A stretch of DNA of 62,971 nt, counting the filler, from Rhabdomonas costata (Eukaryota), in NCBI GenBank assembly GCA_019059605.1. It is 31 parts of 31 records of this genome, joined end to end, with 100 filler letters (N's around TTAATTAATTAA, not from the genome) between each part and the next. Parts side by side here need not be neighbours in the genome. Positions count along the whole stretch, not along the records: positions 32,552 to 34,486 come from JAHMHO010007226.1; positions 34,587 to 36,520 come from JAHMHO010007227.1; positions 36,621 to 38,554 come from JAHMHO010007228.1; 28 more parts are not named here. One strand, 5' to 3'. The position numbers and the translations under genes were made by a program. This document shows, piece by piece, positions 1-62,971 of this stretch. The notes under the pieces are model-generated. The model was given only the letters and a program-made list of their open reading frames with translations. It searched no databases and was not told the DNA's origin. How positions within the stretch are numbered: the first letter of the stretch is position 1; each line of letters starts with the position of its first letter.

Positions 1-1
1 G

Positions 2-1881
2 CGTTTCTTCACTGATGTTTTGGAGATGGGCATGGTGGAGGACAACCCCAGGCTGTGGGAGTGCTTCGCTGACCTGATGGTGCACTGCTTCGCGCAGCAG
101 ACCTTCACCTTCGCCTCGTTGAACCGCCTCATCCCCTCCGCCATCTTTGAGAGCGACGAGGTCCTGAATATGGTCCTGGCCTTGTTCAAGCGCATCAAGC
201 AGGAGGTGCCTTGAGAGATGGGGGTGGGTCGACCATGGACTGCGTTGGCTTTGGCCTTGATGTAAAATTTGTTTTGCATTCAAAAGGGCCCATATAATGT
301 GCATGTTTCGCACTCCTTCAGGCATGTGAGAGTACTCTGCCCTCTTCGCACTGGTAAGACCTAGTGTCAACTCATGGGAAAGTTGCGCATACGGTTTGCT
401 TGACGCTTAAATTGCGGTGATGTGTGTGTATGTGCCAAACAGAGCTCTCCGCTGACGGTGTGCTGTAGTGGCCACTTCGACCTCCTGGAGCGGCTCTTTG
501 CCGTCAAGAACGACACGAAAAGGATCGAGGAGCTGCTGGAGCTTCTCAAGGAAGCGGTGCGATTGACAGGCCGCGTCCCTGCACCCCACTAGTCGTGCGT
601 AGTTGTGCGGGAGTTCTATGTGCGTTTCTGTTAAGGCTCTGGACAGGCCGAGTGAGACTGGGTGATGAGGTGTTAAATGGAGAAATCAGGCTTTTATAAA
701 GGCTGGAAGGCCTTGCCACGGCTATTCCGCTGGAGCTCAGCTATACAGTGCGGGCGCATTTCCTCGTATGGAGTTGGTGAATTGACGCCCTCACCAGGCG
801 GTTCTCTCTTCTCAGCGTCTTCATCTCGATGCCCCTCCCTCTTCCTCCTCCTCCTCCGTAGGGGTGCCTGGACATGGACCCAACGCTGTACATCTACAAC
901 TGGTTCAAGGATAACCTCCCCCAGGACGACCTACTGCTGTGGCTGCAGGTTGCTGCTTCCTCCCCACCTCCCTCTCCTTTTACAAATTGCGCGATCGCCG
1001 TCGCCGCGTGTTCCGTCGAGGAACCAAAACCCCCATCACTGCATCGAAGCCGCATTCGGCGGAGGTAGCCAGCCTAACGAGTCGTCACTCGCACTTCATT
1101 TTTCCCGAGGCACTATCCGTTTTGCCTTTGTGCCTTCCAGGACGGACCTTTTGCCGTTCGCCAGGCATCCTCCAGGGACTAAAGGCACCTCCCCCCTCTC
1201 AGGTAGGTTGTAGGTGGGAAGAATTTCGCCAAGAAAAAAAACGCAGCACAAGGTCAACACGTCGACAACGATTCGTTTTCTTTACACAGGAGAACATTCC
1301 GGAGCACATGGCATGCAGCGAGATCATCACTCAGAAGGTGGTCGCGCCGACCATCCTGTACAGCGTGGTGGCCACCGACTTGTTCTCCGAAAGGGAGAGG
1401 CACAAGGTGACTGGGCGTCTGTTTCCCTGTGATCTTTATTCAGGCAATGCCACCGAAGTACACTTTGTCTGCTGGAGCGCAAGGGTGAGAAATGCAGCCG
1501 GTTGGACACCGGGCCAGAATGTCGTGCTTCAGTTCGTTTCAAGACCGCCATGAATACCTTTAAGACCCGCTCCAGCCTCGCCAATTCAGACGCATCGGCA
1601 ATGTTTTTACATGTCTGCAACACCCCGTGTGTGGGGGGTTCACTTACCTACTTTCCTTTTACTTATTTCCGCTTTCCTGCGTTCAATAGTTTTTGAACCT
1701 GTGTGTTGTTCCCAGGAACCGCGGCTTCTGTTTGACAAGCTGCTGGCGCTTTTCACGCGGCAGCTGATCAAGCCCCTACTGAAGTACACCCAGAATGATA
1801 ACCCCAAGCAGAAGTTCAACAACGAGCTGCAGTGCCTGCTGGAGGCCCAGAGGCTGTGCTTCCTCACAGGGTTCCAGTCAG
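2..1881 (+). CDS. eIF4G-like translation factor, internal fragment (MA3 + W2 HEAT domains), 5 exons
   Basis: Exons 2-205, 443-556, 862-948, 1290-1406 and 1716-1881 splice in frame via GT-AG introns. ..FFTDVLEMGMVEDNPRLWECFADLMVHCFAQ.. resembles the MA3 'ED..IDIP..W.YLAEL' pattern. ..LIKPLLKYTQND...NNELQCLLEAQRLC.. resembles the W2 'LLQKY...ELQALYALQ' pattern. Confidence 0.6.
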
Positions 1882-1935
1882 GTCTCCCCACAACATCTGC
1901 TGGGAGGCACACCTATTTGATATCTACACAAACCC

Positions 1936-2035
1936 NNNNNNNNNNNNNNNNNNNNNNNNNNNNNNNNNNNNNNNNNNNNTTAATTAATTAANNNNNNNNN
2001 NNNNNNNNNNNNNNNNNNNNNNNNNNNNNNNNNNN
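1936..2035. other. Artificial contig linker (N44-TTAATTAATTAA-N44), first of 30
   Basis: The same 100-bp spacer with stops in all six frames recurs about every 2035 bp (3971, 6006, 8041, 10077 ... 58906, 60938). Contigs are ~1.93 kb each, consistent with a length-sorted concatenated assembly. Confidence 0.99.
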
Positions 2036-2370
2036 AAACAACGGAGTGGAAAATGCTAATCATCCGGAGCCACGAGCAGAGCCCACCCAACACTAAAGAG
2101 GAAACAAAGAAAAGCCTTCCGCCCCGGAGTTGCCGTGTTTCAGTCTCTTGCAGGAGCTCCCGCTTTCCAACTCTAAAAACTGGGGGGTACAGAAGGAGGA
2201 GGGTGTATGGAGAAAGGGAAGGGATTAAAAGGACTCAATCACCACCTGGTGCTGGGTGTGGTTTTAGGGCTTTTTGGAAAGCCTTTCTGTTTGATCCTTC
2301 TCGTGCACGTGTGAGCGGACACAGCTGCCACCCTTTCTTGGTGTGAAGGGGTGTGGGTATAAAAAAACCA

Positions 2371-2510
2371 ATGGAAAGTCACTCTGCCAGCGCCGAAGAG
2401 CTCAATTCCCCAGTGGCTCCCCAGGGGCATATCACGGTGGCCGAGGCCTTCGGCTTGTACGCGGGGAAGGACGGGTGCCTTGCCGTGCGCAGTCTCCTGG
2501 CCGTGTTCCG
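2371..2510 (+). CDS. Possible first exon of a degenerate EF-hand (calmodulin/light-chain-like) protein
   Basis: MESHSASAEELNSPVAPQGHITVAEAFGLYAGKDGCLAVRSLLAVF resembles 'EAF.LFD.DG.G.I...L..V.R'. GT donor at 2511. Confidence 0.3.
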
Positions 2511-3758
2511 GTTGTGCTCTTTTTCTTCATGGGAGAAAGCGTGTTCCCGTGCTTTTATCTTCAGAGCGGCTTATCTCTTGACAAAATGGCAAGCAACATT
2601 GGTCCAGTGGGACAGGGTCTGGGGTATTAGTTCTGCAGTTGCGGACACTAGATATGGGATATGGGGTGCAACCGAATGTGAATGGTTCTGGCTTGGTAGA
2701 AATATGAGACAGAAATAATAACATGTAGGGTTTTGTTAATAACAATAAATTATAAAAAATTTTATCTATTATTTTGTTATTTTGTCATTATCTTGCTGTT
2801 TTGTTATGATTATTTATATAAAAATAATCATAACAATAGTGATGCATGAAAATAAGAGAGGTGGTTCACGGGTTGTGGGACCTTCTCCAAGCTTTCATTG
2901 CCCCCCGCCTCTGGACGGATGCCAGTTCCGGCCGATACACTGTCTAGTTTTGTAACAGGGCAGTTTGATTCCGACTGAGGCAGCTCGAGCAGAATCAGAA
3001 TTCTGTTGATAAAAAGCAGTTTTTTTTGAATTGATTCGGTGGGGGGGGCTTTCCCGTTCCGCATTCTTTCTCAAGAGACGGGCCGCTGGTTTTCCTGTCT
3101 GGAAGCCATTTCAAAAAAGTCAAAAGCCAGCTCCAGTGATTTAGATCGATTGAAAGGGGGTTGACCCCCCCTACACACAATTTGAGACAAAAAGAATGGC
3201 TCTAGCAGCGTCGCCGTGCACCTAGTTAATATATCTTGAACCTACATCCATCAGTGGGTTTCATTTCATTCTTGCTCTCCTTCCCCGACACCGTCGTCTA
3301 ACTTTAGTAAAATGTCTGGTCGCTTTTTTCCCACCTGGGCAAGCAATCATAAGTTGTCTAAAAATATCGCTGTGTACATTTTTATTTCACGAACGGTGTA
3401 CTTTGTCGTGGTAGTGCCAAACGCTTCCACTTAATAGCGATTTGGGGAGTGGAAAATTTTGAGCAGTTCTTTTTTTTTTTTTTTGCAAAGATTCATCCAA
3501 TGTGTAGTGGAATGCTGGCTGTGTTTCTGAACTTTTGCGGTATTTGGATGTGTGGATTCCATCGATCAAAGTTTCATGCTGGCGTGGCTTCGAGACAGCA
3601 GATTGACCAAATCGAGTTTTTTGTTATGTTTTTGTGGTAATTATTTGTCCGCTTCTTCAGCTTGTTTGCCAAATTGCGCCATTTTATAATTTATTAGGTC
3701 GTGAAATAAAAATGTCCATGGCGATATAATCTGATGTCATGCGCTGTATGGGCCAGGA

Positions 3759-3969
3759 GTTGGAGGTCTTATCTGGATAGACTGCAAGCAGTTGTTTGTG
3801 TGCATTAATTTCCTCTTGCGATCTTGTGAAATGCTTTTGACAGCATCGCTGGGTTTGACGTTGCTGAGTCGGAACTGTGCGATGCTGTCAAAAGCATTTC
3901 ACAAGATCGCAAGAGGAAATTAATGCACACAAACAACTGCTTGCAGTCTATCCAGATAAGACCTCCAAC
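3759..3969. repeat. Terminal fold-back inverted repeat (91-bp arms 3759-3849 / 3879-3969), probable amplification artefact
   Basis: Perfect reverse-complement arms ending at the contig end. Confidence 0.9.
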
Positions 3970-4217
3970 CNNNNNNNNNNNNNNNNNNNNNNNNNNNNNN
4001 NNNNNNNNNNNNNNTTAATTAATTAANNNNNNNNNNNNNNNNNNNNNNNNNNNNNNNNNNNNNNNNNNNNGTGTTTGTGTTACTATTTGTTGCAATTGCC
4101 TTGCCTTTCTTGCGGACGCTGAACACTCTATGCGCTGCTCTTCATTTTTCTCCAACTTGGGGCATTGACTGCTTTAAAAGGAAAAGTTGACAATGAGCAG
4201 GTAGGCAAAGGCGATAC

Positions 4218-5990
4218 CCTCATCCAAGTTGACCAGCTTCCCAATAATTTTGAAGCGGTTGTAGATCTGCTCCTTCTGGGGATTCCCATGGGCAGTAATA
4301 AATCTCCTCAGCAGAGCTAAACTTCCAGAGGTCGCCCGCCTTGTTCCATCCATCACGTCAGCGGGGATTTGGATCGTCATCACCAGATTGTATCCCGAAG
4401 TCTGGTCACTGGACAGCATCGAAGGACCGTAGTCTGGAACCATGAAGTTCACCACAAAGATGTGGGAGCCATCTGCAGATCCCAGTCCCAGGGCCATGGC
4501 AACGTTTGTCGCCTTCGAACTGGAGCGCAGCAGGTTCACCGCGATAACGTTGCCCAGAGCAGGACCAGAAGGAGCCTTCAACTTGGCCTTCTTGTAATCC
4601 GGCCCTGTCCGAACACTGAAGCAGCTGCTGTTCATCAGCGACCACGCCTGACTGGGATGAGAAGCGTCAATAGAAGCCTGAGTCAGAGCACCTTTTGATG
4701 AGAGAAAAAGAACAGGAGGTGGAGGTGGAGGTGGAGGTGGTGGTGGTGCTGGTGGTGGTGGTGGGCTTGCCTCCACGGCAACGGAAGTTGCGGAAGGCGG
4801 CTCCAAATCCGAGGGAGAAAACTCGTCGGTGCTTTGCATGGCACCAACGCCCACAATGGTGACGGTGGTGTCTGCTGTTAGCGAGTCGACCAATGGGTCC
4901 ACCGAAGCAAATTTTTCATCAATCTTGAGGTCTTCGTCGGAAACAACAACTGAGCAACGCCGGCTGCTCTCCTTCGAGGGGAGCTCGTGTGGCGGTGGGG
5001 TGTGCGAGCTGTCAGAGTCCACCCTCTTCCCGATAGTGATTAGCACATCCTCACCTGCAGAAGGATGCTCACGGTGTTCCTCTGCACTCTCCACGGAAAG
5101 GCGAGGCGCCGAAGGAGGGGATGTGCCATTCTCCCCAACTACCGCACAACAACGGAGTGGCATGGAGGGACTAACTCCCACCGAGGAGGAGGAAGTTGGC
5201 GTCGCAAACCCACTCGCTGAGGAGACCCGAGGAGACCTCCAGTTTGCGGGCTTCCAGAGATTGGGGGAGGGCACCAGCTGCAAGGACTGCAGCCTAACAC
5301 AGCCCAGCAAAACCTCAGGCAGCTCTTCATCAGAGCGTCCCTCGATGATAAGACCGAGGTCTACTTCAGGGAACGGCATCCCCCGCTTAAGAAAGGCTCT
5401 CCAGCCTTTGCGAGCAATGACTCCAAAGCTGTGAACATCGATGTCAATTTCCGTGTATGCCGGCCCGTGGAAGAACAGATGCTCAGGGGAAGTGAAGACG
5501 GGCTTTCCATTATAGGTTGTAAAAAGCCCAAACTCGGTCCCACTCAGCTTGTATCCCACGGGGCTGGAGAGCCGCCCGATCATTTTCAACCGGCGATGGA
5601 TTTCCGAGCAACCTGTGGGGTCATCGATGTCATTAATAAACTTCCACAACAGAGACAAACTCCCGGACAAGGCTTCGCTGGCACTCCGCAAGATTTGCTC
5701 AGAAATTCCCATGTACACGACGAGACTGAGACCAGCGCCGTCCGAGGCTTTCAGGCTGGGAGCGTAGGTAGGAAGCATGAAGTTGATCACAATCATATGT
5801 TTTCTGCCCTCAATAGGCTCCGCTTCAGGAGGAAAGCCCACGCGGGATACGATGTCCTTCACCTTGGAAGGGCAATGAAACACCTCGACAGCCAAGATCT
5901 GAGTCAGGCACCCCTGGGACGGAGCTTTTAGACGATGCTTCTTGTAATTCGGACCCTGTCTGACATGAAACGAGGAAGCAGGTAAGGGAC
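4218..5990 (-). CDS. Protein with two tandem EDR2_C (DUF1336) domains separated by a Ser/Pro-rich linker; one long exon, partial
   Basis: The ORF is open from the contig edge. Two copies of F.VR.GP.YKK.+LKAPS (SSFHVRQGPNYKKHRLKAPS; SCFSVRTGPDYKKAKLKAPS), each followed by 'V(I/V)NFM.P.Y.PS' and 'R(L/F)K.IG'. The first copy ends with YTEIDIDVHSF and LIIEGRSDEELPEVLLGCVRL. GT donor at 4217. Confidence 0.8.
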
Positions 5991-8694
5991 ACCATACCCA
6001 ACCCCNNNNNNNNNNNNNNNNNNNNNNNNNNNNNNNNNNNNNNNNNNNNTTAATTAATTAANNNNNNNNNNNNNNNNNNNNNNNNNNNNNNNNNNNNNNN
6101 NNNNNGGTTGTGGGGGTGGTCCTGAAACCGGTCTTTCTAATGCGGTGAACTGTTAAACACGTGTAGTATTAACAGCATTTTGTCTTCATTTTCTGAAAAT
6201 AAATTGTAAAATAATACATTGCCAATGCACCCATACAAACGCCACCCAACAATGTACTCCACACAGACACACCACTGGAAATCTTTTGAAACCCTGCAAA
6301 ACTCAACACCGAAGCTCACTCAACACCGGGTACAGTGTGTTCGTGGGTTGTGCGTTTGTGGGTTAGGTAGTAAGTTGTTTGCTTGCGTTCCTGGTTCCTT
6401 GGGTTGCTATGCGTTCTGTCTGTGTTGTACTAAGCTTCATTCGCTCCCGGTAAGGCTCGGTGTGGTTTGAGCTTTATTGGTGGCATTGATTTCGGTCGTG
6501 TTCAAGGGTTCGATTTGCGTTCTGGTGCCTTCATTCTTGTTTGTTGGATTTATATGTGGGATGGTTGCTTGTTCGGTTGATGTTGCTGTGGTTGTGGTGC
6601 CTATGTGAGTTTCGCTTGTGTTGCGGTACAACGCGTGTTTCTGGTGCCTTGTGTTCTTTTGGTGTCGTGGTGGCTTGTGTGGTGTACGCAGCGCTTGGGT
6701 CACTGTTGGGTTGTTGCGTGTCGTCGTGATCGTGGTGATGGTGGCATGGTTGGGATAGCTCATGGTGGTGAGTCCGGGGTCACTGCTGCTTGGCCTAGAT
6801 GTGGCATGGTTGGTGCTAGGTAGTGCATCGTGGTGTGTGGTCTGCTTCATGCTGGCTTGTGTTGTGTTGGGTCTGCTTGGGCTGTGTTGGTACTCTTTTT
6901 GTTCCGGTGTTTTTGTTTGCGTTTGAGTTGTGTGGGCTGTGTGGTGCGTTGGGTGAACCACTGCGAGATCTGGTAGCAGTGCTGGGTAGGTGGTTTATGT
7001 CGACAGGCGCTGGGCCTGCGAAACATACCGTCTTGGACAAAAAACGCACACAGACACACACAAACATGTGGTAAGCGATTGACACAGCAATCACACTCCC
7101 GGTAAAAAGTGGACCGCAAACAGTGTTGTAACCGAGCAGTCCATGACTGAACAATGTGTAATAGGCGCTGTACATAACATTGGAGATGATCATGGTGCAA
7201 AGCGGTACAATACCAGAAGACAAGCAAGGCGAGGTAGAGGGAACTTTTACAAACGAAACGTTGCAAATACCGTACAGATGAATGCGACGAACTAAAGATG
7301 GTTGAAAAACATGAAAGGATGGCATTATCACGATGAAAACTGAGACAGAACGATTGCAAGGAAGTAAGAGGGCACTAAAAAGCACAATGCACGGAGAACA
7401 GAGCACAGGAGTTATCACCAGAGCATGGCAACCGTCAGCCGAAGAGTCCACCACGGTGTGTGCTAGCATCGACACAACAGGAAAAACGTTTTCCAAGGTC
7501 TCAGTGGCTATACCTACCGATGAAGTACTGGCATCAGTTGCAGGTCTGGATGAAGCATCAGTGGCAGTGACGCAGTCAATCAATCAAATGCACAGAGAGC
7601 AAGAACTCGAACCTCACCACAATGGCGCTACGAAATGTCATCCCATAGAGAACTGGCCTGCTCTAGCGCGGACTTCTTCCGAAAGCGCTCCTCTGTGGAC
7701 GGCTCAGCTGTATATATCTACCGAGGCTCATTGCATCCACGTGTGATGCGGGCTCAAGGGTCGCCGATGATCCCAAAGAGAACCGGTTGGTAGTCTGGGA
7801 CATAAGACCACATACAACATACCACAGAAACCGTCAATACACTCCAAAACAACCCTCAAACTCTACATAACCACACCCACCGACTCACTTCCCACGCTAT
7901 CCAGAACACCAAGACAACACACGTCACCACCACATTGACCCACACAGACCTCCACTCCACAGCACTCCACAACACCGACCACACCATTTACCATACCTAC
8001 CAACCCAACAACCTCCAACACCAGATCCACCAACGCCACCNNNNNNNNNNNNNNNNNNNNNNNNNNNNNNNNNNNNNNNNNNNNTTAATTAATTAANNNN
8101 NNNNNNNNNNNNNNNNNNNNNNNNNNNNNNNNNNNNNNNNGTGGTGGGTGTGTTTGGGGTGTGGTGTGTGGCGTGAGTGGTCGGCACGGTTTTGGAATTG
8201 TGGGTGTACGTGTCAGGGGGGAAAGAGGAGAGGCAAAGTTGTGCGTGTCTGCATGCGCAGTGTTGCTGTGTGGGTGCTTCTCGTCGCTGTGTGGTTTCAT
8301 GTGTGCCTGTGCGGCACAGTGGCCGTTTCTGCACTTTGTCTATGATCGGGGTTGTTCTTCTTTCGCTCGCCATGCTCCCTTTGTTTTCTCCAAAAAGGTA
8401 GTGCACTGCGAGGTGTTCCATTTAAATTCCAAGATAAAAGATAATGAATTTTGAATATGAAGAACATGAACTGTATATGACCTGTATATACTAAAGACCC
8501 CAGGCCTGCTTCGGCTGCCCTCAAGAGACATGAGTTTACAGATAATGAACTCCATTTTATTCTGGCTTTGGTATAAGGCTCTGGCCCCCCAGATTGCCAT
8601 TTTGTATGATGGGGGTTTGGGGCTGCTTTTAGTACGAAAACCGAATCAAACTGAAGGGGCAGAAATTGTTACCAGTCTCAAGATGACTTGTTAC

Positions 8695-8878
8695 CAGACT
8701 CAAGAGCCCTGGCCCGGAGGGATACCGTCTCCATGGCGGCCTTCAGGGTCGCCTGCGGCACTGCGCGCACAGCGGCGCGGATGCGCTGTTTGAATGCCCT
8801 CAGGGACTGCGCCGGAGTCTGGTACACCTTGGCCTTAAGTAGGCCCCACAGAAAGATGTCTGGGAGGGACAGGCTTTC
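8695..8878 (-). mobile_element. Tc1/mariner-superfamily transposase C-terminal fragment, bounded by splice sites
   Basis: ESLSLPDIFLWGLLKAKVYQTPAQSLRAFKQRIRAAVRAVPQATLKAAMETVSLRARAL matches the 'DL.P.DFFLWG.LK.KVY...P..L..LK..I......I....L...M.....R' tail of mariner-type DDD transposases. It is flanked by ttttcacAG and GTaac. Confidence 0.7.
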
Positions 8879-9803
8879 CTGTGAAAATGACATTCTTGAC
8901 ATTCTTTGGCATTGATGTTGACTTTTTCTGGTGACAGCCATTTATTTCATTCCCACACACAGATCCCCTTTCTTCTCAACCACCTTGGGCCAATTGCCTT
9001 GTGAATATTGTGAGTGGAGTTGTTTCCAATGCAACGATGGGCTCGGGCTGCGTTGCGGCCCTCGGGTAGCGCTCAGCTTCCCCTGTGCTTCTTCGTCTCC
9101 TTAGGTGTGAGACGTGAGAGTGCGCCGGCCTCGGGGCCTTGGAGTACGGGCACTCCTTATTTCGACTTTGCTTTGTTTTTGTCCGTTTTTGTCTGTTTTG
9201 TTTATTTGTCTGCCTGGCACTCGAAAGGCAATGGCTTGCTCGGGACTTAAGAGACAACGGAGTGAGCAGGGCGGACCAGCACCACATCAATTTTGGTGAA
9301 TACTGATGTGAATATTTGAGGGGAACAGGTTCGGAACGTGCTCACATCCTTCTTCTTTTTGCTCTGCGCATTTCTGTCAGCCCCTTTGTCATCGTTGGGC
9401 TGAGCGTGTTTTTTTTACTATTTTTTTTTTACTAATTTCACTCGTTTCTCCAGCATACCGCTTGGCGTGGACTTTTGGGGGCCTTTGCACGCCTACACAC
9501 TGAGCTTTCCCAAACAGAGCCCATAAATATATTGGGCTTAGTAAACCTGTTTCGGTCTTGCGACCTCGGTCTGAATGAAAATGCCTGTTTCTGAAGAGCA
9601 GGCCAAAAAAGCTGCAAGCAATAAAAGGCAAGCTGGTAAATTTGCTGCTTTTGCAGAAAGCTTCAGGTCCACGCTTTCAGCCGCAGAGTGCCCCCCACCC
9701 GTTGTTGACTCCCCAATGCGGATGCGCTAGCGTCTGCTTAAGGGCCGAGGCTGCAGTCCAAATGTCATACGCTCGACTTCTCACAAATTAGCGCACTCCG
9801 CAG

Positions 9804-10036
9804 GAACTGCGGGAACCGCAGGCACCGCAAGCGCAGCTCGCCCCCCGAGGTACATCGTGGACAGCAAGCTCCTGCGCAAATTGGCGGAGAGGAGCTCCCC
9901 TGCACTGAACCACTGGCTGAGCCAGCAGCTGCAGGGAGGCACCTCGCCCTCTAGCCGAGTGTACACCACATGGCTGGCCGAGGCGGTGCTGCGCGAGGTC
10001 AACGGAGTTACCACGCCGCTGGGCGAGCACATCCAG
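9804..10036 (+). CDS. Coding exon, hypothetical protein (weak PIN-domain-like N-terminal strand)
   Basis: AG/GT-bounded, GC3-rich. ..PPRYIVDSKLLRKLAERSSPALNHWLSQQLQGG...RVYTTWLAEAVLREV.. Confidence 0.35.
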
Positions 10037-10379
10037 GTCCCGCCCACACACCCACATACTGAAAACCCTACTCTGGNNNNNNNNNNNNNNNNNNNNNNNN
10101 NNNNNNNNNNNNNNNNNNNNTTAATTAATTAANNNNNNNNNNNNNNNNNNNNNNNNNNNNNNNNNNNNNNNNNNNNGGAGAGGGGGAGTGTTGTAATACC
10201 AATGGCACTGTTTTGGGTGCCGCTGAGGAAACGTGAGAGAGCGCAAGTATCGCAGATTCCACCGGTCACCATAATTCGCATTCTGAAGCTTTTGTTTTGA
10301 ATCAATTTACACCTCACGTTTTTTTTTACACCCCACACCGACCGCAAGCACTTTCGCATGCACACACACACGTACTCAC

Positions 10380-11740
10380 CCGCGGGCTGGGTTACCGCGG
10401 CCACGCACGGGGAGGGGCTTGTGCTGGACTGAGAGGTGGTGGTGGTCCCGTAGGAGGACATCAGCCCTGCAAACAGCAGCGGAAGGTGTCTCTAGGACTG
10501 AGAAAGTAATGCCAACAAGTGCTGACCGCCTTCCCTCAGAAAACCGGAACAGAGGTACATCGCTTGGGCTCCTCCTTGCTCTATGCTTCAACAATGCGGG
10601 ACGTCTGCAGATGCCGCAATGGGGAGTAACGCTCCCTGAACCCGGTCCCCCATCCACCCACATCCCTGGAACGAACCGGGACTGTCCTGTTTTTACCGCC
10701 AACCCACCGTTCTTACTTAACAATGTCTGCTTTGCGATTGGTGGCAGGGGTGGGGACGGGACCCGGTGCGCTTGGCCCCCCTCTCGGCTCAGTCCGCTGT
10801 GAAGGTTGCGCGATCCTTGAATTATTCTGGCGACATATGCCCTCCCTACACCCATGCACACCAGTGGCCCGAGTCTGCGTCGGAGTATACACGGAGGGGG
10901 TGCTAGTGTTGCTGACGACCTGGGACTGCCCTGTGAAAACCATTCAAAAACTCTACACCGAGAAACACATTGCAAGCGAAAAAAAAATGTCGGATGTGCT
11001 GAGCAGCTGCCACGAAGAGCTGTGGCTGTCTTTCTATCCGTTCCGCTTTGATCTTGGTTTCGCATTCTCCTACGACCGATCTAAAAGGAAAAAAAGCTAA
11101 CCCGATTTGTGGCCGCACGCCCTGCACCCCTATCAATCGGAACCTGAGCGAAAGAGTGCGCCGATAAGCCACACACATGACAAGAACGAGAAAGGAAACG
11201 GCGTGCGCGCTCATGCCGAAGGCCCCTCCGGCAGTGGTGGTTGGGCTAGCCAAGGAAGAGGAGGTGTAGCCTGGGACAAAGACAGCAATCCACCACACTG
11301 CTACAGAAGACACATATCATCGGCGGACAAAATCACAACCGGAGAACCATCGAACACCACAATCAACAGATGACAATACGGACACAAAAAAGACCAGTAC
11401 CTCGACTACCCAGTGCAAAGTGTGGGAAGATGGGCACGGTCACACACACACATGTGAAGTTAAAAAAAGGTGCGGAGACAAGAGACATGGGATATAAACC
11501 ACAAGCAACCTCGTAGCCCAAAAAATGAACTTTATTCTGGTATCAACATCGCCAACATTGTCAGCACTATCCACCTGTTTTCTGCACGCTGGCATGAAAG
11601 CAGAACAAAACCCAGAAGCGACGGTCAACCACAGCAGAAAGGAAAGATTTGGGTGGGAAGTGTCGAGCCTCAAAGACATACGGGTGGCCTCGATTTGGCT
11701 GCTGGTGAGAACAGAGGAGGTGCTAGCGTAGCACGCAGCC
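10380..11740 (-). CDS. Ser/Thr-rich low-complexity protein, several short exons
   Basis: Short AG-preceded blocks near 11683-11740 (AACYASTSSVLTSSQIEAT), 11217-11270 (YTSSSLASPTTTAGGAF), ~10853-10920 (VVSNTSTPSVYTPTQTRATG) and 10380-10467 (LMSSYGTTTTSQSSTSPSPCVAAVTQPA, GTGAGT donor). Boundaries are approximate. Confidence 0.35.
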
Positions 11741-12217
11741 CCTGTGACGAAGAATAGATTCCAACCAATTTCAACCGAATGATCAAGCCTGCCGGGTTTT
11801 CACGAATACTGAGCATCTCACGAGTCCGATTTTTATTTCTCTTTGAGCCGTGCCATTTTACACAATTCACCCTTTTTATACGCTTCCTTTATCCATCAAG
11901 AGCACCCAACAGAAAGCATAGCCGCCTCGGTGTGCGTGCGTGCACTCTCCAAAACTGGATTTTTTCCCCAAAAGTGCGGGGGCAGCGCATAGCACAGCCA
12001 TCAGCGGAACCCGCTTAGCGTACGCCCAGCGCTGCTTTTCGGCGGTCCTCAGTGGTATACCAAACGTACAAAATACCAATGGGAAACCCAACACCACACA
12101 CACCCACCACNNNNNNNNNNNNNNNNNNNNNNNNNNNNNNNNNNNNNNNNNNNNTTAATTAATTAANNNNNNNNNNNNNNNNNNNNNNNNNNNNNNNNNN
12201 NNNNNNNNNNGGGGGTT

Positions 12218-13165
12218 TGGGACCAATCCGGTTTTGCGCTCACCAAAGAGAATAAATTCGATTTGCTCGTGGAATCAATTTGTCGCACAGTGAAGGCCTA
12301 CAGCAGATCAGTGAAAAGAGACGGAGAGAACTTGCTGTGCTGGCTGCTCGGAGTCGAAAAAGACGCACATTTTTCTGCACCTTCCCTGGCTGCTGTTTCT
12401 TTGGACATCGAGCGATGTTGTCGCCGTTCAGTGAGGCTTTTACGCTTTCCGTACAACAACTTTTCTCCCTATGCTGTCGTCGCCGTCCTGGGATTCCTTA
12501 ACAGGTTTCACTCTGGTGCATGCCCCGAGGACATTCTGAACGCTTTTCTCTCCGGTGCCATATCTATGAAATCCTTCTTTGAAGAATGGGTCGAGCATTG
12601 TGCCGCACTTCACGCCGAGTCCATCTCAGCACACTCGCCGTGGTCTCGACAGGAAACGCAAGTGGCTGTTTTTGTTTTCGGTGTTCGTGCTCTGGAGCAA
12701 CCACGGGAAGGATTCTCCACTGCCTGCAGGGTCCCTTCGATCTATTTAAAGGAGACTTTGGAGCAGCTTTGGACGAAATTTTCGCGTCGTCGGGCTGCAG
12801 AAACGTTACAGGCTGCCCGCGCGGATCAGCGCAGGGCAAGCCGTGAGGCTCTCCGTGCGGATCGTGTCCAGTGGTGTCTCAGTGCTCACAGAACTCCAAA
12901 ACTTTTCACTGCTGAAGAAGTCGCCGCACTGAATCGTGACAATCACGGTTCCGTTCCATTTGAACTCACGAAGTCGGGTTTGCTGAACCACCACTGTTGT
13001 TACCCCACTTGCCCCCATTACCTGGAGTGCCTTGCATCTCCGAATGATCTCAGAGGAAACCAGCGTCACGGGCTCATGAACCACCTCCAGTACAACGAGT
13101 TTGCCCACAATTATGTCGCCGGCTTTCACTTGGCAGCGAAAAAATTGGCGCGTAATGCCAGGTAG
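12218..13165 (+). CDS. Intronless hypothetical protein (>315 aa, 5'-partial) with a Cys/His cluster
   Basis: The frame is open from the contig start. Contains GLLNHHCCYPTCPHYL...RHGLMNHL, a possible Zn site. The frame continues past TAG 13163-13165 to TGA 13277-13279. Confidence 0.65.
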   Translation, partial: WDQSGFALTKENKFDLLVESICRTVKAYSRSVKRDGENLLCWLLGVEKDAHFSAPSLAAVSLDIERCCRRSVRLLRFPYNNFSPYAVVAVLGFLNRFHSGACPEDILNAFLSGAISMKSFFEEWVEHCAALHAESISAHSPWSRQETQVAVFVFGVRALEQPREGFSTACRVPSIYLKETLEQLWTKFSRRRAAETLQAARADQRRASREALRADRVQWCLSAHRTPKLFTAEEVAALNRDNHGSVPFELTKSGLLNHHCCYPTCPHYLECLASPNDLRGNQRHGLMNHLQYNEFAHNYVAGFHLAAKKLARNAR

Positions 13166-13387
13166 GAAGACTTTGTCGGGTTGATGAATCATCAGTTCCT
13201 GTCTTGCGGAAATTACTCTTCGTTGAGTGGCCGAACGGACCAACTACGTGCTGTTTGGCTCTTTTACAATCCCGCATGAAACCATGACCCGCTGCCGGGC
13301 ATAGCGCATACCATGTGTTACTAAGACCTGCTTTGTGGTGCTGTTCTTTCGGACATTGCAGTGAATCAATGATACTAGTGGTGTTTA

Positions 13388-13427
<40 letters not shown>
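13388..13427. repeat. (GCTT)10 microsatellite
   Basis: Read directly from the sequence. Confidence 0.95.
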
Positions 13428-13978
13428 TGGTTGGTCAATCCCTTCTGAACTCCCGTTTGTATCATGGTTTTGCTACGCTGTACTTCAATGTAGCGTTTGG
13501 GACCGAGTTTGTCCCCCTTTTACCAGTGGAGCCGTTAACTGGAACCCAAACAGTTGCGTTGGTTGCCCTTGTGCTGGTGCTAGAACAATCGGCTTTTGTT
13601 TTTCGCAGGCATCTGCAGGCGGAACACAGGTGTGTGTGCTGCAATTGGAATGCGGGGCGATGACTGGTGAAAAACATGGCACATGCCTGTCCTGCGGGTG
13701 GTGTTGAAAAGCAGGAGCTTATCCCTCTCTCCTTCCTGGAACGGATTTTTGCGGTTCAACTTGATCGGTCATTAGCCTTTTCCCTGAATTGCTGATGGTT
13801 TTGAAAAGGGTTTTCCTGTTTGGAATCATGCTACATTTCCCTGTCAGCATCTTTTCCTGCGGACCAACTGTGGAACTGAACAGCATGTTTAAGGATAACA
13901 TCGCGTATTTCAAGCCGTTATTAACCTGGTCAGGTGGATATTATTCTCCTGAAAGTTTGTTTTGTATTACTTTTTGGA

Positions 13979-14137
13979 TTAAACGTTTTGATCGCTGATT
14001 TGATTTGGAATGTCATTGTTTTTGTTGTCGTCTTTCTGGATAAGCAGGGTTCGATGCTCATCGACCACCAACTTATTGCGAAAGACGACAACAAAAACAA
14101 TGACATTCCAAATCAAATCAGCGATCAAAACGTTTAA
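13979..14137. repeat. Terminal fold-back inverted repeat (58-bp arms 13979-14036 / 14080-14137)
   Basis: Perfect arms at the contig end. Confidence 0.9.
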
Positions 14138-17100
14138 CCCAAAAANNNNNNNNNNNNNNNNNNNNNNNNNNNNNNNNNNNNNNNNNNNNTTAATTAATTA
14201 ANNNNNNNNNNNNNNNNNNNNNNNNNNNNNNNNNNNNNNNNNNNNGGGTTGTGGGGGGCTCATTGTTTCTTTCCCTATCCGTTTGTGTGCGAATACGCCC
14301 ATCGTTTGCTCGTGTGAACCTTAGGTTTTTTAGACTGCTGCTCCCAGAATAGCCGCTCGTAGTTTCTGTACGCCTGCCTGTGAGTTCTGTTATCCTTCAT
14401 CTGTCGCGGTATTGGAGTTGGCAGTGGTGCTTTTGGGCTTCTCTATGGTCTTCGTTCCTCGGGCTTCGGGATCCCGCGTTTCCAACTTCAAAGTACTCAG
14501 AATCGTTTTGTCTGACGTCTCCTATAGTTTCCCCACGGGTGGTTTACCATGATTATATGTTCCGTTGCTGACTCCTGCTACTGCTAGAACTTTTGTGCCG
14601 CAGTGATCAAACTTTTTCATTTCCTATTCCGTAATCTCTTCTCACTCCTCCCAGTGCACCATACTCTGCCTCAGCCCGTCTTCGTTGTGGGTTATCCTCG
14701 AATAACGTTCCCCCATGCCCTCCGTCTCTCTCTTCGAATCTCTCTCCTTACGCTGCTGTAGGGTGCCAGCGGTTTGGCCTGCATGCGTCTGTGGCTGGGC
14801 AGCTGAGCCGTCGCTGGAAGTGAGTTTGCTTCGGCTTCACACCCGTCCTCCTCTCTGTACGTTTGGGGGTCCTGGGCCCTTCTTCATCTGCCGAAGCAGG
14901 AGTTCCGTTCCCTTCTCTCCCTTTTCGCAAGGGTTGTTTTGAAACTCCCCCTACTGTTGGTCCCTCTCCGCAAAGGCGATCTATCCACTGTCTTTAAAAA
15001 AGTTGCAGTGGTTTCTCCTTCTGTATTTTTACCAGTTTATCGGCCTGCCTGCTCTGTGCTGACGGTGACGCTTCTCAGGTCCCTTCCGGAGACCTTCAGA
15101 CACCCTCCACCATTCGGGCGCGGTCTGTGCTGCGGCGCCTGTACCACTCCGATCCCTGCCTGGCGTACTGCGCTAAAGCTCTTCCCAAGCACCTGGGTCA
15201 GGGTTCACCAGGATGCAGTCCACAGACTCCGCAATTTTCCGAGACCGCCGGAAAAACGACAGCTTCCCCTCCAAAGCCGAAGAAAGCCCCGAAGTTGACC
15301 CGGAAGCAGATGCAAAAGTAAGCGCATGTTCCGTGCCCTGTTTCTACCCGAAAAGTGGAGTAGTCGTTTATTATTTGCGAAAGTTTCCTTGCGGTTTGAT
15401 CTCCCAAAATTAGCAAAATATCGTTTGACACTACGTGCAAACTCTCTGTCTCGCTCACTGGCTCTTGCAACGTGTGCTGCTTCACAGCCTTTATCCATTT
15501 CCTAACCCCCATGGCTGTAGGCGTTTTCTTTGACGCGGGACAGCACTCCCAAACGACTTGCAGTGCGCTGGGATGCAGACTCTCATTTTGCTGTGTGGGG
15601 CAGCAGAATTAGCAGAAGCGTTTTTTTGTTTTGCGCTCATAGAGATCCTAACTCTAATATTTAATACCCCGCGCACATTGGGGCTTGCTGTCGTTGTTCT
15701 TGTTGTGTCTTTAACAACAGGTTCGCAAACATAAAGTTGCAACCCTGAACTGCAAGGCAACCCCTCACCTCCCCCCTTTCCAACTGCACCACTATAAGGA
15801 GTGAAGTATGCTCATTTCGCAGTGAGGGGAATGCCATTAAGTGCCGAAACAAGCACCGGTCGACCATCCCCGACCATCCCCAAAATACTGAGGGAGGGAA
15901 GTGATATCGCCTTCTCATTCGTTCGGGGCTTACCCTCTGCGGGGCTCCCTCCCCCAAAATTGCATATCATGTGTCTGCCCGCACCGTCCATCACTTTGTG
16001 GGTTTCTATATATTTTTTTTTGCATTATCAGAATACAGCACTGGCGTCACAAAACAATTATTGCGGTCCAGGCAAGGTTTCGCATTAAGCGGAACAGGAC
16101 AGCGTTGATACGGTATCGCCACCCAACCGGTATGCGCTGGCGGAAGGGACTCACCCCCCAAACCACACACACCCACCACANNNNNNNNNNNNNNNNNNNN
16201 NNNNNNNNNNNNNNNNNNNNNNNNTTAATTAATTAANNNNNNNNNNNNNNNNNNNNNNNNNNNNNNNNNNNNNNNNNNNNAGGACGGAGCATCTACCAAG
16301 GAATGGAGCAGAGAATGGAAAGGGATGGCAAGGTCTTGGGATATTCTAATGGGACCACATTTTTTTTTGGCAAAAAGGCAAAATTGCAGAACTGGACGGG
16401 GTGTGGGGGTGAGATGAGGGCAGGTTACGCTCTACTGTGCAGTACCAGTCCTCTTCCCAACAATCATCCCATGAGCTTCCCACTCCGTAGACCACTCCGT
16501 GCATCTGCATCTTTTGACATATTCAACATGCTTTCTTGAGCACGACATCCCTGGTGGCAGAGGACCAGTTGGGGCCCATCCGGCCGCGGTGAAGGGCGCT
16601 GGTGGTGTGTGTGTGTGGGGGGGGGTGATAAAAAAGGTGGTAGCGGTGGTAGGGAGAGGAATGCAACAAATGGCTCTATGCGCAAAGCGTTTGAACGCAC
16701 GCCAGCTCTCTGTGCCAAGTGTTCCTAGTGTTCCAAGCGTCTAACCAGAACCGGAACGTACCAATTCGCCGGCTTTTATCTCTGACGGTTGCTCCTTCGT
16801 CCATGCACGAAATCATGCACGCACGGGAGGGGAACAAAAACCACCAAAAGGGGACGCCGGCAGCGCAACAACGAACTTGTGCTCGACAGCGAGAGCGCAA
16901 GTCATTTTGTGCCGCGGGGTTCTAATTCGGTCCAGTACAGAGGCCACCTGTTCTCAACCCCCGCCATTAGACGCCCCATTAGATGCAACACGGATTCGAC
17001 GTCTGGGATGGACCGCAAGCGTGACAGATTTGGCTCCGCGTATCGCTCCCTGAGCACGTGAACCTCCGCCTTATCTGCAATACTGAGAACTTCAAAAACG

Positions 17101-17770
17101 TACCAGCAGCAGTTACCAGTCAGTGGCGGCAAAGCTAAGGGTTCCACCAGCTGGATCTCATAACACCTTCACCGGTGTCTCACGAGACTCCAAGGGCGGG
17201 GTATTAGTCCTTGCAGCCGGCTTTTAATGGGATCCTATACTTCCCTTTGTGGAACGGAAGCAAACGGAAGCGCCCAGGAACTTGGGCCGCTCCGTTGCGC
17301 TCTGCGGGTCACGATATTTTTTTGTGGACAAACTCTTAGGAGAATACACTGCCTCTACACTTGGCTATAAAATCTTGCTCAAATTCCAGATTGAGTAGCG
17401 AACGCACGTGGGAGGTCCGAAACCATAGCTGCCCAAAAAGTGCGTATGCGACCGCAATCTGCAAGCATTAGCACTTGTAACGCACTTGTGAATGGCACGG
17501 TGGGGAGTGCAAAACAAATCTTCCCACCTACAACAAACCCCGAAAACTGTAGCCCTTTACAAAACTCGGCTGGAACCCAAAATCACTGACTCATGGCGAG
17601 TTCAAGGCGGGTTCATGGCGACAACACTCACGGGCCCCCACAGTCCCCGGCTCCACAAGCACCGCACAGCGCCATTTTCTAAATGGATAAACACCGCTTA
17701 AAAGAGGGAGAGAAAGACACTTAGAAGCAACAACCAAACACGCCCAAGGCAGCTGCAAAACACAGCAAAC

Positions 17771-17926
17771 CATTCGCAAGTTGACAAAGCCGGGGAAGTT
17801 CGAAAGGAGGTTCGTCAGCTGCGCCGCCGTTGTCTTGAAGGGCAGATTGAACAGCCCCAGAAAGTTGCTCGGCGGGGGCTCCGAGACGACCTTCCCGGCA
17901 CGCCAGCGGCTGAGCCGCACCTTACA
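17771..17926 (-). CDS. RRM-containing protein exon (RNP2 region resembles the U1A/U2B'' second RRM)
   Basis: AG/GT-bounded 52 codons: CKVRLSRWRAGKVVSEPPPSNFLGLFNLPFKTTAAQLTNLLSNFPGFVNLRM, compared with 'PPN.ILF..NLP.ET....L..LF.QFPGF..VR'. Further probable exons lie near 18075-18145, 16950-17075 and 16520-16600. Confidence 0.55.
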
Positions 17927-19523
17927 CTGCGCGAAGACACACGAAACCGCACATACACAGAGAACCCACTGAACGTTGGGGAAGGGCGGTCAACACAGAA
18001 ACCAATAGTGCAACTGACGCTGAGGGGTCGGGACTTTTGTTAAAGAATTCCGTTAAGGCGCATTCCCGCACCAGCCGCTCGCTCCGGCCGTGCCACGGAT
18101 TCGGCTTGGCGGCGCTTGCTTTCAACCCGAAATTCACATCGTCCTACTCGTCCGCCCAAATCCAAGCGAAAAGTGAGGCAGGATATGTTTTGAGATGCCA
18201 ACCAAACAACANNNNNNNNNNNNNNNNNNNNNNNNNNNNNNNNNNNNNNNNNNNNTTAATTAATTAANNNNNNNNNNNNNNNNNNNNNNNNNNNNNNNNN
18301 NNNNNNNNNNNGTGGGGGGGGTGTGGGTCATTGAGGGAGTGGAAGCACAAAGGCTGCACAGCTACTCCCCGTTTCCCTTGTAAGGTCATTTGTCATCTCC
18401 CTGCGCTTCAACAACATGTTACAAGTTGAACATTCGGTCAGTCATCAAGAAAATCCACTTTCGGGTCCACGTTGAACGCCTTCTAAAGTTGTTCCCCTGG
18501 GTCCCGGCGCTGATTTTAGCCCTCTCAGCTTCAGCTCCCCCAGCAACGCTTCCCAGAGCTCCGCAAACATCTCCATCACCCAGTCCACGGTATCCCTGCA
18601 CGAACACACACGTACACCGGCGTGGGAAGAAAAATCTGACGCAAAGTCATCCACACACATGGAAAGAGTGATGGGGTCACACGAAAAGGAGCCCTTTTGC
18701 AGCGCTGCCGCTCAATTTGCAGAAACAGGAGATGCGAGGGAAAGGGGATTCGGTATTGCTCTGCTTTTTCTCCGAATTTCTGGTGGGAAGATCGAGGGTG
18801 ACTTTACCCCCGGAAGGGCAATAAACGGTTGTGGTTGCTGTCGTAAACCCTCGCTGCGTGGGGCAAGAACCGGCGCAAAAGGGATACTATAGAGTCGCCA
18901 AGGACCAGAAAATTTTGACCCCAAGGACCAGCCACGCAGCGTTTCAAGACGCCGGACCCCAGGCCTGCGTCGGCTTCGCCCTCTTACCCAGAAGATTGCA
19001 AATTAACGTGACGGGGCGAAGGGCCAGCCCTCCGTGGGGCGGAGTGGACTGCGGTTGACCCCTCTGTTTAAATTGGGCATGACCTACCAGACGCATGAAC
19101 GTGAATTTAACAAACACAATTTCACTGGCATTGCAACCCCCCCCAAAAAAAAATCCTCTCTAACCACGCAGTCATTGAATTGAAGGTTACGTAGCACAAC
19201 CCACACGAACCGACAACATGAGCGCTGCAGTGGCAGCTCCAGCACACAGGTTGCGAAGTCCTCGCCCAGAAGCTGCACACTCCGCCGCAGTTCCTGCGTT
19301 CCCCCTCCCCCCAATTCCACCACAAGGCAACGCCGCGCCCTCAGATTGCAGCGGCAAAGAAGTATGGTGGTATGACGAAAGGTTTTCTTCCATTTTTTCC
19401 ACCATCCTTGCATTTTCAACCCTATGTGACATAAACAAAGAACCCATTCCCAATTAAGGCAGTGGTGCCATGGCCCTTTCCCAAAAAGAATTCCAATTTC
19501 CTGCAATTCCATCTTGCTGCGAC

Positions 19524-19649
19524 CTGGCCGTTCACTGCCGAAGTCCTCTCCGCCGCAGCCAGAGCCTCCCGCAGCCGGGCAGCCTCTGCGCGGCTGCTCT
19601 GCAGGTTGTCCAACAGGACTTCAACACAGCGCCCGCCCGAGGGCTTCTC
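19524..19649 (-). CDS. Exon of a multi-exon coiled-coil protein
   Basis: AG/GT-bounded EKPSGGRCVEVLLDNLQSSRAEAARLREALAAAERTSAVNGQ. Neighbouring blocks ELHRLEQQQLRR..LRVEINSLLQS (~20003-20116) and ELRRSVQLLGEDFAT (~19250-19293) are on the same strand. Confidence 0.45.
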
Positions 19650-20352
19650 CTGCGGCAGCAAAACAAAATCGTCTCAACAGGTCCTGGGGAGCCGGGAAGA
19701 AGTGGGGAGCGCCAAGGTCTTCGATCCACGTACGACAGCGAGGCCTTCTCAAACATACCAAAGCGAAAAATAACGCAAGCCCAACAGGAGCTCAGGTCCA
19801 GTATCCGGTGCTTGCCCGTTTTTGCAACGCCGCGGGCAGGGAGGCGGTGCGGTTGCAATCATGATAACAAGTGGGAATCATCAACTATATTATTATGGTG
19901 GTGGTGGGAGCTGCAACGAACGTAAATCGCCCCGGCGAGATCCAAAATCAAATCCAAAAGAGCTTTCATGCACGGTTCGGGGGAAAGCAAGCAGTAAGCG
20001 CCTTGGAGGAGCGGCTCTGTGAGCTCTGCAGAAGGGAATTGATCTCCACTCTGAGCGCAGCCTCGTCAGGCTCTAGGGGCCGGCGAAGCTGCTGCTGCTC
20101 CAGGCGATGCAGTTCCCTGACAATGATAATTTGGTGAGCATAGAGGCAGAGTCATGCATCCCTTCACGAGGGATTTCATAACGTCACATTGTCCAGCGTT
20201 CAAAGTCCGGCGCACACAACGCAAATACAAAGGTAGAGGAGCGCGTNNNNNNNNNNNNNNNNNNNNNNNNNNNNNNNNNNNNNNNNNNNNTTAATTAATT
20301 AANNNNNNNNNNNNNNNNNNNNNNNNNNNNNNNNNNNNNNNNNNNNGTGTTG

Positions 20353-20487
20353 GTGTATCCACCAGTGATCCAATGGTTGCGGGCCCCGAGAATAAGCTGG
20401 GCTTCACACCGGGTCAAACGGATCCCAGATAGCAATTTACACGGTCCTCGAATGGGCCAGCTACCATTGGATCACTGGTGGATACAC
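20353..20487. repeat. Terminal fold-back inverted repeat (25-bp arms 20353-20377 / 20463-20487)
   Basis: Perfect arms at the contig start. Confidence 0.85.
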
Positions 20488-22441
20488 GCAACGCCTTCAA
20501 CCAAGTCAGTCTCCAGGCATGTTGCCAGCACCTTGCTGACATCGACCCACTGTTAGATGCTTGGTCCCTCTGATCTCTCTCTCTCTAGGCTTCAGCGATG
20601 ATAATCAGCGGAGGCTTCACTTTTAGCGCCACCACGGTAGTGCTTCAAGGAGACCCACCCAATTCTCCGTGGACTTGGCCTGGAATGAGCTGACCAGGAC
20701 CTATGGTAAATGGACGACGTGGGGCAAAACGCCTAAACCCAAGGAGTAAAACGCGCTTTTCTCTACTTAAAGTAGCAGCTCACCACCATCGGGGCCCTAA
20801 AAGCGGCACAGTGGCAAGCGGTACGACGCATGGCCTGAAATTCTCGGAGCCTGCCTTGTTTGGATTCAGCACAACGCACAGGCGAGACCAGTGAAGGAAC
20901 TGAACGATTGGTGCGGGGTGGGGGCGTGAACACGCTTGAGACCATCATCGGGCATCCGCCAACTCCGGCAGCAGGCCGTCCAACACGGTGAACTGAGCAT
21001 TAGCGACCCCAAAACAACTGTTTCCACCGCTCGTCTTGCGATGCTCAGGAGCGGCGGCGACCACATTCATTAGCGGAGCGAAAAAACAACGCTCAAAGCA
21101 ATTCTACGCGCAGCAATGCGGGAAAACAAAGCCGACCGTGCCACCACCCAAGCCTCACTTACGGCATGTCTGGACGCTCCAGCTTTCACGCGGCAACTGC
21201 AGCACAATTCTTCGCAAGCTTGGGGAAGGGGAAGCCAAAGGAACGCCTGCTGTCTCATCTTTCCCTGCGCGCAACCATTTCCGTTTTAGGCTTTGGTCTT
21301 TTCTCGCCGCCCGCCTTTGGGGGCTTGGCAACCATCTCCATCTGCCACCAAGGGCCTCTACCTATCAACGGCAACAGGGTCAACATGATCAATCGGACGG
21401 TTTAGTCCCCCCGGGGACTTTTGCGGGCCATCTTATTGGGTTGGGTTTGGCCCAACCTTTGGCCACTGCGGCCCCGAAGCTGGAAGGTTTCCGGAAGGGG
21501 GGATGACCGCGCGGAGAGAGGAAGCCGGACCGGGGTCGGGATAAACATGACCTCAGACTCGGTTTCCAACCAGGTTTACCGCGGCGGCGCAGGCTTAATG
21601 AAAGCGAAGTTGGGATGCGGCGCCCATCCGCCAGAGGTTGGGGTAGAAGGCCGAAGTCTTCGTTCCCCGGGCCATCACGGGACCCCGCCCGCCCGCCAGT
21701 TGGTATAGCGCCGCCGTGGAACTTCCGTTCGGTACGGACTGCTGGTGGTAGTCGGGAAAGGGAACTCTAGACACATCTGGGGGGTTTCTCGGGGCCAAGG
21801 ACGATGATGAAAGAGCGCTGATTCAGGGCCCCGGGGAAACCGTTTCGACATAACACGTCCAGCACCGGTGCGGGCACCGGCAGAGGCACCCAAGAGAAAG
21901 TAAGCGCAACAGCGACGGACGGCCAACGGACATACGAATCACGAAATCTGAATACCGACAAAACCCGAAAAACCAAAGTATTGTGAGAAGCCACGCGAAG
22001 AGACATGGGCAAATGCGAACCATTAACCCGAGGGAATCCCAGCGGAAGCCAAGATGTAAGAGCAAGCAAGTACTCGGTATGGCCCAACCCATAGTCCTAT
22101 TAGGTTACATCTGGTGCAGGCTAATGCTCCGTTGCAGTCGTTTGACAAAAGAAAATTTCCAGCAAGGTGGCTGTAATATTTTCTGGGGAACGTTTTCTGG
22201 GGAGGACTCGAGGTCCAATTCCCCCACCTTTTGACGGGGCATGGGCCTTCACACCACACACAGGCATCTCAACCAAAACAANNNNNNNNNNNNNNNNNNN
22301 NNNNNNNNNNNNNNNNNNNNNNNNNTTAATTAATTAANNNNNNNNNNNNNNNNNNNNNNNNNNNNNNNNNNNNNNNNNNNNGCACAACCGTCATGCACAT
22401 TTTGACGCGTGCGCTGGCAGTTATTGGGCTTCGCCACGAAC

Positions 22442-24163
22442 CTCGCCGATGTCGCAGTCTCCAGCAGGTGCGCGACACTGTGTCCCTGCTTCCGACTTGG
22501 CATCTTCAGGGCAGGCGTAGCTGGTGCCGTCGCACACCTGAAGCGAAGCAAGAAAAACTTCAACATGGAGCAGTGGGGTGGATCTTTTTTTGGAGAGAAA
22601 TTCCTTCCACTTGCTGATCGGAGGCCGACTTTCTTCACTGAGTTAATATCCTTCCCCTCCTTTCCTCCTCAGTAGACAGCGTTGGTGCCCCCTTGGTTCC
22701 CTGAGGTGTTCTCTCTCGCGAATACCCTGGGACAGGCCAGTGGATTTCCTTGTGGGGCCAAAAGGGGCCCAAGGGACGGGGTGTGAATGCCGGCGCTCTT
22801 AAAGCGCAGGGGGGGGGACCTCAGCGTCGTCGCAGAGGCCAACGGAGGCTCGGCACACGGTGCCCCTAGAGACTCGCTCGTCCAGCCCGCACTCCGCAGA
22901 GAAGCCATCGCACATCTCGGAGATGTCGCAGCCCCCCAGCGAAGCCCGGCACACGGTGCCGTTGGCCAGGAGGCTGTCCTCGGGGCAGACGTTGCCCACC
23001 CCAGTGCAGAGCTCCTCGGGGTCGCAACCACCCTGGGAGGCTCGGCAGACCTTTGTGGACGGGGCCTTCGCGTCCGGGGGGCAGCTGCTCGAGGACCCCG
23101 TGCAGTATTCTGCAGAGAATCACAGGAAAAGAGAGAGGCAATGATACACAAATGATACACACGGAGGAAAAAGAAAAAGAAAAGAAGAGCAAACCTGCCC
23201 CAATTCTCATTCCAAGTCCCATGGCTCCCACCAACCGCGCATCGCACACAGCAAAGAGAGTTCAGGTCGGCACACCGTCCATCCCTACCACTTCATACAA
23301 AGATCTCACACAGTTCGGCTTGCAAAAGCTACCCTTCCAAATGCCATTCAATCCGTTCAAAAGCTATTCAATTGTGCGAAATATGGGGAGGGGTGTATAA
23401 ACACGCTTACCCCAAATCCGATATAAAAAAAGCGCAACTTCGTACTCTTGGCACACTTTGCTTTACCAGTCTTTAGCTTCACCCTCCCACTCCACGTTTA
23501 ACGACACACACCAGAGGGGTCGCAGTCCCCTTCAGAGACGCGGCAGACGCTGGAGTGCTGCTCGAACTTGCAGAAGCTGTCGCAACAGTCCCCAGGGGGA
23601 TCACACTCCTCGTGCTGGTCCAACACACCATTGCCGCACCACCCTAAAAAAACCCCACGTCGATACCAAGCAAGCCACAGAACCCTAAATGCCCCACACA
23701 TCGTGCATGATCGTTCCTCTTTCCCTTTCCGGGAAATGCTCTCCCAGAAAGTTCCCATCCGCCCCCCCCTTATGGGGACGCCTGAACGATCGACAGACGA
23801 CAGACAACGGCTTTCTCCGAGAGCACTGCGACACCACAACCCACTTCAGTTCACTTCCTCAGCGAAACCGGCTGTAGGAACTCGCGATTCAGAGCAGTTC
23901 CATAGAACTCCAGACAAAGCGAGCGAGAAGAACAGGAGAACAGGAGAACAGGAAAACATGTGAAGGGGAACGGGGCGATGGAGAAAAAGGTGATGCGAGA
24001 GTGCACTGAGACCAACTCCGTAGCAAGTTCCATTGTGGCAGCTGTCGTTGCGGGTCAGGCGGTTGCCACTGTTGCAGGGTGTCCACTCCGGAAGCGGCTC
24101 CACAGGGGGGCACTCCACAGACTCCCCAGTGCATGCCGTGGAGGCGTAGCACTGATCCATGGA
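22442..24163 (-). CDS. Cys-rich surface protein with tandem disintegrin-like repeats and a CGNG..EECD repeat, 4 exons, partial
   Basis: Exons from 24163, ~23644, ~23109 and 22537-22442 splice in frame: ..WCGNGVLDQHEECDPPGDCCDSFCKFEQHSSVCRVSEGDCDPSEYCTGSSSSCPPD..VCRASQGGCDPEELCTGVGNVCPED..VCRASLGGCDISEMCDGFSAECGLD..VCRASVGLCDDAEVCDGTSYACPED..CRAPAGDCDIGE. Confidence 0.85.
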
Positions 24164-24825
24164 CTGCACAAGGAGAGAAAGGCACACACACATACATAGC
24201 GGGCGGGGCAGAAGTGATAAGCCACCCACGAAGGACGTCCTCACCATTAGATAATCTCACACGACACATTTAGACACCAGGCAACAGTCACCGCGCAATG
24301 CGCCCAACACACACANNNNNNNNNNNNNNNNNNNNNNNNNNNNNNNNNNNNNNNNNNNNTTAATTAATTAANNNNNNNNNNNNNNNNNNNNNNNNNNNNN
24401 NNNNNNNNNNNNNNNTGTGGGTGGTATGTTTCCATCATAGTACCCCGGGCAGTCGCTGGCTGAGAGCCAAACTGCCTTAATGGCCTTGGAAGGTACCTGT
24501 ACAAATAGCAAAACAGCGGGGGGAGGGTCTTCTTCCAGATACCAAAGACAGCCACTTGGTGTTGCGTAGCTCATTTAAAGGCAATTAACAAAAGAAAGAA
24601 AGGAAATTAGTCAAAAAAATCAAGGCCAGCTCTACCCTGAAACTGAGAGATTAGTCTGTTGCCTGCGGACACAATGGAAAAAGCCCCCGGAAGCAAAGGG
24701 AAATATGATTATTCTGCATTTGTTTTGCTGCTTTTTCAATTAGGCCTTTTTGTGCATCCACCTTTTCCTGTGTTCACGTGTGTATGAGTGGGTGGGTGGG
24801 TGTGATGCGTTGTGTCTGTGCGTAG

Positions 24826-25011
24826 ATTCCCGAGGGCGGGGAGATCTATTACCTGGGCGTCATTGACATACTGCAGGACTATACTATGCGCAAGGGCCTC
24901 GAGACGTTCTTCAAGGGCATCCACCACCGCGGCACGGCGCAGATCTCTGCCGTTCCCCCCGATCAGTACGCCAGGCGGTTCTTTGACTATGTCTCCTCCA
25001 TTGTAGTGTAG
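24826..25011 (+). CDS. Phosphatidylinositol phosphate kinase (PIP5K family), last exon
   Basis: Follows AG 24824-25: IPEGGEIYYLGVIDILQDYTMRKGLETFFKGIHHRGTAQISAVPPDQYARRFFDYVSSIVV*. This is the classic 'YY.GIIDILQ.Y...K.LE...K...IS.V.P..Y..RF' tail. Absent from the supplied ORF track. Confidence 0.9.
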   Translation: MPEGGEIYYLGVIDILQDYTMRKGLETFFKGIHHRGTAQISAVPPDQYARRFFDYVSSIVV

Positions 25012-26689
25012 CCTACCTACCTCATCCACCGTATTACATAACCACACCCACAGCCACCCCACAACCCGAAAAGCGCGATGCGCAAGTGTACAGCCGTGCC
25101 TGTTTTCATTCTTTTGTTTCTTTCCTGTGCTGCTCGCCTTGTGCTCCTCTATTTCTGTGGTCAACGTCCACCTGCTCTGGCTTACCTGTAAGGCACTCCC
25201 AAAGCGACGCGCCACAGCTTTCTTCTCGGCCCGCGACGAAGTGGGATGGATCTGCCTCTCATTAGGGGGGTTGCGCATCCGCTCGCTTCTGACTCGATAA
25301 AGGCAATGGTGTTGATTTGGCACCCCCTGTAATACCGGTTTGACTTTGTTGCTTTCGGCTTTGGGGCCGGGATTGAGCGTGCCTCGGAGATCAGAATGGC
25401 ACCTTAAATTTTGCGAGCAAGGCGAATGCCTGAAGGCTTGTCCGAATTCGACCGATCGCCGACACGGCTGAATCCTCTGGACAGACTCTCTGACGGGAGA
25501 CTGGTTAACCAGGTTTACTGGTCAAGTTCCGTATAAAAGGGAAGTCCAATGGATTGAATGGGGTGGCACGCGGGAAGTCTAAAATGGGACTCACAGTGCC
25601 TTTCTCGCCTTGCTTGTGCTGCTTGCTGCTTGTGCTGGCGGGCTTCGCTTGTACTCGGGCCACTGCCCGTTTGTGCCCCGAACCAACATCTTACCTACCA
25701 GCATTCGGGCAATCGGCTGATTGTCTTGCCTGATAGACATTTGGTGTTGGCCCGTCTGGCCTTCACTGTCCGCCCGTCCTAGACGGCTATCCGCCACGCC
25801 CCAAACGGCCTTTGTGGAACGTAACCGTCCCGCTGCAGGCCGAACCCCCTGGGACAAACCACAAACACTAGAGCCGCATTATTAATCAACAAAAACACTA
25901 AAGATAACGTACGCGAACGCGGAACGCACGCAATGATTAAGACCAAAAACGTCGCCTGCGGAATATCCGGATGCCCAAAGGGAACGCTCCCTTTCACCCT
26001 CCCGGGGTCGAAATTTTGCAATCAAGTGGCCTCTGGTTGCTAACGTAATCCATAAATAAGCATAATGAATTCTAACGAGATCCTGGAAGGGCCTCCGTCA
26101 ACGTTCACTTTTCTATGCTGGTAATTTGTGTGTTTCCGACCCCACCGCGACGGCCACCATAAAGGAATGCACGCGTTATGCTGTCGTGGGAATCCTTCCA
26201 ACCTTCTGAGTGATAATACGCTGCAACGTGTGCGGACGGCAAAGCGGCACAGGAATCCAGTGCTGCATGACTTTAATTATGGCAAGGAAAAGTGCTAGCA
26301 CGGTGTGAAGAAGAAATGCTCTGAGAAGTTAACGCGGACAAACCAAACCNNNNNNNNNNNNNNNNNNNNNNNNNNNNNNNNNNNNNNNNNNNNTTAATTA
26401 ATTAANNNNNNNNNNNNNNNNNNNNNNNNNNNNNNNNNNNNNNNNNNNNGGTTGTTGGTCCGGTTCCTCGTCATTAAATTGTGCTTAGATTTAGGCAAAT
26501 CAATCGGCAAGTGCGAATACTGGTCATAGAGTGAATGAATATGCATTAAAATTGTATGTGGGTGAGTGAGTTGATGGTGAGTGTGTATTCGTTTGAATAA
26601 GCACCACAGGCTTTCAAAACCGATCACCACGGCTTGGGTTGAGCATAACTGTTTGAACAGTTTCTGTCTCCCGATGGTTTAATCCATGA

Positions 26690-27000
26690 GCTTGTGTTTG
26701 ACGACGGCTTCGGTTTCGGGGTCAGGCCCTGCCACCGCTGGAGAGCGTCGGCGCGGAACTGGCGGAGAATCATGCCAATTTGGAGCACCTCACCACGACG
26801 CAGCGCACTGTTCTGGAAGTGTTCCGCGACATGCTGCGCTCCAAAGCCGTTGGTGCATTTTTCCTCGCTCTTGCTGCGCGTCGTTGACCTTCTTCGCTCA
26901 AATGATGTGAATATTTGTGGAATGGCCATCTGGTAGGCAGCGTTTATCACCGCAGTTCTAGTGAACTTGAGGTGATGAAGCCTTGCTGGCAAGGCTTGCC
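26690..27000 (-). pseudogene. Possible decayed non-LTR retrotransposon (post-RT region) upstream of the NRPS-like exon
   Basis: HLKFTRTAVINAAYQMAIPQ...AEHFQNSALRR...ADALQRWQGLTP loosely resembles the LINE 'Y...I.P.L.Y....LE..Q..ALR.I......DAL....GL.P' pattern. Confidence 0.3.
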
Positions 27001-27233
27001 CAACCCCCTCTTTTCCGAGCGCCTCCAGAAAAATAGGTTTTGAGAAGGGAGCTATTTCGCAGTCGTGAGGGATGCCGTTGCTCGAAGAGTGTCCTTAACG
27101 AGTGAAGTTGGCTTTATCCCATCAAGCGTATTGGCCACAAGGGAGCACCATATGCGGTGCGGCATTTATTAGAAGGGGCGATTTGGAAAGGTGTTTGGCG
27201 GGTGACATGTTCCTTTCCAACGTTGGGGGTCAG

Positions 27234-28109
27234 GCCCCGACGACAACTTCTTCAACGTCGGGGGGCACTCTCTGGCCGCAATCATGACCACCATGGAGCT
27301 CAACCGGAGGTTCAGCGTGCAGCTGCCCAGCTCCGTGATCTTCAACTGCCAGACCGCCACTAAGGTGGGTACTGCAGTGGACGCGATTGTCGCGGCTGGG
27401 AGCTCCAGTTCTGCGCAGGCTGCTACGGCCGCCGCGAAGATCGACTTGGTGGCAGAGGCGGTGCCCCCAGAGGACATCCGGGCCCCCGAGGGAGCAAAAC
27501 CCTCAGAGAAGCCCATCGGGGTGTGTGGGATACTCATTTGAATGAGAACAGGTCCCATGTCCCATCCCATGTCACGTGTCTTATATGTCTTATGTCTCAT
27601 CTCACTTGTCAGATCTCACATCTCATGTCATGTCTCGCATCTCACGTAGTTTACTTCTCGTAATCCACCTGCGATGACCCCAAATTCGTGGAGGTACAAT
27701 TTCACCAACGCTCTGTTTCCATCGAGGTTTCGTATGACAGCCTGTACTTTGATATCTTGCTGGTTGGCTTTCTGACAACTCAGGCACCTCTTCTATACTC
27801 AGGCATCCCTTCTTCAGTGCCTGTTCTCCCTCCTCCAGTTCCCTCTCCAGTTCTTTGTGGCGTGCTCCCTCCCCAGGCCCTGGTCACGGGAGCGGACGGA
27901 TTTGTCGGAAGCTTTGTGGTGCACACCCTTGTGGAGCTGACCGACATCCCTGTGTACTGCCTGGTGCTCAGCGAGAGCGAGGATGACGCCAAGGCGCGGA
28001 TCACCCGCGCCCTGCAGGCCATCGAGCGGTGGACCCCCGCGTGCGAGTCCCGGCTGGTGGTGCTGCCGGGAAACCTCGCAAAGCCAAAACTCGGACTCAC
28101 TCCGGAGAG
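27234..28109 (+). CDS. NRPS-like / carboxylic-acid-reductase / Lys2-type enzyme: carrier (T) domain plus thioester-reductase (R) domain, 2 exons, partial
   Basis: Exon 27234-27520 reads PDDNFFNVGGHSLAAIMTTMELNRRFSVQLPSSVIFNCQT (phosphopantetheine site GGHSL). Exon 27877-28109 reads ALVTGADGFVGSFVVHTLVELTDIPVYCLV...RLVVLPGNLAKPKLGL (NAD_binding_4 motifs). Confidence 0.9.
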
Positions 28110-28241
28110 GTTGAATTCCCGCATGCCGCTGCTGTGAGTGAGTTCGTGTTTTAATCGAGTGTGACGTGCGTTCTTTGCGGCCGAATCAAGTGTAAACGCC
28201 TGCAGATATTGATTGAATTGATACATTCGTTTGTGTGGGGT

Positions 28242-28369
28242 GGCAGGTTTTCCTCAGTCGTTGACTTGTGTCTGCTCTTAATATTTCGCTTACTGGAATG
28301 AAGGTACTTTGATTCCAGTAAGCGAAATATTAAGAGCAGACACAAGTCAACGACTGAGGAAAACCTGCC
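28242..28369. repeat. Terminal fold-back inverted repeat (58-bp arms 28242-28299 / 28312-28369)
   Basis: Perfect arms at the contig end. Confidence 0.9.
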
Positions 28370-30511
28370 CCCAACACNNNNNNNNNNNNNNNNNNNNNNN
28401 NNNNNNNNNNNNNNNNNNNNNTTAATTAATTAANNNNNNNNNNNNNNNNNNNNNNNNNNNNNNNNNNNNNNNNNNNNTTTTCAGTTTTCCTGTCTGTATT
28501 CCCTGCTTTTAACCGGTTTTGGTGATGAACGAGGCGGGTGCCCCAGCACCCATGTACCAGCAGCATCAGCAGCAACCCCCGCAGCAGATTCAGCCTCATG
28601 TATCAGATTATTGCCTTCATTTCTCAATCTCTTTCTACGGTACTTGCTATCGAACGGACTGTTTGATTGCTTGATGCTTTATGGTTCTTGTTTGACCTTC
28701 ATGCTTTTGCTTTCTCCAAAGGGTCGAATTAGAAGCATCAGCAGAAATTAGGCCTCCAAGGCCTTATTTTTTGATCTGCAGGAAGGAGGGCTTTGAGCCT
28801 CAACAAAACCTCTGTACGCCTATTCCCGGAGACGGCATTTCTCCAAGGGTGAAACTCGTTTTCAGCTGCCGCCCCCCCCCACCTACCCACCCACCAGGCA
28901 GTGTTGATGGCACATGACTTGCCTCTTTCAGCACCAACACTGGCTGAAGATGGAGGGAGGAGGGGAGTTCGAAGCCAGCCACTATTGCATCCGGACCCCA
29001 TATGTATGGAAAAGACATTTTTGAGCGAAGACTACCTCAATGAAGCCCCAAAACAAGGAAAAACCGGGTTTCTTCGAAAATGATAACTGAGTTTTTGTCA
29101 CATGCTGCTGATCGGATATCCACTGTACTCTTTTTGTTTCACTTTTTCTTTCCTTTTTGTAGGGGTCCATTGGCCTGGGGATTCCCCAACTTGAACTGGA
29201 GGTGTGTTTACCGTGCCGCGCGTGCCCTACGCACAATGGAATTGGCATAGCTTCACTACTGTACTCCCCCTAAGTGGGAACACGAGCAAGGCTTCCTAAC
29301 CCCCTGCATGGTGTTTATTGGAAATCCTGAAGCATGCAGTGTAAAGGGAGTGAAAAAATAGGCACAATCACTGAAAATAGCCGTCCCGAATGTGCTCGCA
29401 CAGTTTTTAAAGGGCAAAATCTTCTATTGGAATCCCACGGAACACGTGCGTCGCCCTCTAACCCCCTGCAAAAGCTCTTATTGGGATCCCAGGGAACACG
29501 AGTAATAGCTAAACTGGGGAGTATTATAGCCATAGCCGCAAACCACATTTTGGGCATTCAGCTGCAGTAGGCACAACAGTCTTGTATTTGCTGAGCCATT
29601 GCCTCAGTTTTCGATCATCATTCACAATCTCTGAGGCATCATGAAGCTTAAGCATCGGCAAAAAAATCCTCTGTCACACAGGGGGAGAACACAGGTAAAG
29701 GAGTGCCGGAATTTTCATATGGTAAGGTCTCTTGCCACGTTGCTCCAGTCTGGGAATTTGCACAATGATAATAGAAAATCCCAATAATTGTGGGCTGAGG
29801 AACGGTCTTCATTTTGACTAGAATTGGAAGTGTAGCAAGCTTGCCAAAATACCGGGAGTTAGTTAAGTTGCCCTTATCCCTTTATGAACATAAAGCTGGT
29901 ACGGGGTAAAATAAACCTTTCTCATTTTTATTTCTAGAGAAGGATTGGAAGGCACGTATGGCAATAACCCAGGAGATTATTTCTCTTATTCTTGGGTACT
30001 AACACTGGAATTTCCGCAAGATCCGACAAGCTGAGTAGTTGCCACGAGGTTCGGCTTGTGGAACGTCTCAGCTACCCTATCCTACCGTACGCTACCCAAG
30101 CTGAGAGGAAGATTAGGGCCCACGTGGGCTGGCTGTGGACTTGTCTCAGAGGGGTGCGTCTCAACGTTGCCAACGGTTTGCAGAATATTTTCTTGCTCGC
30201 CCTTTAAGCTGGCACCTCTGCTTTTTTCCGTATGGACACTTTGCAACTGTGCCACTCATCCCCCCTCCGCTTCAGAGGCAGCAGGAGGCCCAGCGGGATG
30301 CCTCCATTCTGAAGCAAGTACAGGTGTCTCCTTCCCGTTCAGCCGACCAGGGAACGTAGTTTTTTTTCTGCCCTACAAACGCTGTTTTTGATTTTGTAGG
30401 GCAACAAAAAANNNNNNNNNNNNNNNNNNNNNNNNNNNNNNNNNNNNNNNNNNNNTTAATTAATTAANNNNNNNNNNNNNNNNNNNNNNNNNNNNNNNNN
30501 NNNNNNNNNNN

Positions 30512-32412
30512 GAAGGGCGGGGGGGTTCGCAGCTGCAATGGGTGGATGCCTTTCCTCCCGATTGCCACGCCAACGCGAGTGCAGGACACCAGTGTCATGC
30601 GGAGACTTCGGTGTTTCTTGTCGTAGCGGATACCTTTACTCTCAGCGAGGATTCCGTTGCCATCTTTGGGATGTGGGGCAAACGGAGGCGGCAGCCTTTT
30701 GAGAGGTTCCATTCCCACCTCCCTGCGCTGGACTTCCGTGCTCTGTGGCGCACTGAATCACAGGATCCCCGTGCTGCCGCTGCCTTTGTGACCGCAAGTG
30801 TATACATGATTCGATTCTTCGACCCCTTTAACTGGTTTGAAGCGGTGTGTCGCTGGACCACACCCGTGTTTCCTCCCCGCTCGTCGACCTACATTACTAT
30901 CAAAGGTGTGTCCTGTGAACAATATTTTCCAGATTTTGCTGTCATCTTCTTGTTTGACGTAGGGACAGTTGTGTCTGTGTATTCATGGGAACCTTCTTAA
31001 CTCGCATCACTGTGTTTTCTGGCGCGTTTGATGCACTGTTTCGATCAGTACTAAGAGAGCTAAGCCGAAGCAGGACTAGAGTCTGTGTATGCAGCAGTCC
31101 TGCCAAACCGGCCGGTCGTTTCCTGACCTTTCACCTTTAGCCGGGAGTAGTCTTTCATATCTATACACTTACATCTCCATATAGATATAATAATAAATAT
31201 AATAGTAAATCTAAAGTATAAAAGTAAATCTAACTCTATTTACATCTATTCTTGCCCTCAGCGGAGGTTTATGGCAGCACCCACAACGCGTTTACAAAAC
31301 AACCCCAAAGGAGCTCGGTAACTGGCTCTTGGCCGCCTGCAGCCCACCAAAATAAATGTCATCTGCATCACTGCTTCACTTTAACCCCGCGTTTACGAAC
31401 GTTCTGTAAAACGTGGTGACCGGCCAAATATAACTGTTTTTTCCTCTCGTGGTTGGTTCTTTCGCTGTCACTCAGGACGTCAGCATTATGTGGATGGATG
31501 GACGGACGAGTTTGACTGCTTGTTCACTTGATTTTTCAGGATCAGCGGTTGTGAAGAAAGTTCTGGTGCGGGGCTTTGAACCCAGGCCGGAACCGACGTC
31601 GGGACTCGCGCTTTGCCTATCGCAGTTTCACAATGAGATCTCGGAGCGTGTCCTCGTGGAGTTTCTCGAGTATTACAGAGCTCTCGGCGCCACCGAGGCG
31701 CTTATCTATGACTTCGACCTTCGATTTCACATTCTCAGGTAGAAGCCAGGTCAGGACGCAGGCTGCGTAGGCTAGTGAACTAATTGGCTATATTTTGGCG
31801 GTCTCATTTCATTAACCCTAAATAATTTTCATGTGTGTCGGAAGAAAGTATTTTGCCTCAGGTTCGTTTTGCCTGGGGTGGACTGCCTCTTGAGCCCTTT
31901 AAATTGCAAGATGTCTTGTGGGCGACGATTAACGCTTGGACTTCCACCAAACCTAAGCTCATGTGCAAGCGGCCCGGGTCCAAGCCCGAGGAAGTATGTG
32001 GCACTGTGCAGCGGAAATAGCTCCGCACAGAAAATCGAGCAGACGTGCACGCAAGAACAGTCATACTCTTAGTGCGCCGTTGTAATTCGGGGTTTGCTTT
32101 TTGCACAGAAGCCAAAAAGAAGAATCGCTTTCCCTATTCGGTATTCTCGAGATGTGTTTCTCTTCCGTTTTGCGGTGTGCCAAACTGGAAGGCACTTTCT
32201 CTTCTTTCCAAATCCAAGCAGCTACTCAAAGTCATCGCAAGTGTTCTTCCGTCTCCAGAGTGGCCCGCGAGTACCAGAGGCGGCGAAAGTTCCGCCTCAC
32301 CCTGCTGAACTGGGCCCCCGTGCAACGCTACCCCAGCTACTGCCGCGGGCAAGTCCTGGCCCTCAACGACTGCTTCACGCGTGCGAGGCGCACCTCACGG
32401 TACCTTCTGCAG
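30512..32412 (+). CDS. Glycosyltransferase family 92 (DUF23) protein, 3 exons, partial
   Basis: Exons ..30905, 31540-31738 and 32259-32412 are in phase. LALCLSQFHNEISERVLVEFLEYYRALGATEALIYD and LLNWAP..YCRGQVLALNDCFTRARRTSRY match the GT92 motifs 'C..P......EW.EY...LG.....Y' and 'Q.....DC..R'. Confidence 0.8.
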
Positions 32413-32422
32413 GTTTCAGTGT

Positions 32423-32451
32423 TGTGTGTGTGTGTGTGTGTGTGTGTGTGT
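32423..32451. repeat. (TG)n microsatellite at contig end
   Basis: Read directly from the sequence. Confidence 0.95.
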
Positions 32452-33072
32452 NNNNNNNNNNNNNNNNNNNNNNNNNNNNNNNNNNNNNNNNNNNNTTAAT
32501 TAATTAANNNNNNNNNNNNNNNNNNNNNNNNNNNNNNNNNNNNNNNNNNNNTTTGTTGGCATTGTCGCAGTCAACTGAGTATGTTCCCCTTGTTCATTGA
32601 GTATGTGTCCCGTGGATAGAGTTTGGAGGCAGTACATTACAGTGGTGCGTGCGTGCGTGTGAACAGTATTTTCACAACACCTTGAGCTGAAGATTTGTCG
32701 GCAACGGGTTGCGAGGGGATTGGTTGGCAACGATGCTAGGGGGAAATAGTATGGCAGAGCGGGCCACACAGCGAGTAAACGAGAGGGGGGGGAACGGAGG
32801 AGGGAACTGTGGGAGAGAGCGAGGGAAGGAGGTTCCAAAGATTGCGGCGGAAGATTCAGAATCTGAAGCACTCGGTGATGAACAACGTCGAGTAGCTGCG
32901 CGCTTGTTTCTCCCAGAAAGGGGAATGAAGCAGCCAGCGAAGCTCCCTTGCCACACCCATTTCCACATTCCTCATCTAAAGACAGAGAAGAAGAAAACAT
33001 GCTCCGTCGAGGGTCACAATCACGAATTGGCCCTTGGGCATCGAACCCAGGGAGAGAGAAGGCCCTCATTAA

Positions 33073-33105
<33 letters not shown>

Positions 33106-33661
33106 GTGTGTGTTGTGTGTATCTTTTGATCTCGCATCACAAAGCACTTTTAAACAGCCGGGCGTAGAGTCAAAAGGACAGAGTGTCGATTGAAGCTGGT
33201 GTACGCTGTCTGCTGTCTGAACGAGAAGGGCTTGTCTGCCCCTTCATGCGTGTGACTTTTGGGCGTTCTATTTCTTCCCGTTAACACTGAATCAATTGGA
33301 CCGTTTATCAGCCTTGAATTGGATGACCCAAAGCGGTGAGGTGATCTGAGTCATCAGTTTCGTTTTGTTTCGTTTCGGTTTGGAATCCAACCACTATTTC
33401 CTAATCAGGCCACGTTCTGAGTTTTGTTCCCAACATATGTGACTCACTATTATTTGTCAACACCTTTGCACATGTCTTCCTAGTAACGAACTGGTCAACA
33501 CCGAAAAGACTTCTCCTATCTAAGCAACAGCTGTTGTTTTTGGAAACGTGCCGATTTTTGCAGCGTTGCGGCGTTTGTGTTGTGTCAGATATGGGATCCC
33601 CGTCCTTTTTCAAGCTTTAATGACGCCTGAACTGTGCTCGGTGGCTCTACGGCTTCGCCAG

Positions 33662-34204
33662 GACGTCCGTGAGATCCTATCCTATGGCGCTCGTGTCGCT
33701 GGAAGTGGCTCCTGGGGTCACCAGCGCACCAGGCACTTCCTTACCAAAGTAAGTCCTGTGCACATCTCCATTTCGGTTTTCTGTCCCGCTCCCTTTTCCC
33801 TTCACACATATACATCCACGTGCACTGCGGCTGTGTTCTGTCCCATCCTTTTTGGCTGACCCCAACACGTCACGCTGTAGCTAACTTCAGTTTCCCTTAG
33901 AAATCCGAAGTTTTCTCTCACTCCCTGACACGTGTCAACGCGCACCCACCCGCCGCACGCTGGTGCCAAATTGAGATTGTTGCCCTCTGCCAATGTCGGA
34001 CCGGGCAGATGATTTTTGTGGCGTATGGTTTTCTTGTTTTCATCTTCGAGTGGTCTGTCCGTCATGTTGCTTGCGGTCATGTTCGCAGCGTGTCCGGCAA
34101 TGTGAGGGGTGGAGGACGGACCTTGATAGCTTTTCTCAGCCAACGGTGTTGGGCGAGCGCACCTTCCACAACATCGTCTGCACCCTGCCGCTCTCACCAG
34201 AAGG
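33662..34204 (+). CDS. Glutaminyl-peptide cyclotransferase-like (peptidase M28 fold), 2 exons, partial
   Basis: Exon 33662-33748 (DVREILSYGARVAGSGSWGHQRTRHFLTK) and exon 34089-34204 (RVRQCEGWRTDLDSFSQPTVLGERTFHNIVCTL) match the QPCT pattern 'R..GS.G....R..I....W.VE.D.F...TP.G...F.NI.ATL'. Confidence 0.7.
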
Positions 34205-34639
34205 GTACCCCACGTTTTTTTCCCCTGCAACGCGTTTGATTTTTTCGCTTCGACGACCGCTGCAGAAACTTTCATCTGCAGCAACCATTCCCAAAACAGA
34301 GGAGAGGCTGTTGCTTCAAATTGTATGCACCACACTGGTTGTGGCTGTTATTCAAGTTTCTGCGTATTTGCCTCCCTATATTGGTTTCCATCACTTTTGT
34401 CGAGAAATTCTACACCTGTGCTTCGTTTTCCAGATGAGCGGTGAGGTGTTCTTTGTGTGTAGGGACCCCGCGGCCCCGGGGCGGTTNNNNNNNNNNNNNN
34501 NNNNNNNNNNNNNNNNNNNNNNNNNNNNNNTTAATTAATTAANNNNNNNNNNNNNNNNNNNNNNNNNNNNNNNNNNNNNNNNNNNNGTGGGTGTTGTATA
34601 TACTTAAATATATAAATTATAGATATTTACGATATTGTA

Positions 34640-34675
34640 TTTTATATATTTTAAATTTTTTTTTGGTATATAAAA
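34640..34675 (-). terminator. AT-rich hairpin 3' of ORF 34727-35032
   Basis: TTTTATATA (34640-48) pairs with TATATAAAA (34667-75). Confidence 0.45.
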
Positions 34676-34726
34676 GTTACGGCATCTGCAAGTTTGCCGT
34701 AAGAACAAACGAAGAACCGTTCACAG

Positions 34727-35032
34727 TTAGTTTGTTTTTAAGCTTCCGCTTCCCTGGCCGTCAGCACGTTCCGAAAGCGCATTTCGTATGTCATCAGTTT
34801 CTGCACGAAGCGCGATAACATCCTTGAGATGTGCCAGTTTATGAATGCGCCTGTACTCCTCCAACGCATTCTTGGTGTGGGTCGACCCGTGAGATCCTAT
34901 GTACAGGATGCGAATGTCTGTTGGTGTTATTCCTTTCGGTATGTACTCTTCCAACACAAAATCAGGAAACATCGTTTGAATCTCCAAGACGATTCCCTTT
35001 TCTGTTCTGGCCTCCACTGTTCTGTGTGCCAT
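34727..35032 (-). CDS. Hypothetical protein (101 aa), paralog of 35384-35869; virus-like cassette
   Basis: Intronless ORF in an AT-rich context. Shares EI..MFP...L......I.P.D...LY.G..G......A.EEYR..H.L with its neighbour. Confidence 0.8.
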   Translation of the reverse strand: MAHRTVEARTEKGIVLEIQTMFPDFVLEEYIPKGITPTDIRILYIGSHGSTHTKNALEEYRRIHKLAHLKDVIALRAETDDIRNALSERADGQGSGSLKTN

Positions 35033-35076
35033 TTCTTTACTCAGTGAATCTGTTGTTTTGTTAAAGTTTTAAAAGC

Positions 35077-35109
35077 CGTCGATTACTACGCGCATACTAT
35101 GATCTAATA
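35077..35109 (-). promoter_or_regulatory. Conserved upstream element copy 1 (TATTAGATCATAGTATGCGCGTAGTAATCGACG)
   Basis: 33/33 identical to 35898-35930; lies 44 nt upstream of ATG 35032. Confidence 0.7.
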
Positions 35110-35288
35110 CAATATATAAGAGGTTTACAATAATTGATTTTTTCAATTTTTATTAATGCACAAAATCAAAATTATCTTCTTATACAATATACTCGATTCA
35201 ATCTTGATTAAATGCTACTTTTACATTTTCAGGTATCCTTGTGATTGCAATAACTTAATAAAATAAATTTTTTAGTTGTAAAATATAA

Positions 35289-35324
35289 TTTTTATATATC
35301 AAAATTATTTTCGGTATATAAAAA
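35289..35324 (-). terminator. AT-rich hairpin 3' of ORF 35384-35869
   Basis: TTTTTATATA (35289-98) pairs with TATATAAAAA (35315-24), with an inner AAAAT/ATTTT stem. Shares GGTATATAAAA with the 34640 hairpin. Confidence 0.5.
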
Positions 35325-35383
35325 AGTCATCACCAACCTGTGATGATCCACCGAAAAGCACAGCTCAGACCAAAAGGAAAAAT

Positions 35384-35869
35384 CTAGTGGTTAGAACTGT
35401 ACAGTTTCTTTTGTGCATCCACAAAGTCAGACCATGCAGCCGCTGCTCGAAAACGAAGATGATAGAACTCGGTAAACTGAAATGCACGGAGTGCAAGTCC
35501 GTAATTCTCGTCACTAGCAGATTTGAGTACAGCAGCAACCGAATCTTCCGTCAAACCATGAAAACATCGATATTCTTCGATTGCATCCGGTAAACCACTT
35601 AATCCTTGCTTTCCTCTGTACAGCATGACGAGATCTTCTGGTTTGATATCGTCGTGAAGATCATCACTCAACTTGAGCTTTGGAAACATCTCGTGGATCT
35701 CAACCATGAAACCTTCATACTTGGCGAATGCCTCCTTCGCCATTTGTGCTGATGCAGTTCTTTGTGCTTGTGCAGCACTTTGTGCTGGCGCAGAGCTTGA
35801 AGCTGAACCAGATTGCAGCATGTTTGGATTCCCACGACGAGATGAACGAGTAGGACGAGTAGGAGGCAT
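35384..35869 (-). CDS. Hypothetical protein (161 aa), paralog of 34727-35032; virus-like cassette
   Basis: Intronless ORF with the same core motif, the same upstream 33-mer and a downstream hairpin. Confidence 0.8.
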   Translation of the reverse strand: MPPTRPTRSSRRGNPNMLQSGSASSSAPAQSAAQAQRTASAQMAKEAFAKYEGFMVEIHEMFPKLKLSDDLHDDIKPEDLVMLYRGKQGLSGLPDAIEEYRCFHGLTEDSVAAVLKSASDENYGLALRAFQFTEFYHLRFRAAAAWSDFVDAQKKLYSSNH

Positions 35870-35897
35870 CTTGTTTTTTTGTTGAAGTCTTGAAATT

Positions 35898-35930
35898 CGT
35901 CGATTACTACGCGCATACTATGATCTAATA
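35898..35930 (-). promoter_or_regulatory. Conserved upstream element copy 2
   Basis: 33/33 identical to 35077-35109; lies 28 nt upstream of ATG 35869. Confidence 0.7.
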
Positions 35931-35962
35931 ATAATACAATTGTGTTAATTGTGCATTGTTCA

Positions 35963-36010
35963 TTATTAAATATATCAACATTATCAAATATATCATCATA
36001 TATTTAATAA
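35963..36010 (-). terminator. AT-rich hairpin 3' of ORF ending at 36025
   Basis: 13-bp perfect stem TTATTAAATATAT (35963-75) / ATATATTTAATAA (35998-36010). Confidence 0.5.
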
Positions 36011-36024
36011 AAAATAAATATATT

Positions 36025-36478
36025 TTACCAGTTTCTACCTGGAATATCACCAGATCCACCGGCTGGATCTTTAAGAATCATACCAATACTTCTTTCGGTC
36101 GGTTCACCGTAAAATCTGCTCCCGTCCTGTCCCCATTGAACACCACCACCACTGACAGCTAATCTGCGAGCACCTAAAGTATAATTAATATTATCTTTAT
36201 CTAAAAGAATAGGTCTATTGTCAACAAGAGCTGTTTTACTGTTTACACGTAAAAAATTTGTAGTTACAGTATCAGTAACACTAGCACTATTAAGAGTTGC
36301 ATTATTATGTGCGACAATAGTATTTGTATCTATGGTATCAACATTTAAAGTACATATACTAGGATTTGAACCACTAGGAGCAAATGTTATTTTTACCGTC
36401 ATCACCGAAAGATTGTACATAAGAAATATTATTAGGTATGTTATTAAATGCTACATAACTAGTAGCATAACTTAACAT
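36025..36478 (-). CDS. Asn/Thr-rich fibre/structural-like protein, probably frameshifted at the T5 run 36390-36394
   Basis: Very AT-rich codons. The upstream frame MLSYATSYVAFNNIPNNISYVQSFGDDGK joins ITFAPSGSNPSICTLNVDTIDTNTIVAHNNATLNSASVTDTVTTNFLRVN..GRNW* if one A is removed. Confidence 0.5.
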
Positions 36479-36626
36479 ACGTGTATTATCAGATAAATCT
36501 TATTGTGCGGCATCACAAACNNNNNNNNNNNNNNNNNNNNNNNNNNNNNNNNNNNNNNNNNNNNTTAATTAATTAANNNNNNNNNNNNNNNNNNNNNNNN
36601 NNNNNNNNNNNNNNNNNNNNGTTGGG

Positions 36627-36736
36627 GTGGTTGGAAGCCAGCCGGACACTCACAGAATAATTGTCCTCTTCAGGGGACTCTGGGGCTGTTTAAAGAGGAC
36701 AATTATTCTGTGAGTGTCCGGCTGGCTTCCAACCAC
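36627..36736. repeat. Terminal fold-back inverted repeat (44-bp arms 36627-36670 / 36693-36736)
   Basis: Perfect arms at the contig start. Confidence 0.9.
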
Positions 36737-39133
36737 ACCGGCGCGAACACAGCAGTTTTTGTTTGTGTGGTGTCTATGCGCTTGTATGGGCAATGGCGAC
36801 AGGTCTTGCCACCATCAGAATCAGAGAGACTTTTGTGGGTGTCCTCTTTGTAGCAGCTTGCCTTCGAAGCAAGTCGGGATGAGCTTTTTGAAGACCACTT
36901 TTATGATTAGGTGGGCCCTAATGTTTTTCCTTCTGCTTGTGCTTGTTTTTATTGACCGTTTGTTATCGGGAAGGAGGGGGGGGCTGGTTATAGTATACTG
37001 CAGCGCATACGCCCAGCCGCCCGCAGACACCCGCCCATTGTCACTGCTGAGGAGACCAGCATCGTGTGCAGGGGAATGTGTTCGTCTGTGGGGGGACCGC
37101 GTTTGGACTTTGGTGACTGCACTCGTCACGCGGTGCCACAGGTGAGCCGGCACACGCTTCAGAGATATTGAGCTGGTCGAAACGGGGAAAGCGAAGGAAA
37201 GCGGTCTTTTGTTCTCCTGGGGATGTGTGATTTAACCCTCTGGCTAAACCGACCTTTCCCGGTAATTCGTTTTATTGGTGATAAACATGGGGAAATATGA
37301 GAAGTTTGCCTCTTCCGGAAATTCCTCCCCGATGCCTGCACCCGTGGTAGCACTTTGTGCGGACCCGAAGCTTTGAACTCGTGCGGTTGAGGTTCTCCGC
37401 TTGCAAAATGACCAGTTTTTGCCTTCGAATTTTGTTCCCATACCCAACGAACGTGGCTGGAGACCTACCCGATGCCCGCCCCTTTGTGCCACAACACGGG
37501 CCCAGGGTCGGGCACCCTCCGCATCAGCCGTGTGCGCACCACGGGCAACACCCCCCCCACTTGACGCGCGCATCGGAAAGGGCAGTTGGAGAGACGGGGC
37601 AGGCTTAGCTTTTTGGAATGCGTCCGCTTTATTTTTTAGTTGAAACATTCATTGAAACTCTCATTGTTGCCGGCGCTGTTGCCGCGCCCATCCATTTTCA
37701 AAGCGCTTTCTCGCTGGCCTTGGTTGAGGCTTTTTTATTTTTCAAACGTTTGCCCCCCCTAAAAGTCCTGCTGTTTAGTTTTGGCAGAGTCACCTCGGAA
37801 AAAACCCGCGTCCGAAATGGCTTTTTTAAAACTGGTAACTGGATGGGCTGCGCCCCCCGAGGGAATCGGGGTAAAAGCCATTCTTTCTTCCTGGAGGCAC
37901 TGGGGAAGCACCCGCGCGGAGAAAGGGGGCCAAAACATTGGTTAGGCGGGGCCAAAACTACTCCTTTATCCTGGGTTGCGCTTGGCTTTAACTCTTTGTG
38001 CGCCCTTTTGGTGGTTACGTTTAGTTGCTTCCTCTTGTTTTGTTGTTTTCCCCTTCTTTTTCAAGGCCCAAATGGGCTGGAGAGCAGGGGAAACCACGGG
38101 GCAAAGCCCCAAGAAAATTGGGTTATATGTTCGTGCGCTCAAAATAAGGTGTTTGTGTTTGGGGTGGGTTGGTGTCGTTTGATCTTTAATATTTTTTGTT
38201 CATTCGCCAATGTTCTAATTTCCACAACCGGGAGAAAACTGAACAGTTACGACCTACGCTTCGCCGCTTTGCGGGTGTGGCGTCGCGCCCGCGGGAAGTT
38301 AGAAATACATAAAGGCGTCGTGTGGGGGGCTCCGCCTGGCGTCCTACCCCCACATGATAAAAATACTTCATTTTCCTTGGCCGGTCGGGTCGAACGCTGC
38401 GATATATAGTTCTTTTCCATTTTGAATATATGACAAAGCTCGATTTTAAAATGCACTTTTTAGGGTCAATAATTCCCCAGCTCGAACCCCCCTTTCCCAC
38501 ATTGGGTCAATGTTGACTTTTATGGTAGGCTGGGTGCCCCATTGTGTAACAACANNNNNNNNNNNNNNNNNNNNNNNNNNNNNNNNNNNNNNNNNNNNTT
38601 AATTAATTAANNNNNNNNNNNNNNNNNNNNNNNNNNNNNNNNNNNNNNNNNNNNTTTTTGGTGGAGGCGTGCCGTCATACGATGGGCTGTCCTATGTACT
38701 CCTTCCCCCGTATTCTGCATCACACAAGGATCTCTCCGCTCAATTGGGCGCGCGCGGGAGAGGACACACAGTTTCACCGGAAGGTACGCGGCTTTTTGGG
38801 GTGCAAGCAGGCACGCACATCTATAGGTTCCCTGCTTCACCTGAAGTCCGAAATATAGCAGCTGTTAGCACGGTAACGCCTTTTTGGAATATCGTCTGAC
38901 AGTAGGTCACTCCAAGCTTCTCCGGTTTGGAACTTCCGCGACTCCAACCGAAAGCAACCGCCCTCCACTTGATCATAATTAACGTATGCTCTATTCCTAA
39001 GTGGTTTGTCTGCTTTCAGTTTGAAATGAGCCCGACATTGAAAACTTTGCTGCGCGCTTCGCCCTGGCAATAAACCATGATTTGCCAGCATCCGCTCCTG
39101 GGTCCCTGTTACCACGCTCACACAATCGCACAC

Positions 39134-40272
39134 CCACTGGAAGAAGCTCCCACGGTACCACTGCAGCAGCATCTTCATCAGCACGTCCCTTGGCCCAAGG
39201 TCCTCACCCTGCGCCGTTCGTACCACTGCGGGATCGCCCGCGGCCACCGCCTCTGCAGCCTGGGCCTCCAGCTTCTGCACAGGGATGACCTGCCGGGCGT
39301 GGGCCTGAAAGGAGGGGTTCTCAAACGCCCTGGCGGTGCTCATCTGTGGAACAAAAAGTGGGGTGACACCAACAACAACGATGATACGCCAACAGCAGCG
39401 CATCTAATGCTGGCACCTGGTCAGCTCCATTTTTAGCAGTGAGCGGAAACACACCCCAACCCATCGCTGAGCAGAAACACACCCAAACCCATCGCATACC
39501 CCCGAGAGGAGCCGGCCCAGCATTTCCCGCTCACCAGGTTGCCGGACCTCCACACCTAAGGCACGCAATCCGCAGCAAGAGAAGAGAAGAACCCGACCAG
39601 AGGAACCAGAGGACCAGAGGAACCACTCCAGGCGGGCCGTGCTTCACCCCCTTAAGGAAAAAATTTGAGACCAGCCACCGACTTCACCGTCATGATCATA
39701 AACATCTTAATGTGTGTAGTCTTGCTTCACGCGAGCTCCGAGCTCCGCAACATCACTCTTCGCTTCTCTCTCATGTTACGCCCCCCAGTCATCCTTGCTC
39801 ACAACATATCCTGCTTCTGCGCATAGTTATCCCAATTGCTCCCTTTGCTGTTGGTTTTCATGTTGTCTGTTTTCAATCTTTTTCCATTCCCTATGCCATT
39901 TTTCCTTCATTGTGCATAGTGTTTTTTTGCGTTTCTCCTTCCCCTTTTATGTCGGCCCTCCAGTCCCCTGCTGTTCCATTTGCTTGTGTACCCACGTTTC
40001 TGTCCGAGTGTGTTCAGAAGACCCTGGAAAATGTTCTGGGATTATGAGCCTATTGCCGTGTGTAGTTGCCCTGGAACAACAGCGTCAAAGCAAACCAACT
40101 TATGGTGCGGCAAAGGGGGAGGAGGTGCAGAGCACTGAGACCTGGGGGAAGGGAGCGCAGCGCGGCCATGGAGGCAGCGGCCTCGGCACCATATGTCTCG
40201 AGGTATTGCGCGGCCCTCTCGGGGTCCCGGTCGCACACCAGAAAGGCCTCCAGCGCCACCGGTTCTGGATAC
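39134..40272 (-). CDS. PNG1: Peptide:N-glycanase (PNG1/NGLY1 family) N-terminal part with a UBA domain, at least 3 exons
   Basis: Exons 40272-40142, 39555-39500 and 39343-39134 splice in phase: YPEPVALEAFLVCDRDPERAAQYLETYG (UBA) ..LPPGVEVRQPGEREMLGRLLSGMSTARAFENPSFQAHARQVIPVQKLE...DVLMKMLLQWYRGSFFQW. The latter matches PNGase 'YE.P.L...A...IPV..L...LL..LL.WFK..FF.WV'. Confidence 0.8.
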
Positions 40273-40694
40273 CTGTGCATGGACGGAGAACAAGACGCAC
40301 TGGAGCTGGGAAGTGCTGTGCAGAGTGTGCCCCCCTCCCTCCGGGGGAGTTCAGTTTGAAGTTTAGTGATAACTTTTGTGCACATCAGGCTGGTTCCGGC
40401 GTACTGCATGAACTGCGGAGCAGATATTAGTAGTAGTAAACAGTTCTGGAAGCAATTCCATGTGGTGGTTTTCGGTTGCGGCTATCTAACGTCACTTTCG
40501 GAAACAACGATGAATTTTTTTGAGAGGGGAGGGGGAATCATGTCGTGAGAAATGGATCAGGGGGCATGCCTCTTTCTCACCAAAAAANNNNNNNNNNNNN
40601 NNNNNNNNNNNNNNNNNNNNNNNNNNNNNNNTTAATTAATTAANNNNNNNNNNNNNNNNNNNNNNNNNNNNNNNNNNNNNNNNNNNNTGTGTGT

Positions 40695-40758
40695 TTTGCC
40701 AATTGACTCATCATGAAATGTTAAACATTTAACATTTCATGATGAGTCAATTGGCAAA
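40695..40758. repeat. Terminal perfect hairpin (31-bp arms, 2-nt loop)
   Basis: 40695-40725 pairs with 40728-40758 at the contig start. Confidence 0.9.
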
Positions 40759-40857
40759 GCGCAGTCCGTAAATGACAACTAACACAATACCTCGGGAGAA
40801 AGCCGGGTTCTTGCTACCAGAGACATAAGTGGCAATTCGGGAGGGGGGAGGGCGGAC

Positions 40858-42449
40858 CGTGGCGCTCGAAGTCGTTGAACAATCGCACAGGCTGGGCGCG
40901 GAAGTACTCCGCGTACCGCGCACAAGTGCGCTCAACTTCCCCCTCAGGCAACCCGGCGCCCTCCATCCCGGTCAGCAAGGGCCACAGCCGCGCGTAAATT
41001 GGGAACAGTGCGGCAACGTCCACCGCGGCGTACATCAGCACCTCCTCCTGCAAGCACCCATCGCACAACACCACCAGCCTCTTGATCTGCTTATCCTTTG
41101 GTTTCAGAACTGTGTGTCCCCGAGCTGTTTGCTAAATTGCAGCAGTACATTTAGATACCATACCATACCTTGCGGCTTCAAAGCTTTCCTCTCGGTTCTT
41201 GAAGCGTCCTTGCAGCACTTCTCGTCCATATGCCTATCTCTCGCGTGTACTCCCACGTGCTTGACAGCGACAAACAAGTCTTTTTTCTTAACAAAAAGGA
41301 GAGCAGTGAATGAGTTTTTGTTATAAAACAGGAGGGAAAGAGGTCACTCACCGGTAGGGGCCGAGCCTCCCACATCGTGGAGACCTCCCCCATCTCCTGA
41401 TGCACCCTGGCCTTCAGGGCGGCGTATGCGGCGTGCGCACCGAACCGCGCCATGCAGTCCCGCAGACCGCGCAGGCGGCACACCTCCTTGCGGTGGTACA
41501 CCCCACCCAGCCCAAGGGACGAGAGGTGACCCCTTTCAGAAAAAGAGAAGACAATAAAACGGGGAGTGGAGATCACTTTCCTGGGAACAGCGCACTGCAC
41601 TAAAGCAAAAGTGGTGAGGCCAAATATCTTTCATTTTTGAGGCCTTTACCTTCAGCAACAGGACAAACGCATTCATGCGGTTGGGTCTACGGGGGTGGGT
41701 ATTGAACGGTATCACCTCATCATATGGCATTGCACTTTTGTTCGAAAAAACAGCGTTATGCGGTCACCGCCTGGGCGGTGTAAACAGAGCAACTGAGCAA
41801 AATGAGCAAAGCGTACCGAACACGAAGCAGGACCTCCACAATCTGCAAATCCCGAATGCCCCGGACCGTAACCCCGCACTGGTAGAAAAGGGCGTCCACA
41901 TCCTGAGGCGAAGGCAGGTGCAGGTCGCACGCACAAAGGGAAGGGGCGAAGGCGAAACTGAAAACTACAATCTGCGGCCCACCAAACCGGGCTTCACCCC
42001 GTTCGCACTTTCTTCAATTGTCGCCGTCCACATGACATCCGAATAGACGTGTGGGTGAATAACTGGCCAGCTGAAGGAATCGGACGCATTGTTTCATTAT
42101 ACCCTCATCTTTTTGGGATTCTCAGGAGGACTAGGAACAGCCAAAAAACCAAAATCCAACAGGTGATGAGAACACAACAGTAAAAAGTATGTATAATAGG
42201 AGACCGAGAACACGCATTTGGACATCCCCACACACCTCTCGGCAGTCAAACATCACCTTTTTGATGCCCGGGGCACTCAGCAGTTCCCCAAGTTCCTGAA
42301 AAATCATGCCCCGAAACATACTGAGACAAACTGATACCAACGATAATATCGTTTCCTTGGGCTGAAAGGCTTTAAGTGTCACGACAACAACAAGAAGATT
42401 GCTAGAGGCCGAATTTGACATACAGGACTTCTCATCATCAAGGCGCTAC
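40858..42449 (-). CDS. 3'-5' exonuclease domain protein (DEDDy; EXD1/Egl-like), 5 exons, partial
   Basis: In-phase exons give ELGELLSAPGIKKVMFDCRE|DVDALFYQCGVTVRGIRDLQIVEVLL..MWEARPLP|EEVLMYAAVDVAALFPIYARL. These match the ExoII 'KV.HDCR.D..AL....GV.....D.Q' and ExoIII 'W..RPL....YAA.DV' motifs. Confidence 0.88.
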
Positions 42450-44409
42450 CTAAGGAGTGTCCACTTACCCCCCACACACACACCCTACCTGGGGGTCTCC
42501 GCATGGGCCCCCCTTCCTCCATTGTCACAGTTCTAGTTTTTGGTTTCGTACTACTATTATCTTTTTTCCCTTCAGAGTCGCAAGAAAGAAATGCAAGCCA
42601 AAACTGAACCAACACAACACNNNNNNNNNNNNNNNNNNNNNNNNNNNNNNNNNNNNNNNNNNNNTTAATTAATTAANNNNNNNNNNNNNNNNNNNNNNNN
42701 NNNNNNNNNNNNNNNNNNNNTGTGGGGTGTCTGCCTGTTGTGATAAACAGGCAACCAAAGTGCGCTTTGTGGGAGTGCCATCGGACTTTTGTGGTTTCGA
42801 TTGCTTTAGTTTCGGCAGACGGCGGTGTGAAAAGCCATGCATTGTTGCCGAACAATGTTGCTTGATAGGTTTTTTGAACGTTTGGTTTCGAAGCTGGTGG
42901 TGTTATGTTGAGGGGCGCATGGAGCATCAATGACTTTCGATGCCATGCGAAAGCCATCGTTTGCGTTTATTGGGCTGTTCTTTACTTTCTATTTTTCTTT
43001 CCGGCTTCTTATTAGCCCTTCGCGTCTATCACTTCTTCCCCACTTCCCATTTGGATAGTTATGGGCTCACCTTTATTTCTTTGATTGCCTCGGTTTAGTT
43101 CTTTCTATGTCCAAATGGTCCGCTGGTTCAACGTCTGGTGCCTGTTTCTGACCTGTGCCCTTATGTCACGTTGCTGTTTGTTTTCAGGAGACATTTAAAG
43201 CTGAGTTGGACTTTTTGAGGAAATCAGTCGCGTCCGAGAAGGGTTTGCTGGAGATTATTGATATTGTGCAGTTTAACGCGCAGTGTTTTGTGTTAAATAT
43301 TATTTGCTTTCAGAAATAAATTTGAAGATGGAGGCGGAGGTGTGAGGAGGTGTTTTCTCCGTTTTCTATTTTCGAGGTGGTGGAGGGGCGTGTACCACCA
43401 CATCTAACGGAATCGACACACATTTTGAAGTCTGCGCCTGCTTCTTCACCGTTTTACAGTCCTCAAATGGCCGGTTAAGTTTCGTCTCCTTTCCTCTTCT
43501 TTTCCCATTTTTGTGGTTTGCATGGGATTTTTGGTTGTCAGGTGGCGGGCAGACAGGAAGCCTGTGCCGCGACGGAGAGAGTAATTCTCTCCATGCATGA
43601 TTTTATGAGCGATGCAACCCATCATCGGGCGGCTCTGCAGCAGGAGCTCCTGGCAGTTGACCGCGACATACTTCGAATTGAGTATGCCTATGAGTATGTT
43701 TAGATGGCATACCTTTAGTAAACAGGCCCAGGAAGAAGACGAAACAACCCCACGACAGTCACAGCAAACAACCGTCACGAATGCAGCAGAGCAGAGAAAG
43801 GAAGGGATCGGCCGAGGGAGGGAGATTTCTACGCAACTCGAGCCAAACAAAGAAAACATAGCAATTCTGCTAAGAGGCGACGCTCCCTAACCCCCGGAAG
43901 TCAATACACCTTGCATCGCTCCCTAACCCCCTCCCAAAAATTAAACCTATTCTTGGGACTGTTTAGTAAAGGGCTGCCGATTAGATATTTTCGACCAGTT
44001 TTCAAATTCTATAAAGTTTCTGTATTTTGGTGATTTTTCTGTCCATGGCCATGGGAGTACAGATGTTTTTTTTTTCACTTTTTCGAGCAAATACGTGTCT
44101 TCTGTTTTTTTTTTATTACAGTGTTGAGGCAATCCAGCATTTCAACGATTTGACTGACCTTCTGGATAAACACAGGCGTTTCTGCTCAGGTATCCTGAGT
44201 GTTTTTTTGGTTGACAACGCTAGTGCAGTGCCATGTGACTTCTCGGCTTCAGTGAGACGTAATGTTTATCCCGAGCCAGGCTTTTTCTCGCTCGTGAAGC
44301 TCTTCACGGGAAAGTATCTCACTGGCACGCTATCTAGGATCCGCCAGTACATTCTTAAATAGACCACTTGGATTTTAAATAGACCACTTGGATTTGATTT
44401 ACTTACTGC

Positions 44410-44649
44410 GTGGGTATGCATACCTTGATATTACATCAATTAAATATAAATGGCACAGCTATCCTTTTGTACTCCCCCAAAGATTTAGAGAGGATGTTGA
44501 CGCTTTATGATAACAGAAGATTTGCACAGGGGTTAGGTCGCCATACACGCTCCCCAGCGGAACATCCTCTCTAAATCTTTGGGGGAGTACAAAAGGATAG
44601 CTGTGCCATTTATATTTAATTGATGTAATATCAAGGTATGCATACCCAC
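44410..44649. repeat. Terminal fold-back inverted repeat (89-bp arms 44410-44498 / 44561-44649)
   Basis: Perfect arms at the contig end. A 21-bp tandem duplication (TTAAATAGACCACTTGGATTT x2) lies just upstream at ~44355-44395. Confidence 0.9.
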
Positions 44650-46787
44650 ACACANNNNNNNNNNNNNNNNNNNNNNNNNNNNNNNNNNNNNNNNNNNNTT
44701 AATTAATTAANNNNNNNNNNNNNNNNNNNNNNNNNNNNNNNNNNNNNNNNNNNNGGGTGGTTGGGTGGGTGGGCCGACTGGGCCATTGTTTTCGGGTGGG
44801 TGCTGTTGAACGTGGATACATAAAACGCGTGGATACAGAACCACCTGAACCCCAAGCATGAGGGAGACCGGCGATGCTATATTTTCTGGTTAGGGGGGGG
44901 TTTAGTTCTTATGCCATCCTCATATGCGATTGCGTCTATCCACCGTAGTCCACATCCCGTGTTTGCCTTCACTGGGACGTGGGACGGAGACCCCCTCCTC
45001 TTTCCACCTCATCCTACCCCTGGGTGTACGTGAACCTTGTTGAGTTTGTACCGAGACTTGTGTAATGAGTGCTACAGAACTTGGCTTGAGCGTGAAGAGG
45101 GGGCATTTCCCATCATGTCTCAGGGTGAACCTTCATGTGACAAACTGGACATGGTACATGGTCCCGGTGTCCCGGTAGAATGTTGCACCCCTCAGAGCGA
45201 TGCTGCTTTTGTGTGGGGGGGGGGACTATAGGCCTTGTGATGAGCCTTCGGGCGTCTAGGGTGGTGCTTTCCTCGGACAGCGAGGAGGACACGGGCTCGG
45301 ACAAGATCCGCAGTGGGGGACCCTCGGGCTCCCTTGCAGGGCGGCGGGAGAGCAGGCGCCACACCTCGCCCCAACCCACTGCCCAAGACCAGGGTCAGGG
45401 CACCACTCCTCCCTCCCCGACCGCCTCCACCGCCTCTTCGGAGGGCTCCGGGTCCATGATGGCCGGAGGAGAGGTTGACACTCAGAGAGGGGGAGGGATT
45501 CGGCATACATAGGAGACGCTTCCGAGTGCAATTTGTGAAGAGAAAAGTTTCTCAAGTTTGGGCGTCTTTGGGCTGAGGCTCACCTTACCTTCAAGCCCAG
45601 CATTTTTTGGAGCTGGAGTTGCATGTCGAAGTCCACGTAAGTGGCGCTTTTTTTCATGCATTTTGAACTGGAACCTTGTTTCTGTGGTTACTCTTTCGTT
45701 CCACTCGCGCACCAACTTCTAGTGCGTGTTATGGCTTGTCAAGGACCAGAACTAGTGTTTTATGCTGCCGCTTGAGGTTGCTGATACTCTCACAAGGAGC
45801 GGTATGGGGGCCCGTGTCCTCTGCAGGACGATGAAGACGACTCAAGCAAACCCCAACTGGCCCTTGTTGCCCGGCTGTCCAAGGTTGCTGTCCCCCGTGG
45901 GGCTGCGCTGCTCAAGCATTGGGTGGAGTCTTCTCACGGACCAGTTGCTGTGATTGACGAGCGATGCCTTTCAGAATAGGACTTGACACGGACCCGTGTG
46001 TGTTGTCTACTTTCCATGTCTTTTTTTTGTGTCGTTTTCGTGTTGTATGGAATGTCGACTTTCGATGCCTTGGGGATTTTGATGGCGTGGGGTGTGCTTG
46101 TATATTGCTTGCACTTCGTTGTTACTGTATGATGCACAATAGGGCTGCATGTTGTTGGGGTTGTCCGTCTGAATATGATTAGTCTTTGCCGAGCAGAAGA
46201 AGAGGCGCGTGTGAAGTGATGTGCTGTCGCGCGCAAAGCCCCCTCACCACGCGCGCATCGCATCAGGCACCTGTAGAATATTTCCCTTCAGTGCAATTTG
46301 GCTTTAAGTTGCGATGGATAGACTTGCGGTGAAACCGTGAAGAAAGATGCCCCCTGATCGTGGAAGGGGCCATGGAGCGATCATCCGCTGAAGTTTTCGA
46401 TAATGCCCGACATCTTTTACAAACACAGTGCGAAAATTTGACCTGTACGTTGCGGTCGTTTCACCAAAACCCTCTGCTTCAAACATCAAATTACTCAGAA
46501 AGGATGTGCCGGAAGCGTCAGCCGCGCATGCGCGGAAGGAAAGAGGAAACGAGCGTTTATGTTATGTGCAAGCTGTGTGCCCAGCGGAGCCTCGTAGCCC
46601 GAAGCCCCATTGTCGTCTTTGTAACTGGGCTTCTGCCACTTGGCGCCCTGTTCGGCCGCCGTACCCGTACAATGCTTTCGCTAAGTGNNNNNNNNNNNNN
46701 NNNNNNNNNNNNNNNNNNNNNNNNNNNNNNNTTAATTAATTAANNNNNNNNNNNNNNNNNNNNNNNNNNNNNNNNNNNNNNNNNNNN

Positions 46788-48364
<1,577 letters not shown>

Positions 48365-48997
48365 CCGAGTCCTTTGCCGCTTTCGTTTGGTGTGATACTG
48401 TGTATCGTCGCGTATTATTGGTCTGCCAAACTGTTGGCAACCATTACCCTCTCAAGCTGACCGTGTCTTTGCATCCACCTGGAACACTGCAAACGCTCAA
48501 GACATGGGTACATTTGTCATCGGAACATATACATCCACCTTTGTACCATCCACCTTTACTTGCCTCTCCCACGTCTTCCTCGCAGACCTCCCATTGAGGT
48601 TCTGGACCCCGTTCTGGCTCATTTCTCGACTGAGTCTTCTCTTACAATAACAACCCACGAAACGGCGTATATGGACCATTTCGAAGCCTTTCACCTCATG
48701 GGTGCAGTACAAAACAACACANNNNNNNNNNNNNNNNNNNNNNNNNNNNNNNNNNNNNNNNNNNNTTAATTAATTAANNNNNNNNNNNNNNNNNNNNNNN
48801 NNNNNNNNNNNNNNNNNNNNNGGGGTGGGTGGTGGAGGCTGGTCGCCGCCGCAAGCCCGTGCCCAACCCCGCGGCTGCGAGCGTGGCCTCCTTCGCTCGC
48901 TCGGAGTGGGCCTCTGGGGAAATCCCACAGGTTCCGTTTTGTTGGTGCTCTTCCGCTCGTGTCCGGTGCGGTGATCCATCTTTGGGATGCTCTCACT

Positions 48998-49022
48998 TCT
49001 CTCTCTCATTCTCTCTCTCTCG

Positions 49023-49056
<34 letters not shown>
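48998..49056. repeat. Interrupted (CT)n microsatellite
   Basis: Read directly from the sequence. Confidence 0.9.
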
Positions 49057-49059
<3 letters not shown>

Positions 49060-50451
49060 TCCTGGCCCCCCTTCACAACACCATAGACGGCACAAAGGAG
49101 CAAGCAGCGACCAGCACTGTCCAAGGCAGATGACGTGTTTCGTCTTGTGCTGTTGTAGGTGGTGTAACCTTCCTTATCGTTGCTGCTTTGTGATGGCTAT
49201 TTCCTCGTTTCTTTTTCTATCAATATTGTTCCGCACAATTTTTTCCTAATCGCTTCATTCTGTTTTTGTTTGCCGTGGCGGTTATTTAACACCGGGCATT
49301 GACCCTTGCACTTGCGGAGATTTATAGCCAAAATATCGCTATGGGCAAGTTAATTCGTGCAAAGTGTGGAACGCAAAGGGAATTGACAAGACAAAATCAT
49401 GAACTGTGATCACTTCAACGTTCGATTTTCTGAATCCTTCATCTTTGAATTAGGGACAGGTGTGCTTGCTTGCTCGCGTTTGTCTCTGTGTGTTCGGAAA
49501 AGGCGGGAATGGAAACACTTAAGCAGAGCGATGATGACAAATATCAAACACTGTTGAATTTACCTGATTTTTTAAGGTTCAAAGCCGCGGACGATAACCA
49601 GCAAGAGTGAAGCTTAGGGACGGCAAGCCTCAATCACTGTAAGGCCACAAGGATACGGAGAGTGTGAGCACAAAGACGCACAGCTCTACTAGCTCATTCC
49701 AACAAAACCTTGGGAAACTGCAAAAGCGGTCCCTCAAATCCCGAGACGGCGAGGTTTGATTCTTAGGACAAAGTACAGGGTTTGTGAAATACCTTGAATT
49801 ACGTATAAAAAATGTCAGGTCGGTATCTGAATGAGTGGATGAGTGGGTGTGTACGGGTTGTCGTGCAGCTGAAGGGGAGAGGAGGCCGGTCACAGGAGTG
49901 CTGGCAGTTCCCGTGAAAGGATGTATGGAGGGTGGTACTGTCAGTCTTGCTTGGTTTCTTCTTCACGAGTGATGGGAAGGAAAGCGAAAGCCAGCTGATG
50001 GTGAAGTGCCGTGACAAAGCACGGTTCGTGAAATGAAACCGTCCATCGCGATACTTCGGCGGCAAAGAACGGTATATGCATTCGGAGCGAAAGGATGATC
50101 GGTCTCCACCCGTTACCCCGCAGGCCCGCGGAAGCAGTTCCGGTGCTATCGCTGCCTCAAGTTCAACGCCGATGGGTTCACGCAGCCCTACGCCCTAATC
50201 GCTGCGCAGACCTCTGCAGTGCGCCGGCCGTGACCCGAGAGAGAAAATTGCGTCCCCCCCACCAACCTCCTCGCGTGTGCTGCTGGGCAATCAACGCTCC
50301 GCATAAACACACATACACGCATAATTCTCACACGCCCACACACAGCCACGCAGCTGCATAGTCCCTGAACAATGCCAGTGCTCGCAGATCTTCCCTCCCT
50401 GAAGGCAACGGTGTCTTCGGCTGTGTAGTTCTCTGCGTTGCTGTGGTGTGG

Positions 50452-50454
<3 letters not shown>

Positions 50455-50491
<37 letters not shown>
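50455..50491. repeat. (TG)18 microsatellite
   Basis: Read directly from the sequence. Confidence 0.95.
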
Positions 50492-50493
<2 letters not shown>

Positions 50494-51824
50494 AGTTGGT
50501 CGTGTGCACTTGGTGACTTCGCCAGAAGAAGGTCCCTCTAACTCTCCGCGTTGTCCCCTCGCATGATAAAGATGTGGGTGAACGCAGCCATGTGGACACC
50601 GCAGGTTGCAGGCTGTTCTCCTGCCATCCCCTCCTCCTGGGTTCTCCTCCTTTCCGTTCGATTTTTTTCTTCTTGCCTGTCATTGGTTTTCGGCCTTCCC
50701 TGAGCTATTTCTGCACACCTGTTTTTTTTTGGTGTTGCGCCGTGACCATCCACACACACACAAACACACACCCCCCNNNNNNNNNNNNNNNNNNNNNNNN
50801 NNNNNNNNNNNNNNNNNNNNTTAATTAATTAANNNNNNNNNNNNNNNNNNNNNNNNNNNNNNNNNNNNNNNNNNNNGGGGGGTGTTGGAGGCATCCAGCT
50901 CTAGAGGCCCCTCCGAGGCCCGCAGGGCCTGGAACTGTACAGATTCGAAGAAGTTCTAACGTTGAAAGACGAATGCGCGCATATACACATGGCCAGCTTG
51001 CTGTGCTGAAAACTGAAGTGCAGCGAGGACCCAAAATGGATGCTCTTGACCGACAAGCACGGAAATGCGTGCACAGGGAATGCAGTATCAGCAGAGCAAC
51101 TGTGCACATCCCAAGAACAGGTGCGCCGTTGAGTGGTCGGCTTGAACAATAGAGAGCAATGGGACGCAAACAGACGACCTTCCACAGCAAGCGGCCTCGG
51201 TACATTCATGCCTTCTTCAGAGGTGAAAAGGCGTTACCCGAAAAGCAGAATTTGGAGTTACAGGGAGTTTGGGGATAGTAGAAAGAGTCTCACGTAATGA
51301 ACCATGTCAAAATGGTTCCTTCTTGCGCTTTCAAAGCCCCGTGGTTCCGGTTGCTTCCTGGTGTGTACCCCTATTCCCCATAGAGCTTGTGCCTTCCTGG
51401 TTTAACAGCATTGAGAGTCGTGTATTGCTTCTACCCAACATACCAGCAAAGAAAGTGCGCCCTTCGAAAGTACTCTACTAAGGGGTTAGCCGAGGCAACC
51501 TGGGGTCCTTTATTTTTACAGCAGGCCTCCCAAAACGCTGAGTGGCCGGCATTTAGGCTCAGAATGTCTCCCTGGCGGGTGGCAGTGGTGTCCCTTATGG
51601 GCTCTTTCGTATTTCTTTCGTGTCGCTTGTTGGCCCCAAACAGCAGAGGGTTTGCGACAGCACGAGCAGCGTATATACAAAAACCCACCCACGCCGAACG
51701 GTGCCAGTGCTCGGTACGCTCGCTCCAGTCACGTCAACATCGATGATCACCACAAAACAAAAACCTCGAAACTGGTGATGAAAACCTCGAGATTATCACA
51801 ACCACAAAAAAAGCAGAGAACAAC

Positions 51825-52074
51825 CTCCTCCGACACGGTAAGCTTGACCCTCTTAGGGAGCGGAGGCGGGCCCTCCGACAGCGTCTCCTCGCTGGGCATC
51901 GGCGGAGACCGCTCCCTTTCTCGGCGCCGGGCGGGGAAGGCCCGGCCGGGAGACTGCCTCCGCGGAGGGGGCCGCGGTGGTGACAACGAGGGGCGGGCCA
52001 TAGGAGGAGGCCCTCTCCAAGAACCGTAGGGGGGGCTCCTGGACCTCCGTATGGCGCCCCCAAAGCTCCGGCCA
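51825..52074 (-). CDS. Arg/Ser/Pro-rich exon, hypothetical (SR-like) protein
   Basis: AG/GT-bounded GC-rich block GRSFGGAIRRSRSPPYGSWRGPPPMARPSLSPPRPPPRRQSPGR..RERERSPP..PKRVKLTVSEE. Confidence 0.35.
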
Positions 52075-52322
52075 CTGAGTCCCCGCAGGGCACTCAAAGA
52101 GGAACCATAGCCCCAAAAGGAAAGTGAGTCCTGACATCACAGGACAGAATTACCACTTGCGACTCCCTGCTGCATCACAGGTGCGCTTCACGTTTCGCCA
52201 AAGACGACCTGCCCCTGTTTTTCTTTTTCTGTGGTGGTTGCTCCCTCGTTCTCTCTATTACAATTGACCTTGCGAAAGAGAGTCGGAAAAGATGCCAATT
52301 TCCCACCAACCCAGTAAATTTC

Positions 52323-52803
52323 GGGTCGGCACTTGGCACCTTCCCACCGAAAGACCGACAACCTACACTCCCCCAAATTCGCAGTCAATTCCAGGTTTAT
52401 GTGCATACTTTTGTAGGTGCATACTATCTGCATACCCGGGCTTAGTTTTCATAGGATCATCAAAACGGACGGTTTTGAGTGGTTCAGGTTGGAAATGTGG
52501 GCGGCAACACCGATACCGCTCAGTGCTCAGTGGGGTGGGGCTAAGACATGGTGCAAGGGAGTGCCTCCTCCAATTACTCTTACGAGCGGTGGAGATGGCC
52601 GGCGCAGTCATTTGGCACAAGCACTTTCCGCGAACTGACGTTTCGATGGACACCCTAAACCGCCGGGCTACGCAGATAGTATGCACCTACAAAAGTATGC
52701 ACATAAACCTGGAATTGACTGCGAATTTGGTGGAGTGTAGGTTGTCGGTCTTTCGGTGGGAAGGTGCCAAGTGCCGACCCACCGAAAGACCGACAACCTA
52801 CAC
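52323..52803. repeat. 109-bp inverted repeat (52323-52431 / 52672-52780, one mismatch, 240-bp spacer) plus a short second fold-back at the contig end
   Basis: Direct comparison of the arms. Confidence 0.9.
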
Positions 52804-53222
52804 ATACCNNNNNNNNNNNNNNNNNNNNNNNNNNNNNNNNNNNNNNNNNNNNTTAATTAATTAANNNNNNNNNNNNNNNNNNNNNNNNNNNNNNNNNNNN
52901 NNNNNNNNTGTGGTGGGTGTGGTTGGTGGTGTGGTGCTGCTTACCAAGGTACGATGGAAGAGATGGTAGTCTTTTTCTGTGGTGGTTGCTCGCTACTGTT
53001 GCACGCGCATCTTTGTTTTTTGACGACAGATGGTTGGACCGCGGAAGGTTGCGGCGGTTCTTCGGATGACAGTGCTATTGGCCCTCCGTGAGAGCGCCCA
53101 GGCTGTGAGCGTCTAAAGTTAACGGCAGCTTTTGTTTTCATCCAGAATCTTTTTCGCATGTGTGTCCTTCCGTTTTTTATCCCACGAACAAACAACCGCT
53201 GGGTTCCAACTCTTTGCCCCAG

Positions 53223-54780
53223 GTCTGTGGATACATCTCGCAAAGAGATGAGCACTACCCTACGCTGACGGTGCGGGAGACGGTGAGGTTCGCGAAGGAA
53301 TGTCTGGACAGCTTGGTCCATGACTTGGACCACCCCGCCCTGGAGCATCCCAGCAATGCCGACGCGGAGGAGCTGCGGAGAATCCACAACATCAACGATG
53401 AATTGACCCTGCAGATATTGGGTGTAGCATTGTCTAGGGAGGTGCCAGCCATGTTTCGGGAGGGAACTTCATTTAAATCTTTGTGAAGCCAATACCTGTT
53501 TTGGGTACTTTGAGATATTGCACTATCACATCTCTCTCACTCAAGCACGGGTGGATCTTATGCGCACGCTGAAGTCTGACTGCTCTGGAACATCGGAAAC
53601 AGTGGGCATACTATGAAATTTGCGTCGCCCTTCCACCCGCACGACAAAATAACATAGAAAATAGAGTTACGTTAGGACTGGTCTCCAATATTTTCCCGCA
53701 ATAACTGTGAGATAATTGTCTACTTTTCGCTCCAATCCTACCCTATCGTATTATGCAGTTGTCCCCGATGAACTGATGGAAGCCAACAGTGGTTTGCATG
53801 TGTGGGGATGGGGCGCAGGAATCGCCCATGTGGGCGACACTGTTGTCGGGAATGAGATGCTTCGGGGCATCAGTGGGGGGCAGAAGCGCCGGCTGACCTC
53901 CGGGGAGGTTCTGGCGGCGAAGCAGCGTGTGGTGTTCGCGGATGAGATCACTACCGGCCTGGACAGGTTCGCGATTTTTTTGAAAGCGCAAATGCAGTTT
54001 TGAGGGCCGTGAGTGCACTGAGGAAGAAATATACAGAAATTTCGGTAACGTCTCACGTGAGCCATTTCTGCTTCAGACAGGCTTCATATATCTTTTTCTG
54101 TGGTGGATGCTCTTTCGTCTCACTCAAGCGTGCGCGCGAGGCAAGAAAAAGAACAAAGGGGAACGTCATCAGTGAAACAAACCTGCACATGACACGACAG
54201 TCTAACAAAGCGTCACATGCGTCCGGTTTCTGTCCCCGGTCGACATTCGAAAGCATCATCCACTTTCAGAAGCCGTTGTGATTAAGTGGAGTTTGCAATT
54301 TGCGCCGCAGTGCTGATGGTTTTTTCGTTCTGAAAAATTTGTGTTTAGGGTGAATCACATGCAGGGTATTTTGCCCTGGGCTTCGCACCCCTCGTTCTCC
54401 CATATGATGACTTCAGAATGGTCGTTGTCGGAGTTGTGGAGCATGTTCCATTCTGGGGGAAAGGGCGGCACCTTAGCAAGTGCAGGCATAATGAACAAGT
54501 CGCATATGTGCAGCTCCCCAACGAGAAAATAAAATTCACATCGGGGGTTTATTAACCCGGGCGTGTGGCTTCATATTTGCAGCACACGGACGCTTTACAG
54601 GACCCGCTGATCGCACAAGTTTGTGTCTCTGCACATGCTCTGTGCAGTGCCACCGCCTATGAGGTGTGCAAGGCGCTGACCTTGGAGTGCAAGCTGATGG
54701 GTCGCACAGTGGTGGTCTCTCTGCTGCAGCCCTCCCCGGAAGTTTTCGGGCTGTTCGACCACGTCATGATGCTGTGCAAG
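53223..54780 (+). CDS. ABCG/PDR-type ABC transporter, first nucleotide-binding domain, 3 exons, partial
   Basis: Exons 53223-53421, 53819-53966 and 54648-54780: [100 protein letters not shown]. Confidence 0.93.
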
Positions 54781-55039
54781 GTTCTATCTGAACTTCCAGG
54801 GAGGGCTGCAGCAGAGAGACCACCACTGTGCAACCCACCCCNNNNNNNNNNNNNNNNNNNNNNNNNNNNNNNNNNNNNNNNNNNNTTAATTAATTAANNN
54901 NNNNNNNNNNNNNNNNNNNNNNNNNNNNNNNNNNNNNNNNNTGTTGTTTGTGCGTGAAAGACCTTCTACCTCAAGGGAGATTGTCTCCGCGATGCCCTCT
55001 CGCCTGTGGTTGTAGTTTTATCAGTTTCATCTTCTCACC

Positions 55040-55705
55040 CGTGGATTAGGTGTCGTGATTTCTTGGTATTCTTTCTTCACGTAGCGCAGGGCGCAGGTAC
55101 ATACGCGGATTAGGTGGTATCTTCTTGGTATTAGACATTTTCGGACCGTAGGGACAGCGAGTGGGGTTAGCCGTGATTTCTTGCCCCACGAACATCGAGG
55201 CATCGAGATGTCAGTGGTGTAGTAATTTTCTTGGTATTCCTTCTTTCGGGCAACGCCGAGGGTCACGCGCAGAGTAGTGGATATTGGCAGTTCTTTCTTG
55301 GTATTCACCAAGTGAGCGCAGCGAACGGAGTAGGAAGGCACCTAGCGAGCGCAGCGAGCGTAGCAGACGGTGCCAAAGGCGTAGAAGGAGGCCCCCTGAG
55401 CGAGCGTAGTGAGTGGGGTATGAGCGTAAATCATCTTAAGGTTCTTTATAAGGGTTCTGATCTTGTATCGGCATTTGAGTTTCTGTCTTCGTATCTTGTC
55501 GTGGATTTCTGGTATTCTCTTGGGTTCAGATGTTGGAGCGAATGAGTGGATCGGGGCGAGGGTCGTGAACGCAGTGGATATTTGGGTGGGTATCTGGTAT
55601 CTCGGTCTTCATCTTCATCTTGGGGTTGGAATTCTCGCTTGGGTATTTGGTTTTTGGTGTTTTGTATTCTGCGTAGCGGAGTAGGAGGTGGAGCGTAGCG
55701 ACGTA
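55040..55705. repeat. Array of short dispersed repeats: TTCTTGGTATT x4 and GA-GC-GNA-GC-GA mini-hairpins
   Basis: TTCTTGGTATT at 55060, 55122, 55228 and 55295. GAGCGCAGCGA at 55314 and 55347, GAGCGTAGTGA at 55402, GAGCGTAGCGA at 55691. Confidence 0.8.
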
Positions 55706-55970
55706 AAAGGGGCCTCACGAAATAATCATAGAGAGATCATAATGAGCCCCCAAAACCAGCGTAATGCACCCTACTCTACGGGACCAGTGAGTGTCTTCGC
55801 TGGAATACACGCTATACCTTAGTGTCGTAATGAAGACAAGAAGATCTAAGCGCGAAGAACCAGCATCGACGTGACAACAAGTATCCCGGCTCGGAGCTGA
55901 GAGGTTTCAAGCTGGACCACATAGCAGCCTCAACAGGTAACCCGCCTCTCAGTTCACGAAGCTCAGTACA

Positions 55971-56261
55971 GTGCATCGTTGGTATTGTGGATCGGATACT
56001 ACACCACCACATACGTTCCTTGGCCATTACCTCACATCCTTCCCCACACCAATAGCAAGGCCTGTACAAGGAGATTCACCACCACAATCGCTAGGAACCA
56101 AATGCCTCACCATCCTTGTCTTCACGCTAGATACCTCAGCCCCTTGCATTGATTGTCCAACACTACCAAGAACCAGATACGAGGCTGGGGTGGAGTGTGA
56201 CCGTTGGTTGGGCTCAGGTTGGTTGTGGCGCCCAACTTTGGGGCGTGGTTACCGTCAGTAG
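55971..56261 (+). pseudogene. cob: Degenerate cytochrome b (cob)-like N-terminal segment; cryptogene or NUMT
   Basis: HYLTSFPTP ... SLGTKCLTILVFT ... YEAGVECDRWLGSGWLWR is collinear with Cob 'HLIDYPTP...SLLGLCLVIQIIT...AFSSVEHIMRDVNYGWLLR'. PTP-to-GW spacing is 55 aa versus ~51 typical. Confidence 0.5.
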
Positions 56262-57264
56262 GCTGTCACAGGGTGGTGATGCTGGCTGAGATTTCACAAC
56301 GCTGAGCCAACGGGACAGATACACCCCTGGGGATTCCTGCCGCAGGGACCCTAGGGAGAGACCCTACGCACTGAATCAAAGCATCTCTAACAAACGCTGC
56401 ACATGTGAGGAGAGTGGGCTCTAGTGCGCAAGCTCGCACCGAGACAGTAGCGCAAAAGAAGTGCGGTCTGGGGGCACTCCAGGCTATAGAAAACCCTCGA
56501 GGCCGGCCAGGTGTTTGGCACATTATGCTTCAAAGTGCGTTGGGTCCCACATAGGAGCCCAAAACAGTGAGGCCATTGCTCAAAGGCGTGAGGTGGTGAA
56601 GCAGAGACCAGGAAAAAGAGACGCATCACCCCGATTCCGGGATTTCGCCCAATTGAGAGAAATGCCATGTTTCTCCAAAACAGCGAGCAGGCACTCGCCA
56701 GGGCGTTCTGAGCAGGGACGGCAGGGGACGAATTGTAGAAGAGAAGCCTGGCCGCTTTGCCGGGGTTGTGCTCGCCGGGGGAAGCGATCACTGCGCGGCG
56801 GAGGGAGGCCACCATTGCAAGTTTGGGTGGGGCCCCGGCCCAGAATTGCCCAGCGCCCCACTGCGTTACCGTCNNNNNNNNNNNNNNNNNNNNNNNNNNN
56901 NNNNNNNNNNNNNNNNNTTAATTAATTAANNNNNNNNNNNNNNNNNNNNNNNNNNNNNNNNNNNNNNNNNNNNTGTGTTAGATGTGTTTAGTGTTGAGGG
57001 ACAAGACTCTCATCAACCAGGCTTCGAAACGGCTTGCAAACCAGCCCAGGCTGAGCTGTGGCTTTTGCCCCAGAAACCGAAAGATGCAAACCAATATTTG
57101 TCTCTTCGTTCACATTCGCTCATGTTCACTCCGACCTGGCGTAACCACAGCCAATACCCTCACTTTGGGTTAAGAGTCACGAAGGCATGTCGAGGCATCG
57201 AGGCATGCCGTAGTAGTAACCATCACCCCTTGCGGGCCCATTTCTCCACTTCAGTCGCTAGGAA

Positions 57265-57605
57265 GGAGGAGCGTAGCTGTAAAGCGGCGGAGTGACGACG
57301 TAGGATGAAGGAAGAAGGGATGGCCATGAGCGTAGCGAGTGGACATCCCGACAAGCATCTTCTTCTCTTTCTTCTTCTTCTTCTTCTTCAGGAGGCGACG
57401 ACCGAGTAGTAAGTGGAGCATCTGAGCGAATGCGAAGATGCGACCATCACTTCTTCTAAAAGGGGTATCAGTAGAAAGAGGAGCATGGACCGCAAGGGAC
57501 ATGCGACCATCGCATTTAGGAGGGATGTGAGCGCAGCGAACATCCCGACATCAAGAATGCATTCTCTATACGTGTCACACCTTCGCTCATCCTTCGCTCA
57601 GTCGT
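57265..57605. repeat. Cluster of hairpins with a GA-GC-GNA-GC-GA core, plus a (CTT)n run
   Basis: GGGATGT-GAGCGCAGCGA-ACATCCC (57522-57546), GCATCT-GAGCGAATGCGA-AGATGC (57418-57441), GGGATG..GAGCGTAGCGA..CATCCC (~57317-57349), GCATG-GACCGCAAGGGA-CATGC (~57483-57504). Confidence 0.85.
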
Positions 57606-58042
57606 CCAGGCGTAGCCACAGTGGAGACATACATTTGGGTTTGGGTTCACTCTTACGGTGGGTTTCAGCCTCTGCGTGGGTTTCAGGCATGGTCGGTCTA
57701 GCGTTCGAGTGCTGACATCCATCCATCATCACCCTCGGAGTGGAATTCGCGGTCATGGTGGGTGCTTCAGCCCATTCCTCCGTCAGCAGGTGTGGTCAAT
57801 GCGTAGGAGTCACCCTTTCACCCTTCCCTCACGTTCTCATGCAGGGATTCCTCTTCACACCCACCAACCACCGGAGGTGGAGCGTAAGAGTAGGGTGGGT
57901 AACGTAGGTGGTAGCGGTAGGCATCACCACCGGAGTCGTCTTTCCACTTCCACTTCAACGTTGGCATGTGGGTCGAGGTGCTGCTGGTCATAGCCTGAGG
58001 TTGGTGGTTGCATGCTACTACCCAATTCCTACCCTTCCACCT

Positions 58043-58735
58043 ATGCACATCGTACCACTACCCTAACCCTACCGTTGGGTGTGTGTGTTCTCATGGGGAT
58101 AGGTCTTGGCGTAGTTAATCGGTGTGGACGATAAACTATCTGGTGGGGTGACGCTCCAACAACGGGCATAACAACCGCTATGACCACTACTACTATCGCC
58201 ACTACTACTGCATGTGGGTACCTCGTATTGGGTTATACCGATGCCCCTACGCATGGTTCTACCATACGATAAGAGTCCAGCACTCAACCTCGTGTGAGAC
58301 GGTGATAGGACGCCAGACTCCCTGGGGCTCACAGGCATTGCCATTATGCATGGTTACCCAGCAAGCTCACCCCAGGCACCATCATCGGGCTCAGTCACAT
58401 GGCTTGAGTGTACTACGTGCAGATATACGTACCACTACGCATACCCTTACCGTTCCACCGTTCCCCATGCTCCTCACCTCATTTGGGGCTCTTTACGTCA
58501 TAGCCTAGCATCCATCACTAGGACTTCCTTCAGTGGGACCACCACTGGAACAGCGCTGTGCCACTCTATGTTATCATACACGTAATGCCAGGCTACGTGA
58601 TATTAGCGCGGTCACCTCAACTTCGCATGCGGAATGTTCTACGCATGGTATTGGGGCCAGAGCTGTGCTTGGTGTATTCGTGCAGTCGCGTATTATGAGT
58701 GCAGTCCTTTCTACCACTACCGACCTTGTCCTGGA
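58043..58735 (+). pseudogene. Highly degenerate nad5-like N-terminal segment (multiple frameshifts); cryptogene or NUMT
   Basis: Collinear landmarks fall in shifting frames: M(H)IV(P)L 58043, LPL 58069, DSL 58316, F(P)MLL 58461, FLQWD ~58525-58539, ARAVLGVFVQSRI 58656-58694. Compare Nad5 'MY....LPL..FDSL..FFML..FLGWE..NKAAIKAMLVNRV'. The match is weak and by eye. Confidence 0.35.
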
Positions 58736-60176
58736 TCCGCAGACCCTTACCTAGCTACCTTCAAAGGCCAACCCCATATCCAAGAGAAGCGAACCCGTAA
58801 CCCAGAAATCTATCCACTCACAATCCCAGCTTGGACATCCCGAGGGACGTCAGGAACCCCGAATGCCGAATACCAAATCCTGACCCCGAACTCCGAACCA
58901 CAAAANNNNNNNNNNNNNNNNNNNNNNNNNNNNNNNNNNNNNNNNNNNNTTAATTAATTAANNNNNNNNNNNNNNNNNNNNNNNNNNNNNNNNNNNNNNN
59001 NNNNNACCCACCATGCGGAATCAGACACCCTGCGCGTGGCTTGTTTGGGTATTCGTCTGTGAGGTGTGTGTATGCGTGCGTGCGTTGAAGGGATGTTGTT
59101 GCGATACTGGTGCGTTTTTGCTTCAGTGGGATAGTGGGTGGTTAGTTCTTTGGTTTTCTTTATGTGTTGTGCCTTTTGTAGGCGCTCCGAGGCCTCGGCC
59201 TTCGTTGTACAGTGCTCTGCGAGGGTGGTGTGCCCATCCACCAAACGTGTATCCACTCATCATACTGGAAGATTTTTACGCGCTTCCGCTTCTTCCCTCC
59301 CTTCTTTCCCCATCTTTGTCTGAGTTTGTCTATAGGCTCTCCGAGCCTTCACCTTCCCTTCCACCCGTTCTTGCTATCCAGAGCCTCCCTCTCTTCCGCA
59401 CCCACATACTACCATGCATTTTGCAATATGGGGTGTGGCCAGCGGGGGGCCCAGTAATGCAATGTGATGCATTGCCATGAACCGCGTTTTCTTGTTGTCG
59501 ACTGTGCTCCGTGGCAGCTGCCACGCCATTTCTTCATAGGAGTGGGGATTCCCTGGCAAGATTGTATCGTATGGCAGATGTTTTCATTGGAACGTCCGTG
59601 TTTCCCAAACGCCCTTTTGGTGCCAAATGATTGGTGATGACGGAGAAAAAATTGGGTAATTTCCAGTGCTTCCTCCGTGTGCATCATTGATTCTTTCCGT
59701 ATGTTTTACTGGAACTCAAAAGAAATTCATAAGCTGCCAGTGCAGCTCGTTCCCACGCCAGAGCATGTGGGCAGCACACAAGCACACAATGGTCATGTGT
59801 TTGCATGTGGGTGGGTGGGGCGTCATCAGCCCATTGTTCCTTTACGTGGCCTCTCTCTCCCGCGGCCTCTCTAGAAGTGAGTTCCCGCCTTGCAACAACA
59901 ACGCGAAAGTGCCCGGAAAGGCAGAAAGGCGTTATTTCGATCTATCATTCCATGACCGTATAGCACGGTTACACCGTAGAATGCCTTTTAAATTTGAAAA
60001 CGGCGTTACGCCGTGTAACGCCCCCCTCCAAAAGAAATAGATCAGGCCGCTGTGCCAATGTTGCGTGTTTCTGCGAAGGTCTTGTCCCATTGAACTTGTT
60101 CCGTTTTCGGTGGGAAGGAAAAACCCTTCCTCCCTTCCTCCATTGCTGCTGCTGCTCGTCTTTGGCCAACCAAACA

Positions 60177-60680
60177 ATGGCTATTGGCGGCGATAACATC
60201 TTCTGGTACCTTCCGAACATTATCGACTACTTCCGCGTCGTCACAGTGCTCATCGGCTTTGCGGTGGCCTTTGACAGCCCTACTGCCTTTGGGTTGCTGT
60301 ACCTGGTGTCCTTTCTGCTGGATGGTGTGGACGGCTATGCCGCCCGCAGGTCTGAGGGAGAGGGGAGATGTGGGGGGAGGCGGTGTGTTTAACCGTGTAG
60401 CGATGTTACCTTGGTGACTTTTCCCGAGAATGGCGATGAACGTTTCTCAGTTTTCCTGCTGTTTGCAGCTCACGATATTGTCCCCCCCCACACACACACC
60501 CTCCCCAGAAACACCTGTACTGCAGTGTTTGTTTCGGTTTTCACCCAGCGTGTGCGTAAATGGAAGAGCAAAGTAAGGACAATATTGGGAAAACGTTTCT
60601 CGGTTCGTGACTGATACGCAACGATACAGGTACAGCCAGTGCTCCCAGCTGGGCACCGTCCTGGACATGATCACGGACAG
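60177..60680 (+). CDS. PIS1: Phosphatidylinositol synthase (CDP-alcohol phosphatidyltransferase), first 2 exons
   Basis: Exons 60177-60349 and 60630-60680: MAIGGDNIFWYLPNIIDYFRVV...LLYLVSFLLDGVDGYAARRYSQCSQLGTVLDMITDR, containing the D..DG..AR...Q.S..G..LD...DR signature. Confidence 0.92.
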
Positions 60681-61037
60681 GTCACCCTTTATTTTGCATT
60701 GGCGTCGCTTCATGTTTTACGCTCTCGCTTCTGGTTTGGTGCTTGATTCGACCCTTCCGCGTGGGTGGAGGGCTTTTACTTGCACCCGGATTGCTGTGCT
60801 GACCCTGCAGCAAAATCTTTTCTTCGCCATTTCAATGTTCGGCGATATTGCCGTGAGTTAGGGATATTGCTCATTTCGAATGGAGATGTTAGTCTTGTTT
60901 CGGGTTTTCACTCGCTGAATGAACCGAACAACCACACNNNNNNNNNNNNNNNNNNNNNNNNNNNNNNNNNNNNNNNNNNNNTTAATTAATTAANNNNNNN
61001 NNNNNNNNNNNNNNNNNNNNNNNNNNNNNNNNNNNNN

Positions 61038-62622
61038 GTACGTTTGGGTTGGGGTTTGTTGTTGTGCCGCCGCTCCCTTGTAAAGCCAAAGAAGAAGAAG
61101 GTTAGCGGACAATGTGGAGGTAGAGTAGCATTGGATGGCCCGCAGGCGGCCCATTTCACCCCAAGTCCCCCCTCCGAGTTTGGCGAAGCGAGGCGGTGAG
61201 GCAGAAGACCCCTCCCCCGACGAATTAGTCCCAGCGGCGGATTCCGAAGGAGAAGTGCGAAGCGCAGGTGCGCGAGCAAGTGAGGTTGTTAAGGGGAGGG
61301 CTTTCCGAGTAATTGGGGTTGAAGCGAAGGCGGTCAAGTTCACTTCGGGGTGAGGCGGAGCGCGAGGTCGGGGGGTTTGGCAAATTTGGACGAGTTGCGG
61401 GGCGAAGGTGGTTAAGTCCCCTTCGGGGGAGTTTGAAAAGCGACCGAGAGGGTGCGACGGAGTGGCAGGTTGCGACCTAGAGTCGTCGACCAAGCGTCCA
61501 CAGGCTTGGGCCACTGCTTGGGTTTGTTGCGGCCAATCTCTACTAGGCCGGCGGCGAAAGCGATGCCAATCCGGGGGAAAGAAAGCCTCCTCACCAAGGT
61601 GAGTTGACAGAGCTCACAAAGCGAAAGCGTTGTCAGGAGGGGCCACGGAGTGGAGCGGATCGAGCGGGCTACGGGGGAAGGCGCAAGAGCCACGTAATTG
61701 GTCCAGGCCCTCCATGCCTTCTGACAAGTTATCAATCGAACGAACGAATAAAGGACCGATTGATTGATAGGTAAATTGGACGACAAAATGTGGACAACAT
61801 TTATCCAGAAGGGGTCCAACGGTGTCCCTCGTTCTGCCCTTTGGTATGTTCGGGCCGGCGCTTTCGATAACCGCGGCATCTCCTGGAGTGCAGCGAGGGA
61901 AGGCGTGGATTCCAGAGCGGATGAGACCAAGAGAAGACAGCGGATGAGATCAAGAGGTGAGTGTATGGCAGTGGATTGCATGGAGCGAGGTTGGAGAGGA
62001 GAGTTTTGTCCGAGTTGTTTTCAGCAGGATTCGAAGGAGAACGACGGCAGGCCATCAAGACGAAGAAGCCCATCAAGAACAAGGCCGCCAACAGTCAAGG
62101 CGATAAAGCAAAAGAGTAGAGGAGCGAGGACCGAAAACCCGACCGACGAAAACGGAGCGAGCGCCAGGATCCAAGAGGTTGCCCATTTTTCTTATATTAC
62201 GGAAGTGCAGGTGGATTTGGTGTGTTCCTGCGGGTTTTTGGGACAATCTTTGTGTACGTTTGGGTTGGGGTTTGTTGTTGTGCCGCCGCTCCCTTGTAAA
62301 GCCAAAGAAGAAGAAGGTTAGCGGACAATGTGGAGGTAGAGTAGCATTGGATGGCCCGCAGGCGGCCCATTTCACCCCAAGTCCCCCCTCCAAGTTTGGC
62401 GAAGCGAGGCGGTGAGGCAGAAGACCCCTCCCCCGACGAATTAGTCCCAGCGGCGGATTCCGAAGGAGAAGTGCGAAGCGCAGGTGCGCGAGCAAGTGAG
62501 GTTGTTAAGGGAAGGGCTTTCCGAGTAATTGGGGTTGAAGCGAAGGCGGTCAAGTTCACTTCGTGGTGAGGCGGAGCGCGAGGTCTGGGGGTTTGGCAAA
62601 TTTGGACGAGTTGCGGGGCGAA
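61038..62622. repeat. 369-bp direct repeat (61038-61406 / 62254-62622, 4 substitutions, offset 1216)
   Basis: Direct comparison; copy 1 is truncated by the contig start. Confidence 0.95.
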
Positions 62623-62969
62623 AATGAGTTTTGGTGTTTTCTCGATGCCCGCGCCTTGGAGCGCAGACTTGCGGCTTCCCCCCCCACCTTTTTGCCCGCG
62701 CAACGCGCCCCCATTTTATGCCTTTCCTGTACCTCCGGTCTCGTTGGACGCCGTTTTGTCGCCACGATTTGTTACCACCACACTTGTTCCAATCCCAAGT
62801 TTCTTTTCACCAGGAGATGCCGCGGTTATCGAAAGCGCCGGCCAGAACATACCAAAGGGCAGAACGAGGGACACCGTCGGACCCCTTCTGGATAAATGTT
62901 GTCCACATTTTGTCGTCCAATTTACCTATCAATCAATCGGTCCTTTATTCGTTCGTTCGATTGATAACT
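61727..62969. repeat. 160-bp inverted repeat (61727-61886 / 62810-62969, 2 substitutions)
   Basis: Direct comparison of the two copies. Confidence 0.93.
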
Positions 62970-62971
62970 GG

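Follow-up and report, generated by a model that had tools for sequence, protein, structure and literature searches.

Among the short contigs that make up the window analysed here, a stretch of 62,971 nucleotides, the contig at 34587-36520 stands out as foreign to most of the assembly, a conclusion supported by its base composition, CpG content and gene layout. It carries three small orphan genes on one strand, two of which are diverged paralogs with flanks that are far better conserved than their silent sites. Tentatively, we infer that this is non-host DNA and that its likeliest source is an unsampled, AT-rich virus of eukaryotes with a double-stranded DNA genome, or a virus-like episome, co-amplified with the host. 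The odds of an AT-rich cellular source are almost as good as those of a viral one.

The window consists of 31 small contigs of 1928-1955 bases each, artificially joined, as is apparent from a 12-base linker that recurs 30 times, and positions 34587-36520 correspond to exactly one of them (1934 bases). Its GC content is 36.2%, compared with 44.8-56.5% in the 30 other contigs. The number of 100-nt windows with less than 30% GC is 55 in this contig, compared with 12, 7 and 1 in three others and none in the remaining 27. By these two measures it is the sole compositional outlier of the 31, as a sequence-only reading of this DNA had claimed, and its ratio of observed to expected CpG (1.08) is the highest of all. 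The wider claim of that reading, that the contig differs from the bulk of the assembly, is also borne out by the gene layout: the minus strand carries all three ORFs, which cover 1188 of the 1934 bases (a coding density of 61%), with a GC content of 36-47% within ORFs and 21-28% in the spacers, which span 155-351 nt. Comparison with the rest of the window by blastn returned nothing, and the best non-self tblastn match had an E value of 0.025 over 42 aa. Translation with genetic codes 4 and 6 gave no better ORFs in this contig. In a neighbouring contig, a frame open over 609 aa contains two EDR2_C domains, and its nearest Atlas clusters are all eukaryotic.

The ends of the contigs are informative about the type of sample. 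A run of at least 7 bases made up of G and T only opens 20 of the 31 contigs, whereas 2.5% of internal heptamers are of this kind, and a run of at least 7 C/A-only bases closes 21 of them. These tails look like remnants of amplification primers, and would then be non-native bases left in the deposited assembly. A telomeric interpretation of the G/T-rich left end of contig 34587-36520 was rejected, since ends of this kind are found on most of the contigs and are oriented as primers would be. Given these tails, where a contig ends has no biological significance, and no host junction is visible on this contig because its ends are defined by primers. They also suggest that the DNA was amplified from a small input, a setting in which other organisms are likely to have been sampled too; a passage of one published account makes co-sampled viruses plausible in material of this type (PMC9102663).

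The features identified on the contig are collected in Table 1. ORF1 and ORF2 share 23 of 70 residues (33% identity, E 2e-12), and their nucleotide identity at first, second and third codon positions is 0.53, 0.64 and 0.34; third positions are saturated, and the pattern is that expected of coding sequence in which silent sites have reached saturation. Preceding the domain common to both, ORF2 has an N-terminal extension of 42 aa that is basic and rich in Ser, Ala and Gln, part of which is encoded by an 18-nt repeat (2.8 copies, 35743-35793). The proteins encoded on the contig are hydrophilic. Models of the ORF1/ORF2 pair produced by AlphaFold2 are all-helical with a pLDDT of 48, which is too weak to use, and a Foldseek search of this low-confidence model against PDB and BFVD gave no match at E ≤ 0.001. 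The pair would belong to a fast-diverging orphan family whose small proteins are probably helical. The motif I-x-P-x-D...L-Y-x-G...E-E-Y-R in these proteins has a ubiquitin-like look; Pfam gives no such match, and the resemblance was set aside.

Codon usage differs sharply between ORF1 and ORF2 on the one hand and ORF3 on the other, with GC3 falling from 0.49 in ORF1 to 0.36 in ORF2 and 0.18 in ORF3; ORF1 and ORF2 have an overall GC content of 46-47%. The contrast between GC3 in ORF3 and its GC1 (0.44) and GC2 (0.47) amounts to strong coding periodicity in an AT-biased genome. ORF3 would be an orphan unrelated to ORF1 and ORF2, and its codon usage is far more biased towards AT. Because its start is overlapped by a 34-aa ORF in a different frame (36374-36478), a frameshift may be present in an A5 run, at about 36395. 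The sequence-only reading had described an Asn/Thr-rich, fibre-like ORF: a mild enrichment of Thr, Asn and Gly is present (11% Thr, 10% Asn), but the term ‘fibre-like’ found no support. AlphaFold2 modelling of ORF3 alone was again too weak to use (pLDDT 31).

Table 1. Features of contig 34587-36520, with positions in the window.
Feature	Position	Strand	Description
ORF1	34727..35032	-	101 aa; orphan, paralog of ORF2; GC1/2/3 0.53/0.39/0.49
ORF2	35384..35869	-	161 aa; orphan; GC3 0.36
ORF3	36025..36420	-	131 aa; orphan; GC1/2/3 0.44/0.47/0.18
ORF1 leader/promoter candidate	35051..35109	-	59 nt; invariant box 35077-35109; folding z +1.55
ORF2 leader/promoter candidate	35872..35930	-	59 nt; invariant box 35898-35930; folding z +1.91
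ORF1 hairpin	34677..34702	-	24 nt past stop; 8-bp stem, 10-nt loop (minimum free energy structure)
ORF2 hairpin	35327..35346	-	37 nt past stop; 7-bp stem, 6-nt loop; then CTTTTTTATA
ORF3 hairpin	35981..36010	-	All-A/T; 15 nt past stop; z -1.38, not significant
ORF1 conserved 3' flank	34638..34675	-	T-run and 11-nt core GGTATATAAAA (+ strand, 34665-34675) adjoining hairpin
ORF2 conserved 3' flank	35286..35323	-	Same 11-nt core, 35313-35323
G/T-only run	34587..34597		11 nt; contig start; probably untrimmed amplification-primer tail, not native
C/A-only run	36514..36520		7 nt; contig end; probably complement of primer tail

The similarity of ORF1 and ORF2 continues outside the coding sequences. 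Exactly two copies of a 33-mer are present in the window, one before each of these genes, where none would be expected by chance; the repeated upstream motif of the sequence-only reading is thus real. No further copies with up to 3 mismatches occur in the window. Because it was not found in the 93 nt available upstream of ORF3, the box is family- or class-specific and not a general promoter. On the minus strand it lies 44 nt before the ATG of ORF1 and 28 nt before that of ORF2, and the intervening stretch is A/C-rich, unstructured and devoid of ATG in both cases. The two 59-nt leaders are identical at 53 positions (90%), including 33 of 33 within the box, and as RNA they fold worse than 191-199 of 200 shuffled sequences.

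On the other side of the genes, the 3' flanks of ORF1 and ORF2 are identical at 31 of 38 positions (82%, E 6e-4). Both paralogs are followed by a hairpin and then a T-run, and neither is followed by AATAAA or an intron. The ORF2 hairpin fits an intrinsic-terminator-like pattern, from which the ORF1 hairpin deviates only by its longer loop; the ORF3 hairpin has neither a T-run nor the conserved 3' core. Hairpins had been proposed 3' of the genes, and one does occur within 40 nt of the stop codon in all three, but the stems are short and the folding z-scores (-1.4 to -1.8, with 9-20 of 200 shuffles folding equally well) are individually not significant. Conservation of the flanks of ORF1 and ORF2 exceeds neutral expectation. 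That the leader and the 3' motif have been kept despite saturated third codon positions points to constrained cis-signals of single-gene transcription units; with two copies only, identity of the box could also be explained by gene conversion.

Searches gave no relatives for any of these sequences. Pfam, PHROGs, NCBIfam, PDB, IMG/VR and scans of metagenomes and prokaryotes yielded nothing significant for ORF1-3, and for none of the three was a relative found among 1.84 to 5.8 billion proteins. A HMMER search with an ORF1/2 profile against 1.84 billion proteins gave no credible relative; one match at E 6.9e-5, to a 1311-aa protein, was discarded as spurious, involving 5 short stretches of leucine-rich-type repeats. 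Word searches returned 389 candidates for ORF2, none at E ≤ 0.01, and 6 candidates of similar length plus 466 longer ones for ORF3, none of which was confirmed. ORF2 had no usable match in the Atlas, and pattern scans for related loci gave 93, 22, 159 and 60 matches, of which tblastn confirmed none. Among phages and plasmids, blastn found nothing significant and ORF2 had no tblastn match in phages; prokaryotic or phage families and DNA gave nothing at E 0.01 or better, and no prokaryotic relative of ORF3 was confirmed. The upstream box is similarly isolated in public DNA: its 33-mer and a 19-mer of it had no matches in IMG/VR, a 25-mer none in metagenome contigs, and a 22-mer none in the genomes of 185,579 prokaryotic species. 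No tRNA, rRNA or other RNA gene was identified on the contig by ARAGORN or by Rfam, whether at gathering score or at E 1. Matches of the ORFs to cellular or bacterial families had been named beforehand as a finding that would count against a viral origin, and none was obtained. Lack of recognizable relatives is typical for genes of viruses that infect poorly sampled protists.

Taken together, the conserved flanks suggest how genes on this contig might be expressed. The contig may be organized as autonomous single-gene transcription units, in which we infer promoter, leader and terminator roles for the conserved flanks. The invariant 33-nt box would act as promoter and start-site element, with transcripts starting near its 3' end to give a 28-44-nt leader that is A/C-rich, unstructured and free of AUG, a property that would favour translation from the first AUG. 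Past the ORF, a short G+C-containing hairpin and then the T-run in the 11-nt core could bring about transcript ending or processing. An elaborate form of this proposal is that the contig derives from an undescribed double-stranded DNA virus or episome of a poorly studied eukaryote that has its own transcription machinery, a long 33-nt promoter/leader box, a hairpin plus U-tract stop, and a fast-evolving orphan family that is possibly directed at the host. We regard this fuller version as rather unlikely; if true, it would place signal logic of a bacterial or T7-like kind inside a eukaryotic host.

Several other sources can be considered for this DNA. The contig might be nuclear DNA of another AT-rich, gene-dense eukaryote, co-amplified from a symbiont, parasite, prey organism or contaminant; ORF1 and ORF2 would then be a lineage-specific tandem pair with conserved untranslated regions. 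A coding density of 61% with AT-rich spacers of 155-351 nt is a better fit to a compact eukaryotic genome than to a virus. The ORFs need no genetic code other than the standard one, the leaders lack an AUG between the box and the start codon, the N-terminal extension of ORF2, being basic and hydroxyl-rich, may resemble a targeting peptide, and an amplified low-input sample makes co-sampled cells likely. However, the paralogs lack AATAAA and introns after them, all three ORFs are without relatives in the protein collections searched, and the large spread of GC3 between neighbouring genes is left unaccounted for. A hairpin with a T-run is not known as an RNA polymerase II 3' signal. On balance a second eukaryote is an unlikely source, slightly more so than the self-transcribing virus outlined above; its presence in the sample, as that of any second organism contributing cellular DNA, would be relevant to assembly cleaning.

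The hairpins with T-runs would be intrinsic terminators if the contig came from an AT-rich bacterium (endosymbiont or contaminant) or from its phage or plasmid, in which case the 59-nt repeat would be a regulatory or repeated intergenic element. The ORF2 hairpin passes the intrinsic-terminator pattern and that of ORF1 nearly does, and phages often carry small orphan ORFs that share one orientation and lack introns. For ORF3 there are faint tail-fibre-like matches to phrog_4465 (E 0.046), a PDB tail-tip protein (E 0.83) and two Pseudomonas phage records (E 0.05), but all of these are below significance. The failure of NCBIfam, of blastn against phages and plasmids, and of the 22-mer in prokaryotic genomes to give matches argues in the same direction, as does the lack of a convincing ribosome-binding site before any of the three starts and of a -35/-10 pair common to both boxes; a sigma-70 scan gave 13 sites, compared with 8.4 ± 2.8 in shuffled sequences. 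A coding density of 61% with a gap of about 20 points between coding and spacer GC is also unusual for prokaryotes, and we consider such a source improbable. An organellar genome, an organelle-associated plasmid or an unusual AT-rich island of the main organism seems a little more improbable again. Many protist mitochondrial DNAs are AT-rich and have co-oriented orphan ORFs, conserved short promoters and 3' hairpins, and two host contigs contain AT-rich patches of 100-200 nt. Against this stand the absence of tRNA, rRNA and respiratory-chain genes and of any Rfam match even at E 1, the hydrophilic proteins, the 46-47% GC of ORF1 and ORF2, and the lack of sequence shared with any other contig of the window; reading TGA as Trp lengthens none of the three ORFs. 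A kinetoplast-minicircle interpretation was dropped on account of the protein-level paralogy of ORF1 and ORF2.

If the source is viral, as we tentatively prefer, the contig would represent an unsampled virus lineage associated with the source organism, and the 33-nt box would provide a probe for the rest of its genome in the assembly and reads. The sequence-only reading had noted that no hallmark gene was in view, and none is present among the three ORFs. No ORF matched any Pfam family above its cut-off, the Nucleocytoviricota hallmarks (double jelly-roll capsid, A32-type packaging ATPase, B-family DNA polymerase, D5 primase-helicase and VLTF3) included, and none matched virophage or Polinton-like genes (major and minor capsid, ATPase, cysteine protease, protein-primed polymerase and integrase). 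With 1.9 kb in view, the lack of giant-virus hallmarks reveals little about the genome from which the contig derives. A single copy of the Mimiviridae early octamer (PMC4402537) is present, at 35143-35150 on the minus strand, and 10% of shuffles have as many. Other viral motifs were not enriched, two having no copies and two being at or below expectation; the late-promoter core of virophages and Polinton-like viruses has one copy where 4.5 are expected. For a viral source, the gene-expression signals would look unlike those published for giant viruses.

The contig can be compared with several known systems. It resembles virophages and Polinton-like viruses in its small, co-oriented, intronless ORFs and in being AT-rich relative to the host, but differs in lacking capsid, ATPase, protease, polymerase and integrase genes. 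Its coding density and spacers of up to 351 nt make it looser than these viruses, with a density well below theirs, and looser than giant viruses, nearer to a compact AT-rich eukaryote. With bacterial and phage intrinsic (Rho-independent) terminators it shares a short G+C stem-loop and then a T-run on the coding strand; unlike their usual setting, there is no ribosome-binding site, shared sigma-70 promoter or prokaryotic homolog, and the length and AT content of the spacers are well above the usual. Long, invariant promoters are known from self-transcribing elements, in the form of promoters of T7-like single-subunit polymerases and poxvirus-type promoters. The exact box of tens of nucleotides before separate genes, together with a hairpin/U-rich stop, is similar to such units as an analogy of layout only; here there are two copies, both before paralogs, and the contig shows no gene for a polymerase. 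Published passages on AT-rich cytoplasmic viruses, which use structural or poly-U 3' signals instead of AATAAA, mention poly-U termination for poxviruses (PMC4402537). The same passages describe a ‘hairpin rule’ for mRNA 3'-end formation in Mimiviridae and Pithovirus, and the contig is like these in being AT-rich, with a candidate hairpin about 40 nt or less after each ORF and no AATAAA (PMC4402537). It departs from Mimiviridae in lacking any of their genes and any enrichment of the early octamer, and its hairpin z-scores fall short of significance. Moreover, hairpins in Mimiviridae and Pithovirus are described in those passages as not conserved in sequence (PMC4402537), whereas the stems of 7-8 bp found here contain G+C and are accompanied by a T-run and an 11-nt core common to both paralogs.

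The window divides at 30 copies of the linker TTAATTAATTAA (12 bases, with N runs on both sides) into 31 unrelated contigs, each of 1928-1955 bases. The segment that the sequence-only reading had described as virus-like, here the target contig, is exactly one of these (1934 bases), and therefore the sequence adjoining it in the window is not its genomic context. That reading had set its composition apart from the rest, and the measurements agree: its GC content is 36.2% compared with 44.8-56.5% across the other 30 contigs, and 55 of its 100-nt windows fall below 30% GC, against 12, 7, and 1 in three others, where such patches are short, isolated AT stretches, and zero in the remaining 27. At 1.08, its CpG observed/expected ratio exceeds that of each of the other 30 contigs. 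No sequence common to the target contig and other contigs of the window was found by blastn, and the best non-self tblastn match reached E 0.025 over 42 aa. The co-oriented ORFs with AT-rich spacers are likewise confirmed, as three minus-strand ORFs (47%, 46%, and 36% GC for ORF1, ORF2, and ORF3) with spacers of 21-28% GC. Relative to the bulk of the assembly, the target contig is foreign. Another contig of the window served only to represent the DNA of the main organism; it is nearly all one open frame of 609 aa, with two EDR2_C (PF07059) domains (E 1.6e-55), a long proline run, and a GC3 of 0.59, and the Atlas clusters closest to it are eukaryotic without exception.

Positions of features along the window.
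Feature	Position	Strand	Details
Target contig	34587-36520		
G/T-only start of target contig	34587-34597		11 bases
C/A-only end of target contig	36514-36520		7 bases
Further end-run examples	8141-8171; 52909-52936; 10084-10110 region; 14152-14180 region		
ORF1	34727-35032	minus	101 aa
ORF1 3' hairpin	34677-34702	minus	downstream of stop, 8-bp stem
Mimiviridae early octamer	35143-35150	minus	upstream of ORF1
ORF2	35384-35869	minus	161 aa
ORF2 3' hairpin	35327-35346	minus	downstream of stop, 7-bp stem
18-nt tandem repeat inside ORF2	35743-35793		2.8 copies, 81% match
ORF3	36025-36420	minus	131 aa
34-aa ORF	36374-36478	minus	frame other than that of ORF3
609-aa frame, another contig	4174-6003	minus	
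Contig with (GT)n microsatellite	30512-32451		right end, at least 33 bases
Inverted repeat, contig next to target	36621-36740		arms about 50 nt, short loop

At least seven G/T-only bases open 20 of the 31 contigs and at least seven C/A-only bases close 21, with 13 contigs carrying both. These end runs are typically 10-11 bases long, and internally G/T-only heptamers occur at 2.5%. 'Self-inert' amplification primers are made of G and T only. The end runs look like primer tails that were left untrimmed in the assembly, from the degenerate, non-self-complementary primers of commercial whole-genome amplification; the existence of 'self-inert' primers for whole-genome amplification is stated in an excerpt of the review PMC9102663. 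If they are primer tails, the DNA was low-input and amplified, and the contig ends are artificial, so that neither telomeres nor integration junctions can be read from them. Co-sampled viruses, symbionts, prey, and contaminants would then all be expected, and the priors on the source of the target contig shift. One contig is an exception to the pattern, ending in a (GT)n microsatellite without a C/A tail. In the contig next to the target, a long near-perfect inverted repeat directly follows the G/T tail; it may represent either a chimera formed during amplification or a foldback element.

The ORFs of the target contig are real genes. ORF1 and ORF2 are paralogs, with 23/70 residues identical (E 2e-12), and in their shared block the nucleotide identities at codon positions 1, 2, and 3 (0.53, 0.64, and 0.34) indicate purifying selection on the protein together with saturation at silent sites. 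ORF3, with GC1/GC2/GC3 of 0.44/0.47/0.18, has the strong coding periodicity of an AT-biased genome, and its codon usage differs sharply from that of ORF1 and ORF2. Alternative codes (TGA as Trp; TAA/TAG as Gln) improved no ORF. Because the beginning of ORF3 overlaps with a 34-aa ORF in a different frame, a frameshift is possible in the run of five A where the two frames meet; both close within the target contig. ORF3 may contain a single-base error from sequencing or amplification, in which case its true start would be at 36478 and its length ∼150 aa. The 18-nt tandem repeat in ORF2 encodes a Ser/Ala/Gln-rich part of an N-terminal extension that is missing from ORF1.

ORF1 and ORF2 are orphan genes in well-defined single-gene units, with a 33-nt box upstream and a hairpin plus T-run downstream. 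Stretches of 59 nt shortly upstream of their ATGs agree at 53/59 positions and include the box, identical at 33/33; this is the repeated upstream motif noticed earlier, exact in its two copies, with no others in the window even at three mismatches (0 expected). The distance from the end of the box to the ATG is 44 nt for ORF1 and 28 nt for ORF2. On the 3' side, each hairpin is directly followed by a T-run that lies inside a common 11-nt core, and the 38-nt stretch containing this core is 31/38 identical. These flanks are far better conserved than the saturated coding sequences, and are constrained cis-elements or, given n = 2 copies, may have arisen by local gene conversion. The leader RNAs are unusually unstructured (z +1.55 and +1.91; 191/200 and 199/200 shuffles fold at least as well), A/C-rich, and free of ATG from the box to the start codon. 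An ATG is present inside the box itself, so that, if translation relies on 5' scanning, transcripts would be expected to start no earlier than the 3' part of the box; with such a start, the box would act as a promoter and start-site element. For ORF3, the box was not found in the 93 nt of upstream sequence present in the contig, and an all-AT hairpin stands alone downstream without the T-run core. The signals therefore mark the ORF1/2 family, or a single expression class, and are not a property of every gene.

All of the ORFs are orphans by sequence. None of the three passed threshold against Pfam (best E 0.034-0.19), PHROGs (best a tail-fibre family with ORF3, E 0.046), or NCBIfam (best E 0.051), and PDB sequence searches gave a best E of 0.11. 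A word-indexed search of 5.8 billion proteins returned zero matches for ORF2 among 389 candidates and zero for ORF3 (6 candidates of similar length and 466 longer), and ORF2 had no usable match in Atlas. With a profile of ORF1/2, full HMMER against 1.84 billion representatives matched a single entry (E 6.9e-5), a 1311-aa repeat protein hit over five short stretches and judged spurious. Structure prediction gave only low-confidence models, with a pLDDT of 31 for ORF3 and 48 for the all-helical ORF1/2 pair, and Foldseek with the latter model found nothing in PDB and BFVD at E ≤ 0.001. No RNA genes were found in the target contig.

Several sources might account for such a contig, and a eukaryotic dsDNA virus or virus-like episome is the one towards which we tentatively lean. 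The three ORFs occupy 61% of the contig, a coding density below expectation for giant viruses, virophages, and Polinton-like viruses; gene spacing is best fitted by a second, AT-rich eukaryotic cell, an unlikely source but one with a real share of the probability, which leaves the hairpin and T-run signals unexplained. A bacterium, phage, or plasmid would suit hairpins that look like intrinsic terminators, but it is improbable, with zero prokaryotic homologs or DNA matches, no ribosome-binding site before any of the three starts, and a conserved box that lacks a common −35/−10 pair. Against an organelle or host island, quite improbable as a source, stand the foreign composition, the hydrophilic proteins, and the lack of tRNA or rRNA genes and of a code-4 signal.

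Positive evidence of a viral source was not found. The 33-nt box is absent from IMG/VR, JGI metagenome contigs, and 185,579 prokaryotic genomes, and when IMG/VR, metagenomes, and prokaryote genomes were scanned for protein patterns, the 93, 22, 159, and 60 matches included zero that could be confirmed. The early octamer of Mimiviridae, as the motif is quoted in an excerpt of PMC4402537, occurs once, a count that 10% of shuffles match, and the other virus motifs counted in the target contig are at or below expectation. The 3' hairpins of the sequence-only reading hold as stem-loops downstream of all three ORFs, but they are short and none is individually significant. In this they differ from the 'hairpin rule' of Mimiviridae and Pithovirus, as excerpted from PMC4402537, which they resemble in lying after stop codons; they are at least as similar to bacterial intrinsic terminators.
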